NCBI GenBank assembly: GCA_029268645.1
Contig: JAQWNI010000253.1
Coordinates: forward strand, 7,690-71,689
Direction: 5' to 3'
Length of the DNA stretch: 64,000 bases
From: Myxococcota bacterium
GTDB lineage: Bacteria; Myxococcota_A; UBA9160; UBA4427
Each line of letters opens with the position of its first letter. The stretch's first letter is position 1. Below the pieces are notes generated by a model. It worked only from the letters and a program-made list of their open reading frames with translations, was not told where the DNA came from and searched no databases. Of the stretch, positions 1 to 64,000 are shown one piece after another. A program made the position numbers and the translations under genes.

Positions 1-426
1 GATCCGGGACCCCTCGGAACCCTGGGTGTAGGCGCCCCCTTTGCGTTGGCGGCGCAACACGCTCACCCCGATAAGCGCGTGGTGATCGTCTACGGCGATG
101 GTTCTTTTGGACTTAACGGTTTTGAGTTCGATACGGCGGTTCGTTTCGATCTTCCCATCATCGGCATCGTGGGCAATGACGCCGCTTGGGGACAGATGAT
201 GCGCCCGCAGGGGGCCATGTTGGGCTGGGATCGACTGGACGGAACGCTTCTCCGTCGGACCCGGTACGATAAGGTGGTCGAAGCTCTGGGGGGACACGGT
301 GAATTGGTCGAGCACCCGGACGAACTTCGGCCAGCGCTTGAGCGGGCGGCGGCATCGGGCAAGCCGGCCCTGATCAATGTCATGATCAAGCAAGACCGTG
401 ACTTCAAGGGCGGCATCTACGTCTGA
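1..426 (+). CDS. TPP-dependent enzyme, acetolactate synthase / 2-hydroxyacyl-CoA lyase-like (3' part, truncated by window)
   Basis: Frame is open from base 1 (DPGPLGTLGVGAPF). TPP-binding motif GDGSFG...N(D)AAWG and C-terminal GKPALINV. Confidence 0.85.
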   Translation, partial: DPGPLGTLGVGAPFALAAQHAHPDKRVVIVYGDGSFGLNGFEFDTAVRFDLPIIGIVGNDAAWGQMMRPQGAMLGWDRLDGTLLRRTRYDKVVEALGGHGELVEHPDELRPALERAAASGKPALINVMIKQDRDFKGGIYV

Positions 427-442
427 TCTCAAAGCCGGATCC

Positions 443-3256
443 GTGCTCGGCTCGGGTGTGCTCGGAATTCCGCTGGCGGCTTGTGGTCGAGAGCTGCCGC
501 AGCGGCTCAATGATCTCGTGCCTTTTGTCGAGGCAACGGGACCACTCGCTCTCTGTACGGTCGTGACACAGGGTGCACCCGATTCGAGGACCTCTCAGAT
601 TCTTGAGCTGGCTCTTGTTTTGCTGAATGCCCCAGACGTCTCGAATGCCCGTTGGGTCACTCTGAACTGGGGTTCCAGCGGAGAGCCAGATCTTCAGGTC
701 CTAAAGGCGCTGGCGACCGAGTTGTCCCAGCGTACCTGGGTGGTTCACGACGTGACCGCCGTGCGCCCTTTTTTAAGTCGAAGCGTGTCGCCCGGTTTGG
801 CGAAAGCGCGTGCTCTTGACACACTCGACCTCGTTTCTGTGGCGCATCCCGATGCGGCTTCATTCGGCCTGGAGGCTCTGACGCTCCCTCTCCTCGACCG
901 CCCGCCGGCGACGAGTGCTGAGGGGATGGCGATGGACCTGCTGGAGGTGTTGGTCGCAATTGCTGCAGGACAACTCGCACGTCGCTATGCCGCCGCGGCT
1001 CGCGCTCTGGACCGTTTTGTTTCAACTACTCCCTGGCGTGCCTTGATCCCCGATGGGTTCGACGACTTGGACCAAGAAGCGCCGGGTCAGTTTCTTGAAA
1101 TTGGCGAAACACGAGAAGCTCCCGTGCCTTTCGATGCGGACGCGATCGCTGCGGTGTTGCTCGACGAAGAACGAGGCCGCCGTCATTTCGATCATTATCG
1201 GGCTCGACCCGAGCAGGTCGAGTTGATGCGCGCCTTCGCGCGTAACCTCGGCGAAGGCGGCAGTCTGCTGTTGGAAGGGGGGACCGGGGTGGGCAAATCG
1301 TTGGCCTATCTCGCGGCGGCTATTCCCTTTGCGGTCCAAAGAGCCGAGGCGGGCGAGCGGGATCCTGTCCTTCTTTCTACGCGAACCAAGCTTCTGCAGG
1401 ATCAGCTCCTTGAAAAAGATATTGCGGCGGCCGCCCGTATGCTCGGTTATCCACAGCTTCAGGCGCTTTCGATTAAAGGCCGAGCGAACTACATCTGCGA
1501 AAAGAGACTCCAAGAGGTGCTGACGCGCGGGGCCGACACCGAAATCCTGACCGAGGACCGGATGGCTTTTGCGACTCTGCTCGGCTGTGCGCGTAACCGT
1601 GGGGCGGGCGAGGTGGGCTCGCTGCCCTCATCGCTTCTGGCACGTCATGCGATTCTGCGCGACTTGGTGCACGGCTCTGTGGCGCAGCGGGCGGAACAAT
1701 GTAGTCGGGAGGAATGCGCCCATCAGAAGCGATGCCCCTTTGGCCGGCGCCGGGCGGCCCTTAGTAAGGCTCATTTAATTGTGGCGAACCATGATCTCTT
1801 GCTGCGTTGGCCTCCGGATTACCCCCGCTTCGGTCATGTGATTGCAGACGAGGGGCATGAGCTCTCTGGAGTGGCTGATGACGTTTATGCCGAGACCGTT
1901 CGGCCTGAGGAGTTAATGGAGCGAATCGATGAAGTGTTCGGCACCCCATCGTCGGTCCCGGGCCGTGAGCCGGCTCGAGCTCTCTTGCCGAGAAAGCAGC
2001 GCTTGGAAGCCCAGAAGACGGTCCATCAAACCCGGCGTGCGCTCGCCCTCGATTTTGCAGCGATCGGTCGAACCATTTCGGCCCGGGCTGGAGATTGGGG
2101 TGAGGTGGAACTGCCCGCCGATGCGGAACGCGCCTTTCCTGACGCAGCGCGTTGCGCGGAAGCGGCAGCCGGAAGACTCGAATCGCTTGCGCGGCTCGCC
2201 GAAGAGCTCGATGCCCGAGCTGAGTGGACCTTCGAGGAAACGCCGACGTCACCTGCTGAGGGCCCGACCCCCGTCGAAAAAAACAGCATGGCTCTTCGGG
2301 ATGCCGCCGGCGCTTTGAGAACAGCATTCGGGTCCGACGCTGATGAGGTTGTGGCCGCGTTCGACCGCCTGGCCGTTCCTTATGACCGCTGGGTTCTCGC
2401 CCTCAGGCCGGTTTCTCCAGCGGGTGCGTTTCATCGGGAATTTTTGGAAAGCCGCAAATCGTTTGCGGCAGTCTCGGCGAGTCTCTTCGTCGGTGGCGAT
2501 GCATTCGCGGCGCTTGGCGAATTGGAGCTGGAGGAGCGGGCCGCCTTTGGGGTTGATCGGTTGTCTATTCAGAGTCCTTTCGACTATGAGGGGCAGATGC
2601 GGGTGGCGGCTCTTCCCGATCCAACCGATGCCGACGAACTGGTGGCGCGAACGGCGGAAGCCATCGCTTTGCTGGCCCGCTTATTGGGGGGGCGTACGTT
2701 GGGACTCTTTACCAGCCTTCGTCGGATGCGGGCAGTCGCCGAGCGACTCGAGATGACGCTTGAGGGCGAGGGAATCGAAGTGCTATGGCCCGACCGGACG
2801 GCAAGTGATCCGGCTAGCCTCGTGGGTCGTTTCCGGAACGCCCCAGGCGGCGCCGTTCTTCTGGGAGCTAGGACTTTCTGGCAGGGGGTTGATCTGCCCG
2901 GGGACGCGTTGCAGGCCGTGGTCATTGAAAAACTGCCCTTCGAGGTCCCCACGGAATTACGTCGTCGTCGCGAGGCCCGGATCCGTGATCTTGGGCTGAA
3001 TGCTTTCGATCGTTACCGACTCGGCAAGATGCTGTTGCACTTGAAACAAATGGGTGGGCGCTTGATTCGAGGGGAGGCGGACCGCGGCCTTGTTGTCATC
3101 GTCGAGTCCCGTTCCGATCGCGGGTACTCCAGACGCCTCGTCGAAGCATTCCCCCCCGGGGTGTGCATTCAGCCTGTCTCTTTGACAGAGCTACCCGCAT
3201 TGGCTCGAGAAGTGCAGCTGGGCGTTGCGTTGAACTCTGATGACTCTGAGTCATAA
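443..3256 (+). CDS. dinG: DinG/XPD-family helicase with degenerate N-terminal DnaQ-like exonuclease domain
   Basis: Q motif RPEQ, Walker A GGTGVGKS, KGRANYIC plus CSREEC..CPF Fe-S ligands, DEGH, FWQGVD, KLPF, QMGGRLIR. Start uncertain (398/443/458). Confidence 0.9.
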   Translation: MLGSGVLGIPLAACGRELPQRLNDLVPFVEATGPLALCTVVTQGAPDSRTSQILELALVLLNAPDVSNARWVTLNWGSSGEPDLQVLKALATELSQRTWVVHDVTAVRPFLSRSVSPGLAKARALDTLDLVSVAHPDAASFGLEALTLPLLDRPPATSAEGMAMDLLEVLVAIAAGQLARRYAAAARALDRFVSTTPWRALIPDGFDDLDQEAPGQFLEIGETREAPVPFDADAIAAVLLDEERGRRHFDHYRARPEQVELMRAFARNLGEGGSLLLEGGTGVGKSLAYLAAAIPFAVQRAEAGERDPVLLSTRTKLLQDQLLEKDIAAAARMLGYPQLQALSIKGRANYICEKRLQEVLTRGADTEILTEDRMAFATLLGCARNRGAGEVGSLPSSLLARHAILRDLVHGSVAQRAEQCSREECAHQKRCPFGRRRAALSKAHLIVANHDLLLRWPPDYPRFGHVIADEGHELSGVADDVYAETVRPEELMERIDEVFGTPSSVPGREPARALLPRKQRLEAQKTVHQTRRALALDFAAIGRTISARAGDWGEVELPADAERAFPDAARCAEAAAGRLESLARLAEELDARAEWTFEETPTSPAEGPTPVEKNSMALRDAAGALRTAFGSDADEVVAAFDRLAVPYDRWVLALRPVSPAGAFHREFLESRKSFAAVSASLFVGGDAFAALGELELEERAAFGVDRLSIQSPFDYEGQMRVAALPDPTDADELVARTAEAIALLARLLGGRTLGLFTSLRRMRAVAERLEMTLEGEGIEVLWPDRTASDPASLVGRFRNAPGGAVLLGARTFWQGVDLPGDALQAVVIEKLPFEVPTELRRRREARIRDLGLNAFDRYRLGKMLLHLKQMGGRLIRGEADRGLVVIVESRSDRGYSRRLVEAFPPGVCIQPVSLTELPALAREVQLGVALNSDDSES

Positions 3257-3561
3257 TGGGCCAGGCAGACAAAAGCGATCCGAAAACCCAGTTTTTGCAA
3301 GACATTTGCGTTCGGTGATCCTGCAAATGCGTTTGCCGGGGCTACCGTCCCCCGGGAGCGGTATTTGGCCCTAATCGAGAGAAGAAAAAGAGGGCCTTCG
3401 CGCGCCGCGTCGCCCCGCTGAAAGTCAGGCCCGGAATGCGAGGGAGATCGTAACGATCCCTGGCGAGCGGGCTCGGGTTGAGAAGATCGGGATCCACGAA
3501 TGAGCCAAACCATCGATAGGCAGCTTTTACCGGGCGGCCACACCGCCAGAGGGGTGCGTGG

Positions 3562-4554
3562 ATGAACCTTCTTGGCTTCGGGCACTTTCATCCCGAAAAC
3601 GAAATCACCAATAGCTTTCTTGAGTCCCTCGACATCGGCACGTCCGAGCAGTGGATTATGGAGCGGGTCGGAATTCGCTCCCGGCGAACCGTCTTGCCTC
3701 TCGACTATCTCCGAGAGACTCGGAATTCCGAAACTCGAGCATCGCTGGAGGCGGCCCAGTACAGCAACGCGGAGTTGGGCGCTCGGGCGGCTCGATTGGC
3801 CTTAGAGCGGGCGGGTATCACGGCAGCGGACGTTGGTCTCGTCGTGGGGGGAAGCTGTGCACCGGACACGGTTTCCCCGGCCGAGGCTTGCAATTTATCA
3901 CGCCTGCTCGAAATCGAAGCGCCGTCTCTCGACGTGAACTCCGCCTGCACGAGTTTTCTCGCAGGAATGCGGGTGCTCGACATGATGAAACCCGAGTCTC
4001 TTCCCGACTACATTCTCTTGGTCGCCATGGAATCCATGACGCGGACGGTGGATTACTCCGACCGTTCTGCGGCGGTTCTATGGGGCGATGCGGGGCTTGC
4101 CGCGGTTTTGTCGCCGCGACACAAGGGGCGCGCCCGTGTGGTTCAAAGCCGACTCGAATCGAATCCCTCGGGCAATGACAAAGTCTTAATTCCCCGAGAG
4201 GGATATTTTGCCCAGGAAGGCCGGACAGTTCAAATGTTCGCGATCAAAAAAACTGCGCGTCTCTACCGAGCGATCAAGGAAGAGCAGTGCGATAGTGATC
4301 GTCCTCTTCACTTTATCGGCCATCAGGCCAACCTCCGAATGCTGGAAGCCGTTTGCAAGCGGTGTGATATTCCTTCCGAGCTTCATCACAGCAACGCCGA
4401 GTTCTACGGTAACACCGGTGCGGCCAGCTCCGGTTCGGTGATCTCCCAAGAGTGGGACAAATGGGAAGACCAGGATGATCTGGCCGTGGTGGGGGTGGGA
4501 TCCGGTTTAACTTGGTCCTCCTATTTACTTCGTTTCGGACCGGGCGATTCTTGA
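3562..4554 (+). CDS. fabH: 3-oxoacyl-ACP synthase III (FabH-like)
   Basis: Cys-His-Asn triad (NSACTSF, GHQAN, GNTGAA); WIMERVGIRSRR; WGDAG. Confidence 0.88.
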   Translation: MNLLGFGHFHPENEITNSFLESLDIGTSEQWIMERVGIRSRRTVLPLDYLRETRNSETRASLEAAQYSNAELGARAARLALERAGITAADVGLVVGGSCAPDTVSPAEACNLSRLLEIEAPSLDVNSACTSFLAGMRVLDMMKPESLPDYILLVAMESMTRTVDYSDRSAAVLWGDAGLAAVLSPRHKGRARVVQSRLESNPSGNDKVLIPREGYFAQEGRTVQMFAIKKTARLYRAIKEEQCDSDRPLHFIGHQANLRMLEAVCKRCDIPSELHHSNAEFYGNTGAASSGSVISQEWDKWEDQDDLAVVGVGSGLTWSSYLLRFGPGDS

Positions 4555-4556
4555 AA

Positions 4557-5147
4557 ATGAAATACGACGAATTCAAATCACGAGATCAGTTCGACCAATC
4601 CGAACTCCTAGCCTTTGCCTACGGACGACTGGTCGAAGATGCCCCTTCGGGTCTCAAGGCGAGGCTTCCGACTCCGCCGATGTTGATGGTGGACCGAGTG
4701 CTCGAAATTTCGGCCCGGGGTGCACGGGGAAAAATCGTGGCCGAGCGGGATGTGAATCTGGACGATTGGTTCTTCCAATGCCATTTCCAGGGAGACCCCG
4801 TGCAGCCGGGCTGCCTTGGCCTAGACGGCGTGTGGCAACTGCTGGGCTTTTACTGCAATTGGCGCGGTGGACTGGGGAGTGGCCGTGCGCTGGGCTGTGG
4901 TGAGGTTGAATTCTTTGGTCAAATTCGTCCCCACGACGCAGTCATTCGCTACGAAATCCAGGTCAAGCGCTACACGGAACTCCAGAACGCCGGAGCCTCG
5001 ATGGTCATCGGCGACGCGCGGCTTCTGGTCGACGATGACGAGATTTACACGATTCAAGGCGCAAGAGTAGGCCTCTTCCGGGACATCGATTATCCCGATT
5101 ACCCGCTTCCCTCGGCAAACTCCCGCGGTGGGAGGATGGAGCGATGA
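4557..5147 (+). CDS. fabA: 3-hydroxydecanoyl-ACP dehydratase/isomerase FabA
   Basis: LPTPPMLMVDR and WFFQCHFQGDPVQPGCLGLDG with the FabA-type Asp; GRALG. ATG 2 nt after the fabH stop. Confidence 0.9.
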   Translation: MKYDEFKSRDQFDQSELLAFAYGRLVEDAPSGLKARLPTPPMLMVDRVLEISARGARGKIVAERDVNLDDWFFQCHFQGDPVQPGCLGLDGVWQLLGFYCNWRGGLGSGRALGCGEVEFFGQIRPHDAVIRYEIQVKRYTELQNAGASMVIGDARLLVDDDEIYTIQGARVGLFRDIDYPDYPLPSANSRGGRMER

Positions 5148-5872
5148 ATGAGGCGGGTGTTGCTCTGGTGACAGGCGGAGCAACGGGAATCGGCGCAGCC
5201 TGCGCGCGCCAATTGTCTGCGGACGGTTATCGAATCGGATTGCACTATCGATCCAGCGAAGAAAAGGCCCAGAAACTCCTCGCCGAGTTGCCCGGAGCTT
5301 TCTCGGTCCGGGCCGATTTGGCGGTTGAGGAAGAGGTTGATGCCGCGATCAAGGTCATCAAGGCGGAGGCGGGTGGTGTCGATGTCCTCGTCAACAACGC
5401 CGGCTATAACGTCAATGCGCCGATGTTGACCATGAACTTGGAGCAATATGACGCGGTGACCCAACTGGCCCGCGGCACTTGGTATCTGACGAAGATGGTT
5501 TTGCGACGCTTCATGTTTCGCAAATCGTCGGGTCGGATCATCAATATTTCAAGCGTGGTGGGCCATACGGGTAACGCCGGCCAAATTCCGTACACGATGG
5601 CGAAGGCGGGACTCGACGCCTTTACTAAATCCCTCAGCCAGGAACTCGCCGGTCGCGATATTCTGGTCAATTCTGTCGCGCCGGGCTTCATCGAAACGGA
5701 GATGACCGAAGAATTGCCTGATGAGGTGAAAGCCGCGATTCTCGGCCGTATCCCGCAGGGGCGAATGGGGACTGCGGAGGAAGTCGCCGACGTGGTTTCA
5801 TTCTTGGCGAACCGGGCCGCCTATGTGAATGGAAGTGTGATCCATGTCAACGGGGGCATGTACGGTGGGTAG
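5144..5872 (+). CDS. fabG: 3-oxoacyl-ACP reductase
   Basis: TGGATGIG, NNAG, ISSVVG..GNAGQ, YTMAK, PGFIETEMT, NGGM; ATGA overlap with fabA. Confidence 0.9.
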   Translation: MNEAGVALVTGGATGIGAACARQLSADGYRIGLHYRSSEEKAQKLLAELPGAFSVRADLAVEEEVDAAIKVIKAEAGGVDVLVNNAGYNVNAPMLTMNLEQYDAVTQLARGTWYLTKMVLRRFMFRKSSGRIINISSVVGHTGNAGQIPYTMAKAGLDAFTKSLSQELAGRDILVNSVAPGFIETEMTEELPDEVKAAILGRIPQGRMGTAEEVADVVSFLANRAAYVNGSVIHVNGGMYGG

Positions 5873-6323
5873 CGAGTTGAGCAAAGAGGAAGTGCTAGCA
5901 CGGGTCCCCCAGCAGGAGCCTTTTCGTTTCATCGAGACCATTCACGAGCTCGATCGAGAACACATCGTGGCCGGCTACCGGTTTCCAGAAGACGCAGATT
6001 TTTACCGTGGCCATTTTCCGGGGAACCCGATCACTCCGGGCGTCATCTTGGTTGAGACGATGGCCCAAGCGGGCGTGGTGGCTCAGGGGCTTTATCTGTA
6101 CGCCCTCGAAGCTTCCGAGGAAGAGCTTGAAAAAGTTGTCACGGTCTTCACGGATTGTTCGGTCGATTTCTCTGGGCAAGTCCTGCCGGGAGACCGGGTG
6201 ACGACAACTGGAAAGGTCAAGTTTTTCCGTCGGATGAAGCTTCGAGCTGAGGTTGAAATGAAATTGGAGGATGGCACCGTGGTGTGTTCAGGTGAACTGT
6301 CCGGCATGGGGGTTCGGAAATGA
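5865..6323 (+). CDS. fabZ: 3-hydroxyacyl-ACP dehydratase FabZ family
   Basis: PQQEPFRFI, GHFPGNPITPGVILVETMAQ (His/Glu), VLPGD. GTG start inferred. Confidence 0.88.
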   Translation: MGSELSKEEVLARVPQQEPFRFIETIHELDREHIVAGYRFPEDADFYRGHFPGNPITPGVILVETMAQAGVVAQGLYLYALEASEEELEKVVTVFTDCSVDFSGQVLPGDRVTTTGKVKFFRRMKLRAEVEMKLEDGTVVCSGELSGMGVRK

Positions 6324-7597
6324 CGCGCCGCGTGGTCGTGACCGGTATGGGGGTGGTGGCCCCCAATGGAGTCGGTCTCGCCGAGTACGAAGATGCACTG
6401 CGCAAGGGACAATCTGGAATTCGCCACGTTGACCAAATGGCGGAGAGTAAATTCGGTTGTACGGTGGCCGGGGTTCCGCAGGGTGTCGAGGAGCGGGTGA
6501 GCGAGGCCTTCGCAGAAGACGAGCTACTGGCCATGAACATGAGCCATCGGTACGCGAGCCTGGCGAGCCTTGAAGCATGGCTCGATGCGGGCCTCGAGCG
6601 CCCGGCCCCAGACGGCGATGTGGTCGACTGGGACACCGGGGCCATCCTCGGAACGGGCATAGGGGGAATGGACACGATTGGAACTAAGGTCGTCCCCCTG
6701 ACCGATTCCGGGAAAGCGAGACGCCTCGGATCGACGGCCGTCGAGCAAGTCATGGCCAGCGGGATTTCGGCTCGGATTTCAGGTCAGTTTGCCCTCGGGA
6801 ACCAAGTCACCACGAATTCCAGTGCCTGCAGCACGGGCACTGAGGCAATCGCGATGGGGCTTGAGCGGATTCGCATGGGTCGGGCAGAGCGAATGCTTTG
6901 CGGCGGGGCTGAAGCGGCGAGCCATTACATTTGGGCCGGATTCGACGCCATGCGAGTTCTGAATCGGGCCTCCAATGATGCGCCGGAAAAGGCTTCTCGC
7001 CCGATGAGCGCCTCGGCGGGCGGCTTCATCCCGGGCTCTGGGGCCGGGGTCTTGATGCTGGAGAGCGAGGATTCGGCACGGCGTCGAGGCGCGCGAATTT
7101 ATGCCGAAGTGGGTGGCCAGGCGATCAATTGTGGCGGCCATCGCATGGGGGGAAGTATGACGGCCCCCAACCCCGAGAGTGTCCGCCGCTGTATTCAAGT
7201 GGCCCTAGACGATGCGGCTGTCTCTCCGGACGACGTGGATGCGATCAACGGTCATCTGACGGCGACGGGAGCCGACCCCAAGGAGGTGGGCTCCTGGGCC
7301 GCCGCGCTGGGCCGGGGTCCGGGTGAGTTGCCTCCGATTACGTCCACGAAATCCATGATCGGGCATTCACTTGGCGCCGCCGGGGCTGTCGAATCCGTCG
7401 CCTCGATTTTGATGATCCGGGGGGGGTTTGTTCACCCTTCGATCAACTGCGAAGATGTTCATCCAGAAATTGAGGCCCATTCGTCCTCGATTCCCCATAC
7501 TCTGCGAGAAGTCTCGGATCTCGAGGTGCTCGTCAAGGCCGGGTTCGGGTTTGGAGACGTCAACGCTTGCCTCGTATTCAAACGGTGGCACGATTGA
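6320..7597 (+). CDS. fabF: Beta-ketoacyl-ACP synthase (KAS I/II family)
   Basis: RRVVVTGMG, SSACSTG, INGHLTAT, KSMIGHSLGAAG, GFGFG; Cys-His-His triad. FabB versus FabF not resolvable. Confidence 0.8.
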   Translation: MTRRVVVTGMGVVAPNGVGLAEYEDALRKGQSGIRHVDQMAESKFGCTVAGVPQGVEERVSEAFAEDELLAMNMSHRYASLASLEAWLDAGLERPAPDGDVVDWDTGAILGTGIGGMDTIGTKVVPLTDSGKARRLGSTAVEQVMASGISARISGQFALGNQVTTNSSACSTGTEAIAMGLERIRMGRAERMLCGGAEAASHYIWAGFDAMRVLNRASNDAPEKASRPMSASAGGFIPGSGAGVLMLESEDSARRRGARIYAEVGGQAINCGGHRMGGSMTAPNPESVRRCIQVALDDAAVSPDDVDAINGHLTATGADPKEVGSWAAALGRGPGELPPITSTKSMIGHSLGAAGAVESVASILMIRGGFVHPSINCEDVHPEIEAHSSSIPHTLREVSDLEVLVKAGFGFGDVNACLVFKRWHD

Positions 7598-7658
7598 ACG
7601 GCCGCGCACTCGGCCGACTTTGAGAGCGTCCTGACAGGACTGAAACGGAGGATGAGAA

Positions 7659-7907
7659 ATGGACCAAGCCCAGATTCAAGAGAGTGTCGTAAAGATCCTC
7701 ACCCCCTGGGTCAAGAACGAGGAGGCTCTGCAAGCCGTCTCGTCGGAAACGAACATCCTGGATGACCTAAAGGTCAATTCGGCCCGCTTAGTGGATGTCG
7801 TCATTGCCTTCGAGGATGAATTTGACATCGAGATCGAGGACGAAGATGTCGATTCGGTCAACACCGTCGGCGATGCGGTCTCCTTGATTTCATCCAAGCT
7901 CGGTTGA
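7659..7907 (+). CDS. acpP: Acyl carrier protein
   Basis: 82 aa, acidic; DDLKVNSARLVDVVIAFEDEFDIEI, TVGD; RBS GGAGGA. Confidence 0.9.
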   Translation: MDQAQIQESVVKILTPWVKNEEALQAVSSETNILDDLKVNSARLVDVVIAFEDEFDIEIEDEDVDSVNTVGDAVSLISSKLG

Positions 7908-8794
7908 ACGGCGGATGTGCCCTCGGCAATGAAACTCTTGCCCGGGGCGCAGCGGCCTCACCTCAAAACGGCGTGTCCAAATCGGATTCCAGCTCCGGCG
8001 CGCGTGTCGTGGAGGCGCGTATTCGGCGTCAGCATGCGTGGCAGCGTGCTGTCGGATGGTTGGTTGCGCCGATTTGGGTTCCGGCGGCGGCATGGGTTTT
8101 GCGTTTTGGTTTTGGATACCGGATTGACGATGTCGTGGAGGCGCGTCGCACGTTTGCTCGCCTTCGATCCGACTCCAGCGGACCTTTGCTCATTTGCGCC
8201 AATCATCTCACGCTGATTGATTCTTTTCTGATCGCGTGGGCCCTCGCCCCGACGTGGCGATACGTGGTTCATTACGATTCTTTACCTTGGAACACGCCGG
8301 AAGAGACCAACTTTGCTCGCACACACCTTGCCCGACTTCTGGTCTTTCTTGCCAAATGCATTCCAATTCGTCGAGGCGGCAGTCGGCAGGATGTGGCCGA
8401 GGTTCTCGATCGGGTCGGTTACCTGCTGAGTCGAGGTGAGACGGCGCTGCTCTTTCCGGAAGGAGGTCGAAGCCGAACGGGAAGAATCTGTGATGAGAAG
8501 GCGGCGTGGGGCGTTGGACGGATCGTTGGTGCGATCGAAGGCTGCCAAGTGATGTGCGTCTATTTGAGAGGGGAGCACCAATCGACCTGGAGTCGCTACC
8601 CAGCCCGCGGCGACACGCTTAGGGTTTCCCTATCCCTTATCGAACCTAAGTCGGATGCGCGGGGTGTCCGCCGATCCCGTGACCTCACGCGACAAATTTT
8701 GAGCCAATTGGAACGGATGGAGGAATCGCATTTCGCGAAAGGGGGGGGCAAGCCGGCCCCAGGCCCCGTGGAGTTGCGCAATGGTGGGAAATGA
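7904..8794 (+). CDS. Lysophospholipid acyltransferase (PlsC family)
   Basis: NHLTLID (HX4D), IPIRR, FPEGGRS. Start may be further downstream. Confidence 0.85.
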   Translation: MNGGCALGNETLARGAAASPQNGVSKSDSSSGARVVEARIRRQHAWQRAVGWLVAPIWVPAAAWVLRFGFGYRIDDVVEARRTFARLRSDSSGPLLICANHLTLIDSFLIAWALAPTWRYVVHYDSLPWNTPEETNFARTHLARLLVFLAKCIPIRRGGSRQDVAEVLDRVGYLLSRGETALLFPEGGRSRTGRICDEKAAWGVGRIVGAIEGCQVMCVYLRGEHQSTWSRYPARGDTLRVSLSLIEPKSDARGVRRSRDLTRQILSQLERMEESHFAKGGGKPAPGPVELRNGGK

Positions 8795-9452
8795 TATCGT
8801 CGACGTGATCGACCTTGAAGCCGAGGTCGAAGAGACCCGGGTTCGTTTCGATGCTCGGATTTGTCGAGCGGACGAACGTGAGGCAATCGCTCGATCCTCG
8901 AGTCCGTCTCGTGAGCGGTGGTGCCATTGGGCCGCTAAGGAAGCTGCTTACAAACTTTTCAAGAAGCAGCTGCCCGCGACGATCTTCTCGCCGATCCGCT
9001 TTGAAGTCGATCTTGAACCGGAACCGAAGAGTTGGAAATCAGGGCTGAATCGCCCGGAAGTTCGTCGCGGTGTCGTGTGCCACGGCGCTTCCCGACGGGC
9101 CCTGGCGATCGAATGGGTGGAGGGGAGCGCGGTGCACGCCCGGGTGACTCCGATCCAAGAGAGCGAGGAAAACCTTGTTGTGGGTCATGATTGGCTTCAA
9201 GTCAGTTCGGGCGAACCGTTGACCCCCGAGCGTCTCAGCCATGCCGTGCGGGCGTTGGCGTGTAATCGGATCGCGAAGCGACTGGGTACGGATCCCTCGA
9301 AGCTTTCGATTACCCAGCGTGAGAGAATCCCTGAACTTCGCAAACGAGGCGTTCTTTTCGGAGCAGATTTATCGTTGTCTCATCATGGCCGCGTCGTCGC
9401 CTTCGCTTGCCGACTTCCCTCGTCCTTACTCATTGAGAGGCTTGCATCTTGA
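8781..9452 (+). CDS. 4'-phosphopantetheinyl transferase
   Basis: VGNDIVD, WAAKEAAYK, LSLSHHG. Confidence 0.88.
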   Translation: MVGNDIVDVIDLEAEVEETRVRFDARICRADEREAIARSSSPSRERWCHWAAKEAAYKLFKKQLPATIFSPIRFEVDLEPEPKSWKSGLNRPEVRRGVVCHGASRRALAIEWVEGSAVHARVTPIQESEENLVVGHDWLQVSSGEPLTPERLSHAVRALACNRIAKRLGTDPSKLSITQRERIPELRKRGVLFGADLSLSHHGRVVAFACRLPSSLLIERLAS

Positions 9453-12400
9453 CTCAACCTAGCCGGATCAAAAAACTCGCCATCGTCAATCGGGGAGAAC
9501 CGGCTCTGCGATGTATTCGAGCCGTCAAGTCGTTGCGGTCCGTCGAGGACAGTGACATGGAAGTCGTCGCTCTCTATACGCGTCCCGATCGAGACGCGCC
9601 CTTCGTTCGACATGCCGACCGCGCCATTGAGTTGCCCAGCGAGGGAGGGGCAGTGGCCGCCTATCTCGACCATGATCGCCTCATCGCCGCCTTACGCGAG
9701 GTTTCGGCGGATGCGGTTTGGCCGGGTTGGGGTTTTGTTTCCGAAGACCCAGTTTTTGTCCAACGCTTAGCCGCCGAGGGAATTCTTTTCCTGGGCCCCT
9801 CAGCCGAAGCGATGCGTATGCTCGGCGATAAAATCACTTCCAAACGTTTGGCTGAGGAGGCGGGTGTTCCCGTCACCCCCTGGAGTGGCGGTGCCGTAGC
9901 CAGCCTTGAAAAAGCCCACGAGCAAGCGGCTCGAATCGGGTTTCCCTTGGTGGTGAAAGCGACCGCTGGAGGGGGTGGTCGTGGCATTCGAATCGTTCGG
10001 AAGGAGAGTGAACTCGACGAAGCTTTTCGATCCGCCGCAGCGGAGGCGAAGGCGGCTTTCGGCAACGGGGATCTTTTTCTCGAGAAGATGGTCATAGGGG
10101 GTCGTCACATCGAAGTTCAAATTGCCGCTGACCAGCACGGGCACGTGATAGCCCTGGGGAGCCGTGATTGTTCGGTTCAGCGGCGGCATCAAAAAGTGAT
10201 CGAGGAAGCCCCGCCTCCGGGTCTCGACCGATCGACTCGGTCTGCCCTTGAGCAATCCGCCGTCGAGATGGCGACCCAGGTGGGCTACGTCGGGGTCGGG
10301 ACGGTTGAATTTTTACTGGGCGGAACCGAATACTTCTTCCTGGAGGTCAATCCGAGACTACAAGTTGAGCACGGCATCACCGAGGAAATCACGGGGGTGG
10401 ACCTAGTGCAGACTCAGATCCGGATTGCCCGGGGCGAATCCCTGGCGGATCTGGATTTCGAGGAGAGGGGCGTTGCCATCGAGGCACGTGTTTGTGCCGA
10501 GGATCCCGATCAAGGATTTCTCCCTTCGCCCGGTTTCATCGCGCGTTTCGACCGAGCCTTGGGTCCGCGTGTTCGAATCGATTCGGGTGTCACGTCTGGA
10601 ACGGACGTTTCGTCTGATTTCGACTCGTTGATTGCCAAAGTCATTGCCATCGGGGATAACCGCGATGAAGCGCGTGCTCGCCTGGAATGTGCTCTACGAG
10701 ACTTCGAGCTCGTCGTTGAAGGGGGCGCAAGCAACAAAGGGTATTTGATCGAATTGCTTCGCGCTTCTGATTACCGGGCGGGCCCGGTTGACACGACTTG
10801 GCTGGACCGGTGGAATGCAGAGAGAGCAGAAAACCGAGCGCGCGATCTACCACAGGCCCGTGACGCCTTTGTGGCCGCTGCGATTATCGCTTACCAAAAG
10901 GCGCGTGCAGCGGCGCGCGATGCATTTTACGCGGATTCCTCTGCTCTTTCTCGAGAGTCGCTTCCCCCGGCGGAGGGTCAAAGAATCGATTTGACTCATG
11001 ACCGGGAGAGTTATGAGCTGACCGTTTATGCGATTGGGTCATGGCGCTATCGAGTCCATCTCGAAGGGGCCGTTGTGGCCGCCGAGATGCGGGAGGAAGG
11101 TCACCACCAGGCTCGGCTGATTCTCGACGACCGCGTCCGACGCATCGAATACGATGCGTCGGAGCTCGGAATTCGATTGGAAGTCGACGGGGCCCCCTAT
11201 ACCTATGGGCTTCAGACCGCGGGTCAAGTTCGATCCGGGACGCCAGCCATGGTCGTTGCTGTTCATGTCGCAGTGGGCGAGACCGTGGAAGCTGGACAGC
11301 CTCTGGGTCTCCTCGAAGCGATGAAAATGGAGATCGGATTTCAGGCGCCGATTGCCGGTGTGGTTCGTGAAATCAGCGTACACAGTGGTCAGCAAGTGGC
11401 TGCGGGTGAGCCCCTGCTGGTCATCGACCCAGATATCGCTGACGGAGCAGATTCGCATAGTTCTCGGCGGCTCGGACTGCCCGAGCAGGCGGACCCGCTG
11501 GAAATCCTCTTCCTTGGAGCAGATGGGTCGCGTGAAGAAACGCCCGATTTGATGCGCGTTTCTAGGGCGAATACAGAAGTTCGGAGCGCCGCGCTAAAGA
11601 GTGTTCGCGAGGAAGTTCGGCGGGTCATTCTCGGGTACGATGCGAATCCGGTCCGGGGTGAGCAACTCGTTGACTTTCTCGAAGCCCCGGTTTCCGACAC
11701 GCTTCCCGGAGACTTTCTTGAGCAGCTCGCCGAGATTCGTGGCGAGATTGGGACCTTTATCGATCTCGAAGAGGTCTTTGTCCGGTCTCCCCGTGCATCG
11801 GTTTCCGGTGAAAGTGGTCCTTCTAACGATGCGCGATTTCGGATGTATATCCGACGCATACGAGCAGAGGGCAGCGGAATAGAACCCGCGTATTTGGACA
11901 TTGTGGGTCGGGCTCTTGCGCGATACGGAGTTCCGGATCTTCAGCCGAGCGACGGACTCCTTCGGGTCATCCTGCGTATGTTTTCGGCCCAGCGCGAGAC
12001 CGAGCTTCGCTATCGGCTGGTCTTAGCCCTTTTGCGTCGCCTACAAGAGCTGGCCAAGGTGGGCGTCAATCTTTCGGAAGATCAGGCTCTGTCCGACTCC
12101 ATTGCCCGAATCGCGCGTTTGCGACCGCAAGTCAGTGATGCCGTCGCCGACGCGGCGCTCGAGTTGACTTACCTGGCTTTCCTAAAGCCGGGGATCGAGC
12201 GACGAGCGGCACGGGTTTCAGGTGAGGTTGAGCGATGGATTGCTTCGGCCGAGCATGAGCCGACAGTTCCCGCCGCCCACATCTTGCTGGAGGTGGCGGC
12301 AGCCCCCCGGAGTGTCTTTGATCGTGTGGGCCAGTGGATCAGCTCAAAGGATGTCGCTCGCCGGGAAATTGCCTTGGCGGCTCACACGCAGAGGCGTTAC

Positions 12401-15082
12401 TCGCCCCGGATTCCGATTGGGTATCGAACTATTCAGGTGGATCACGAGCGAGTTCATTGCGTCGAATATCCAGAAAGAGGCTTTGTTCTCGTGGCTTATG
12501 CGCGGGCCGACACTCTCATGGCCACAACGGAGCGTCTTCTTAAAACCGCCCAAGGCATGACAGAGCAGGAAGCGAACACGAGCCTCTATGCGGTTGAAGT
12601 TGTTCTGCCGCCCAGCGAAGTATTGGACTTTGCTGCTGTGAAAGCCGAAATTGAGCCTCTGCTGGGCCGCGAACTGCCCGGTGGCCGCTTCACCCTAGGG
12701 CTGCTGGGAAAATCAGGGGGAATGGATCACCTATTCAAGACCTGGGAACGGGTTTCAGGTGGAGTGGTGCTTCGCAATCACTACGACCTACACCCGGAAA
12801 CAGCGGAACGAATTGATCTGTCTCGCTACGCCAATTTCGAGTTGGAACGCATTCCGGCTGAGGAAGGCGTCTACTCTTTTCACGGTCGGGCAACTGACAT
12901 GCCCGCGGATGAGCGGATCTTCGTTCTTGCCGACGCCCGCGATCGGGCATCGGAGGCGGGGCCGGAACTCTCCAATCACCTTCCGGGGTTTGAGCGGGTT
13001 TTTTACCGGGCGACCCGGAGCTTGCGTCGAATTCTCCAGGTCCGGGATGCCCGACGTCGCCTTCAATGGAACCGCATCGCAATTTTTGTTGCGCCCGCGG
13101 TGTATCTCGACCAGGAATCAGTGGAAGAGGTATCTCGTCGCCTCGCCCCGGCGACTCGCCATCTGGGTCTCGACAAAGTCGTTGCCCGCTTGAATCTTCT
13201 CGACCCCGAAGACCCTTTGGCGGCGCCTAAGACTCGCGAGATCGAAATTGTCGACCTGGGTGGCCAGATGGAAATTGCGATGAGAGACCCTCATCGTGAT
13301 GCACTGGTGCCCGCCGGAGACTACGAGCGGCGGGTGATGGCTTCCCGGAGAAACAATCAGCCCTACCCGTACGAAGTCATCAAGATGCTAACAACCGGTG
13401 ACCGTGATCTGATTGACCGGACTGAGGACCGCGACGTGAATCCGTTGCCGGATGGAACATTTGAGGAGTATGACCTCGACCTCGAGGCGACCTCTCCTGC
13501 GGCGACGAGTGTGGCGGGACGCTCCCATGGAGAAAATCAATCGGGTGTGGTGCTCGGCGTGATTTCGACCCCCACCGCCAAGGTGCCAGAAGGGCTGCGC
13601 CGGGTGCTCGTGCTGTCGGACCCCACCCGTGGAATGGGCGCTCTCTCCGCTCCGGAATGCGATCGCCTAGTGGCTGCTTTTGATTTGGCTGAAAGGCTGG
13701 AAGTTCCCTTGGAGTGGGTTGCGGTTTCCAGCGGCGCTCGAATTTCAATGGATAGCGGAACGGAGAATCTTGATTCGACCGCCCGGGTCGTTCGCCGGAT
13801 CGTGACCTTTACCCAAGCCGGTGGCGAAGTGAATTTGATTGTCGGGGGCGTGAACATTGGTGCCCAGGCCTACTTCGACGCATTGGCCACCATGCTGATG
13901 CATACCCGCGGCACGTTGATCATGACGCAAGAGGCTTCAATGGTTTTGACCGGCCGTCGCGCACTTGAAGCCGCTGGTTCGGTTTCCGCTGAGGATGAAC
14001 TCGCGATCGGGGGTTACGAGCGGATCATGGGGCCGAATGGGCAGGCGCAGCACTATGCGGGAACCGTCGCTGACGCCTACCGAATTCTTTACGACCATTA
14101 CCGGTACAGCTATAGGGTTCCAGGCGAGTCCGCTCCCCGTAGAATGGATTCGGAGGACGAGGCTTCTCGATCGATCTGTGATTTTGAAACCCCCGACGAT
14201 GAATTCGGCTTTGCGACAGTCGGCGAAATTTTTGACGACCAGACAAACCCGGGTCGGAAGAGACCCTTTTCGATGCGGAATGTGATGTCTGCCGTGATTG
14301 ATCAAGACGGTGGACATCTGGAGCGTTGGAAGGCTTTGGTAGGCGGGGAGACGGCCATCGTTTGGGACGCCCACGTAGGGGGGATCCCAGTCGAGTTGAT
14401 TGGAATTGAAAGCCACACCCTGCCACGCGAGGGTTACCGACCCTACGATGGTCCGGAGGCTTGGAATGGGGGCACTCTATTCCCGAATTCCTCAAAGAAA
14501 GTGGCGAGAGCCATCAATGCGGCGAGCGGTGTCCGTCCCGTGATTGTTCTCGCCAACCTATCCGGCTTTGACGGGTCTCCTGAGTCTCTGAGAAGGCTCC
14601 AATTGGAATACGGAGCGGAAATCGCGCGTGCCGTGGTGAATTTCTCAGGTCCAATTTTGTTTAGTGTCGTTTCCCGATATCACGGCGGAGCCTACGTGGT
14701 CTTTTCGCAGGAATTGAATCCAGCCCTAGAGGCAACGGCACTGTCAGGCTCGTTTGCCTCCGTGATCGGAGGGGGGCCTGCAGCCTCAGTGGTGTTTGCC
14801 CGGGAAGTGCGAGCCCAATCTATTCGTGACCCGCGGATCGTCGGTCAAGATACGCTCCTGGGTCGAGCTGAGCTGGACGCGTTGCTCCATGAAGTTCGGA
14901 TGGAGAAGCAACGTGAAGTGGCGGCCGAATTTGACCGGATTCACAGTGTGGAGCGTGCCCGTGAAGTGGGTTCGCTTTCAGACATTGTGGCCCCCAAAGA
15001 TTTACGCATGCGTTTGATCGCATCGCTCGAAAAGGCTTTAAGCCAGTCGGGGAATCCCGCTGCGTCACAAGACGGAACCTGA
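9449..15082 (+). CDS. Single-chain multidomain acyl-CoA carboxylase (BC-BCCP-central region-CT)
   Basis: BC motifs NRGE, WPGWGF, KATAGGGGRG, RDCSVQRRHQK, EVNPRLQVEH; biotinyl site EAMKME; CT motifs SSGARI, ANLSGFDG, YHGGAYVV. Confidence 0.92.
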   Translation: MTQPSRIKKLAIVNRGEPALRCIRAVKSLRSVEDSDMEVVALYTRPDRDAPFVRHADRAIELPSEGGAVAAYLDHDRLIAALREVSADAVWPGWGFVSEDPVFVQRLAAEGILFLGPSAEAMRMLGDKITSKRLAEEAGVPVTPWSGGAVASLEKAHEQAARIGFPLVVKATAGGGGRGIRIVRKESELDEAFRSAAAEAKAAFGNGDLFLEKMVIGGRHIEVQIAADQHGHVIALGSRDCSVQRRHQKVIEEAPPPGLDRSTRSALEQSAVEMATQVGYVGVGTVEFLLGGTEYFFLEVNPRLQVEHGITEEITGVDLVQTQIRIARGESLADLDFEERGVAIEARVCAEDPDQGFLPSPGFIARFDRALGPRVRIDSGVTSGTDVSSDFDSLIAKVIAIGDNRDEARARLECALRDFELVVEGGASNKGYLIELLRASDYRAGPVDTTWLDRWNAERAENRARDLPQARDAFVAAAIIAYQKARAAARDAFYADSSALSRESLPPAEGQRIDLTHDRESYELTVYAIGSWRYRVHLEGAVVAAEMREEGHHQARLILDDRVRRIEYDASELGIRLEVDGAPYTYGLQTAGQVRSGTPAMVVAVHVAVGETVEAGQPLGLLEAMKMEIGFQAPIAGVVREISVHSGQQVAAGEPLLVIDPDIADGADSHSSRRLGLPEQADPLEILFLGADGSREETPDLMRVSRANTEVRSAALKSVREEVRRVILGYDANPVRGEQLVDFLEAPVSDTLPGDFLEQLAEIRGEIGTFIDLEEVFVRSPRASVSGESGPSNDARFRMYIRRIRAEGSGIEPAYLDIVGRALARYGVPDLQPSDGLLRVILRMFSAQRETELRYRLVLALLRRLQELAKVGVNLSEDQALSDSIARIARLRPQVSDAVADAALELTYLAFLKPGIERRAARVSGEVERWIASAEHEPTVPAAHILLEVAAAPRSVFDRVGQWISSKDVARREIALAAHTQRRYSPRIPIGYRTIQVDHERVHCVEYPERGFVLVAYARADTLMATTERLLKTAQGMTEQEANTSLYAVEVVLPPSEVLDFAAVKAEIEPLLGRELPGGRFTLGLLGKSGGMDHLFKTWERVSGGVVLRNHYDLHPETAERIDLSRYANFELERIPAEEGVYSFHGRATDMPADERIFVLADARDRASEAGPELSNHLPGFERVFYRATRSLRRILQVRDARRRLQWNRIAIFVAPAVYLDQESVEEVSRRLAPATRHLGLDKVVARLNLLDPEDPLAAPKTREIEIVDLGGQMEIAMRDPHRDALVPAGDYERRVMASRRNNQPYPYEVIKMLTTGDRDLIDRTEDRDVNPLPDGTFEEYDLDLEATSPAATSVAGRSHGENQSGVVLGVISTPTAKVPEGLRRVLVLSDPTRGMGALSAPECDRLVAAFDLAERLEVPLEWVAVSSGARISMDSGTENLDSTARVVRRIVTFTQAGGEVNLIVGGVNIGAQAYFDALATMLMHTRGTLIMTQEASMVLTGRRALEAAGSVSAEDELAIGGYERIMGPNGQAQHYAGTVADAYRILYDHYRYSYRVPGESAPRRMDSEDEASRSICDFETPDDEFGFATVGEIFDDQTNPGRKRPFSMRNVMSAVIDQDGGHLERWKALVGGETAIVWDAHVGGIPVELIGIESHTLPREGYRPYDGPEAWNGGTLFPNSSKKVARAINAASGVRPVIVLANLSGFDGSPESLRRLQLEYGAEIARAVVNFSGPILFSVVSRYHGGAYVVFSQELNPALEATALSGSFASVIGGGPAASVVFAREVRAQSIRDPRIVGQDTLLGRAELDALLHEVRMEKQREVAAEFDRIHSVERAREVGSLSDIVAPKDLRMRLIASLEKALSQSGNPAASQDGT

Positions 15083-15083
15083 G

Positions 15084-15485
15084 ATGAGAAAACCGACCCG
15101 ACTCGGCTCCCGTTCCGCCGAAGCCCAAGACGAGATTTTGATCCAGGGCATCCGGGTTCCCTGTGCGCTCGGCGTCACAGCGGCCGAGCGAAAAATGAGC
15201 CGTCCTGTCCTGATCGACCTTGAAATGGGATTGGGCTTGGAAAGAGCGGGCGAAACAGATCGACTGTCCGATACGGTTGACTATGGCGCGGTCTACGACG
15301 TCATCCAGGACGTGGCCAAACAGCGCGAGTACCGGTTGGTCGAGAGCTTGGGTGAAGATATCTCGGAGGCTATCCTGCAGCGCTTTCCCGTCGAAACAAT
15401 CACGATCACGATTCGGAAATTCGCTCCTTTGGCCGGGCCGGTCGATCAGACAGGCGTTCGCCTTCGGCGCAGCCGGGTCTCGTGA
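15084..15485 (+). CDS. folB: Dihydroneopterin aldolase
   Basis: GVTAAER, DLE, DTVDY, LVE, IRK. Confidence 0.88.
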   Translation: MRKPTRLGSRSAEAQDEILIQGIRVPCALGVTAAERKMSRPVLIDLEMGLGLERAGETDRLSDTVDYGAVYDVIQDVAKQREYRLVESLGEDISEAILQRFPVETITITIRKFAPLAGPVDQTGVRLRRSRVS

Positions 15486-16516
15486 CACCCCCGCCCCGCC
15501 CCGCCGATCTGATTAGAGCACGGGCGGATGCTTTCAGTTTTTGGTCAATCGAGGCCATCCGACGGGGGCTCGGCCACCTCGAACCCCATCGAGCTCGAAG
15601 CTTGGGGGCCAGATGGGGCCGTCGTGTTTCGCTGTTGGGGGGTCCGGTCACTGATCTCTCGCGAATCAATCTCCAGTTAGCTTTCCCAGAAAAGACCGTC
15701 AGTTTTCGTCAGAGTGTTTTGGAGCAGGCCTTTCAGAACCTCGGAATGGGTGTCGCCGAGCTGGCACTTCTACAGGGTCCGCATCGCGAGCGCGTGTTGG
15801 ACAGCGTCCGTTTAGAGGGCGAAGAGAACCTTGCTCGTCCAGGAGGCGGTCGTTCGGGGAACGGAGCGCTGATCGTGACCGCTCATTTCGGGAGCTGGGA
15901 CCTCTACGCTGCGGCGATCGCTCGGCGGTATCCGCTGACAGTGATTCATCGTGGATTCAAGAACGAGAGGATCACCGAGATGATGACGCGTGTGCGGCAC
16001 TCGGGCGGCGGCGATCTTGAAGAAGTGAGAATGGGACCGCGGGCGGTGCCGGGTTTGTTGGGAGCGCTCCGCCGCGGTCGCTACTGCATTCTCTTGATGG
16101 ACCAAAACGCTCGACGGGAGGAAGGCGTCTTCGTGCCATTCTTTTCGCGTCTGGCATGCACTCGATCGGCCCCGGCGGTGGTCGCCATGCGGCGATGTGT
16201 TCCCGTTTACCCCGTATTTGGCCATCGCGAAGGTCTGAGCGGTCGCCATGTAGTGAGGATCGGCGCTCCGTTAGGGATAGAAACTGTCGCCCCTGAAGAC
16301 GGAACGGAAACCTTCGAGTCAGCTCTTCGCCGAAACGTGGGCCTTATGACGTCCGCCATTGAGGAAGCCATTCGGAGCCATCCCGATCAATGGGTCTGGT
16401 CCCAACGTCGATGGAAGACGCGACCGGACACCTCAGATGTTGAAGCGGAGCCTCTCTATCCCAGCCGTTCGGGGTGGGGTCGCTCTCTTCGCCGCCGAGG
16501 GCGATCGACCCGATGA
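15482..16516 (+). CDS. Lipid A late-acyltransferase family (LpxL/HtrB-like) acyltransferase
   Basis: NLQLAFPE, TAHFGSWD, MDQ, VPFF, PDQWVWSQRRWKTRP. Confidence 0.85.
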   Translation: MTPPPRPADLIRARADAFSFWSIEAIRRGLGHLEPHRARSLGARWGRRVSLLGGPVTDLSRINLQLAFPEKTVSFRQSVLEQAFQNLGMGVAELALLQGPHRERVLDSVRLEGEENLARPGGGRSGNGALIVTAHFGSWDLYAAAIARRYPLTVIHRGFKNERITEMMTRVRHSGGGDLEEVRMGPRAVPGLLGALRRGRYCILLMDQNARREEGVFVPFFSRLACTRSAPAVVAMRRCVPVYPVFGHREGLSGRHVVRIGAPLGIETVAPEDGTETFESALRRNVGLMTSAIEEAIRSHPDQWVWSQRRWKTRPDTSDVEAEPLYPSRSGWGRSLRRRGRSTR

Positions 16517-16606
16517 GCGCGCTTCCCGTTTGCGCGGTGGCGAGAGCCCGGAACCTCTATGCTAGGGTGCGCGGTTCGTGAATTTATTAGATTCTGCTTT
16601 CACCGA

Positions 16607-18070
16607 GTGACGGCCCCGACAAATTCCTCCGAATTGAATCCTGAGCGATTGCCACTCGGGATTCGCATTTTCTATGGAATCGGCTCAATTTCGGAAGGGA
16701 CCAAGAACTTCACGTTCAATGTTTTTCTGTTGTTCTTCTACAACAACGTGCTGGGTCTTTCGGGTTCTTTGGCCGGCCTGGCGATCTTCATTGCTCTGTG
16801 CGTCGATGCGGTGACCGATCCGCTGGTTGGTTCTATATCGGATAGTTTTCGGTCCCGTTGGGGCCGCCGTCACCCCTTTATGTACGCATCAGCGCTTCCG
16901 ATGGCGGTGTGTTTTGTTCTTCTTTTCTCTCCCCCCGAACTCTCGGAGACCGGGCTCTTCGTTTGGCTCTGTTGCTTCGCTGTTGGAGTGCGAGCTTCGA
17001 TGACTTTCTACTCGATTCCGAGTTCGGCGATGTTGCCAGAAATGACTTCCAACTACGATGAGCGCACCTCTCTTGTGAGTTGGCGTTATCTCCTGGGGTG
17101 GTTGGGCGGAATCGGTATGACTTTCATTGCCTACCGATATTTTTTAGTTCCCACTCCAGCCTATCCAGATGGTCGACTCAATCCTGAAGCCTATTCGAGC
17201 TATGCGACGCTGGGTGCCGTGGTGATTTTCGGGGCCATCATGGTCTGTGCTTTGGGGACACATCGATTGATCGCCACTATGAGGAAATCTTCAGGAGCGA
17301 CGGATCCTTTTTCCGTGCGACGGTTACTCGGCGAATTGAAAGAGACCTTCGGCAATCGCTCTTATTTAATGGTGGTCTTGGCTTTGATGTCCGCCTCCGT
17401 AGCGGGCGGGTTCAACGATGTGGTGGGCCTTTACGTCAACACCTATTTCTGGGAATTCACCACGGACCAGCTGAGTCTTCTTCTTCTCACGCCAATCCTT
17501 TCCATCCTGGTGGCTTTCGGCGGCACTCGAAAACTGACGGAAAAATTTGACAAACGAGAGGCGGCTTTGGGCCTCACGACCTTCGCAGTTTTTGTGGGCC
17601 CACTTCCGATCTTTCTGAGGCTCGCGGGCTGGATGCCTCCCAATGGGGATCCGCTGCTTTTTTCCCTCATCCTCGTCCATACTGGGTTGGTGGTTGCTCC
17701 TGTCGTGGCCATCGGCATCATTGCTTCGTCCATGGTGGCGGATACCGTTGACCAGACTGAGTTGGCGACCGGGCACCGAAGGGAGGGGATGTTTTCCTCG
17801 GCCATCGCGTTCTCGCTCAAAGCCGCATCGGGGGTCGGTACTCTGGCGGCGGGGATCGCCCTGGACTGGATTGCCTTTCCGAGGGGGGCCGAGGTGGGTG
17901 CCATTGCCCAGGGTAAGCTCGTCGCCCTTGGACTGGCGGTTGGCCCGGGTTTGCTCTTCTTCTATTTTCTCACACTGTTCTTTCTGTCTCGGTACCGCAT
18001 GACCCGAACGGAGCATCGAGCGATACTCGACGCTCTCGCGTTGCGTCGGCCGCCGACAGCTGACCTCTAA
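16607..18070 (+). CDS. MFS transporter, GPH (Na+/glycoside symporter) family
   Basis: About 12 hydrophobic segments; DAVTDPLVGSISD..RSRWGRRHPF, ERTSL, RREGMF. Start 16559 or 16607. Confidence 0.88.
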   Translation: MTAPTNSSELNPERLPLGIRIFYGIGSISEGTKNFTFNVFLLFFYNNVLGLSGSLAGLAIFIALCVDAVTDPLVGSISDSFRSRWGRRHPFMYASALPMAVCFVLLFSPPELSETGLFVWLCCFAVGVRASMTFYSIPSSAMLPEMTSNYDERTSLVSWRYLLGWLGGIGMTFIAYRYFLVPTPAYPDGRLNPEAYSSYATLGAVVIFGAIMVCALGTHRLIATMRKSSGATDPFSVRRLLGELKETFGNRSYLMVVLALMSASVAGGFNDVVGLYVNTYFWEFTTDQLSLLLLTPILSILVAFGGTRKLTEKFDKREAALGLTTFAVFVGPLPIFLRLAGWMPPNGDPLLFSLILVHTGLVVAPVVAIGIIASSMVADTVDQTELATGHRREGMFSSAIAFSLKAASGVGTLAAGIALDWIAFPRGAEVGAIAQGKLVALGLAVGPGLLFFYFLTLFFLSRYRMTRTEHRAILDALALRRPPTADL

Positions 18071-18196
18071 ATTTTCTCCGCGGCCCGACTTGGCGCTGTC
18101 CCCTCGGGTAGGACAGGTCCTCCGCGCAATGGTGGTTGCCTGCGGTGCCGAGGGTATATTCCTGCTTCGCCCGCAGCCTGAAAGCTTTGCCTGCCT

Positions 18197-19432
18197 GTGA
18201 CGACCCTCCTCCACACTAGCGAACCGCCCTCCGCGGCCGAAGCGTCCCGTATCGTGCATGCCGCGGTGGACTCTGGGGGCTTGGCTGCGCCCGATGCCCT
18301 TCGGCTCGCCCAAGGTTTTCGAGCCCCCGCCGTCTTGTCGATCCTCACTGAGGCGGCGTTTGAGAGCAAGCGGTCTGTCAAGGGCGAGGTCGTAACGGTG
18401 TCGCGCAATGTATTCATTCCGCTGACGAACCTTTGTCGAAACCGCTGCACCTATTGCAGTTATGCGAAGCCGCCGGACTCGCCGGAAGCCCACACCTACT
18501 CGCTTGAGGAGGTGGCCGAAGTGGTGAGCGGGGGCGTGGCCACTCGCTGTACGGAAGCCCTTTTGTGCCTGGGCGACAAACCTGAGATCGCCTACCGGAG
18601 TTACCGTGAATGGCTGAGCGAACGGGGCTTTCGCGATACCTCAGAGTTGGTTCTTGAGGCCTGCAAGGTGGCCTTTGAAGGGGGCATGTTGCCGCATACC
18701 AATGCAGGCATTTTGTCTGCGGAAGAGATGTCGGTTCTCCGTCCCTGGAACGCATCGATGGGCCTTATGATGGAGACGACCAGCCAACGTCTTCGAGGCC
18801 GCGGGATGCCGCATTTTCATGCCCCCGATAAAGACCCGGCGGTTCGTCTCCGGATGCATGAAGAGGCGGGTGAGCTGAAGATCCCCTTCACGACAGGGCT
18901 ACTGCTCGGGATAGGGGAGAATGATGAAGAGCGGGTCGAGACTCTGATGGCGATTCGCGACCTCTCGGATCGATATGGCCACATCCAGGAAGTCATCGTT
19001 CAGCCCTTCCACCCCAAACCCGATACCCCCATGCGGGCATCGGCCCCGATTCGAGATGAAGAGGTGATTGGGTGGGTCGCGCTGACGCGTCTTGTGATGG
19101 GCCCCCAAATGAACGTCCAAGCGCCGCCAAATCTGGCGCCTAGGATGCTAGAGCGGCTGGCCCAATCGGGGTTGAATGATTGGGGGGGTGTTTCGCCGAT
19201 CACCGTCGATTTTATCAATCCCGAGGCCCCGTGGCCGGCGATCCAGAAATTGCAGGAACTGACCGAGCGCAGCGGGCAGAAACTGCGCGATCGAGGCCCG
19301 GTGTATCCCGACTGGGTGCTGAACCGGGCCGACTTTTTTGACTCACGAATCCTTGATGCCATGCCGCGTTTCGCTACCGACGAGGGCTATGCGCGGCGTC
19401 CTTCCCACCAGTCCAAAGAGGAGGCTGCCTGA
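18197..19432 (+). CDS. cofG: FO (deazaflavin) synthase subunit CofG, radical SAM
   Basis: SRNVFIPLTNLCRNRCTYC, LPHTNAG, SMGLMME, QAPPNL, DWGGVSP.T.DFINPEAPWP. Confidence 0.92.
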   Translation: MTTLLHTSEPPSAAEASRIVHAAVDSGGLAAPDALRLAQGFRAPAVLSILTEAAFESKRSVKGEVVTVSRNVFIPLTNLCRNRCTYCSYAKPPDSPEAHTYSLEEVAEVVSGGVATRCTEALLCLGDKPEIAYRSYREWLSERGFRDTSELVLEACKVAFEGGMLPHTNAGILSAEEMSVLRPWNASMGLMMETTSQRLRGRGMPHFHAPDKDPAVRLRMHEEAGELKIPFTTGLLLGIGENDEERVETLMAIRDLSDRYGHIQEVIVQPFHPKPDTPMRASAPIRDEEVIGWVALTRLVMGPQMNVQAPPNLAPRMLERLAQSGLNDWGGVSPITVDFINPEAPWPAIQKLQELTERSGQKLRDRGPVYPDWVLNRADFFDSRILDAMPRFATDEGYARRPSHQSKEEAA

Positions 19433-20640
19433 TGTTTGAAGCCATGAAGAAGACCGTCCACCCCGAGGTGGCTCGGATCTTGGAAGCCTGTCTCGAAGGT
19501 CGAGAGTTGCCAGAGGCGGATGCCGAGCGACTTTTGGTTGCAGAGGGTGGCGATCTACATGCCCTGATGTGGGCCGCAGACACCGTGCGCCGGGACGATG
19601 TTGGAGACGATGTGACCTATGTCGTCTGCCGAAACGTGAATTTCACGAATGTCTGCTACGTGGGCTGCTCGTTTTGCGGGTTTGCGCGGCACAAGCATCA
19701 GTCCGACGCCTATGACCACGACATCTCGACCCTCCTCGATAAGTGCGCCGAGGCGATCGAGCGGGGGGCGACTGAGATCTGTATGCAAGGTGGGATTCAC
19801 CCCAAGAAAAATCATGACGACTACCGCCGAGTTGTCCTGGCCATCAAGGAGCGGTTTCCGGAGCTGCACCTTCATGCTTTTTCTCCGGAGGAGATCGACT
19901 GGGGCCATCGAAAGAGCGACATGGAACTCCAGGACTATCTCCAATGGCTGATGGACGCGGGAGTGGGGAGCCTTCCCGGCACGGCGGCGGAAATTCTCGA
20001 CGATGAGATTCGAGACATTCTTTCCCCGCGAAAAATCAAGACACAGCGCTGGGTCGAAATCATTCGAACGGCCCACGGCTTGGGTTTACCGACGACCTCG
20101 ACGCTGATGTATGGCCACATCGAGCAGCCGCGTCATGTTGCTGCTCATCTGGGTTTGATTCGCGAGATCCAGAAGGAAACGGGCGGGTTTACAGAATTTG
20201 TTCCTCTCGGGTACATCCATGAGATGAATGATCTCTACAACGTGCTCGGCTCTCGCCCTGGTTCGACAGCGTTCGAAGACCTTCGCCTTGTGGCCGTCTC
20301 TCGGCTCTTCATGCGGTCCCATATTCAGAACATCCAAGTCAGCTGGGTGAAGATGGGTCACAAGCTGGGCCAGATGGCTCTGAGTGCCGGGGCCAACGAT
20401 TTTGGCGGCACCCTGATGGAGGAATCGATCAGCCGGGAATCGGGCTCCCAGTTCGGTGAAAACACCTCTCCGGAGGATTTCCGACGTTTGATCCGAGAAA
20501 TCGGGCGCACGCCGGTCGAGCGTTCAACCCTCTATCGATCCCTGCGGCGCTTCGATGACCCCGCCCTCGACCCCGCCGATGCTGAGGACAAGGCGTTCCG
20601 GGCATCCGAAGAAGCCTCTCGTTTGTCGGTCGCCCTGTAG
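19432..20640 (+). CDS. cofH: FO synthase subunit CofH, radical SAM
   Basis: VTYVVCRNVNFTNVCYVGCSFC, PGTAAEIL, NIQVSWVK, GANDFGGTLMEESISR; TGATG coupling to cofG. Confidence 0.9.
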   Translation: MFEAMKKTVHPEVARILEACLEGRELPEADAERLLVAEGGDLHALMWAADTVRRDDVGDDVTYVVCRNVNFTNVCYVGCSFCGFARHKHQSDAYDHDISTLLDKCAEAIERGATEICMQGGIHPKKNHDDYRRVVLAIKERFPELHLHAFSPEEIDWGHRKSDMELQDYLQWLMDAGVGSLPGTAAEILDDEIRDILSPRKIKTQRWVEIIRTAHGLGLPTTSTLMYGHIEQPRHVAAHLGLIREIQKETGGFTEFVPLGYIHEMNDLYNVLGSRPGSTAFEDLRLVAVSRLFMRSHIQNIQVSWVKMGHKLGQMALSAGANDFGGTLMEESISRESGSQFGENTSPEDFRRLIREIGRTPVERSTLYRSLRRFDDPALDPADAEDKAFRASEEASRLSVAL

Positions 20641-20664
20641 CCGCGCAGCTGGGTCTTAGCGGTT

Positions 20665-22185
20665 CTAGTCGAGCCGTTCGACCAAAGCCTCGATCTGATA
20701 GCGCAGCTTGGGCTTTTCAAGAATCCCGCGTTCGATCTTCGAAATCGCGTTTCGGACTGCCGGGTGATCCCGGCCGAGGGTTCGGGCGATTTCAGCCGTG
20801 GACGCATCGGTATACCGGTGGGCGAGATACATGGCGATCTGGCGTGGAATCAAGACCTGATGAGCCCGCGACCGGCCCCGAAGCCGATCGGGGCTGGTTT
20901 TGAAGAAGGATGAAACCAGATCAACGATCTCGGTCACCCGGCGGCCCTTCGGTGCCGAGGGCCGGTCGGCGCTCTTTTGAGCGATGGCCGTTTCGGTGAG
21001 CTCCAAATCGATCGGCTGCTTGAGTAGCGCGGCGGTCGTGACCAGCTGAATGAGGATGCCTTCGAGATCTCGGATGCTTCCCCGGGCCCCCGCTACCAGT
21101 CGATCAAGACATTCGGGCGGAAGCCGCCAGCCCCCGTGGGCTGCTTTGGCCCGAAAAAGGGAACGGCGGACCTGGGCATCCGGCGCCTCAAGCTCGGCAA
21201 CGAATCCGCCCATTAATTGTGAACGCAGCCGCGGGGCGAGCTGGGCCATTTCGCCTGGCATCCGGTCCCCGGTGATCACCACCTGCCCACCGGTATCGAG
21301 CACATGGGTCAGTGTGTGAAAAAATTCGAGCTGGGTGGCTTCCTTACGTTCGAGGAATTGAACGTCTTCCACCACCAGCAGCTGATTGCGGCCCCGATAG
21401 CGCTTCTTGAAGTCACCGGTTCGATTCGAACGAAGGGAGGCGAGGAACTGGTTGGTAAAGCCCTCGGCCGAAACGTATTGAACCGCCCGCGAGCCGAGCC
21501 GAGAAGCCTCTGCCGCGACGGCTCGTGCCAGATGGGTTTTCCCCATGCCGGAATCAGCACACAGGTAAAGCTGGTCCAGGTTTTGTTGTTGCTGATGCGC
21601 CACCGCGAAGGCGGCTTCTCGCGCCAAGGCATTGCAGGGGCCGACAACAAAGTTTTCAAATGTATAAACGGGACCCTTTTCCAGCACCGGTTGTTCCGAA
21701 GAGCGGTGCCCGAGGTGGGTCGCGGTTACCGAAGACTCGCCTCTTCGACCCGGGTGTACCCCTCCCCCTTGGGCGAGCTGTGAATCTGAAGGGGAAGGTC
21801 GCTGGGGCCCTTGGGCCGCCGGGGCGCAGGTGGCGCGTCGAGCCGTCCGTGACTCCGAGAGGCTCGGAACGGCTGCATTTTGATCCACATTGGACCCTGA
21901 TGCAGACTCGGCTCGACGCGCCCTCACCCCCAGCTGAATCTCAAGTGCCTCGGACCCCGCCAGCTCAGGTCTAGAGGAAACTTCTTTCTCGAAGCAGGCC
22001 TGGACGGCATCGAGGTAGTGCTTGCGGACCCTCTCGCGATGAAAACTTGAGGGACACACAATGAAGAGGGTGCGACCGTCCAACCGCGCATCGAGCGGTT
22101 CGATCCACGCCTCAAAAGAAAAGGGCGGTAGTTCATCTTGGAGACGGTGAAGGACACCGTTCCAGACCTTGGGGGTGAAGGTCAT
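20665..22185 (-). CDS. dnaA: DnaA-family protein (four domains; probable paralog, not the canonical initiator)
   Basis: Domain I W..V...L...F..W; YTFENFVVG..N; Walker A SGMGKTHL; VEDVQFL; RLRS; domain IV PRQIAMYL...GRDHPAV. Confidence 0.85.
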   Translation of the reverse strand: MTFTPKVWNGVLHRLQDELPPFSFEAWIEPLDARLDGRTLFIVCPSSFHRERVRKHYLDAVQACFEKEVSSRPELAGSEALEIQLGVRARRAESASGSNVDQNAAVPSLSESRTARRATCAPAAQGPQRPSPSDSQLAQGGGVHPGRRGESSVTATHLGHRSSEQPVLEKGPVYTFENFVVGPCNALAREAAFAVAHQQQQNLDQLYLCADSGMGKTHLARAVAAEASRLGSRAVQYVSAEGFTNQFLASLRSNRTGDFKKRYRGRNQLLVVEDVQFLERKEATQLEFFHTLTHVLDTGGQVVITGDRMPGEMAQLAPRLRSQLMGGFVAELEAPDAQVRRSLFRAKAAHGGWRLPPECLDRLVAGARGSIRDLEGILIQLVTTAALLKQPIDLELTETAIAQKSADRPSAPKGRRVTEIVDLVSSFFKTSPDRLRGRSRAHQVLIPRQIAMYLAHRYTDASTAEIARTLGRDHPAVRNAISKIERGILEKPKLRYQIEALVERLD

Positions 22186-22576
22186 TGGCTCCGAGAGGGG
22201 CTAACGGGGGAAGATGCGGACTTGTGGGGGAGTGTTCGACGACAACGATCACGCGAGTGCGTAAGAACGAAAGTCCAACCGAACGAAGCCGAGTAAACCA
22301 CAGCTCCCATCGCTTTCGCAAAGCTGAAATTCTCGATCGCGACCGAGACCTCAGCGAAGCTAAGGCTCTTCAGCAAGGGAAGTCCGAGCCTATTCTAAAC
22401 CGCTTTTTGTAAGTGAGAATTGCGTGGCAATCCGCATGAGTTTCGTTGAGGCTTGAAGCGAATTGGACCGACGCATTAAAGCGTCTTATGCATTTTGAAG
22501 ACAAGAATTGGTTTTTTTAAAACTCGACGAAACGGCGAATTTCGCGAATTTACGACAAAATGCGATTCTGTGCGTT

Positions 22577-23242
22577 TTATTGAATTTGGTCCGTCCCCGG
22601 ACTACTGAGGGTTTCTATTTCGGCGATCCGAAACTGCAACAAATCGCTCAGTATTGTCGCGCGTGTTTTGAGCCCGGCGGCTTCGAGAAGCCTTTGTTTC
22701 TCTAAAACACCGAAGTCCAAGCCCTGCGCGAGTGAACAAACAAGCGTTCCATCGTCCAACTCGCTCAGTTTGTCGAGAGTGGGCTGAACCTCGCCCGCCG
22801 GGGTCATCCGGCGCAACATTTCTTCCAGCCGAGTGCAAATGCCCGCGCGCAATTCGGTGAGGGGTTGGTCGGTTTCTGTTTCTTCGAGGTACTCGATTTG
22901 TGCGGTTCGATAGCCACGCTCGGCCGGGCGGGGAGGCTCCGCAATGATTTTGAAGCGATGGGTTGCGGTCAGGATCAGATTCCAAGTGCCGTCCGGCTCT
23001 TCTTCCGCACGGGAAATGATGCCCTCGCATCCGATCGGGAACAGATCGGGATCCTCGGGCATCTCGGACCGTCGTTCCGGGCGGACTGCAATCATCCCAA
23101 TCCGTCGATCGGATTGGATCGCCGCCCGAGTCATCTCTCGATACCTGGGTTCGAAGATATGAAGCGGAACATGGGTGCCAGGGAATAGAACGACGTTCCC
23201 AAGAGGAAAAATCGGAATCGTGTCGCGGGCCTGCTCGGACAT
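22577..23242 (-). CDS. Lon N-terminal substrate-binding domain protein (stand-alone)
   Basis: IPIFPLGNVVLFPG..VPLHIFEPRYREM, EKQRLLE; no ATPase or protease domain. Confidence 0.9.
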   Translation of the reverse strand: MSEQARDTIPIFPLGNVVLFPGTHVPLHIFEPRYREMTRAAIQSDRRIGMIAVRPERRSEMPEDPDLFPIGCEGIISRAEEEPDGTWNLILTATHRFKIIAEPPRPAERGYRTAQIEYLEETETDQPLTELRAGICTRLEEMLRRMTPAGEVQPTLDKLSELDDGTLVCSLAQGLDFGVLEKQRLLEAAGLKTRATILSDLLQFRIAEIETLSSPGTDQIQ

Positions 23243-23345
23243 AGGACTTCCTTAATTTGAAAGCTGTTCGCAGTGTACTGGCCCCCAGGTTCAAAGGGGC
23301 CTGACTTGACGTGGGCGGCTAGGCTCAACAGACTTGGGGTTGAGA

Positions 23346-23768
23346 ATGGATCAAAAAACCGCCCGCGAGTTGATGCGTCGACTGCGCCAAGATGCGGACC
23401 GCGTCTGCGAACGCTTTGGGTTGCGATACACGGCCCTCGAAGCTGAGCGGGGCAATGTCAAACGTCGTTACGGCATTTGCTACGCCGATGGAACGATCAA
23501 AATTCGACTGCGCCACGCTGCGAGCGGGCGCCCCCTCAAGTACTCGAGCCTCGTCAATACGCTCTGCCACGAGTTGGCACACCTGAGGCATTTCAACCAC
23601 GGGCCGCAGTTTCGAGGGTTCTATCAAGAACTCTTGAACTGGGCCAGGGCCGAGGGCATTTACAGGCCGCGAATCGCAGGAGCGGTCGCCCCGGAGGCGC
23701 GACGGGCCCAGAACCCCGATCGCCTTGTAGAGCAGAGAGCCTCGCCTCGTCAGCTGAGCCTGTTCTAA
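23346..23768 (+). CDS. WLM/Wss1-like (minigluzincin) zinc metalloprotease with C-terminal QLSLF
   Basis: I.IRLR...TLCHELAHLRHFNHGPQF (HEXXH plus third His); ends RQLSLF-stop. Confidence 0.8.
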   Translation: MDQKTARELMRRLRQDADRVCERFGLRYTALEAERGNVKRRYGICYADGTIKIRLRHAASGRPLKYSSLVNTLCHELAHLRHFNHGPQFRGFYQELLNWARAEGIYRPRIAGAVAPEARRAQNPDRLVEQRASPRQLSLF

Positions 23769-23799
23769 AACGAATTCGAAGAATTCAATTGGGGCTTCT

Positions 23800-24012
23800 T
23801 TACCCCGCCATGCGATCCTTCTGTTCGTCGTACTCTTCGAGGTTGTTCGGCCCCTCGATCACCTTGCTGACGATTTCGTCGCACGCGATCGACTTATCGA
23901 GCACCTCGGCGATCAGACCTTCGACCGTCAACTCGTCGAATTCCGCTAGAGCTTCTTCAAGACCCTGTTCAGAGACAGAGAACTCCACGCTCATCTTGAT
24001 CTTCACGTCCAT
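23800..24012 (-). CDS. Small acidic hypothetical protein (70 aa)
   Basis: GGGAGG RBS upstream of ATG 24012; protein-like composition (19 D/E, 6 K/R). Confidence 0.7.
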   Translation of the reverse strand: MDVKIKMSVEFSVSEQGLEEALAEFDELTVEGLIAEVLDKSIACDEIVSKVIEGPNNLEEYDEQKDRMAG

Positions 24013-24429
24013 GATCCGTCGCCTCCCTCGCTCTCGTCTTCCGAAGATTTTCTGATCCCGCTGCGGGACCGGGTTTTCAGACCACTTCGGACAAACGAAT
24101 CGCGGCGATACTTTCGTGTGCGGCGCCTCTTCTCCCAAAGGACCGCTCGGGTCCTCGGAAAAATGAGACGGTGCAAAGTTTCTAACAGTTCTAATCTTTA
24201 TCCGCGGGACTCGATCACCCTTCAGGGAGCCCGAGTTTCCCTACGGTTGTCATCGGCGGACAGCAAACCACCCCACTGCGAACCGGCTAGCCAGCCCCTT
24301 TCGGAGCCCGCCGCGCACTTGCAGCAATGGGGCCAAATTCATAAGTGCTTGAATTAGCTTGTACTATTGCGTCCGCGGCGAATCATACACCAGTCGCTGG
24401 CCAGCGGCTACGCGATTTCGACGCATTTT

Positions 24430-24473
24430 CAGCCGTTTGGGCGGGTTCTCTGCGGAATCGGCCCAAACGGCTG
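24430..24473. terminator. 13-bp inverted repeat right after the thiC stop (terminator or stabilising hairpin)
   Basis: CAGCCGTTTGGGC...GCCCAAACGGCTG; no clear U-tract on the thiC strand. Confidence 0.5.
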
Positions 24474-24476
24474 GTC

Positions 24477-26270
24477 TCAAGGAAGCGGGGCCTCGAGCGG
24501 ATCCAAGGCGGCCTCCTCCAGCGAGTCCCCCAGGGTTTTCTCGTTTTGGAGTGCCTGGGCCTGTTCGTCGTCCCGAATCTCGCTGTGGCACGCTGCCCGG
24601 TTGCCCTCCGTCGTCATCGCTTCTTTGGTCTTATTCGCAAGGCGGTGGAGCTCCTCCGGGTCGAGGACCCCACGGGTCTGAAGGATCCGCTTCTGATCCT
24701 CGGACAGGGCATCCGAAACGCGAGGCTTATCCCACGCGTACTCCGCATCTTTTCCGGAGACGAAAGAGCTGATTTCCTTGCTGATTCGCACAGCACACCA
24801 GTCGTGGCCGCACATTGCGCAGAAATCAGTATCGACGTCCATGTCTTCGTCGTGAAGCGCGCGGGCGGTATCGGTGTCGAAGGCGAGATTGAAGTGCTTC
24901 TCCCAGTTGAGTGCGGCCCGAGCCTTGGTCAACTCATCGTCCCAGTCTCGTGTCCCGGGAATTCCCAGGGCGATGTCGGCGGAGTGGGCAGCAATCCGGT
25001 ACGCGACGCAGCCTTGCTTCACGTCCTCCCGCTTGGGGAGGCCCAAGTGTTCTTTGGGAGTCACATAGCAGAGCATGCTAGCGCCATGGTAGGCGGCCGA
25101 GGTTGCGCCAATGGCACTGGTGATGTGGTCGTAGCCCGGGAACACGTCGGTGACCAATGGGCCGAGTACATAGAACGGCGCACCGTGGCAGACCTGGCGT
25201 TGCAGCTTCATGTTGTATTCGATCTGGTCAAAGGGCACGTGCCCCGGCCCTTCGATCATGACCTGGACACCCTGACGCCAGGCTTGCTCAGTGAGTTCGC
25301 CGAGGGCAGAAAGCTCTCCGAGTTGCGCGACGTCGGTTGCGTCAGCAAGCCCCCCGGGTCGGAGACCGTCGCCGATCGAGAAAGTGACGTCATAACGACG
25401 CATGACCTGGCAAATATCATCCCAGATTTCGGCCATCAGGTTTTCACGGCCGTGGTGGAGCATCCACTTGGCCAGCAGGGAGCCCCCCCGGCTCACGATG
25501 CCAATCAATCGCTGGGCCACGCCGTCTAGGTGGGCGCGGCGCACGCCGGCATGGATCGTGAAGTAGTCGACACCCTGTTGGGCCTGGTGCTCCAGGACCG
25601 ACAGCACTGTCTCCCGGTCGAGATCTTCGATCTTTTTGTCGAGAATCATCGAGTAAATCGGAACGGTCCCAATCGGCGCCGTCGAGGCCTCGATGATCGC
25701 TTTCCGGGTGACGTCCAGATCTCCCCCGGTGGAGAGGTCCATGACGGTGTCGGCGCCCCATCGAAGCGCCCAGTCCAGTTTGTCGACCTCTTCCCCGGTG
25801 CCGCTTGAAACAGGCGAAGCGCCCATGTTGGCATTGATCTTTGTGCGAGTGGCTCGTCCGATCGCCATCGGGTCCAGCTTCATTCCCAGGTGCATGCGGT
25901 TCGCGGGAATGACCATGCGCCCGGCCGCCACCTCCTCGCGCACTTGATCCGCAGTTAAATGAGGTTCACGTTCCGCGACTCGTCGCATCTCATGTGTGGT
26001 CGTTCCCAGCCGGGCGAACTCAAGCTGCGTCACAGGCTCGAAGCCCTCCGGGGCTTGCCAGCGACCTTCTACGCGCTGCCAGTCTTCGGGCATGAAGTCC
26101 CATGCCGTCCGGCCCGAAGGCTCGGGCATGCCAGGCGTATCGGGTGAAGAATAGGCCCGAGGCCCCCCAACATCGGGTGCGTTGGCGAAACTTCCGGGGT
26201 TAGTGCCCTGGAGCCGACTCGAAGGATTTCCCCCGATATGCGGCAGTGGTCGATGGATGGATTCAGACAC
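24477..26270 (-). CDS. thiC: Phosphomethylpyrimidine synthase ThiC
   Basis: KINANMG, ADTVMDLSTGG, GTVPIY, SRGGS, GDGLRPG, EGPGHVP, YVTPKEHLGLP, CAMCGHDWC; AGGGAGG RBS before GTG 26270. Confidence 0.96.
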   Translation of the reverse strand: MSESIHRPLPHIGGNPSSRLQGTNPGSFANAPDVGGPRAYSSPDTPGMPEPSGRTAWDFMPEDWQRVEGRWQAPEGFEPVTQLEFARLGTTTHEMRRVAEREPHLTADQVREEVAAGRMVIPANRMHLGMKLDPMAIGRATRTKINANMGASPVSSGTGEEVDKLDWALRWGADTVMDLSTGGDLDVTRKAIIEASTAPIGTVPIYSMILDKKIEDLDRETVLSVLEHQAQQGVDYFTIHAGVRRAHLDGVAQRLIGIVSRGGSLLAKWMLHHGRENLMAEIWDDICQVMRRYDVTFSIGDGLRPGGLADATDVAQLGELSALGELTEQAWRQGVQVMIEGPGHVPFDQIEYNMKLQRQVCHGAPFYVLGPLVTDVFPGYDHITSAIGATSAAYHGASMLCYVTPKEHLGLPKREDVKQGCVAYRIAAHSADIALGIPGTRDWDDELTKARAALNWEKHFNLAFDTDTARALHDEDMDVDTDFCAMCGHDWCAVRISKEISSFVSGKDAEYAWDKPRVSDALSEDQKRILQTRGVLDPEELHRLANKTKEAMTTEGNRAACHSEIRDDEQAQALQNEKTLGDSLEEAALDPLEAPLP

Positions 26271-26403
26271 GAGCCCCCCTCCCTTTTTTAGGTTGACGAG
26301 CGAGGTAGGGAACGCAGGGAGAAACCCGCGGTCGACTCGACGCTCACCATGAGGCCTCCCGCCGAACGCGGCCAAGAGGCGATATGAGAACGGAGCGCCG
26401 GTC

Positions 26404-26550
26404 GAGCCTTCCCTACGCTTCCGGACCGAAAAACCGAACAACGCTTTCCCGCCGATGCGAGTGGATTGCTAGGCCATCCGAAAAGATCAGGTTCAAAGGG
26501 TGTGTTCTCAGGCCGTCGCCATAAAATAGAAACGACCACCCCCAGGCTCC
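26404..26550 (-). ncRNA. TPP riboswitch (THI element) with expanded P5/L5
   Basis: Minus strand reads GGAGCC-TGGGGGTG...CTGAGA.CACACCC.TTGAACCTGATC...GCGTAGGGAA-GGCTC; P1 GAGCC/GGCTC; directly upstream of thiC. Confidence 0.9.
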
Positions 26551-26709
26551 GTCTTAACCTCGAAGGCTAACACTTGTCCCGCGCACTGGCGCCCCTGGGT
26601 ATGAATTCCGCTTGGTTCCTTTCGTTTGGGTTGGCGGAGCGGCAGCGGTGGCGGTTTACTTCTTGAACAGGCCGTGAACGGATCGGCCCTGAACTCTCGA
26701 GGCATCGAA

Positions 26710-27234
26710 TTGAAACGCTTTGGATTTCTGTTTTTGCTGTTGTGGACCGTTGGGCTGGCTCCCTCCGGCTGTGACCGCAACATTGCTCCCTATCAACCGG
26801 GAGAGAGCCCTCAGGCACCGGATTTGGCGAGGATCTTCCCCGCCCCCGAGGTCTCTGCCTTACCTGAGGGCGAGCCTGCTCGCCCCGCCCCGACGGGACG
26901 GAGCGGGGCTTCAGTCCGGGGCACCGTTTTTGCCGAGGGCGCGGCGCCGGAGGCGCCGGGGGCGGTTCTCTTCATTATTGCGCGCCCGGCGGGGGCCGCT
27001 GGCGGACCTCCTCTGGCAGTGGTCCGGATTCCTTCCCCGGAACTGCCATTTGATTTCGAGATCGGGCCGAAGGACGTCATGATTCCGTCGATGACCTTCG
27101 AGGGACCGATCGAATTGACGGCCCGTCTCGATGGAGATGGGAACGCCAGTACTCGAGCCGCCGGGGATCGGGAAACAGTTGAGCAGGTTGCGGTCGCGCC
27201 GGGCGATGCGGGCGTGACGCTCCGACTGCAGTGA
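26710..27234 (+). CDS. Probable lipoprotein with CcmI/CycH C-terminal-like domain
   Basis: Signal with PSGC lipobox-like site; VLFIIAR...PPLAVVRI..LPFDF...M.P....LTARLD.DG. Start inferred. Confidence 0.6.
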   Translation: MKRFGFLFLLLWTVGLAPSGCDRNIAPYQPGESPQAPDLARIFPAPEVSALPEGEPARPAPTGRSGASVRGTVFAEGAAPEAPGAVLFIIARPAGAAGGPPLAVVRIPSPELPFDFEIGPKDVMIPSMTFEGPIELTARLDGDGNASTRAAGDRETVEQVAVAPGDAGVTLRLQ

Positions 27235-27265
27235 CGGGCTTCGCTCGAGAAAGGATCCACGTTTC

Positions 27266-27829
27266 ATGAAAGCGCCCCCTCCTTGGCGTCACGGTCCCGT
27301 TGAACAACTGAGTGATTGCCGAGTGTTCACCGTGGGTTCTTCGGCGGCGATTTCGCCGACGACAGGCCTCGAGCACACCTTCTATCGGATTGACTCGGTC
27401 GATTGGGTCAACGTGATCCCGGTCACGCCCGAGGGCGAGATTGTGATGGTCCGGCAGTATCGCCACGGCAAGCGGGATCTCACCCTCGAAATCCCGGGCG
27501 GGATGATTGACCTTGGGGAGGATCCGGCGGCGGCCGGAGCGCGTGAGCTGCTCGAGGAAACCGGTTACCGCGGAGGCCCCCCGGAACCCTTTGGCGGGGT
27601 CAACCCTAATCCCGCCCTGTTTGGCAACGTGTGTCATACCTTTGTGATTCCGCAGGTGGAAGCCGTTGCGGAGATTCAGAATGGTCCGACCGAGGAGACC
27701 GTCGTCGAGCGAGTTCCCATTGACCAGCTAAGGGGACTCCTTGCGGCAGGCGAAATTGATCACGCATTGGTTCACGTGGCGTTGTACCGGTTTCTTTTGG
27801 AGCGCGGAGAGGTCGACTACTCCACCTAA
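27266..27829 (+). CDS. NUDIX hydrolase (ADP-ribose pyrophosphatase-like)
   Basis: VRQYRH, LEIPGG.ID.GE....GARELLEETGY Nudix box. Confidence 0.9.
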   Translation: MKAPPPWRHGPVEQLSDCRVFTVGSSAAISPTTGLEHTFYRIDSVDWVNVIPVTPEGEIVMVRQYRHGKRDLTLEIPGGMIDLGEDPAAAGARELLEETGYRGGPPEPFGGVNPNPALFGNVCHTFVIPQVEAVAEIQNGPTEETVVERVPIDQLRGLLAAGEIDHALVHVALYRFLLERGEVDYST

Positions 27830-27846
27830 GTTCCCGGATCTTGACT

Positions 27847-28224
27847 TCAGCTGGGCAACAACGCGTCGACCCGATCGAGCACGATGCTGATCAACGCATC
27901 GTGCTCGCCGAGATGAGAGGTCACATAAATCGTGATATCGGGATGTCGCTCTCGAGCCTGCGCGACCAACTCGGGAATGGTTTCTGTGAGGTGACGCCCG
28001 TCGGCTAAGAAGAAGGGGTGCACGATAATCTCTCGAGCCCCTTGTGCGACGCAATCGGCGATGACATCGGGCACAAAGGGTGGAGCGATCTCCATGTGGG
28101 CCCAGCGCACCACCAGTTCCGGACGACGCAGCTGGACCTTCTCGGCGACCCGGCCTACCGCTTCGTTGGCCTCGGGGCGACGGCTGCCGTGGTCGACAAT
28201 GAGGATTACACGTTCAGCGGACAT
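27847..28224 (-). CDS. Short CbiX/SirB-family tetrapyrrole chelatase
   Basis: VDHGSRR, AHME, PFFL..GRH...IP, HLG. Confidence 0.88.
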   Translation of the reverse strand: MSAERVILIVDHGSRRPEANEAVGRVAEKVQLRRPELVVRWAHMEIAPPFVPDVIADCVAQGAREIIVHPFFLADGRHLTETIPELVAQARERHPDITIYVTSHLGEHDALISIVLDRVDALLPS

Positions 28225-28230
28225 GGCGGC

Positions 28231-28521
28231 CTACCAATACGAGGTGGTGACCGTGATGTTCGCCGAGATGCCTGTTCGACAGGCGAGGCGCAACCCGTCG
28301 TCAACCCGGTTCCGAGCCTTGACTCGCCTCTCGGACTCGGTTTCTGGGGCCAAGCTTGGATCTTGGTTCACGATTCGCATGCCGCAGCGGCCGCAGACGC
28401 CTTCTCCTGAGCAAGAGGAGGCCAGCGGTAGACCGGCTTGGCGGGCCGCCTCGAGCAGCGTCGTCCCAGCGGGCACCTGGATGCTTTGGTCGACGGGGAG
28501 GAAACGGACAACGGGATTCAT
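28231..28521 (-). CDS. 2Fe-2S ferredoxin
   Basis: CSGEGVCGRC...RLAC. Confidence 0.88.
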   Translation of the reverse strand: MNPVVRFLPVDQSIQVPAGTTLLEAARQAGLPLASSCSGEGVCGRCGMRIVNQDPSLAPETESERRVKARNRVDDGLRLACRTGISANITVTTSYW

Positions 28522-28602
28522 GCCGAAAGCATAGGTAAACACCGGAAGCTCGGCAGCGGGCGCCGATTAGCCGCCGGCCCCGGCCTTGGATACGCTCCTC
28601 GA

Positions 28603-29328
28603 ATGCCGAACGCTGGGCTGCTCGTCATCGGAAATGAAATCCTCTCCGGGAAGATCGTCGATACCAACTCGCCGTATCTCGCCGGCGAACTCCGTGCGCT
28701 GGGTGTAGATCTCGAGCGAATTTTGACAATTCCTGATGAAATTGATGTGATCGCTCACGAGGTGCGCTCGATGAGTGAGCGATACGACCACGTCTTTACG
28801 TCGGGCGGCATCGGGCCGACCCATGATGACGTGACGATTGATTCGATCGCCCAAGCCTTTGGCCGCGAGGTGGTTTGCAGCGAGTCACTGCTCAAGCGAA
28901 TCGAGAAGGGACAAGAGAAGCCTTTGAACGAGGCGATGCGAAAGATGGCGCTGTTGCCGGAAGGCGCGACCATGATCGATGCCGGAGACCTCTGGTTTCC
29001 CGTGATCTGCGTCGAGAATGTTTATATCTTTCCCGGTATCCCAGAGCTGTTCCGAAAAAAATTCGATTCGATTCGTGAACGATTTAGCGGGGTCCCAGTT
29101 CAGCTGACGCGATTTTTTGTCACCCGATATGAGAGTGAGATCGCCGAAGACCTCCACGGTCTACTACGACAGTTCCCGGAACTCATGCTCGGATCCTATC
29201 CTCGGATTAGTGAAAAGGACTATCGGGTGATGCTGACCCTTGAAAGTCGAGATCCGGAATACCTGAAGCGAGCCGTTGAGGCTCTGCGCTCCATGTTGCC
29301 TGCGGATGTGATCCGCAGAGTCGAGTAG
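28603..29328 (+). CDS. CinA-N / molybdopterin-binding-fold protein (COG1058, FAD/ADP-ribose pyrophosphatase-like)
   Basis: IGNEILSGKIVDTN, SGGIGPTHDDVT, PGIP, GSYP. Confidence 0.88.
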   Translation: MPNAGLLVIGNEILSGKIVDTNSPYLAGELRALGVDLERILTIPDEIDVIAHEVRSMSERYDHVFTSGGIGPTHDDVTIDSIAQAFGREVVCSESLLKRIEKGQEKPLNEAMRKMALLPEGATMIDAGDLWFPVICVENVYIFPGIPELFRKKFDSIRERFSGVPVQLTRFFVTRYESEIAEDLHGLLRQFPELMLGSYPRISEKDYRVMLTLESRDPEYLKRAVEALRSMLPADVIRRVE

Positions 29329-29358
29329 CTCCTGGACCCCGCCAGCCACGATCCGCTC

Positions 29359-29772
29359 ATGAAGTGGCTGGCCTATGGGCATCCCGTGTTCATGACCGGA
29401 GCGCTTGTTTTGGTGGGAGTGGCCTTTAAACGTGGACTCGCTCTCAGAAAGAGGCGGCTGGCCGGTTTGCCACGGGAGCGGGCGCAGCGGCTGGCGCATC
29501 GGTCCGTAGCGCGCTGGGGGGCGGGATTGGTGATCCTCGGTTCAATTAGTGGTCCGGTGTCCGCCATCTATTTGAGGGGCTGGTCCCCGCTCGGCACGTT
29601 TCACGGATGGCTTGGCCTGATGGCCGCGATCCTTTTTGCGGTGACGGGGTGGTGGGGTTGGCAGTTGGATCAAGGCGCCTCGCGCTCGGTGTCGGCCCAC
29701 GGATGGAGCGCTTTGCTGGCGGTGGCGATGGCGGCCCTGGCCGCTGCGGCGGGAATGGTCCTATTGCCCTGA
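29359..29772 (+). CDS. Four-helix membrane protein with conserved His (DUF4079 / cytochrome b561-like)
   Basis: Four hydrophobic segments with His in GHP, AHR, FHG and AHG. Confidence 0.6.
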   Translation: MKWLAYGHPVFMTGALVLVGVAFKRGLALRKRRLAGLPRERAQRLAHRSVARWGAGLVILGSISGPVSAIYLRGWSPLGTFHGWLGLMAAILFAVTGWWGWQLDQGASRSVSAHGWSALLAVAMAALAAAAGMVLLP

Positions 29773-30708
29773 ATCGCGATGGACTTCGTTTTGGATCGGG
29801 GGGACGGACTTCAGGTAGTCCGCGATGCCCTCACGGTCCGGACGCGACATGTCGGAAAAACCGTGCTCGATCAGCTCGGCCATTAGACCCTGGGTATCAT
29901 CGCCGTCAGGCTTGAAGCCTGTTTCGAGATACCAGACGAGATCAGCGGTCGACCAATCCCCGATGCCCGTTGCATCGTCTGGCGTGATGTTAGGTGCGAG
30001 TTCGCCCTCGGGTCCTTCCGCAGACCCCGCCAGCCAAAGTCCACGATCCAAGCCGCCGGTCAGGGTTCGGGGCGTATGGCATTCGCCGCAGTGACCGGGA
30101 CCGTTGACGAGGTACGCCCCGCGATTCCAAGCGGCACTTTGGGTCGGGTCTGGGACTTGACGGCCCGGCTTGAAGTTCAACCACTTCCAAGCGGTGATGG
30201 TCCACCGCCAAGAAAAGGGAGCCGGGGCCTCCGGGGCTTGGTTCGACCGTTCGATTGGCGGCACGGTTTTCAGAAACGCGAAAAGATCTCTGAGGTCGCT
30301 GTCAGACATCTTTGTGAAAGCCGTGTAGGGGAAGATCGGAAAGTAGTTGTGCCCTTCCGGTGAGAGACCCTCTTGCATGGCCCGCAGAAAGTCATCTTGG
30401 GTGAACCCTCCGAGGCCGGTGGTTGGGTCGGGGGTAATGTTGCTGCTGTAATAGACTCCAAAAGGAGTCGACAAGGCACGTCCGCCGGCGAGCCACGGCG
30501 CATCGGCGCCTTCTTCGGGGTAGTTGGTGTGGCAGGAGCAGCCCCCCGCCGATTCAAAGACCCGTTGCCCCCTCTGCGCGGCGGTCAGATCCCCCTCGGC
30601 TCCCGCCACGGGTGCGACCAGCCACGCCAGCAAAAGGGCAAAAAGCGCCGACGGGCCGATCGACCCGCCGGCGACTCGTTCTTGCTTTGGGAACCCCAAC
30701 GGCGTCAC
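29761..30708 (-). CDS. Dihaem c-type cytochrome (gluconate/alcohol dehydrogenase cytochrome-like)
   Basis: Signal peptide; GGCSCHT, TPFG..YSSNITPD..TG, FPYT, GHCGECHTPR, APNITP. Confidence 0.88.
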   Translation of the reverse strand: MTPLGFPKQERVAGGSIGPSALFALLLAWLVAPVAGAEGDLTAAQRGQRVFESAGGCSCHTNYPEEGADAPWLAGGRALSTPFGVYYSSNITPDPTTGLGGFTQDDFLRAMQEGLSPEGHNYFPIFPYTAFTKMSDSDLRDLFAFLKTVPPIERSNQAPEAPAPFSWRWTITAWKWLNFKPGRQVPDPTQSAAWNRGAYLVNGPGHCGECHTPRTLTGGLDRGLWLAGSAEGPEGELAPNITPDDATGIGDWSTADLVWYLETGFKPDGDDTQGLMAELIEHGFSDMSRPDREGIADYLKSVPPIQNEVHRDSGQ

Positions 30709-31184
30709 TTATTCTTGTAGGAATCTTTCTTGGGCTTCCTGAATGTCTTGTGACAACTGCCGCAGCTCTTGCCCAGGGTTTTGACCCGGGGCCCGATCTG
30801 GGCATCGTTGCCCTCAGCCACGGCCGCCGCCAACTGTTCTGCGGCCTCCCTCATCTCATCCGTTGCCTCGGCGAAGGCGTCGGTCTTTTGCCAAATGTCG
30901 GGCAGGGCGTCGGTCTGCCCGTTTTCGGCCCGCTGACTGAACGCCGAGGCGACCAGTCGTGCGTTCGTCGCGATGGCCGTGGCGTGAAACTCGATGTTTT
31001 TAGTCAGCGGGAGTCCATTCTTCAGAATGTCTCCGATTCCCGCCATGTCGGCGCCGATGGCTGACATCACGGATTGCCGGTATTGGATCCAGGCTTCGTC
31101 ATCCGCCGCCTGCGCGGTGGGGGCTCCCAGGAATCCCCAGGCGCCGATCAGTAGCAGTCCCGTGATCCACGGGCGGCGATTCAT
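30705..31184 (-). CDS. Cytochrome c' / c556 (class II cytochrome c)
   Basis: Signal peptide; YRQSVM, ALPDIW, C-terminal CGSCHKTFR. Confidence 0.9.
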   Translation of the reverse strand: MNRRPWITGLLLIGAWGFLGAPTAQAADDEAWIQYRQSVMSAIGADMAGIGDILKNGLPLTKNIEFHATAIATNARLVASAFSQRAENGQTDALPDIWQKTDAFAEATDEMREAAEQLAAAVAEGNDAQIGPRVKTLGKSCGSCHKTFRKPKKDSYKNK

Positions 31185-31390
31185 GGGCCGGTTCTTGTCC
31201 GTCGAAACGATGCGAAGTGACAACTCTTCTCTCCTGTGATGGGCGATTCATTGTGCTGCTTCGGTGGCGCGTGACCGAGAGGGCCCTCGGTCGCCGAATC
31301 GAATCCTACCGTTCCCCCGGCGCTCTGCCGCCTCCCCGGCCATTTTTTGCCGGAGTTTGCTGGAGCCTGGGGACCAATCGGGCTAGGGGC

Positions 31391-32491
31391 TTACTCAGGC
31401 AGCGGAGGAAGGACGTCGACGGCGCGCTGCCTCAGCCAGTGGTCGGCTAGGACCAGGGCCACCATGGCCTCGACGATGGGGACCGCTCGGGGCAAAACAC
31501 AGGGATCATGTCGGCCGCTTGCCTCCAAGGTGACCGCTTCGCCCTCTCGATCCACGGTCTCTTGGGCCACGCCGACTGTCGCCGTCGGCTTGAAGGCCAC
31601 TTGGAGCTCGATGGGGGCGCCGTTGGAGATGCCCCCCTGGATGCCCCCGGAGCGATTGCTGGCCCAGACCGGGTTTCCCGCTTCGCCGGGTTTCATGGCA
31701 TCATTGTGTTGGCTGCCGGTCAGCGCGATGCCTCGGAATCCGCTGCCGACCTCGAAGGCCTTGGCGGCGGGCAGTGAAAGCATGGCGGCGGCCAGCTCGG
31801 CATCCAATTTCTGAAAAATGGGCTCGCCGAGTCCCGGAGGTACGCCCCGGGCCACGCAGCCGACGATCCCGCCCACGGAATCCTGGGCTCGGCGCACGGT
31901 GTCGACCCTTTCGATCATTTTCTCTGAGGCTTCGGGGTCCGGGCAGCGTACGAGGCTTGCCTCGACCTCGGCCCTTTGCACCGATTCGGGTTCGACTTTG
32001 GCGTCGATGTTTTGGACCTTCTGGACCCAGGCCACAATTTCGATGCCTGCGACCTCGGCAAGCAGCCGGCGGGCGATGGCTCCAGCCGCCACGCGACCGA
32101 TGGTTTCCCGTGCGCTGGAACGCCCGCCGCCATGCCAGGCCCGAATTCCGTATTTGGCCTCCGTCGTCCAATCTGCATGAGACGGCCGGTAGACATCCTT
32201 GAGATGCTCGTAGGCACTCGGCCGGGCATCTTGATTGCGAACCAGCATGGCGATTGGGGAGCCGAGCGAATGCCCTTCAAAGACCCCCGAGAGAATTTCA
32301 ACGCGATCCGCTTCTTGCCGGGGTGTGGTCAGCCGGCTCTGACCCGGACGTCGTCGGTCGAGCTCTTGCTGGATTTCCTCGACGTCGATTCGCAGGCGAG
32401 GCGGGCAGCCGTCTACGACTACGCCGACTCCGCCGCCGTGGGATTCGCCAAATGTCGAGATTCTGAATCGTTCTCCGAAACTACTGCTCAC
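31391..32491 (-). CDS. aroC: Chorismate synthase
   Basis: [45 protein letters not shown]. Confidence 0.96.
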
Positions 32492-32578
32492 GTCTTCCAC
32501 CCCCGGATCCGCCGGGTTTCCCTCCCATAAAGATAGCGCCGGATTGAGCCCGCCCCCCTCTCCCTCTCACGCGGTACC

Positions 32579-33271
32579 GTGGGCTCTGTGACAGAAGACA
32601 ACGATCCGCAAAACCGCTTGCTCGGCCCGTCAGAGACCCGGGCCGATTCTTGCCTTAGGGTGCGGTGCTGGACCTGCTACAAGCCCGAGAAGCTATGTCT
32701 CTGCGGCCGAGTTCCGAAGGTCGATAACCAGACGCGGATTATCTTGTTTCAGCATCCGCGAGAGCGGTTTCATGCGATTGGCACAGCGCGCCTTGCCCGC
32801 TTGGGTCTCTCGAACCTTCACTTCGAGATTCCGAGTGCTCCGCTCACGCGCAGCCTCGCCCTGCCCTCCGACGTTCCTCCGGGCACGGGATTGCTCTTTC
32901 CTGGACCCGGTGCTGCAGATCTGGCGACTTTGTCGGCCCCGGAATGCCCCCGTGGCCTAGTCGTTCTCGATGGCACTTGGGGGCAAGCCGGCAAGCTGTA
33001 CCGGGCCAATCCCTGGCTCGAAAGTCTGCCCCGATATGCCTTGTCGCCCGCTGCGCCAAGTCGGTATCGGATCCGTCGGGCGCCTCGGGCCCAGTTCATT
33101 TCGACCATCGAGGCCATCGTCGAAGCCCTGCGGATTCTTGAGCCGGACACCGCCGGCTTGGAGGGTCTGCTGCAGGCGTTCGACGAGATGATCGAGGAAC
33201 AGATGGCTTTTTCCCATCGTGCGCCTCGGCTTCCCCTTCGCAAAATTAAGCGTCAGGACCGGCGCGTCTAA
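32579..33271 (+). CDS. tapT: DTW-domain tRNA-uridine aminocarboxypropyltransferase
   Basis: C..C.....C.C, QHPRE, LLFP, LDGTW, SRYRIR, STIEA. Confidence 0.85.
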   Translation: MGSVTEDNDPQNRLLGPSETRADSCLRVRCWTCYKPEKLCLCGRVPKVDNQTRIILFQHPRERFHAIGTARLARLGLSNLHFEIPSAPLTRSLALPSDVPPGTGLLFPGPGAADLATLSAPECPRGLVVLDGTWGQAGKLYRANPWLESLPRYALSPAAPSRYRIRRAPRAQFISTIEAIVEALRILEPDTAGLEGLLQAFDEMIEEQMAFSHRAPRLPLRKIKRQDRRV

Positions 33272-33372
33272 GCCAAATACCAACCTGGACGAGGCGGGGT
33301 CCCAACCCGATGGGACCATCCTCTATCATGGGAGGCCCGGGGGCATCCGCTTCCCTGGGACCGGAGGCCGAA

Positions 33373-34581
33373 GTGAAAGACTGGTTGAAAGATGTCCTTC
33401 AAGGACGACCGTGGTGGATGAACGTCCTGATGATTTTTTCGGCCTACATGGCTTTCATCTATGTGCCCTGGGACTTCTTTGTCAAACCCGTCGCCGAGGA
33501 CCATGAGGTCTGGTTTGGCATTACATTTACAGGGGTCTGGGCGAAGTGGCTCGCGATTCCCCATGAAATTGTTTATGCCGGTGCGTTCTATGGATTTCTG
33601 CGTCGGCGCCCTTGGATGGCCGTTTGGGGGCCGCTTTATTTGGCTCAGGTCACGATCGCGATGGCGGTCTGGCCGATCCTGCATGAAGGGGGCGGTCGAG
33701 GCTGGGTGATGGGCGCCGTGGCGGGCGTGCCTTTTGCTGCACTGACCTTCGCTTTTTGGAATGCCCGCGCACACTTTCTGCAAACCGACCGCGCCTTGAC
33801 GGAACGCTATGGGGAATGGGCTCTGGTGACCGGAGCCTCTGCGGGGATTGGGGCGGCCTTCGCCCGAGCGCTGGCTCGGGAGGGTCTGAATGTTGTTGTG
33901 ACCGCCCGCCGCCGGGATCGTCTCGAGGCGCTGGCCAGTGAGATTGAGGCCGATCACCCGGTTCGGACCCGGGTCGTGGACGTCGACCTGACCGCGCCGG
34001 AGGGGCCGGAGCAACTGCTGGACGCAGTCCAAGATCTTCCGATCGGTGTCTTGATCAATAACGCGGGCTTTGGTTATGGCGGGCGCTTTGAGAAAGTCGA
34101 AGCTGAACGATTAAAAGGTATGGTCAACCTGAACTGCCTGGCGCCCAGTGTTCTGACGCATCGGCTGTTGCCCCGCATGCTTCATCGACATCGCGGGGCC
34201 ATCGTGTTCACCGGCTCCGTCGCGGGCCGGCAGCCGCTGCCCCTCCATGGGCTCTACAGTGCAACCAAGGGATTCGATTCACTGCTTGCCGAGGCGCTGT
34301 ACGTCGAGACCCGCGGAACGGGTGTCGATGTTCTGGTTCTCGAACCCGGTACCACGGCGACCGAATTTCAAGAGGTGGCTGGCGAGATTCAACATGGAGG
34401 GGAATCACCCGAGGCAGTTGTCGAGGTGGCGCTCACGGCTTTGGGCCAGCAGCCGACCGTGATTTCTGGATGGTGGAATTGGCTTCGAGCGGTGGTCCCC
34501 GCCCGTTTGTCTCCGCGGTCTTTGGTGGCCTTCATCGCGCGCCACGTGATGGAAGTCCGGATGCCCGCAGACCGGCGGTGA
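33373..34581 (+). CDS. Membrane-domain plus SDR oxidoreductase fusion
   Basis: About 130-aa N-terminal region with four hydrophobic segments, then YGEWALVTGASAGIG, NNAG, YSATK; GGAGG RBS before GTG 33373. Confidence 0.8.
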   Translation: MKDWLKDVLQGRPWWMNVLMIFSAYMAFIYVPWDFFVKPVAEDHEVWFGITFTGVWAKWLAIPHEIVYAGAFYGFLRRRPWMAVWGPLYLAQVTIAMAVWPILHEGGGRGWVMGAVAGVPFAALTFAFWNARAHFLQTDRALTERYGEWALVTGASAGIGAAFARALAREGLNVVVTARRRDRLEALASEIEADHPVRTRVVDVDLTAPEGPEQLLDAVQDLPIGVLINNAGFGYGGRFEKVEAERLKGMVNLNCLAPSVLTHRLLPRMLHRHRGAIVFTGSVAGRQPLPLHGLYSATKGFDSLLAEALYVETRGTGVDVLVLEPGTTATEFQEVAGEIQHGGESPEAVVEVALTALGQQPTVISGWWNWLRAVVPARLSPRSLVAFIARHVMEVRMPADRR

Positions 34582-34627
34582 CACCCAGTCCGCCGTCGAT
34601 ATTTTCTCATGCAATAAGGAGTGTAGG

Positions 34628-35290
34628 ATGAGATCTCCCGACCTTTCCCCGGAAATGCTGGATGGTCTTCGCGAAACCCTCGCGGATTGGGACTATCGGG
34701 CGACCGTGGCCTTTGCTCATTTGTTCATGGAGATTGGCGACCGGGAGGCCATGCAGGGCTACGACGACTTGGTCCTCGGGCATCCTGTGGCCCAAGAGTT
34801 GTTGACGGACCGGTATTTGGCGGACACCCCGAATGTAGGAGAACTCGAAACCCTCCCCGAGGATTCCCTGGGCTACGCCTTCGCGAGATACTTGATTGAG
34901 AATGAACTCGACCCCGCTCTGCTGCGGGAGTCGGCCTTTATTGAGGCCCACGAAAAGCGTGGTGCTGACGTGGGCTATCTCGCGGCTCGCGGTTTTCAAC
35001 TGCATGATCTGTTTCACGTGCTGACGGGGTATGACACGACGCCGCTCGGTGAAGTGCGGGTCGTAAGTTTTACCGTGGCTCAGTTTCCGGCCCCCTACCC
35101 GGCCATGATTATCGGCACGCGTCCCCTTCAGGCGGCACTCTACAAGCCACAACTTCTCCCGATTTTGATGGACGCGATCACCGACGGCTGGGCGCGGGGC
35201 CGGGCTGCGGCCCCCTTGATCGCCGTTCGTTGGGAAGAGCACTTCGAGCGTCCCCTGAAGGAACTTCAAGCCGAGTATGGTCTCGGCTGA
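34628..35290 (+). CDS. Coq4-family protein
   Basis: LPEDSLG..F, HDLFHVLTGYDTTPLGE (HDxxH-x11-E), WEEHFERPL.ELQ. Confidence 0.85.
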   Translation: MRSPDLSPEMLDGLRETLADWDYRATVAFAHLFMEIGDREAMQGYDDLVLGHPVAQELLTDRYLADTPNVGELETLPEDSLGYAFARYLIENELDPALLRESAFIEAHEKRGADVGYLAARGFQLHDLFHVLTGYDTTPLGEVRVVSFTVAQFPAPYPAMIIGTRPLQAALYKPQLLPILMDAITDGWARGRAAAPLIAVRWEEHFERPLKELQAEYGLG

Positions 35291-35357
35291 CTCGTTTTTC
35301 TTAGACACGGTTCGATGGTTCGTTGGGGTTGAATCATGACCGTTCGCGGAGGCATGG

Positions 35358-35969
35358 ATGGCCCGTTCCTATTGGCTCGTGAAGTCGGAACCCTTCAAAT
35401 ATTCTTGGGACCAACTGATTGACGATGGACAGACCTATTGGGACGGCGTCCGGAACTATGAGGCGCGAAATAACCTGCGCGCCATGAAGCTCGGAGACCT
35501 GGCGCTCTATTACCACTCGAACGAGGGTAAGGAAGTCGTCGGGGTCGCAAAGGTTGTGGGAGAGGCTTATCCCGACCCAACGACCGATGAAGACGCCTGG
35601 GTGGTTGTCGATTTTGCTCCGGTCCAAAGAGTGGAGGAGCCGGTCACCCTCGCCGCAATCAAAGCCGAGCCCGCTTTGGCCGAGATGGCGTTGATTAAGC
35701 GGGGACGAATTTCCGTGGTGCCCGTGACTCGGCGAGATTTCGACCGCGTACTCAAGATGGGGCGGACCGTGCTGCGTCCAGGCGCCCGACCCGAGAAGCA
35801 AACTGCCCGCGAAGCGCCGCCGCGGAATACCGCAGCCCGGCGTGCTGCCCTGGCAAAAGCGGAAGCCGGATCGAAAGCGGGGCAAAAGGCGCGCCCCAAG
35901 GCGACAAAGAAAACCTCCGCCAAAAAGAAAGCCGCCAAGAAGGCGAAAAAAAAGGGCGGCGCCCGATGA
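35358..35969 (+). CDS. EVE-domain protein with Lys/Ala-rich tail
   Basis: YWLVKSEP, WDGVRNYEARN, YHS, YPDPT, R.SVVPV; tail KATKKTSAKKKAAKKAKKK. Confidence 0.9.
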   Translation: MARSYWLVKSEPFKYSWDQLIDDGQTYWDGVRNYEARNNLRAMKLGDLALYYHSNEGKEVVGVAKVVGEAYPDPTTDEDAWVVVDFAPVQRVEEPVTLAAIKAEPALAEMALIKRGRISVVPVTRRDFDRVLKMGRTVLRPGARPEKQTAREAPPRNTAARRAALAKAEAGSKAGQKARPKATKKTSAKKKAAKKAKKKGGAR

Positions 35970-36631
35970 AGGTCGATGCTTCCCAGCAAGAGATCGACGA
36001 GATGGGCGAAGCGGTTCCGCTTCTCGAGGGCCTGCGCACCGCTCGGGCGATTCGCAGGCTTCGGCCCGATCCCGTTCCGCACGGTTTAATTCGAAAAGTG
36101 TGCGAAGCCGGGACCTTCGCGCCCAGTGGTGGGAACCGGCAGCCGTGGATTTTCGTGGCCGTCACCGAGCCCGATCGCCGAGCATGGATTGCCGAGCGTT
36201 ACTTGAAAGCCTTTCGAGAGTACATTGCGCCGGCTTTTGAACAGGCCGAGGCGAATCCCGATTTTCCGGCGGCCACCCTACGCAACATGCGCGGAGCGCT
36301 CCATCTGGCCGAGCATCTTCATGAGGCCCCGGTCCACCTCTTCGTGGCGGGTTGGACCCGGCGAGGCGTCGAACAGAGCCAAGCGCTGTTCCCGGCGATC
36401 CAGAATATCTTGTTGGCGTGCCGGGCTGTGGGCTTGGGGGCCTCTCTTACCACGGTACATCGAGCCTTCGGAACAGAAATCGACGGGTATTTGGGTCTTT
36501 CAGAGAAGACTCCGAGCTCGGCCTTGATTCCGATCGGTTGGCCCGAGGGCCGATACGGTCGTCCGCCCCGGGAATCCGTCGACCAGAAGCTTTTTTTCGA
36601 ACGGATTCCGGCCGATCGAACAACGGATTGA
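35966..36631 (+). CDS. Nitroreductase-family flavoprotein
   Basis: RAIRRL, APSGGNRQPW, QNILLACRAVGLG, IPIGWP. Confidence 0.9.
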   Translation: MKVDASQQEIDEMGEAVPLLEGLRTARAIRRLRPDPVPHGLIRKVCEAGTFAPSGGNRQPWIFVAVTEPDRRAWIAERYLKAFREYIAPAFEQAEANPDFPAATLRNMRGALHLAEHLHEAPVHLFVAGWTRRGVEQSQALFPAIQNILLACRAVGLGASLTTVHRAFGTEIDGYLGLSEKTPSSALIPIGWPEGRYGRPPRESVDQKLFFERIPADRTTD

Positions 36632-36652
36632 GAGCGAGAGCAGGCTAACCGC

Positions 36653-37162
36653 TTAACGCTGGTAGCTGGATGCGATGGCGTCCGCGTACTCGTTCCAGCG
36701 GGACCCATCGTGGGCTCGGATCCATTCGAGTTGAACCCGAGGGCGTTCTTGACTGAGCGCATAGAGACGCTGGACCAAATCGAGGTTCTTGATGGGTCCG
36801 CTCTTCCGTTTCCAGCCGCGCTTTTCCCAGCCCGCCGCCCACTGATTGACTGTGTTGACGCAGAGCTGGCTGTCCGAGTAGATCGTGACTTCGGTCTCCG
36901 AGGGCAAGAACTGGTAAGCCTCGATGAGCGCGGTGAGTTCCATGCGGTTGTTGGTCGTTGATGGATCTGAACCGTGCTGTTCTTTAAGGATCTGACCCGC
37001 CTCCACCCAGACGAACCCCCAGCCTCCGGGTCCCGGGTTCGGGTCACAGGAGCCGTCGGTAAATACGCCTGTGTCGGGGCCGCGGGTATAGCGCGCCAGA
37101 ACTTCCTCAGGGTTTAATTGGTCGCCACGATTTCCCGCCAACAGAGTCTCCCTATACGCCAA
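36653..37162 (-). CDS. rnhA: Ribonuclease HI
   Basis: FTDGSC..NPGPGGWG, TTNNRMEL, SDS, KNLDL, W.RAH....NEYAD. Confidence 0.92.
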   Translation of the reverse strand: MAYRETLLAGNRGDQLNPEEVLARYTRGPDTGVFTDGSCDPNPGPGGWGFVWVEAGQILKEQHGSDPSTTNNRMELTALIEAYQFLPSETEVTIYSDSQLCVNTVNQWAAGWEKRGWKRKSGPIKNLDLVQRLYALSQERPRVQLEWIRAHDGSRWNEYADAIASSYQR

Positions 37163-38246
37163 CGCGAAAGTGCACGACGTCTCCGTCCTGCATCACGTAG
37201 TCCTTGCCCTCGACCTGCATCAAGCCTTTGGCCTTGGCCCCGGCTTCGCCTTCGACTTCGAGATAGGTCGCGAAGGGAATCACCTCAGCGCGAATGAAGT
37301 GCTTCTCGAAATCCGAGTGGATCTCGCCGGCGGCCACCGGGGCAGCGGCCCCGCTGCGGACCGTCCACGCGCGAACCTCTTTTTCCCCAGCAGTAAAGAA
37401 GGTGATCAACTCCAGTAGTCGGTACGCGGCCCGGATTAATCGGTCTAGACCCGGTTCCTCGACACCCAGGTCTGCGAGGAATTCCAATCTCTCTGTTTCT
37501 TCGAGTTCGGACAGCTCGGCTTCGGCTTGACCGCAAATCCGAACGGATTCGGACCCCTGCGCTTTTGCATGGTTTTCCAAGGCTTCGCTGTAGCCGTTGC
37601 CTTCCGCAAGCGAAGCGTCATCAACGTTGGCGACATACAGAACGGGTTTGGCGGTCAGCAGGTGGCAGTCCCGATAGGCCGTGGACACCGCCTCAGGGAT
37701 CTCAAAATGTCGCGCAGGTTGGCCGCCGGAAATGTGTTCTTGGAGCGCCGTGAAGAATTCGGCCTCCTCTTTGGCGGTCTTGTCTCCACTTTTGGCGGTC
37801 CGGGTGGCCCGGTCAATGCGTTTCTCCAGAGTTTCGAGATCGGCTAGGCCCAGTTCGAGTTCAATGGTGTCGACATCGCGAACAGGGTCCGGCGATCCAT
37901 CCACGTGAACAACGTTCTCGTCATCGAAACATCGGACCACATGGATGATCGCTTGGGTCTCTCGGATATTCGCGAGAAAACGGTTGCCGAGGCCTTCCCC
38001 TTGGCTGGCCCCTTTGACAAGGCCTGCGATGTCGACGAATTCGACCGTCGTGGGAATGACCTGGGCGCTGTGCACGATGGCATCGAGTTGAGCCAGTCTG
38101 CGGTCGGGGACCGTGACAACACCGGTATTCGGCTCAATGGTGCAGAACGGATAGTTCTCCGCCTGGATGCCTGCCGTAGTCAGGGCATTAAAGAGAGTGC
38201 TCTTTCCGACATTCGGAAGGCCAACGATTCCGCAGGTAAGCGCCAT
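37152..38246 (-). CDS. ychF: Ribosome-binding ATPase YchF
   Basis: GIVGLPNVGKSTLFN, NYPFCTIEPN, DIAGLV, FIRAEV, EGKDY..QDGD. Confidence 0.97.
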   Translation of the reverse strand: MALTCGIVGLPNVGKSTLFNALTTAGIQAENYPFCTIEPNTGVVTVPDRRLAQLDAIVHSAQVIPTTVEFVDIAGLVKGASQGEGLGNRFLANIRETQAIIHVVRCFDDENVVHVDGSPDPVRDVDTIELELGLADLETLEKRIDRATRTAKSGDKTAKEEAEFFTALQEHISGGQPARHFEIPEAVSTAYRDCHLLTAKPVLYVANVDDASLAEGNGYSEALENHAKAQGSESVRICGQAEAELSELEETERLEFLADLGVEEPGLDRLIRAAYRLLELITFFTAGEKEVRAWTVRSGAAAPVAAGEIHSDFEKHFIRAEVIPFATYLEVEGEAGAKAKGLMQVEGKDYVMQDGDVVHFRVGV

Positions 38247-38328
38247 GGGGTCGGAAGAGTGCCCTGTTGCACGGATTGCGCCACTCCCCAAGGGGCCCCG
38301 GGCGATTTTAGCCTAGCGATCGAGGGTC

Positions 38329-39468
38329 CTAGCGTCCTTTTGAATTCGAACGATTCTTCGAATCTCGCTGGTAGTCGTCGAGAAATTGGGCGGCGAATTC
38401 TGGATAGCGGCCCGCGAGAACGGCGTTTCGGGCCGAGGTCATCAGCTGAGTGTAGAAATGCACGTTGTGAATCGAGCAGAGAATGGCTGAAAGGACTTCG
38501 TTCGCGTTGAAGAGGTGATGGAGATAGGCCCGGGAGAATCGACCGTCCTGGCACGCATAGCATTCACATGAAGGATCGATCGGGTAGGTGTCGCGACGAT
38601 AGCGACGATGTGTCAAACGAATGCGACCCCTGCGCGTGAAGACCGTTGCGCTTCGCGCGTATCGAGTGGGAATGACACAGTCGAACATGTCGATCCCGAA
38701 GCCTACGCAAGCGATCAGGTCTTCAGGAAGCCCGACACCCATCAAATAGCGCGGCTTGTCCTGCGGAAGGAGAGGCGCAGCGTGGCGAGTCACTTCACAC
38801 AGAAGCTCGTGGCCTTCTCCGACCGAAACGCCCCCAATCGCGTAACCCGGGCTGTCCATTGAAACCAGCTCTTTTGCACACTCCTCCCGCAGTTCGGGAA
38901 AGGTGCTTCCCTGGACGATCGGGAAAAGCGCCTGGTCTGCGCGCTGATGAGCGGCCAGGCATCGCTCCATCCACATCAATGTTCGGCGAACGCCTGTGGC
39001 GGCCAATTTCCGGGTCGCCGGGTAAGGGGTGCATTCGTCGAAGGCCATGATGATGTCGGCCCCCAAGGCATTTTGGATCGCCATGGCCCGTTCGGGAGTG
39101 AGGTCCATGGTGTCGCCGTTGACTTCGTTGGTGAATCGAACGCCGCGATCATTGATCTGAGCGCTGGGAAGCGAAAAGACCTGAAATCCCCCGCTGTCTG
39201 TCAGAATCGGCCCGGGCCACTGCATGAAGGCATGCAACCCACCCAGCTTTTCGACCAATCCCTCGCCGGGGCGCAGGGCAAGATGATACGTATTGGCCAG
39301 AACGACCTGTGCACCCGTGGCCTGCACTTGGTCCGGGGTCATCGCCTTGAGGGCACCGTGGGTGCCGACGGGCATGAAGGTCGGTGTCTGGATCGGGCCA
39401 TGGGGCGTGTTGAACCGCCCGGCGCGGGCATGGCCGGAGGTTGCTTCGAGCGCGTAGTCAAAGGACAC
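38329..39468 (-). CDS. tgt: tRNA-guanine transglycosylase
   Basis: TPTFMPVGT, NTYHL, TDSGGFQVFS, FDEC, GGVSVGE, DMFDCV.PTR, CECYAC...HN. Confidence 0.96.
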   Translation of the reverse strand: MSFDYALEATSGHARAGRFNTPHGPIQTPTFMPVGTHGALKAMTPDQVQATGAQVVLANTYHLALRPGEGLVEKLGGLHAFMQWPGPILTDSGGFQVFSLPSAQINDRGVRFTNEVNGDTMDLTPERAMAIQNALGADIIMAFDECTPYPATRKLAATGVRRTLMWMERCLAAHQRADQALFPIVQGSTFPELREECAKELVSMDSPGYAIGGVSVGEGHELLCEVTRHAAPLLPQDKPRYLMGVGLPEDLIACVGFGIDMFDCVIPTRYARSATVFTRRGRIRLTHRRYRRDTYPIDPSCECYACQDGRFSRAYLHHLFNANEVLSAILCSIHNVHFYTQLMTSARNAVLAGRYPEFAAQFLDDYQRDSKNRSNSKGR

Positions 39469-39531
39469 GCGGGGAAACTAGCAGGAGGAGAGCGGGTCTC
39501 CGGGTGCTAATGTGTTGCGTGAGGAGGCGGC

Positions 39532-40440
39532 ATGCACTTTGCCGACACGCTGATGGTTCGTCTGCGGGCGCTGGGGCACCCCCTTTGCGTGGGCCTCGAT
39601 CCGCACTTGGATTTGATCCCCCCGATTTTCCGCCAAGGGAAAATGCGTCCCGGCGACCCAGCCACCGTCGAAGCTGTGGAGAGCCTGGGAATGGCCTTCC
39701 TCGATCGCGTGGCCGGCCGAGCCGCCGTTCTCAAACCCCAAATCGCTTTTTTCGAGCAGCTGGGTGCGGCGGGGGTGGCCAGTCTAGAACGCATCGTCGC
39801 TGCGGCCCGGGAGCGGGAACTGATTGTCCTGCTGGATGCGAAAAGAGGCGACATCGGTTCGACGGCGGACGGCTACGCGCGTGCTTACCTTGAGCCGGAT
39901 TCGGCCTGTGAGGTGGACGCGATCACCCTCTCTCCTTATCTCGGCCGGGATAGCCTTGAGCCGTTCGTCTCTCGCGCGCGCACCTTCGGCAGAGGTCTCT
40001 TTGTTTTGGCCAAGACCAGCAACCCGGGTTCGGGGGATTTGCAGGATCTTGAATTGAAAGATGGCCTGGTTCACGAGGCGGTGACACGACGACTCGCAGA
40101 ACTCGGCGACCGGTTGGTGGGTCCCTCAACCGGGTGGTCCGCCTTGGGGCTCGTGGTCGGTGCCACCTACCCCGAGCAGGCCGAGCACCTTCGCGATCTC
40201 GCTCCCCGCTCGCTTTTCCTGATTCCGGGCTACGGTCGACAGGGTGCGGATGCTTCAGCGGCGGTTCGGTCCTTCGTTCGGGGCCCCCGTGGTCTTGAGG
40301 GCGGATTGGTCAATTCGTCCCGCGCCATTTCGTTTCCGGCTGCAGCCCAAGGCGCGACCGATGCCGGTACCTGGGAGCGCGCTGTGGATGCCGCGGTCGA
40401 TCAGGCGATCTCGGAGCTGGGTGAGGCCGTTAGCGCGTAA
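39532..40440 (+). CDS. pyrF: Orotidine 5'-phosphate decarboxylase (subfamily 2)
   Basis: CVGLDP, KPQIAFFE, DAKRGDIGST, TSNPGS, VVGAT, PGYG.QG, NSSR. Confidence 0.95.
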   Translation: MHFADTLMVRLRALGHPLCVGLDPHLDLIPPIFRQGKMRPGDPATVEAVESLGMAFLDRVAGRAAVLKPQIAFFEQLGAAGVASLERIVAAARERELIVLLDAKRGDIGSTADGYARAYLEPDSACEVDAITLSPYLGRDSLEPFVSRARTFGRGLFVLAKTSNPGSGDLQDLELKDGLVHEAVTRRLAELGDRLVGPSTGWSALGLVVGATYPEQAEHLRDLAPRSLFLIPGYGRQGADASAAVRSFVRGPRGLEGGLVNSSRAISFPAAAQGATDAGTWERAVDAAVDQAISELGEAVSA

Positions 40441-40478
40441 TCGCTCAACCGAGCAAGGGTCGGAGCGTTTTATCGGGC

Positions 40479-40601
40479 CTAGCGGTAGGTCGAGCGGGTG
40501 CCGCCGGTATTGCGTCGGCGGGCTCGGCGGTGCTTCTGCTTGAGCTTCGCGCGGTGGCGGGAGGAGCGGCCGCGATTGCGATTGTTGGTGCCTTTTTTCA
40601 C
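40479..40601 (-). CDS. Small, highly basic protein (40 aa)
   Basis: AAGGA RBS 7 nt before GTG; MKKGTNNRNRGRSSRHRAKLKQKHRRARRRNTGGTRSTYR; fills the pyrF to acyl-CoA dehydrogenase gap. Confidence 0.55.
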   Translation of the reverse strand: MKKGTNNRNRGRSSRHRAKLKQKHRRARRRNTGGTRSTYR

Positions 40602-40760
40602 GGGAACGTCCTTTCGTGGGCGCCGCAGCATACGTGAGCCCTCGCGGACTGTCGAGGCCGGGCCTCCTCTCGGCGGATTCAGGGGGCTATCCTCCCGCAT
40701 CGGGGGCATGTTTGCCCTCCAACCGTTGAGCGGCCCTTCTCCGGGCCTGAAGGAGCACCG

Positions 40761-41942
40761 ATGACGAACCCCTCTCTGGAGCGCATGGCCGATTTCGATC
40801 TGACCGACGAGCAGCGCGAGGTCCGGAGAACCGTCCGCGAGTTCGCCGAGAAGGAGATCCTGCCCCACGTGGAGCGCTACGAAGAGGAGGCTCGATACCC
40901 CCTTGAACTGATTGAGAAGCTTCCCGCGATGGGGCTGCTGGGTCCGATGATTCCCGAGGAATACGGGGGGACCTTCAGTGACGTCATGACCTACGGGATC
41001 ATTTGCGAGGAGATCGCCCGGGTCGATTGGGTGGTGGCGTCGGTCATCTCGGTTGCGAATTCTCTGGTCGCGGGCGCGATCCTGAGCTCCGGGAGCGAGG
41101 AGCAGAAGCAACGCTTTCTGCCGGGTATTGCCCGGGGAGAGTTGATCTGTTCGGCCTGCCTCACTGAACCGGGTGGAGGCACCGACTTGGGAAACATGCA
41201 GACCACCGCCACGAAGGTCGATGGCGGTTGGAAGATCGACGGGACCAAGGTGTTCATCTCGCATGCGGCCCACGCGGGTCTATTCTTTCTGGTGGCCAGC
41301 GTGGACCGCTCGAAGAAGCATAAGGGGGTCACCGCCTTTGTGTTTGATCCGAGAGAGATCGAAGGTCTGCACATCGGGCATTTTCCGATGCGCACGCTGA
41401 AGCGTGACAACCTCGCTGAAGTGCACTTTGATGGTGCTGTGATCCCCGAAGAGGCTGTTCTCGGTGAACCGGGGCGGGGCTTTCCGGTTCTTGGTTCGGC
41501 CCTCGATACGGGACGCTTTTCTGTGGCGGCTCGCTGCGTGGGTCAAGCCCAGCGCTGCTTGGATCTGGCCGCTCCCTACGCGATGGAACGGGAAGCCTTT
41601 GGAAGCAAGATCGGCGAATTCCAAATGATCCAACAAAAAATAGCCGACATGGTTTGTCGAACCGAGCAGGCACGCCTGCTTGTCTATCGACTGGGCCGCA
41701 TGAAAGACGCCGGTGTCCAAAGAGCATCCCTAGAAAGCAGTATGGCCAAACTCTGTGCCAGCCAGGCCGCCGTGCAAAACGCGCTGGACGGCATGCAGGT
41801 CTTCGGAGGCTATTCGTGCACCCAGGAGTACGAAATTGGGCGTCTCCTACTTGAGGCCAAGTCTCTTGAATTTGGAGAAGGCACCAGCGAGCTTCACAAC
41901 CGATTGATCGCCGAGTTTGCCCTCGGCATTCGCAAACAATGA
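40761..41942 (+). CDS. Acyl-CoA dehydrogenase
   Basis: CLTEPGGGTD, GTKVFIS, R..FG..IGEFQ.IQ, GGY, GEGTSE; AAGGAG RBS. Confidence 0.92.
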   Translation: MTNPSLERMADFDLTDEQREVRRTVREFAEKEILPHVERYEEEARYPLELIEKLPAMGLLGPMIPEEYGGTFSDVMTYGIICEEIARVDWVVASVISVANSLVAGAILSSGSEEQKQRFLPGIARGELICSACLTEPGGGTDLGNMQTTATKVDGGWKIDGTKVFISHAAHAGLFFLVASVDRSKKHKGVTAFVFDPREIEGLHIGHFPMRTLKRDNLAEVHFDGAVIPEEAVLGEPGRGFPVLGSALDTGRFSVAARCVGQAQRCLDLAAPYAMEREAFGSKIGEFQMIQQKIADMVCRTEQARLLVYRLGRMKDAGVQRASLESSMAKLCASQAAVQNALDGMQVFGGYSCTQEYEIGRLLLEAKSLEFGEGTSELHNRLIAEFALGIRKQ

Positions 41943-41998
41943 TCGCGTTCCTGTAGCCGACTTCGCCCGGTCAGGAAAAACCAAATCGAGGGTTGGCA

Positions 41999-42403
41999 AT
42001 GAATCCACCCACTGGCAAGCCTTGGGTTGTTCACGAAGAAGACTGCCCAGAGGAAAGCAGCGAAGCCCTCGGGCCGGGGCGGGTCACCTGGCGGACTCTG
42101 GTCAGCGGAGATCGAACGCCTTCGACAGCGTTGACCGCGGGCATCGCCGAAGTGGCCCCTGGTGCGTCAGGACCGATTCAGCCTCATCATCACCCAGAGC
42201 CCGAGGTTTATTACGTCGTGGCCGGCTGCGGCGAGGTGTACATCGATGGCGTCAGGTACCCGCTTCGCCCAGGAAGTGCGGTTTTCATTCCGGGTGGCTC
42301 GCAGCACACCGCAATCAATACGGCAGACGAGGTGTTGCGACTCTTTTACGTCTTTCCCGCGAACGCGTTCGGGGACATCGAGTACACCTACTCGAGCGAT
42401 TAG
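41999..42403 (+). CDS. Cupin resembling DddW/DddK DMSP lyases
   Basis: WRTL, GIAE..PG, HHHPEPEVY, FIPG..H, YVFP...F.DIEY. Confidence 0.65.
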   Translation: MNPPTGKPWVVHEEDCPEESSEALGPGRVTWRTLVSGDRTPSTALTAGIAEVAPGASGPIQPHHHPEPEVYYVVAGCGEVYIDGVRYPLRPGSAVFIPGGSQHTAINTADEVLRLFYVFPANAFGDIEYTYSSD

Positions 42404-43080
42404 TGCCGCCCGCTGGTTCGCTGAATGGGCGGTGGTTCGCCACCGGGAATGATCCACTGGCCCCGTCGTTTGGCCTGCATGAAGGAATCGGCGCCGACAT
42501 CAAGGAACCGGCCCCAAGTTCGCTCTTCGATGTCGTTTCCACTAATGGGGCCAAAAATGGTGAGGAAGTACTGGGTCGTGTAGTGAACGCGATGATTGAT
42601 TTCGGGCGTCACGTGCGGGGCTTCTTCTCCTGGATTCCAAAAGACGAGACTGATGGCCGCCCGTCCATATTCGCTGATGGATTGATAGAAGCTGAGGGTT
42701 TGGCGTCCACCCACTAGGGACGCCGGCACCCCGACGGCAAAATTATCGATGTCGCTGCCAGCCATCAGAACACGGGCTTCAATCTCAGGGACATCCGCGG
42801 CTGGATCATGGGAAAGCCTGACACCGGCTTGCTGAAGGGCCAGCTCAAGACAGCTCTGAATCCAGCTGACGTCTTTGGCATTGGGGGCAGTAATGCTGAG
42901 CCGCCATGTTCCCGACAAGGCATCTTGGTGGACCGGTAGGTTTCGGATGGCGCCTTGAATGGCCAGGCGGGTTAGTTCTTGTTCGAGGGCGGTGCGCCCA
43001 TCTACAGTCATCGTGGGCCCAAAACAGCCGATGCTCAGCCAAGCGAATCCGCTGGCCAAAAGGGCGATCATCGTACGCAT
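42400..43080 (-). CDS. Hypothetical lipoprotein
   Basis: Signal ending SIGC; RTALEQ motif; GAGGAG RBS before ATG 43080. Confidence 0.6.
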   Translation of the reverse strand: MRTMIALLASGFAWLSIGCFGPTMTVDGRTALEQELTRLAIQGAIRNLPVHQDALSGTWRLSITAPNAKDVSWIQSCLELALQQAGVRLSHDPAADVPEIEARVLMAGSDIDNFAVGVPASLVGGRQTLSFYQSISEYGRAAISLVFWNPGEEAPHVTPEINHRVHYTTQYFLTIFGPISGNDIEERTWGRFLDVGADSFMQAKRRGQWIIPGGEPPPIQRTSGRH

Positions 43081-43218
43081 CGAGGTCTCCTCGTTCAAAA
43101 TGATGGGCAGGATTTAGCCATTTCGGAATGACTTGGCCAGATGCGGGATCAAGGGTTCTTCCTCGACCGTTCAGTGGTTGGGCGGTGCTTGAGGCGATGA
43201 AGAGACTAGAATGCGCAG

Positions 43219-44187
43219 GTGACTGTCCGTACGCTTTTTATCCTCAACCCGGCCTCACGCCGAGGGTCCGATCGCTTTGGTCGCCTTGCGGCTTCGCTGC
43301 GTGAAGCCCTCGGCGAAATGGAGGTCGTGCGCACTCGGGCGCCGCTGGACGCCGTCCGTCTGGCCCGAGAAGCGTCTCGGTCTGGCTTCGAGCGGCTTCT
43401 GGTGGGCGGAGGCGACGGCACGCTTTCTGAGGTGGCCACCGGTGTGCTCGAGGCTGGCTTGGGGAGCGAGGTTGAGATTGGGTTGATTCCGCTTGGCTCG
43501 GGCTGTGACTTCGCGCGTTCGGTAGGTGTTCCGGAGCCGGTCGAGCAGGCGATTGCGCAACTGCGGAGTGGAGAGTCTCGCCTCATTGATGCGGGCTGTT
43601 TGGTACGTCACACCGATCAAGGTGGCGAACAAAGGCGCTACTTCGTCAACGAGTCGGGATTTGGTCTCAGCGGCATGACGGTGGAATTGGTGCGTCGGGC
43701 CGGCAAGCGCTTCGGGCCCAGGACGGCTTTTGCCCTTGGCACCGTCCGAGCGATCGTCCGGGGTGGGACGCCGGAGGTCGAGCTGCGGGTAGACGGCGAG
43801 GTTGTACACGAAGGCGGAATTTCCCTTGTTGTCTGCGGCAACGGCCGCTATTTCGGGAGCGGCATGCGAATCGCGCCCGAAGCCGTTTTGAACGATGGCC
43901 AGTTTGATCTGATCGTGGTGAGCGCTCTGGGTCGCGCCAAGCTGTTAAGCCGCTTTCCTTCTTTATATCAGGGAACCCACCTTCGATATCCCGAGGTGCA
44001 TAGGTATCGGGGGCGATGCATTGAGGCGAAGTGGCTCGGGGGCGGGCCAGCGCGCTGCGAGGCCGATGGCGAGCCACTGGGTCTGTTGCCAATTCGGTGG
44101 GAGATCTGCCCCGGTGCCCTGCGCATTGCGGGCTTGGTTCAGCCGCCGGGTCCGGCGTGGGGCATTCCGGAAGAGGCTTCGGGTTAA
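43219..44187 (+). CDS. Diacylglycerol/lipid kinase family (DagK/YegS-like)
   Basis: NPAS, GGDGT, IPLGSG.DFA, GNGRYFGSG, DGE. Confidence 0.9.
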   Translation: MTVRTLFILNPASRRGSDRFGRLAASLREALGEMEVVRTRAPLDAVRLAREASRSGFERLLVGGGDGTLSEVATGVLEAGLGSEVEIGLIPLGSGCDFARSVGVPEPVEQAIAQLRSGESRLIDAGCLVRHTDQGGEQRRYFVNESGFGLSGMTVELVRRAGKRFGPRTAFALGTVRAIVRGGTPEVELRVDGEVVHEGGISLVVCGNGRYFGSGMRIAPEAVLNDGQFDLIVVSALGRAKLLSRFPSLYQGTHLRYPEVHRYRGRCIEAKWLGGGPARCEADGEPLGLLPIRWEICPGALRIAGLVQPPGPAWGIPEEASG

Positions 44188-45159
44188 ATGTTCCGACTTG
44201 ATACGCTGAGGACCGCCTGCGCGGAAGTTGTGGCCCGAGCTCGGTACGTGGAAATCGCCGAGGATCGATTAAAGGAGTTGGCCCTCGAACTGGGTCACCA
44301 GGCTCCGAATCAAGATCTCTTAGATCCAGCGCATCACCGGGTCGGATCGTCCGAAGAAACTCTTGCCTACGTGATGACATTGGATGCCGTCAACTTTGGC
44401 TCGGGCTGGTTTCCCTATCTTGCGAAACGCCCGGGTTGCTCGGGTTATTTGACTCTGGCCCAGGCTCTCCGCGAACATTTTGAAGCCCATGGTCCTCTTA
44501 AGCCCTCGATCCTCCGTCGAATTTCTGCACGGGAGTGCGCCGCGATTTTGGGTCAATCCCTCACGCCGCCAATCGACACCTTAATGGGTCACTTTGCAAG
44601 GGCCTGGCAACAGCTCGGCGATCTTCTCGAGTCCCGCTTTCAGGGCGACTTCGCCGCCTTGGTGACCGAGGCCGGTGGGGAGGTCGAAAAGATGATCGCG
44701 TTGTTGGCCGAGATGCCGATGTATCGCGATGAAGCGCAATACGGTGGTTTGCGGGTCCCTTTTTATAAAAGAGCGCAGATCACATGCTCGGACCTCGCCC
44801 TGGCTTTCGAGGGACAGGGGCCGGGTCATTTTTGCGATCTGGATCGACTGACTCTATTTGCCGACAACCTTGTCCCCCATGTCCTTCGCGTTGAAGGCGT
44901 GCTCCGTTATACCCCCAGCTTATTGGAACGGATTCAAGCCGGAGAGCTCATTGAAGCGGGAGCTCCCGAAGAGGTCGAAATCCGAGGGGTCGCTCTTCAC
45001 GCGGTCGAGCGAATGGTAAGGCAGCTTCAAGAGGAAGCGGCGCGCTCGGACGTTTTGGCCCTCACGGCGCAACAACTTGACACGATTCTTTGGAACCGAG
45101 GTCAGTCACCGCGGATCAAAGCCCAGCCGCGGCATCGCACACGGAGCCTATTCTATTGA
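44188..45159 (+). CDS. Queuosine salvage protein (DUF2419 / QNG1-like)
   Basis: LDAVNFGSG, FYKRAQI, LTLFADNLVPHVL, EVEIR, LD..LW, HRTRSLFY. Confidence 0.85.
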   Translation: MFRLDTLRTACAEVVARARYVEIAEDRLKELALELGHQAPNQDLLDPAHHRVGSSEETLAYVMTLDAVNFGSGWFPYLAKRPGCSGYLTLAQALREHFEAHGPLKPSILRRISARECAAILGQSLTPPIDTLMGHFARAWQQLGDLLESRFQGDFAALVTEAGGEVEKMIALLAEMPMYRDEAQYGGLRVPFYKRAQITCSDLALAFEGQGPGHFCDLDRLTLFADNLVPHVLRVEGVLRYTPSLLERIQAGELIEAGAPEEVEIRGVALHAVERMVRQLQEEAARSDVLALTAQQLDTILWNRGQSPRIKAQPRHRTRSLFY

Positions 45160-46538
45160 AGCTGAGGCGGTTGGTTGGAACGCGCAACCGCCAAGATTCC
45201 CACAATGAGATCCTCGATCAAACGGTCTTTCAGCCCATAGGGAGAAAGGGTCTCTTGGGTGGCGCTTCGAACCGTCTGTGGATCAATGTGGCCGGGAAGG
45301 GCGACAACCCGTTGGCTGATTTGTTGGCCGATGCGTAAAAGAGCGGGGCGAAGAACCTGATCGAGATCCGGCGGTTCGCCCTCGAACTCTTCGGACGGGG
45401 GTTCGGCGAGGGTGGCACGTTGAACCGCTTTGGCGGCCTCAATCTGCGCACGAAACAGAAGCAGTAGAGCTTCTCGCCGCTCTTCCTCTCGCTCAAGGGT
45501 GGGAGCGGTTGGGTTCTCGGCTAGCCTGGCCGCACGATTCGGTTGGATGCTTTCGATCGCTGCTGCCAGAACCCTTTGCTCGCGTTCTGGGGCTTCTACC
45601 GGCGCGCCGGAGCGACGCTTGGCTTCGGCGACCGCGGGCATCAGAGACAGCCGGGCATCTAGAGCGGCCAACAGCGCGGGTAGCGGGAGGGCTGGCTCGG
45701 GTTGGGCGTGCTGCGGGCCGAGCGAACGGGCTCGCCATTCGGCGAGTTCGCCCGCCTCCGCTCGAGCCATCAACCAGGCATCGAGATCGGTGGCCAGCGC
45801 AGTCTCGCCCGGGGGAAGAAGAAAGGCTTTTCGGTCTTGGGTGAAAGGTCCCAGGGCACGGGTCTTCGGGGCTTTGATCTGCCAGAGAGGCGCCTCGAGG
45901 GTGTCGGTCACAACGGCTTCGGCGCGATCGGAAATGAGTTCATCGAGCACTCGCCCATTGTCTTCGAGAGTGAGAACCCGGGCGCGAGGGAAACGGGCTC
46001 GAGTCACCCGTTCAAGATGCCCCCCGCGGTTGACCGCAATCCGCACGGTGGGTTGGTTGAGGTCAGCAAGGTCTTGCCAGGGGCTCTCATTGTTCACCAA
46101 GACCACCGCTCCGCTCTGGGCCACGGGCACGGAGAAGCGCCCGGCCAGAATTCGCTCCGGACGGATCGTGATCCCGCCGACAGCGACATCGAAGCGTTCC
46201 TGCCGAAGATCTTCGAGGAGAGAAGGCCAGCGGAACGGAACGAATCGAATGGCGAGTCCCCGGTCCGAGGCGTAAGCCCGAATCAAATCAGGCCCATACC
46301 CCTCGGGCGGCCCCTCGGTGTTGTTCGTGAGGTGGCTGAAGGGTGCGTAGTCCCCGGATGTGGCGACGGTTAGAGTTTTGGCGGGGGGTGAGCACGCGCT
46401 GGTTCCGATCAGGGCCGTGCTCGTCCAAACCATGAGCAAAAGAAGAAGAGAGACAGCAGGGCCCCCGCCTGCCCAAAGGCTCTTCACGGCGCCGAGGCCC
46501 GCCCAAATACCTTCCCGGAACCGCCTCGTGACCCTCAT
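45153..46538 (-). CDS. Exported fusion: cyclohexadienyl dehydratase (PheC)-like SBP domain plus AroQ chorismate mutase
   Basis: TSGDYAPFS, GGITIRPER, VNRGG, TD..EA; then RL.LM.AVA.AK...E.PEREQ.V, F.AQIEAAK.VQ, LRPAL. Start uncertain. Confidence 0.8.
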   Translation of the reverse strand: MRVTRRFREGIWAGLGAVKSLWAGGGPAVSLLLLLMVWTSTALIGTSACSPPAKTLTVATSGDYAPFSHLTNNTEGPPEGYGPDLIRAYASDRGLAIRFVPFRWPSLLEDLRQERFDVAVGGITIRPERILAGRFSVPVAQSGAVVLVNNESPWQDLADLNQPTVRIAVNRGGHLERVTRARFPRARVLTLEDNGRVLDELISDRAEAVVTDTLEAPLWQIKAPKTRALGPFTQDRKAFLLPPGETALATDLDAWLMARAEAGELAEWRARSLGPQHAQPEPALPLPALLAALDARLSLMPAVAEAKRRSGAPVEAPEREQRVLAAAIESIQPNRAARLAENPTAPTLEREEERREALLLLFRAQIEAAKAVQRATLAEPPSEEFEGEPPDLDQVLRPALLRIGQQISQRVVALPGHIDPQTVRSATQETLSPYGLKDRLIEDLIVGILAVARSNQPPQLQ

Positions 46539-46710
46539 CGACCCCTCACCTCCTGCTAATTGACCCGGCCCGGCTCATTTCCTACCCTGCGCCGCCGCAG
46601 GTTTTCAAGCGCCCCCCGCCCGATTGCATCCGATGCTGCGGCGCCTTTTCGTAGGCTGCCAACGGTGAGAGCCTTGAGCGCTTTGATTTAAACGGACGAG
46701 GTGAACCTTC

Positions 46711-47196
46711 ATGCTGCCCATGGACGAGATCGAGCCCGGCTTGATGGTTACCCACAAAGCCACGGGCTTCCGTTATAGCGTCGTCGACCACGAAGACGAT
46801 GAAGTTTTGCTTTCGCCAGAGCAGTCCGGTCTTCAGGATCTGACGGTGGCCCTCGCTTTGTTTCAGGCCGAATTCGTCTCGAGCGAGCGATTTCGAGGGG
46901 TGGGAGGCCGCCGAGGCGGAAAGGGCAAAGGGAAGCGCCGAGCCGCCCCGGCCACTCAGGCCCCTGCCGGCCCCAAGTGTCGAGGCAAGATCAAGAAAAT
47001 GGTTCGGGATCGGGGCTTTGGCTTCATCCGAGGCGAGGATGGCAAAGAGGTTTTTTTCCATCGCTCCGGCCTGAACGCTGCAGAATACGACGGCTTGAAT
47101 GAGGGGGATGCCGTCGAGTACGTCGTCCAGGAAGGCCCGCGCGGAGCCCGCGCCGAAAACGTGAAGGCCGCCGTTTCCGAGGACGCCCCGGCCTGA
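46711..47196 (+). CDS. Cold-shock-domain protein with N-terminal extension
   Basis: C-terminal CSD: GKIK...DRGFGFI, VFFHRS, L.EG..V.Y, GPRG.RA.NV. Confidence 0.88.
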   Translation: MLPMDEIEPGLMVTHKATGFRYSVVDHEDDEVLLSPEQSGLQDLTVALALFQAEFVSSERFRGVGGRRGGKGKGKRRAAPATQAPAGPKCRGKIKKMVRDRGFGFIRGEDGKEVFFHRSGLNAAEYDGLNEGDAVEYVVQEGPRGARAENVKAAVSEDAPA

Positions 47197-47328
47197 CCGG
47201 CCCCTGTGAGCGGCGTCGCCGGGTTCCGAAGCGGCCCGGTCCCTCGCCCGCCCCACTTCCCCGGTTTCTGTTGCTTTCCTGGGTGCTCGCCTGGGGCTGC
47301 CCAAGAGATTCGCGGATAGACTTGAATC

Positions 47329-48222
47329 ATGAGCGAATCGACTTCTCCCGAAATCATCGGCCCGTCTTCTAGCTACTACGTTTCTCAGAGGCTCAAGCTT
47401 CATTATGTCGATTGGGGGAACGAATCGGCTCCCCCTCTGCTGCTGATCCACGGTGGTAAGGACCACGCCCGAAGTTGGGATTGGGTAGCGCGGGCGCTTC
47501 GCGATGAATATCACGTCATCGCACCTGATCTGCGAGGCCATGGAGACAGCGCTTGGGCAATCGGCGGTCATTACACGCTGCATGAGTTTGTGCTCGACAT
47601 CGCTCAACTCATCGAGACGCTGGGTCTTCATCCGTTGAAGATTGTTTCCCATTCGATGGGTGGAGCGGTTGCCCTGCAGTACACCTCTATTTACCCCAAC
47701 CGCGTTGAAAAATTGGTGGCCGTTGAGGGATTGGGCCCACCTCCTGAGATGATCGAGAAATACCGGAATGTTCCGATCTGGGACCGCGTCGACGAGTGGA
47801 TTCGGGATGTTCGAGGTTTGTCTTCGAGGAGCCCGCGCCGTTACCCAACGATTGATGCGGCGGCGGCCCGCATGCAGGAAGAAAACCCGCACCTGTCTCC
47901 CGAACAATCGCGACATCTCACCGTCCATGGTGTCGCCCGGAATGAAGACGGCACCTTCTCCTGGAAATTCGATAACTACGCGAGGGTCTTCTATCCCCAA
48001 AGTTGGGACCCAGAAGAGCGTCAGCTTCTTTGGTCTCGGATAGAGTGTCCCACTCTCTTGATGCGGGGCACCGAGAGCTGGGCCAGCGATCCCACCGAGG
48101 ATGGCCGGATCGAGCCCTTTCAGAACGCTCGATCCGTCAACGTGGAAGAGGCCGGCCATTGGGTTCACCACGACCAGCTGGAAGAATTCCTCTCGATCGT
48201 TCGACCGTTTCTCTTAAGTTAA
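47329..48222 (+). CDS. Alpha/beta hydrolase
   Basis: IHG, APDLRGHGDS, SHSMGG, AGHWVHHD. Confidence 0.9.
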   Translation: MSESTSPEIIGPSSSYYVSQRLKLHYVDWGNESAPPLLLIHGGKDHARSWDWVARALRDEYHVIAPDLRGHGDSAWAIGGHYTLHEFVLDIAQLIETLGLHPLKIVSHSMGGAVALQYTSIYPNRVEKLVAVEGLGPPPEMIEKYRNVPIWDRVDEWIRDVRGLSSRSPRRYPTIDAAAARMQEENPHLSPEQSRHLTVHGVARNEDGTFSWKFDNYARVFYPQSWDPEERQLLWSRIECPTLLMRGTESWASDPTEDGRIEPFQNARSVNVEEAGHWVHHDQLEEFLSIVRPFLLS

Positions 48223-48251
48223 GCGGAAGTCGACGGGGTGGACGTAGACGG

Positions 48252-48716
48252 TCAGCGGTAGTAAATCAGCACGGCTTCGGCGAGGCAGGCCGGTCTTTCG
48301 CTGCCTTCGATTTCCCACTTGACCTTGAATGTCACGCGGGCATCGCCACCGCCGAATAGTCGAACGTTGATGATCTGCGCGTGGATTCGAATTCGACTTC
48401 CCGAACGCACGGCCTCTTTGAGCCTCATCTTGTCGATTCCGTAGTTGACGACGCGAGAGCATTCCTTGACCTCGATCAACTCGTCCAGCAATGACGGAAC
48501 AACGGCGAGTGTGAGATACCCGTGGGCGATGGTGCCGCCAAAGGGTGACTCTTCTCTGGCACGAGCGGGGTCCACATGAATCCACTGGCGGTCCCCGGTC
48601 GCCTCGGCAAACGCATCGATCCGCGCTTGATCGATCTGAATCCATCGGCTGTGGCCGAGCGCTTCACCGACGTGCTCGCTCAGTTCACTGATTTCTGAAA
48701 GGCAGAGGTTCGGCAT
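48252..48716 (-). CDS. MaoC-family (R)-enoyl-CoA hydratase
   Basis: FAEATGDRQWIHVD, FGGTIAHG.LTL, NYG. Confidence 0.9.
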   Translation of the reverse strand: MPNLCLSEISELSEHVGEALGHSRWIQIDQARIDAFAEATGDRQWIHVDPARAREESPFGGTIAHGYLTLAVVPSLLDELIEVKECSRVVNYGIDKMRLKEAVRSGSRIRIHAQIINVRLFGGGDARVTFKVKWEIEGSERPACLAEAVLIYYR

Positions 48717-48845
48717 GCGCAGGCAGCATATCAAAGGCCGCTCGCAAAGTGTGACGTCAAGCCAGTTGGGTGCCATAATCCAGCGTTCTTATCGCGGGCG
48801 TCCTCACAGGCGCACCCGATTCCGGATTTTTCAGGAGGCCTTGCC

Positions 48846-50417
48846 ATGAAGTCCCGTCCCGGATTCGTCGCCCTGATCGCCCTCTTCTTTTCACTCGTCG
48901 TGGGTTTCTTTTGGAGCGGTTACTACGCCTGGCGCGCATCGATCGGGCTTGACCCCAGCGCTTTTCCTCTGGGAGAAACCCTGCAGCAGATCGGCGGTGT
49001 GATTTTTCCGAACATCGAAGTCGCCCTGGCCGGACTTGTCCTGGCGCTGGGCATGTTGCTGGTACTTGCCGCGCTGACCTTTTGGTTAGTTCGACGCAGC
49101 CGTCGGGCTCAAGTGGCTGGAATCGACCCGCAGCGCCGAACCTTTTTGACCGGGACCGTGGCCGGAGGTGGTGCAGCGTTGGGTGCTTTGGGGGCCGGAA
49201 GCGCGGGGATGGCGGCTCGCTGGCTCTATGGTGTTGGAGAGGGCGGCCGGGGCTGGAACGCGCCTCTCGGTCAAATCTTTGGAGGGAAGGTCGCCAAAAC
49301 CCATCCTGAGTGGAAAGAGGATTGGAAAGGCAGCCGGGTACAAAGTTATGGCCGTCTGGGCCGTACGGAGTGGCCGGTGTCAGACACGGTGGTGGGAACC
49401 GGTCCTCTGCGGGGAGAAAAGGGCGCAGCCATTGTCCGCACTGCTTTGGAGCGCGGCGTCAACTATATCGACACCTCTCCCGACTACTCGGCTTCCGGAA
49501 GCGAACAAATTGTGGGCGAAGCGATTGCCGGTTTCCCCAGAGAGTCTTTCTTTTTGGCAACGAAGTGGTGTACGCCTACAGGCCACCTTCCGGCGGGCAC
49601 GCCAGTCGAGCGTTACAAAGAGGTGGTCTATGAGAGCTTGGGACGACTCGGGGTCGAATATGTCGACTTGGTTCATGTGCACTCTTGCGATGAAACCGAC
49701 CGTCTCCTTGATCCGAACGTTCACGAAGCTTTCGCCCAGCTCAAGGCCGAAGGCCGGGTCCGCTTTCTGGGTTTTTCGAGTCACACCCCCAAATTGGTCG
49801 AAGTGGCCAACGCCGCGATCGATTCGGGGAAGTTCGATGTCATGATGCTGGCCTACCACCATGGGATCTGGCCCGAAATCGCGACCATCGTTGAGCGAGC
49901 CCAATCAGAGCAGGACATGGGTGTGGTCGCCATGAAGACGCTCAAAGGAGCGAAGCATCATGGTCTTGAGGGCTTTCAAGACGAGTCCGACAGTTATGCA
50001 CAGGCGGCGCTCAAGTGGGTGCACAGTGACCCCAACGTTTCCTGCGCGGTGATTTCGTTCTTCGAGATGCAGCATGTCGACGAATACCTGGCGGCTTCCG
50101 GGCAGCGAGTCGAACCGGAAGATCTGGCCCTGTTGGAAAAATACGACCGACTTTCTTCCGGCGAATATTGCTCGCCCCATTGCGGCGCTTGCCTAGACAG
50201 TTGTCCCGAAGGGGTACCCATCAACGATGTGTTGCGTCAGCGCATGTATTTTGAGGACTACCGCAGCGAGCGCCAAGCCATCGAGCTTTACGCCCAGCTG
50301 CAAAAAAATGCCGCGGCGTGCACGGGTTGCTCAGCGCCTTGCACCGGAACTTGTCCGTTTGGGATTCCGATTCAGCAGAAGTTGACTGGAGCGCACGACA
50401 TGCTCAGTTTGAGCTGA
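48846..50417 (+). CDS. Membrane-anchored aldo/keto reductase with C-terminal 4Fe-4S domain
   Basis: Two TM segments and [39 protein letters not shown] and [11 protein letters not shown]. Confidence 0.85.
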
Positions 50418-50727
50418 GTCCGATTCCTTCACTTGCTGTCCCCGAAAGTGTTTCCATTTTTGCGGCCAGTTCGAAATCCAAGCCCGAGAGGCCGCCGGCA
50501 TCGTGAGTGGTGAGGCGAACCTCAACTCGGTTGTAGACGTTGAACCACTCTGGGTGATGGTTCAGCGTTTCGGCGACGAGAGCCGAGCGAGTCATGAAGC
50601 CAAATGCTTCGTTGAAGTCGTCGAAGACGAAGAGGCGGTACAACTTGCCGGCGTCGAGGGTCCATTTTGGAAGCGCCGCGAGTTGGCGATGAACTTCTTC
50701 ATCGTTGAGCTTCTGGGCTCGCGGCAC
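50404..50727 (-). CDS. phhB: Pterin-4-alpha-carbinolamine dehydratase
   Basis: [15 protein letters not shown]...[21 protein letters not shown]. Confidence 0.92.
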
Positions 50728-50729
50728 GG

Positions 50730-52127
50730 TCAGTTCTCCTCCCTTCGGATGGCGCGTGTGAAGGCATCGAAGAGCGCACTGTGGACCTGATCCCGATCGG
50801 CGCGACCGTAGACCTCTCGAAAAGCGCGAAGAGGGATGATTCCCTTGGCCATTGACCGGTGGCCGCCGCCCACGCCCAAGCCTTCTACAACGGCCCGAAC
50901 GACGTCTCCTGCCGCGCGGACATAGCCGACGTTGCGGACGGAAAAGACCAGATCTCCACCCACTTGGCCCACCGCCACGGCCCACTCTGCCCCTTCTGCT
51001 TGAAGCGCCATGTCCGCCACCTGGGGAATGACATCTTCCCGCACGCGTCCGAGGACAAGCAGGTTGATTCCGTCCCGGACCTCGGCCTTGGCGAGAGCTC
51101 GCCCAAGGGCGCGAAGCCCGTCCATCGGTAGGGCAGGTCGTTCGATGCGGCGCAGTAAGGCGGGGCTGTGATGCGCATGAAGGTAGGCGAAGGACAGCAT
51201 GTCCTTTCGGCTGGTTTCGCGTCCCAAATATTGTGTGTCACTCTTGATGCCGTAGATTAAAGCCGTCGCCAGACGGGGGCCTGGGTCGATGTTGGCGGCC
51301 CGGAGGTACTCGGTCAGAATGGTCGAAGTCGCGCCGTAGTCGGGTCGAACGTCCCGAATTACGGCATCGTAGCCACTGCGTTCCGGGTGATGGTCGATGA
51401 CCGCGTCGACCGACAGGACTCGGGGCGGGGGGTTCTCTCCAAATACATTGGGCTGAACGTCAACGAGGACGAGACCATCCATCTCGTCTAACTCCGCCGG
51501 CTCGATCACCCGCACCTCGATGCCCAGGGCTTCACAGAGGGCTCGGTTTTCAGGCCGCTGGACTTCGCCAAAGGAAATGAGCGGGGCCGTTGTTCGTTTG
51601 CGACGTCCGAGTACGGATCGCAGAGCGTAGCCGCACGCAATGCCATCGGGGTCGGGGTCCGGTTGCAGCAGGATGCCCACTTTTTCGCGCGATTCGAAGA
51701 GTTCGCGAATCTGGACCACTTTCAGCAGGTTGGCGAGATGATCGAATTCATCATCGATGTCATCTCGGATGAGCGTCTTCAGCCCGGCTTTTCGAAGGCA
51801 GGCGTGATCCGGAAGGTCTTCTGTTTCAAGCGCATCGGTGAGGACAAGGATCGGCGCATCGGGAACGACCTTGCCTAATTCGCGAACTGCCGCGCGAACC
51901 CAAGGGCCGTCGTCGCTGGCCAGCGCAAAGTCATCCGCCGGCTTGGGACCGAGCTTCTGAAAGGCTTCTTCGCACAGCCCGCCTTGCAGGGCCCGAAAGC
52001 CCGGGGGCCGGGCGCGGGACTCATCCTCTCGCGGAACCCAAGTGAGCTCCTCGTCGGCTGCGGCCCCAATCTGGGCCCACAGTCTCGCCTTCTCGGCTCC
52101 ATCGCAGACGATGATGCGGCGTCCCAT
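50730..52127 (-). CDS. DHH-family phosphoesterase with N-terminal extension
   Basis: DPDPDG, LVD, IDHH, GATST, GIKSDT, GGGH..MA. Confidence 0.88.
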
Positions 52128-52450
52128 CCATCCCCCGGTCTTGGCGTCGACCTGGCGCGGCTCAACGAAGGCCTCGCAAGAAGGTTTTAGAGAAGGTTCG
52201 ATCCCGGAAAAAAAAGAATAAGGAAAGCTCGTTGGTGACTGGCTGCGGTTGAAAAGCCGGCGCCAAAGACCGGCCTGCTTCGCCCGTCAATCGCGACAGC
52301 CGCCGGAGGGTAGCCCGATTTGAGCATCGGGTCGCACCACGTTCTCGGCCAATCCCGGCGGGGGCGTTTCGGCGAATCACCGCCCGCGGGCGGTTCTGGG
52401 CCTTGGTTGAGTCAGGGGGTGATGGTCGGGGCCTCGCTACTCTGACTCCG

Positions 52451-52795
52451 ATGAGTCAAAGCGAGGATGACCCGATTCCGGAAACTGATGAGGATCCGAT
52501 CTTTGTGGTGCCGATCGAGGAATCAATCGATCTTCATGGCTTTCGTCCCCGGGAAATTTTGGATGTCGTCGATGCCTATCTCGATGCGGCCCTTGAGCGG
52601 GGCTTTGTGGAGGTCCGACTCATCCACGGCCGAGGCAAGGGTGTGCAGCGGGCCCGCGTCCATCAATGGCTTGAAGGCGATCCCCGCGTGCGGCGGGTCG
52701 AAGAAGCCCCCCCGCGACGAGGGGGGTGGGGGGCGACCCTGGCGTGGCTCGATCCCGCGAGTGTACCGTCCCCTGATCAGGACCCCGAGAAGTAG
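52451..52795 (+). CDS. Smr-domain protein
   Basis: IDLHGF, IHGRGKG, GGWGAT. Confidence 0.9.
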   Translation: MSQSEDDPIPETDEDPIFVVPIEESIDLHGFRPREILDVVDAYLDAALERGFVEVRLIHGRGKGVQRARVHQWLEGDPRVRRVEEAPPRRGGWGATLAWLDPASVPSPDQDPEK

Positions 52796-52840
52796 GGAAA
52801 GTGCTCGATCGTCTCGGGTCATTGGGGGGGAAGCCGGGCA

Positions 52841-53758
52841 TTGAGTGGGAGTAGCCGAGGTCGGAAAGGGCGCCGCTCCGGTCGCAGCGTTGACGAGCGG
52901 CGACCGGTTTTCATCGGAGATGTCCAGGGCTGTGACGCTGAATTGGACGCGTTGCTGTCGCAGCTTGAGAACCGCTTTGGCCGGGAGGGTTTCGTGCTGC
53001 ACTCGGTCGGAGACTTGGTCAATCGTGGTCCAGGATCCTTGCGAGTGCTTGAGCGGGTTCACCGCCTGTGGGACGAAGGGCGTGCCGTGATCGTGCTCGG
53101 CAATCACGAGCTTCACCTCTTGATGGTGGCGCTGGAGTTGCGAGCGCTTGGGGAGCGGGACACTTTTGGGGATGTCCTCGACTCATCGGATTGGAAGAGC
53201 TGGGTGGACTGGCTACGCACTCGCTCGATTGCAATCGGGGCCGATCTGTATGGCCAACCCTTTGTGATGGTTCACGCATCGGTTCACCCAGATTGGAATT
53301 TCGATCAAGTGGCGTGCGAAGCGGCCCGCATCGAAAGAGAACTCGGAGGGGGGGATTGGGAAGCGACCCGTTGTTTGCTGGCTCAGGACCCCACGGAGGC
53401 TGAGCCGGACTCGGTGAGAGATGTCCTGGGACGAATGGTTTCGGCTCGAAGCGTGAAGCCAGGCACGTGGTCGAGTTCTGTCCCCAATGGAGAGGGGGTT
53501 CCCTGGCACGAACCCTGGTTGAAAGCGGAACACGACTATGGGGTTGTGTACGGGCATTGGGCTTTGCAAGGGCTGCATGTTGCGCGGGGCTTAAGAGGTT
53601 TGGACACCGGGTGCGTCCACAACGGGCGAGGTCGTTCCGGTTGCCTCACGGCGTGGATTCCGTCTCCCCCGGAATCGGATCGTGGCTTTCCAGGTTGTTT
53701 CGAGCTTCCCGACGACGCGTTCTTGAAGATTCCCGCCCAGGCTCGTTACATCCGGTGA
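52841..53758 (+). CDS. apaH: ApaH-like symmetrical diadenosine tetraphosphatase (metallophosphoesterase)
   Basis: IGDVQGC, VGDLVNRGP.SL, LGNHE, MVHA, GHWA..G, LDTGCV. Confidence 0.82.
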   Translation: MSGSSRGRKGRRSGRSVDERRPVFIGDVQGCDAELDALLSQLENRFGREGFVLHSVGDLVNRGPGSLRVLERVHRLWDEGRAVIVLGNHELHLLMVALELRALGERDTFGDVLDSSDWKSWVDWLRTRSIAIGADLYGQPFVMVHASVHPDWNFDQVACEAARIERELGGGDWEATRCLLAQDPTEAEPDSVRDVLGRMVSARSVKPGTWSSSVPNGEGVPWHEPWLKAEHDYGVVYGHWALQGLHVARGLRGLDTGCVHNGRGRSGCLTAWIPSPPESDRGFPGCFELPDDAFLKIPAQARYIR

Positions 53759-55377
53759 TGGCCGCTTGGCGGGGGAGACCGTTTGGCCATGCGCCTGACC
53801 CGCCGGCCGGGTTGAGAAGGCTTGGGGGGCTGGTGATCACCGCGCTGCTGGTTGTGCTTGGTTGCGCGGTGAACCCTGTCAGCGGTCAGCGTCAACTGGT
53901 CTTCATGTCCGAGGACCAGGAAAAAAAGATCGACGAGCAGGCGGCGACTCAGGTCGCTGAGCAAATTGGGCTGGTCGAAGATCCCGCTCTGACTGCGTAT
54001 GTGAATGAGATCGGCCAGGCCTTGGCAAAGAATTCACCTCGCCAAGGCGTACGCTATCGATTTCATGTAGTCGCCATGGATGAGCCCAACGCTTTTGCGC
54101 TTCCAGGCGGGAATATCTACATCTCCCGAGGTCTTCTCCTCCTGCTCAACGACGAGTCTGAGTTGGCCAATGTCTTGGGTCACGAAATTGGTCATGTGGC
54201 CGCTCGGCACGCTGCCCAGCGCGATGCGCTCATGAAGGTAATGACCGTTCTGAATACGGTCGGGATGATTGGGGCGTCGGTCGGAGGTGCGCGCAGCAAT
54301 GGGAATGGGGGTCCGGTGGGCAATCCCGGACTCCACGGTTTTTCGCGTCAGCAGGAAAGTGAAGCCGATGAGATCGGGCAGGACCTGGCGGTGGCGACGG
54401 GCATTGATCCATCCGGCATGGCGAGGTTGCTCCGCAGTCTGGACGCCAGCGAAAGAATGGAGAGAGGCTTTTCTCGCGAAACGGGTTACTTCGACACGCA
54501 CCCCGCGGCTCGAGAGCGGGCGGCTGAGGCCGCGACGTCTGCCGAAGTGCGCCGTTTCGAGTCTCACTTTGCCGTGGCCGAGAGTCGCCAGGACTTCCTG
54601 AATCGGGTGACCGGCCTTTCCGTGGGCCCTCCCGCCTCGGAGGGAATCGTGGAGGGCGAGCGTTTTCTTCATCCCGATCTCGATTTCTCCGTTCGCTTTC
54701 CCGCTGGGTGGGAAGTCGTCAACACACGACCCGCTGTCTATGCCCTTTCTCCGGCCCGTGATGCGATCTTGACCCTTGAACTTCACGGCGAAGGAGACGA
54801 CCCGGCTGCGGCCGCCCACGCTTGGGGGGGCGACGCGGCGGTGGCTGGTCCACACGCCGGTCCTGTCCGCATCGGGGGCCGAGAGGGCTACCGCGTGCGC
54901 GGCCGCGTCCCGACCCTGGCGGGTCAAACCTTGGCGGAGGTCTACTGGATCAGTGACCGCGGCATGATTTATCGATTGAGCGGAACGGTTCTCCGCGGAG
55001 ACTTCGAGCGCTACGCCGGAACCTTCCGCACCTTTCCGCGCAGCTTCCGTTCACTCACAGCCGACGAACGCACATCGATGAGTGAAATCCGAATCGAGGT
55101 CATCGAGAGCTTGCCCGGTGAAACTCTCGAGTCGCTGAGCCACCGGACCGGGAATACCTGGGATCCGATCGAGACGGCGGTACACAATGGAATTCGACCC
55201 GGCCAGACTCTGGAGCCGGGTCAGCTCGTGAAGGTGGCGGTTCGGATTTCCTACCGAGCGTCCAGCCCGCATCTTCAGGGTGATCTCGAACGGGATGTGG
55301 CCCCGGAAGATCCTTCTGCGGCCAAAGGGGTGCCGCCTCGGCCGCCCCCACCCTTGGAGGTGGGCGGATCCGGGTGA
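53758..55377 (+). CDS. M48 metalloprotease lipoprotein (BepA-like) with C-terminal LysM-like segment
   Basis: VLGC lipobox, NAFALPGG, HEIGH, E.EAD, THP; GETLESLS...N.......PGQ.VKV. Confidence 0.88.
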   Translation: MAAWRGRPFGHAPDPPAGLRRLGGLVITALLVVLGCAVNPVSGQRQLVFMSEDQEKKIDEQAATQVAEQIGLVEDPALTAYVNEIGQALAKNSPRQGVRYRFHVVAMDEPNAFALPGGNIYISRGLLLLLNDESELANVLGHEIGHVAARHAAQRDALMKVMTVLNTVGMIGASVGGARSNGNGGPVGNPGLHGFSRQQESEADEIGQDLAVATGIDPSGMARLLRSLDASERMERGFSRETGYFDTHPAARERAAEAATSAEVRRFESHFAVAESRQDFLNRVTGLSVGPPASEGIVEGERFLHPDLDFSVRFPAGWEVVNTRPAVYALSPARDAILTLELHGEGDDPAAAAHAWGGDAAVAGPHAGPVRIGGREGYRVRGRVPTLAGQTLAEVYWISDRGMIYRLSGTVLRGDFERYAGTFRTFPRSFRSLTADERTSMSEIRIEVIESLPGETLESLSHRTGNTWDPIETAVHNGIRPGQTLEPGQLVKVAVRISYRASSPHLQGDLERDVAPEDPSAAKGVPPRPPPPLEVGGSG

Positions 55378-55493
55378 TAGTCCCCGGCGAATGAGGGTCT
55401 GGCCCGCCGGGGCACCCGGATCTAAGATGGGGGATCCTGCCGAGCGCCGCTTAGAGTGGGCGGCGATCTCGTACAATCAGCCAGGAGGGATTC

Positions 55494-55763
55494 GTGCCGC
55501 TCATCATTGTGCCTGAGGCCTATCGGGGCCCGACCCAGGGCCTGGCTCAGATCGAGGTGAAGGCCGAAAGCGTTCGCGCCGCCCTTAAAGCGGTGGAAAG
55601 CGAGCATCCGGGTTTCCAAGATCTCATCCTGGATGCCCAGGGCCGCCAGCATCGTTTTGTCAAACTCTTCATCAATGAGGAACCCATTCCGGCCGACGCT
55701 CTCGACACCCCCTTGGGTGATTCAGACCGTCTTGAAGTGCTGGCTGCAATTGCGGGGGGCTGA
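55494..55763 (+). CDS. moaD: MoaD/ThiS sulfur-carrier protein
   Basis: Ubiquitin-like size, ends AIAGG; precedes AOR and moeA. Confidence 0.8.
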   Translation: MPLIIVPEAYRGPTQGLAQIEVKAESVRAALKAVESEHPGFQDLILDAQGRQHRFVKLFINEEPIPADALDTPLGDSDRLEVLAAIAGG

Positions 55764-55850
55764 ATCCGCCCTCCGTACTATATTCATACACCGGCAAAAC
55801 GCCGTACTGTGGCTCCCCCGCAGAGGAGAGCCAGCAAGGAGAGGAACAAC

Positions 55851-57590
55851 ATGCCCGCATACGAAGGGGATCACCTCGTTTACGTCGATATGACGACGCA
55901 GACTGTTTCGACCGAACCTTTTCCCGAAGATTGGCGGATGCTCGGAGGGCGGTCCCTATCGGCTCGACTTCTGCGGGACCAATGCGACCCGGCCTGTGAT
56001 GCGCTGGGTCCTGACAACGTGCTCGTGATGGCGCCCGGCGTCCTCGCCGGAACCACGGCGCCCACCAGTGGCCGCATTTCAATTGGCGGAAAAAGTCCCT
56101 TGACCGGCGGCATCAAGGAAGCCAATTCCGGTGGAAATCCCGGCCAGGATCTGATGAAGCTCGGAATTCGAGCCATCATTGTGAAGGGCCAGCCCTCAGA
56201 TCGAGACCTACGGTTCGGCTTGGAAATCAGCCCCGACGGCATGTCGATTGTGGCGGCTGATGATTACAAGGGTCTTTGGAACTACGCCTGCTGTGCGAAG
56301 CTGCTTGAGGGCACCCCGAAATCGGTTTCTGCGATCAGCATTGGTCCTGCTGGTGAACAGATGCTTTCAGGGGCTTCCGTGGCCTGCACGGATCAGGACA
56401 AGGACCGTCGCCCCGCCCGCCACGCCGCTCGCGGCGGACTGGGTGCCGTCATGGGCAGCAAGGGGCTTAAGTGGGTGAAGATCGATACCGGCAAGGCCAA
56501 GGCACGCCGTCCCGCGGATCCCAAGGCCTTCTCGGCAAAGATCAAGTCCTACAGCTCAGACTATTTGGGCGGTCCGCAGATGTTTGCCAAGGGGACGAGC
56601 GCCTTCGTTCAAACGGCCAACATGCTTCACACCTTCGTTTATAAGAACCGAACAGAGGGGCAGTCTCCTAACGTCAACGAGCTCGATGGAGCGCGAATTG
56701 TCGAGAGCTTTGAGACCCGGGGTGGAGGCATGCATAACTGCATGACGGGCTGCATCGTGCAATGCAGCAACATTGTTCACGACAAGGACGGCAACTACAT
56801 GACGTCCGCCCTCGAGTTCGAAACCATCACATTGCTCGGAGCCAGCTGCGCGATTGAAAGCATCGACGACGTGGCTGAATTGGATCGTCTCTGTGATGAG
56901 CTCGGTCTGGATACCATTGAGACCGGCGCAGCCATCGCGATCCTCATGGATTCGGATCATGATGCCATCGAGTACGGTGATGCCGAAGGCGCTAAGGCGC
57001 TCCTGCGGCAAATCTCCGAAGGAAAGGAACTCGGTCAGGTCGTTGGCAACGGAGCCGTTGCTGCGGGCCAGTTCACGGGTCATGCCCGGGTGCCCGAGGC
57101 ACGGGGCCAGGCGATTCCTGCATGGGATCCGCGACCTCTGAAGGCCACGGGCGTCACCTATGCGACGAGCCCAATGGGAGCCGACCACACCGCCGGTCTG
57201 ATCATCAACCCAGGCCTCCAGCCCGACCAGTTCGCCCGGGCCAGCCAGGAATCCCAGATGGTCAATGCGATCACTGATTCTTCTGGATTCTGTCAGTTCC
57301 TGCAGCCCAGCATGATCGACATTGCAGCGTACTACAGCGCCTTCTTCGGCGAGGACGTGACCAAGGAGCAGATGGCGGATCAAGCCTGGGATTGTCTGGT
57401 TGACGAGTGGAAGTTCAACGAGGGCGCTGGCTGGAAGACCGAGGACGATCGCCTCTCGGACTGTCTGATCAACGAGGGCATTGGCCCGGATGGTGTCTTC
57501 AAGTTTGACGTGACGCCGGATATCATCTCCGCGGCTAAGGAACGGATGTCTCCTTCCGACGAGCTTTACACCAACAAAGCGAGTGGCTGA
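55851..57590 (+). CDS. aor: Aldehyde:ferredoxin oxidoreductase (tungstopterin family)
   Basis: KSPLTGGIKEANSGG, IGPAGE, ARGGLGAVMGSKGLK, CMTGCIVQC, EFET, CDELGLDTIE, GADH, DSSGFC. Confidence 0.92.
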   Translation: MPAYEGDHLVYVDMTTQTVSTEPFPEDWRMLGGRSLSARLLRDQCDPACDALGPDNVLVMAPGVLAGTTAPTSGRISIGGKSPLTGGIKEANSGGNPGQDLMKLGIRAIIVKGQPSDRDLRFGLEISPDGMSIVAADDYKGLWNYACCAKLLEGTPKSVSAISIGPAGEQMLSGASVACTDQDKDRRPARHAARGGLGAVMGSKGLKWVKIDTGKAKARRPADPKAFSAKIKSYSSDYLGGPQMFAKGTSAFVQTANMLHTFVYKNRTEGQSPNVNELDGARIVESFETRGGGMHNCMTGCIVQCSNIVHDKDGNYMTSALEFETITLLGASCAIESIDDVAELDRLCDELGLDTIETGAAIAILMDSDHDAIEYGDAEGAKALLRQISEGKELGQVVGNGAVAAGQFTGHARVPEARGQAIPAWDPRPLKATGVTYATSPMGADHTAGLIINPGLQPDQFARASQESQMVNAITDSSGFCQFLQPSMIDIAAYYSAFFGEDVTKEQMADQAWDCLVDEWKFNEGAGWKTEDDRLSDCLINEGIGPDGVFKFDVTPDIISAAKERMSPSDELYTNKASG

Positions 57591-57636
57591 AAATCGCACG
57601 AGGCCGGGCTTTCCGGTTGCGTCGCTCGGATGTGGG

Positions 57637-57664
57637 ACGGGCAGGGGAGAAATTCCCTGCCCGT
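57637..57664 (+). terminator. GC-rich hairpin between aor and moeA
   Basis: ACGGGCAGGG-N8-CCCTGCCCGT followed by a short T run. Confidence 0.45.
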
Positions 57665-57723
57665 TTGCCGTTCCGGCGCCGCCGAGCAGGGTCAAGGTTC
57701 CAAGAAAGGAAGTGGGGTGACCA

Positions 57724-58971
57724 ATGCCGCGTGACGTGCGCATGCGCGGATTTGCCGAACGAGCGGACGTCGAGGAGGTCGAGTCCTTTCTAAGGCAAAA
57801 CACGACTGCTCTTCTTTCCGAAGTCGTTCCTCTGCTCGAATGTGTCGGGCGCGTGCTGGCTCGGGACGTGGTCGCCGAAGTCGATGTGCCCGGCTTCCCC
57901 CGGTCGGCGATGGATGGCTACGCGATTCGTGGGGAAGAAAGCTTCGGAGCCTCTGACTACGACCCGATCGCGTTCGGGGTCATCGGGACGGCACTTCCGG
58001 GGAATCCGTATCCCGGCTCTGTTGAGGCGGGTCAGGCGGTTCGAATCATGACGGGGGCTCCGCTGCCTGGGGGAGCAGACGCGGTGGTGATGGCTGAGGT
58101 TTGCCAAGAAGACCTCAAGGCAGGTCGTGTCGAGGTGAGCGAGGCAGTTGCGCCCCGCAAGAATGTGGGCGTTATTGGGGAAGACATACGCAAAGGTGAG
58201 CGGGTTTTGTTTGCCGGTCGACGTCTAAGGCCTCAAGACGTCGGCTTGTTGTCTTCGATTGGCCACGCCCGAGTGGATTGCGTGCGGCGTCCTAGGGTGG
58301 CGTTGGTCATCACAGGAGACGAGTTGCTGCCAGCGGGCGCGCGACCTTCCGGAGCAAAAATCGTCGACAGCAATTCAGTGGTGATGCGAGGGCTGGTCGA
58401 TCGAGATGGAGCCGAATCCCTGCCGTTCCAGATTCTGCCTGATGTGCCCGAGCGGATCGCCGAAGCGATGTCTAACCAGGAAGCCGATGTGGTCTTGGTG
58501 TCGGGGGGCAGCTCAGTCGGCCAAGAAGACCATGCCCCTCGATTGCTCAGCCAGCTCGGCTCCCTGGATTTTCACGGAATTTCAATGCGGCCTTCGAGTC
58601 CGACCGGGATAGGCCGACTGGGCGACGCCTTCGTCTTTCTCTTGCCCGGGAATCCGGTGAGCTGTCTGGCGGCCTACGAGTTTTTTGCGGGACCGACGAT
58701 TCGGCGTCTCGGGGGTCGCTCTGGAGCATGGCCCCACCGGGTGGCTTCCTGGCCACTCGCGAGAAAGATCGCCTCGGCCATTGGCCGGACCGATTATGTT
58801 CGGGTGGCCCTCGAAGAAGGCCACGCTGTGCCGTTGGCCACTTCAGGTGCTTCGATTCTTTCCTCCACGGTGCGGGCTGTCGGGGCTGTGATCGTGCCCC
58901 GTGAGTGGGAAGGCATTGCCGAGGGGGACTCGGTGGAAGTTCTGCTCTACGACGAGGATCGATCCGAGTGA
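57724..58971 (+). CDS. moeA: Molybdopterin metal-insertase MoeA
   Basis: SAMDGYA, IMTGAPLP, TGDEL, DSN, SGGSSVG..D, LPGNPVS. Confidence 0.92.
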   Translation: MPRDVRMRGFAERADVEEVESFLRQNTTALLSEVVPLLECVGRVLARDVVAEVDVPGFPRSAMDGYAIRGEESFGASDYDPIAFGVIGTALPGNPYPGSVEAGQAVRIMTGAPLPGGADAVVMAEVCQEDLKAGRVEVSEAVAPRKNVGVIGEDIRKGERVLFAGRRLRPQDVGLLSSIGHARVDCVRRPRVALVITGDELLPAGARPSGAKIVDSNSVVMRGLVDRDGAESLPFQILPDVPERIAEAMSNQEADVVLVSGGSSVGQEDHAPRLLSQLGSLDFHGISMRPSSPTGIGRLGDAFVFLLPGNPVSCLAAYEFFAGPTIRRLGGRSGAWPHRVASWPLARKIASAIGRTDYVRVALEEGHAVPLATSGASILSSTVRAVGAVIVPREWEGIAEGDSVEVLLYDEDRSE

Positions 58972-60878
58972 AGCAGCAGCAATTTCTTGAAGTGCTCGAC
59001 CGAGACGAGGCCGAACGCCGCTGGCGCGAAGTGATTTCTGTGGCACCGGGTGTTTCGGAGTCCGTCCGATTGGAAGATGCGCTGGGCCGGGTATTGGCCG
59101 AAGACGTGCGCGCACCGGTTGATGTGCCGGGCTTTGATCGGTCCAACATGGATGGCTTTGCGATTCAGGCTCCGGATACCTTTGGGGCCTCTGAGGAAGA
59201 GCCGGTCCTTCTCCGACTGAACAGCGAAACGGTCCCCACCGGTGTAGCCCCGCAACAGGAAGTGACCCCTGGAACCGCAACCCAGATTGCGACAGGAGGC
59301 ATGTTGCCCCGGGGCGCTGATGCCGTGGTGCCTGTGGAGCAGACGGATATTGACGATGGGGCCCCCCAGGTTCTGATTGTTCGTCAGGCTCGAACGCCCG
59401 GTGCGGCCATCTCCTATGCGGGAACCGATATGGGGCGGGGGGAGACGATTCTATTTGCCGGCACCCGTCTCACCTCCCGTGAGACGGGTCTGCTGGCGGC
59501 GGTGGGTTGCCCTGCGGTTTCCCTGATTCGTCCTCCTCGCGTAGCGATTCTTTCCACCGGCGATGAGATTGTGCAGCCCGGTGAAGAAATGCGCCCGGGT
59601 CTGGTGTACGACAGCAATGGCCGCATCCTCGCGGATGCGGTGCGCGAAGTCGGGGGGGATCCGTGGTTTCTTGGGTCTTTTGGTGATGATCTATCCCTGC
59701 TCCGGCCTGCCTTGCAAAAGGCTCTGGAGGGGGCGGATCTGGTTCTGCTCTCTGGAGGCACCTCTAAGGGAGAAGGGGACCTGAACGCGGCGGCGGTGGG
59801 CGAACTGGATCCCGGGGTGGTCGTGCACGGCGTTGCTTTAAAACCGGGTAAGCCCATTTGTTTGGCGGCCAGCGGGCAACGCCCCGTGGTGATCCTGCCT
59901 GGTTTTCCCACCTCGGCCATCTTCACGTTCCACGAGTTTGTGGCACCGGTCATTCGAGCCCTGTCTGGCCAGGGGGAAACAGATCGTCCCGTCGCCCAGG
60001 CCCGATTGGCTCAAAAGGTCGTCTCGGACCGAGGGCGGTTGGAATACTTATTGGTGGGGCTCGTTCAGCCCGGCGGATTATCACAGGAGACCCGCCCTGC
60101 CGCCTATCCGATGGGTAAAGGCAGTGGCAGCGTGACCTCTTTTAGCCGCGCCGATGGTTTTGTTCGAATTGCGCGCAACCGCGAATTGATGGATGAGGGC
60201 GAAACGGTCGACGTGACCCTGATGGGTCATGAGATCCCTCTTTCTGATTTGGTCGTTATTGGCAGTCACTGCGCGGGTTTGGATGTGCTTGCGAGCGCTT
60301 TGGCGGCCGATGGGTTGCGGGTCAAACTCTTGGCGGTGGGCAGCCAGGGGGGACTCGGTGCAGCGGCCCGAGGCGAGTGTGATCTCGCCCCGATTCACCT
60401 TCTTGATCCGGACAGCGGCGACTACAACGCGCCTTTCCTCCCCGATCATCTTCGATTGTTGCGTGGCTATGTGCGCATGCAGGGTGTCGTCACGAGAGAG
60501 GGCGACGATCGCTCGGTCGATGAACTTTTGGCCGATGAGTCTCTCCGCATGGTGAACCGGAACCGAGGAGCGGGAACCCGGGTCCTGATTGACGAGCTGT
60601 TGGGGGACCGACGCCCTCCTGGATACGGGTACGAGCCTCGCAGCCACTACGCCGTGGCGGCCGCGATTGCGCAGGGGCGTGCTGATTGGGGGGTCACCAT
60701 CGAAACGGTGGCGCGAGAAACGAATCTCCGTTTCAGACCCCTGCGCGCCGAGCGATACGATTTTGCGGTCCCTAAAGACCGTTGGGAGCGCCCCGCCGTC
60801 CGCCGGCTTCGGTTGCTGCTCGAGTCGGGGACCGCTGTGCGAAAAGTTTTGGCCGACCGAGGGTTCCCCGAAAATTAA
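58968..60878 (+). CDS. moeA: MoeA fused to C-terminal PBP (substrate-binding) domain
   Basis: SNMDGFA, STGDE, SGGTSKG.GD, KPGKP, PGFPTS; then GSHC, GS.GG, NRN.GAGTR, ERYDF. Confidence 0.9.
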   Translation: MKQQQFLEVLDRDEAERRWREVISVAPGVSESVRLEDALGRVLAEDVRAPVDVPGFDRSNMDGFAIQAPDTFGASEEEPVLLRLNSETVPTGVAPQQEVTPGTATQIATGGMLPRGADAVVPVEQTDIDDGAPQVLIVRQARTPGAAISYAGTDMGRGETILFAGTRLTSRETGLLAAVGCPAVSLIRPPRVAILSTGDEIVQPGEEMRPGLVYDSNGRILADAVREVGGDPWFLGSFGDDLSLLRPALQKALEGADLVLLSGGTSKGEGDLNAAAVGELDPGVVVHGVALKPGKPICLAASGQRPVVILPGFPTSAIFTFHEFVAPVIRALSGQGETDRPVAQARLAQKVVSDRGRLEYLLVGLVQPGGLSQETRPAAYPMGKGSGSVTSFSRADGFVRIARNRELMDEGETVDVTLMGHEIPLSDLVVIGSHCAGLDVLASALAADGLRVKLLAVGSQGGLGAAARGECDLAPIHLLDPDSGDYNAPFLPDHLRLLRGYVRMQGVVTREGDDRSVDELLADESLRMVNRNRGAGTRVLIDELLGDRRPPGYGYEPRSHYAVAAAIAQGRADWGVTIETVARETNLRFRPLRAERYDFAVPKDRWERPAVRRLRLLLESGTAVRKVLADRGFPEN

Positions 60879-61334
60879 TGGCCAGTCGACCCGGGCGGGC
60901 CAGCTTGAGCCGTTCGAGACCCTGGGCGTTGAGGGGCCTTCAGGCCCAATCCCCCAGCGGGTCAGCGGATTTTGAACGCCCACAGGGTCCGTTGCTCAGG
61001 TCCGGGGGGCGGGTTAGCTTGGAGGTTCGAACCATGAACAAACCCAGTCCATCTCGTCGCGCGGGACCAGCTGAAAGCCGGTCTCCAAATAGCCTCAGGG
61101 GCCTCGCTTCGGCCGGCCCCCATTTGCTCCATCGCGCCCCCTCCCATTTCCACCACCGGGAGGCCGGTCGCATGGCACGAGGGCTTCGTCTGTGGCGCTG
61201 ATGAAAGCCCCGCCCTCGGGTTTTGATTCGCAGGTCCAACACGAGTCGACCGACTCTTGGGCGGCTTCACCTTTTTCGTTTCTCGATACCGATGACGGTC
61301 GCTCGCTGCGGCGACCCTCTGGGAAGGACCGGTT

Positions 61335-62618
61335 TTGACGATCCTCGCTTCTGTGGCGGTCATCTTCATCTGTCTGGCACTTTCAGCCTTTTTCTCCAGC
61401 AGTGAGACGGCTCTTTTTCGAATCCGCTCTCACGACATGGAGGAAGAGATCAAGGGCACGAGCGGACCGGCTGCGGTGGCCGTTCGCGAATTGACATCTT
61501 CTTCGTCGCGATTGCTGGTCACGATCCTGCTGGGCAACAACATTGTGAATATCTTGGGGGCTTCGGTGGCCTCGGCTTTGGCCGTTCAGCTCCTTGGTTT
61601 CGATGTGGGCGTTCCGGTGGCGACCGCGGTGATGACCTTTCTCATCCTTTTGCTCGCAGAAATCCTGCCCAAGGCGGTGGCGGCTCGGCACCCGATGGGT
61701 GTTTCAATGTCAGTCGGGCTACCGCTCTACATTTTTCACCAATTGCTTCGACCCGTTCACGCTGTGTTTGATCGAGTCATCGACCCGATCGTGCGTCGGG
61801 CTACCGGGGGTGTTGAAAGCGGCGGCGGGCTATCGCCCGAGGCGGTTTTGAGATTGGCCCGTGAAATTCGAGAAGACGAAGGGGCGGGTTCGCCCTTTGC
61901 CATCATTGGGGCGACCTCCGAAGCGGCGGAACTCCATGTCACGGATATCATGGTGCCGCGAACGGAAATCGAGTCCTATCCCTCGGATACCCCGCCTTCG
62001 GAGCTTCTCGACTCTATGCTGGGCAGCCTCTATACCCGGGTTCCGATCTATGAGGAGGACATCGATCACGTTCTGGGCATCGTGCATTTAAAGGATCTCT
62101 TTAAAATGGTAGGAACCGGGGGTGACGATGTTCAGACCATCCTGAAGCCTGTTCTCCGGGTGCCGGAACGGAAGCCGATCCTTCGATTGCTAGCGGACAT
62201 GCAACGCGCTTTTTGTCATATGGCTTTGGTCAAAGATGAATTTGGCGTGACCCAGGGCTTGGTGACTCAGGAAGACATCCTTGAAGAAATCGTGGGTGAA
62301 ATCCGAGACGAATTTGATTCGGAGGAATTGTTCACGATCCGCAAGCTTCGCGATGGCAGCTACGAGGTATTGGGGCGTGTTTCGGTTCTGGATTTTAACC
62401 GCGAGTCGGGATGGCAGGTTCCCGCTGAACGCGGCGATACGATGGGGGGGCTGATTTACAACACCCTCGAACGGGCGCCTCGCCGAGGTGAACTCGTTGG
62501 AGTGCCCGGCTATGAATTCGCCTGCATCGATGTGTCGGGCAGTCGCATCACCCGCATCAAAGTGACCCAGTCCGGGGAAGAAGACGACCATGGCAAGGAA
62601 AGCCGAAACGGTCACTGA
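61335..62618 (+). CDS. CNNM/CorB (DUF21-CBS-CorC) hemolysin-family membrane protein
   Basis: SAFFSSSETA, TILLGNN, AEILPK, MVPR, DEFG, EDILEEIVGEI.DE.D, CorC tail. Confidence 0.92.
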   Translation: MTILASVAVIFICLALSAFFSSSETALFRIRSHDMEEEIKGTSGPAAVAVRELTSSSSRLLVTILLGNNIVNILGASVASALAVQLLGFDVGVPVATAVMTFLILLLAEILPKAVAARHPMGVSMSVGLPLYIFHQLLRPVHAVFDRVIDPIVRRATGGVESGGGLSPEAVLRLAREIREDEGAGSPFAIIGATSEAAELHVTDIMVPRTEIESYPSDTPPSELLDSMLGSLYTRVPIYEEDIDHVLGIVHLKDLFKMVGTGGDDVQTILKPVLRVPERKPILRLLADMQRAFCHMALVKDEFGVTQGLVTQEDILEEIVGEIRDEFDSEELFTIRKLRDGSYEVLGRVSVLDFNRESGWQVPAERGDTMGGLIYNTLERAPRRGELVGVPGYEFACIDVSGSRITRIKVTQSGEEDDHGKESRNGH

Positions 62619-63819
62619 GGGCGCTTCGGAACGGCCGGCGCTTCGGGTGGGTCAGTGCCTGGAGCTTCGGGTCCTGCGTCTCGCGGCTGGGGGCGACGGC
62701 GTGGCGAAAGCGCCGGACGGCCGTACGGTCTTTGTGCCTCTCTCCGCGCCGGATGACTGGCTCGAGGTCCAGATTGTCGACGTTCAACGTCGCTTTCTGC
62801 GGGCTGAAATTTTGAAGGTTCTCCGCCCGGGGCCGGCCCGTGTCGAAGCGCCATGTCCTGTTTTTGGGGTCTGTGGTGGCTGCAGCTGGCAGCACCTCGA
62901 ATACGCTGCACAGGTTGAGGCGAAGCGCACAATCCTCTCGGATGCCCTGTCTCGGATTGGCGGGATCGCACTCGGCGAAGACCCAGCATTGATGCCTTCG
63001 CCCAGGGGCTACGGATACCGGGCGCGGGCGCGGATTCTTGCTGGAGCGGGGGAGTCGGGCTTTCGAGCTCGACGATCGCACCGTCTTTGCGCGACGACAG
63101 CCTGTCCCGTGCTGACACCGGCCTTGGAGTCTTCGCTGGAGACAGTTCGTCGCTTGAGTGAGCCAGACTCGGAGCCCGTCGAGTGGGAAATTTCACTGGG
63201 CGCCACGGGATCGGCTCGATGCGGTCGCGTCAGCGACAAAAGCGGGCCCCCTGTCGCTTTGCAGATCGAAGGGGACGAAATCCAAATCTCGCCGGGCACT
63301 TTTGCCCAAGCCAATTCCCTGCTCTGGGAGGCTCTGCATTGTCGAGTCTTGGCGGCGACGGGCCAGGGTCAACGAGTCCTCGAACTTTATGCCGGGGCCG
63401 GCTTCTTCACCTTGGGCTTGGCTCGACGCTTTTCCCAGGTGATCGCCATCGAGTCGGCGGCTTCAGCGGTCTCTGATCTTCGTGCCAACCTAGAACGAGC
63501 GGGCCTGGACCATGTCGAGGTCATTGCGGCCAGCGTGGAGTCAGCGCTGCCGAGCCGAAGGTTGTCGCGTCCCGACGCCATTCTGCTTGACCCACCGCGG
63601 GCCGGCTTACCGGAGTGCGCCCTCAAGGCGGTCGCTCAGCTTCGTGCCCCGAGAATTATCTATCTTTCCTGCGATCCGGCGACCCTCGCGAGAGACACGG
63701 CGCGTTTGCAGAAGAAGGGCTATCGAGTCGCTTCAATCGAGGGATTCGACCTCTTTCCGCAGACGCCTCATCTCGAGGCCTTAGCGGTTTTGGAGCGGCC
63801 GAGCGGGATTGAGGATTAG
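62590..63819 (+). CDS. rlmD: 23S rRNA m5U methyltransferase (RlmD/TrmA family)
   Basis: TRAM domain, C.....CGGC, F.QAN, ELYAGAG, DPPRAG, YLSCDPATLARD, DLFPQTPHLE. Confidence 0.88.
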   Translation: MARKAETVTEGASERPALRVGQCLELRVLRLAAGGDGVAKAPDGRTVFVPLSAPDDWLEVQIVDVQRRFLRAEILKVLRPGPARVEAPCPVFGVCGGCSWQHLEYAAQVEAKRTILSDALSRIGGIALGEDPALMPSPRGYGYRARARILAGAGESGFRARRSHRLCATTACPVLTPALESSLETVRRLSEPDSEPVEWEISLGATGSARCGRVSDKSGPPVALQIEGDEIQISPGTFAQANSLLWEALHCRVLAATGQGQRVLELYAGAGFFTLGLARRFSQVIAIESAASAVSDLRANLERAGLDHVEVIAASVESALPSRRLSRPDAILLDPPRAGLPECALKAVAQLRAPRIIYLSCDPATLARDTARLQKKGYRVASIEGFDLFPQTPHLEALAVLERPSGIED

Positions 63820-64000
63820 GGCTCGATCAGGCCGTGACGGAGTGCGTAGCGAACGAGTTCGGTCGCTTTCCGCACGCCCAGTTTTCGCATCAGGCTCGTG
63901 CGATGGGCTTCGACGGTTTTGACGCTGATGTCGAGTGCGACCGCGACTTCTTTGGCCGAAAGACCTTCGGCGATCTGATGCAGAACTTCCCGTTCGCGTC
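63816..64000 (-). CDS. LuxR/NarL-type HTH regulator (3' end only)
   Basis: Manual translation: REREVLHQIAEGLSAKEVAVALDISVKTVEAHRTSLMRKLG...ELVRYALRHGLIEP*. Confidence 0.9.
   Translation of the reverse strand, partial: REREVLHQIAEGLSAKEVAVALDISVKTVEAHRTSLMRKLGVRKATELVRYALRHGLIEP

Follow-up and report, generated by a model that had tools for sequence, protein, structure and literature searches.

A small predicted Wss1-fold metalloprotease with a putative sliding clamp-binding tail in uncultured Myxococcota

The stretch of DNA analysed here (the window, 64,000 nucleotides in length) contains, at 23346..23768 on the forward strand, a gene predicted to encode a WLM-fold zinc metalloprotease of 140 amino acids with a C-terminal clamp-binding motif. 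Translation of the open reading frame gives both the length and the terminal QLSLF immediately before the stop codon (residues 136-140, 23751..23765), as a preliminary description of the locus had claimed, and homologues share the Met-Asp start. The catalytic core (residues 1-108, 23346..23669) is basic, with a net charge of +10, and is followed by an unconserved linker rich in proline, alanine and arginine (residues 109-135, 23670..23750). Key residues of the core are I51-K-I-R-L-R56, T72-L-C-H75-E76-L-A-H79, H85 and F89, of which H75-E76-x-x-H79-x5-H85 form the zinc site (23568..23600); the layout originally given, I.IRLR-x14-TLCHELAH-x5-H-x3-F, is correct except that the gap between R56 and T72 is 15 residues rather than 14. 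The protease gene is preceded by a putative sigma-70-type promoter, TTGACG-N17-CAGACT (23306..23334, forward strand), which ends 11 bases before the ATG. Three reverse-strand genes surround it: a divergent neighbour encoding a stand-alone Lon N-terminal (substrate-binding) domain (22577..23242), the identity of which was borne out by a Pfam domain match; a convergent neighbour encoding a conserved acidic protein of 71 amino acids (23800..24015); and, next to this block, an atypical dnaA (20665..22185) that is the only one in the genome and is detached from dnaN.

The relationship of the core to known families was examined by profile and structure comparison. Amongst the Pfam profiles, WLM gave the best match (42.1 bits, cut-off 26), SprT-like fell below its threshold (21.3 bits, cut-off 25.6), and YgjP-like passed its cut-off at 35.3 bits but only over profile positions 109-194 of 207, the first half of that profile being unmatched; the NCBIfam profiles yielded no real match to the 140-aa protein. 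A WLM match (at a threshold of E 0.01) was obtained for 69 of 70 aligned family members, and a profile built from the 70 homologues retrieved Wss1 as its top four matches amongst PDB sequences (E 3e-10 to 3e-6). H75, E76, H79, H85 and T72 are each invariant among 204 aligned cores, and they align, with identical spacing, to His115, Glu116, His119, His125 and Thr112 of Wss1 as described in the accessible portion of PMC5557861. The AlphaFold2 model has a mean pLDDT of 90, with values of 96-99 for residues 1-110 and 57-69 for residues 111-140. When the model was compared with 48,161 solved chains, Saccharomyces cerevisiae Wss1 (5xbn) was the top match (Z 16.1, rmsd 1.7, 105 residues aligned, 20% identity), followed by Schizosaccharomyces pombe Wss1 (Z 13.8), whereas the best match other than Wss1 was AQ_1354 (Z 9.1), with selecase (Z 8.4), SPRTN (Z 8.2), YbeY (Z 7.6-7.7) and PprI (Z 5.4) lower still. 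Similarly, the first five Foldseek matches were five Wss1 chains. Pfam, the PDB profile matches, the fold comparison and the complete zinc site are thus in agreement with the Wss1-like core proposed in the preliminary description. As judged by sequence, the 140-aa protein is a WLM-domain protein; it is not a eukaryotic Wss1 proper, nor a SprT protein by the cut-off, and it corresponds to only half of YgjP.

Homologues carry the database labels DUF45, M48 and 'metal-dependent hydrolase', and the protein is the only YgjP-like match in its genome. YgjP is a UTP pyrophosphatase, and a non-proteolytic zinc hydrolase tethered to the clamp, be it a YgjP-type nucleotide pyrophosphatase or a YbeY-type nuclease acting at the fork, would be compatible with a profile score above the cut-off and with the match of YbeY chains to the fold. 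However, the YgjP match is confined to part of the profile, Wss1 is far nearer in fold, and the HExxH glutamate, which YbeY lacks, is invariant in the 204 cores. A hydrolase of this type is therefore considered quite improbable, and the 140-aa protein is very likely to be a peptidase. YgjP/DUF45 proteins (M48-labelled) and the minigluzincins abylysin and selecase do share a small HExxH core with it (Z 7.1-8.4), but it differs from YgjP in its lack of the first half of the profile, its possession of a clamp motif and its closer resemblance to Wss1 in fold.

The basic character of the core is a family trait, with a median net charge of +11 and 11 conserved lysine or arginine positions across 204 homologues; a charge of +10 or more over the first 108 residues is found in 5% of 4318 coding-like ORFs. 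A basic core and linker would fit with DNA binding, although basic charge is a common feature of linkers in GC-rich genomes, and surface charge differs between the two solved Wss1 cores (PMC5557861, accessible portion).

Next, conservation of the C-terminal motif was examined. Since the first homologue search scored the motif itself, the search was repeated with residues 1-108 alone, which excludes the motif from the ranking; 2401 matches were obtained and the result was unchanged. Amongst the best 120 of these 2401, 115 carry QLx[LF]F C-terminal to the core, in 100 cases no more than one residue from the end, compared with a mean of 0.03 motif-bearing proteins in 1000 rounds of tail shuffling. 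Position 3 of the motif varies (S 29, D 29, E 24 and T 24 of the 115), and the linker between core and motif ranges from 22 to 110 residues without any alignment among homologues. Within the order, the motif is present at 29 of the 30 protease loci read, so that the absence from close orthologues named in the preliminary description as refuting was not observed at either depth. A species-level genome scan gave 70 loci with the strict motif, six with a relaxed form and four without among the best 80 of 103 confirmed loci, one of the four ending at a contig edge. More distant members were sampled as 50%-identity representatives, for which the best 150 of 346 were taken, 76 dropped as fragmentary or chimeric and lacking a complete core, and 74 kept. 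Of these 74, 44 have the strict motif, 56 a motif under the definition of a 2024 review (PMC11139829) and 62 some form of those tested, against shuffle expectations of 0.03, 0.9 and 1.3, respectively; no tested form was found in 12 distant but intact representatives. Both the genome scan and the representatives were queried with the full-length protein, which introduces some bias towards the motif. Distant members include QxxLF and QLxLL variants, and the core occurs without the tail in the most distant short relatives, in large phage-like proteins and in two protist proteins.

The sections of the same review that were available describe QLxLF as the highest-affinity clamp consensus, define clamp motifs as Q-aliphatic-x-[LM]-[FL] within a flexible region, position 3 being free, and locate them in C-terminal tails (PMC11139829). 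The earlier description of QL[S/D]LF as a DnaN-binding consensus that is often C-terminal agrees with this account, and the tail of the 140-aa protein has both the required residues and the low pLDDT (57-69) of a flexible region. Across the whole genome, only four of 14,861 six-frame ORFs of at least 80 amino acids have QLx[LF]F within the last 12 residues, and the protease is the sole one in which it forms the very end. Among the remaining three is a QLDLF-bearing Y-family polymerase, Y-family polymerases being a known kind of clamp partner. This rarity, with the polymerase serving as an internal positive, argues that the terminal QLSLF did not arise by chance. Moreover, because the motif is retained in 115 of the best 120 of 2401 homologues behind an unconserved linker, comparison of the sequences indicates that terminal QLxLF is maintained by selection; it is kept also at loci of Acidobacteria and Eisenbacteria that have unrelated neighbourhoods.

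Docking of the tail on the sliding clamp was modelled by co-folding residues 108-140 with the genome's own DnaN (G000:C95:20106-21245), as had been suggested at the outset. QLSLF was placed in the canonical pocket with a score of 0.71, compared with 0.02 for the best of three controls, although clamp-peptide complexes are a textbook pair with structures already solved, so that the score may reflect memory and is taken as likeness only. The mark used for co-folding is reached by 116 of 157 solved pairs and by two of 215 mismatched pairs. Modelled contacts, which agree between runs in at least 92% of cases and have a partner pLDDT of at least 52, join DnaN residues 182-187, 255, 260 and 375-378 to residues 133-140 of the protease. 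The possible contribution of memory, together with neighbourhoods outside the class that are unrelated to DNA, leaves some room for a tail partner other than the clamp, or for a protease role that has nothing to do with DNA. Against this, the variation seen in the motif is of the clamp-motif type, with position 3 free and QxxLF and QLxLL in distant members, and the pocket residues are invariant among 25 cognate DnaN proteins of relatives. Only a slight probability is accordingly given to another partner or a role apart from DNA, and binding of the tail to DnaN is predicted with high confidence.

The distribution of the family was then considered. One protease copy is present in 32 of 41 genomes of the order, and in a phylum-wide sample of well-assembled genomes, 34 of the 39 that belong to a single class of uncultured Myxococcota have a close member; outside that class, 13 of 162 genomes gave only weak matches with 27-35% identity to the 140-aa query. 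The best 80 of 103 loci include members from Acidobacteria, Eisenbacteria, Polyangiaceae and Sandaracinaceae, and those relatives that bear a name are uncultured Myxococcota. The range of the family is thus limited to one Myxococcota class with scattered occurrence in a few other phyla. Eight dnaA loci were inspected in genomes that gave no match: the protease is cleanly missing from seven, and at the eighth the contig ends. All seven retain dnaA and the 71-aa gene. The clean loss in seven relatives indicates that the protease is dispensable, or accessory.

In a tree of 122 cores, calculated by a quick method, unrooted and without yeast Wss1, the motif is distributed throughout the family and 64 of 118 inner branches are open. 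Five distant relatives were found on viral contigs, none with the motif after the core. No recurring fusion bearing the motif was detected, with 10 matches among 7999 scored candidates of 395-2000 amino acids; the core-only and longer-form searches omitted proteins of 246-394 amino acids, whereas the search for representatives had no length limit. Larger multi-domain, phage-like proteins (P0263, P0290 and P0304-P0308) contain a WLM core without the clamp tail. Apicomplexan and dinoflagellate proteins (P0309 and P0310) have a core that, near the zinc site, closely resembles that of the bacterial proteins (E 7e-10 and 3e-8), and their long branches make their placement in the tree unsure.

Conservation of the gene neighbourhood was examined at the best 80 of the 103 loci, to which the locus counts that follow refer. 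The order dnaA, Lon-N, divergent protease and 71-aa gene is found at 62 of the 80, and dnaA lies upstream at all 49 syntenic loci that have 4.5 kb of flanking sequence. The Lon-N gene is present at 56 of the 80 and absent from five that retain the protease and dnaA, whilst five genomes that lost the protease retain Lon-N; these independent losses rule out the protease and Lon-N as a fixed pair, and Lon-N is not an obligate partner. The 71-aa gene is present at 61 of the 62 syntenic loci, and its product, with 48-97% identity across the class, belongs to no family found in profile searches. However, the same block also keeps cofH (38 of 49 loci) and thiC (34 of 47 loci), and at 18 of the 80 loci all of these neighbours are absent. 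Because of cofH and thiC, the independent losses and these 18 loci, the neighbourhood is weak evidence of function: the block flagged in the preliminary description is indeed conserved, but as general synteny. No repair theme recurs at the 18 non-syntenic loci, a scan of 89 of their 129 called neighbours having yielded one PolX-type gene and two DNA methyltransferases. At two of these loci (L070:6070-9405 and L087:6010-7860) a restriction-modification methyltransferase gene follows the protease.

The dnaA gene had been described as encoding a DnaA paralog. The family assignment stands, but no other DnaA was found in the genome, and the protein is therefore not a paralog. A single DnaA is likewise encoded in five near-complete relatives and in most of the 41 genomes, one of which carries two canonical copies, and dnaA lies away from dnaN. 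At first sight, a single DnaA strengthens the link between the protease and replication, but this is weakened by the general synteny and the losses. A regulatory protease, gated by the clamp or by DNA and acting on a single specific substrate, would draw on these observations, the substrate being either a repressor or the sole atypical DnaA, with the protease as a stand-in for Hda/RIDA. dnaA is upstream at each of the 49 syntenic loci noted above (best 80 of 103), no Hda scored above the cut-off in any of the 41 genomes, and PprI, which in Deinococcus cuts the repressor DdrO, is a distant fold match. Conversely, cofH and thiC are kept in the same block, seven relatives retain dnaA without the protease, the motif is retained in other phyla far from dnaA, and the lack of Hda is ordinary, since only one of 14 control genomes had Hda above the cut-off. 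A dedicated regulatory role is on balance distinctly unlikely. Its most specific form, in which the protease rides loaded clamps and destroys the sole DnaA, in a lineage with no Hda, with dnaA detached from dnaN and with a DnaA that mostly lacks the arginine finger, as a replication-coupled off-switch, is very improbable; if true, a Wss1-fold enzyme would provide a bacterial counterpart of the PCNA-coupled destruction of eukaryotic licensing factors.

Several features of the lineage's DnaA and of its possible origin were recorded in addition. With B. subtilis DnaA as the reference, 32 orthologues have Q (24), R (six) or L (two) at the arginine finger position of box VII; Walker B is ED in all 32, and the box-recognition helix is DHP[SA]V in 28. 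The dnaN-rpmH interval contains no dnaA. Just upstream of dnaN (G000:C95:21245-21340, L195) lies an AT-rich region with trinucleotide repeats resembling DnaA-trios, with one degenerate box and no canonical DnaA box; the origin of replication may have stayed by dnaN while dnaA moved. The gap between Lon-N and dnaA (22186-22576; 330-590 bp in relatives) preserves an AT-rich segment along with short stretches of conserved letters, and could be a regulatory region or the site of the lineage's DnaA boxes.

With regard to expression, TTGAC occurs within 120 nt upstream of the protease gene at 51 of 61 syntenic loci (best 80 of 103), compared with an expectation of about 0.05 per 120 nt, and the TTGAC-bearing loci conserve A (48 of 51) and T (49 of 51) of the -10 element, giving the promoter the general form TTGACG-N17-xAxxxT. 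A scan for consensus promoters and terminators gave nothing above shuffled sequence and did not call the putative promoter. A direct repeat, YTTCG-N6-TTTCG, precedes 28 of 30 lexA genes (L154, L163-L191) and also the genome's DnaE2-like polymerase gene (G000:C138:1073), and is probably the LexA box of the class. Upstream of the protease, LexA-like boxes were found for two of 78 genes (best 80 of 103), both weak, with scores like those of random DNA. SOS control was not found on this basis, and the protease appears not to be damage-induced by the LexA route; expression would instead be constitutive, from a housekeeping promoter. Four RNA-library runs provided very thin coverage of 20500-24600, the eight short contig pieces obtained all falling outside the protease gene; some short contigs from these runs touch the 71-aa gene or its upstream region.

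What the protein does is approached most readily through the systems it resembles. Wss1 (PDB 5xbn, 5jig and 5ln5) shares the fold, the HExxH-x5-H site and the preceding threonine, and is likewise built from a compact core and a flexible tail with short targeting motifs. However, the Wss1 tail carries Cdc48 (SHP/VIM) and SUMO (SIM) motifs, whereas a search after the core of the 140-aa protein revealed none of these, just the linker and its beta-clamp motif. SPRTN has a second zinc-binding subdomain and a ubiquitin-binding finger, which the 140-aa protein lacks; the latter also scores below the SprT cut-off, and its motif suits DnaN and not PCNA. SPRTN/DVC1 and FAM111A nonetheless share the combination of a protease and a sliding clamp motif, in their case a PIP box, according to the accessible part of PMC7782752, where the SPRTN PIP box is also reported to be dispensable for fork recruitment, which loosens the analogy. 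Pol II, Pol IV and EndoMS/NucS similarly have flexible tails that terminate in QLxLF (PMC11139829, in part), but the payload in the present case would be a protease. By analogy, the working principle may be that of a core acting as in Wss1 within an overall design like that of SPRTN and FAM111A.

Taken together, the protease is real, conserved and probably clamp-bound. A dispensable, constitutive, clamp-tethered Wss1-fold zinc endopeptidase that trims proteins stuck on DNA is proposed as its role, at what we consider an even chance. Fold, active site and motif are established computationally, and recruitment to the clamp is strongly suggested. Any stimulation by DNA and the substrate class, namely proteins lodged on DNA close to the clamp, are drawn from analogy with Wss1; the substrate class could as readily be wrong as right, and function as a crosslink protease is on the same footing plausible. 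The protease would be made constitutively, from the housekeeping promoter and outside SOS control, and its tail would dock in whichever clamp pocket is vacant, either at a stalled fork or on clamps remaining on the lagging strand. The flexible linker, being of free length, would let the basic core reach DNA, where the open active site would, with the low sequence selectivity reported for Wss1, cleave trapped enzymes or the proteinaceous portion of crosslinks. Candidate targets include SRAP/YedK-abasic adducts and topoisomerase or aldehyde adducts, and the peptide remnant would pass to excision repair or to the genome's own Y-family and DnaE2-like polymerases. Self-cleavage in the linker could then switch the protease off by freeing it from the clamp; Wss1 is described as promiscuous and as cleaving itself when triggered by DNA (PMC5557861 and PMC7782752, accessible portions). 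A SRAP gene is found in 36 of the 41 relatives, and SRAP is a natural source of DNA-protein crosslinks; its presence does not co-vary with that of the protease, and no co-loss was seen in these 41.

The evidence from fold and tether would serve equally for a clamp-tethered protease that turns over clamp partners or parts of the replisome, such as a translesion or stalled polymerase, and not crosslinks. Being close to optimal, the motif would be a strong competitor for the pocket, and the genome has a potential substrate in the QLDLF-bearing Y-family polymerase. However, beyond the one PolX-type neighbour there is no link to polymerases by co-occurrence or neighbourhood, and the protease gene has no LexA box. 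Partner turnover is thus regarded as unlikely, and the trimming of proteins stuck on DNA is retained as the preferred reading.

Dedicated DNA-protein crosslink proteases are known from eukaryotes, and the WLM domain was reportedly defined by Iyer in 2004. In bacteria, crosslinks are described as being handled by excision repair, recombination and possibly Lon, which has been suggested to clear Dcm crosslinks in E. coli (PMC6219452, PMC7782752 and bioRxiv 2020.10.27.357855, in the parts available; the last for Dcm). The word 'protease' is absent from the accessible text of the 2024 clamp review (PMC11139829), as is 'DNA-protein crosslink' from that of a review on E. coli and B. subtilis replication stress published in 2025 (PMC12448304). 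A tree figure in the available part of PMC5098910 sets bacterial SprT beside Wss1, and inactive Wss1-like folds are described in a defence protein (bioRxiv 2026.09.30.754977, in part). In keeping with the preliminary description, which was aware of no characterised bacterial example, no bacterial clamp-binding protease of the Wss1 type was found in the literature searched, including the accessible portions of PMC6219452 and PMC4559962, although work on the evolution of Wss1 and SPRTN may mention prokaryotic members. With a putatively clamp-tethered Wss1-fold enzyme of 15 kDa, it becomes testable whether bacteria have fork-coupled crosslink proteases. If the proposed role is true, the clamp would gain a partner of a new type, bacteria would have arrived separately at the pairing of protease and clamp motif known from SPRTN and FAM111A, and the family would bear on the origin of Wss1.
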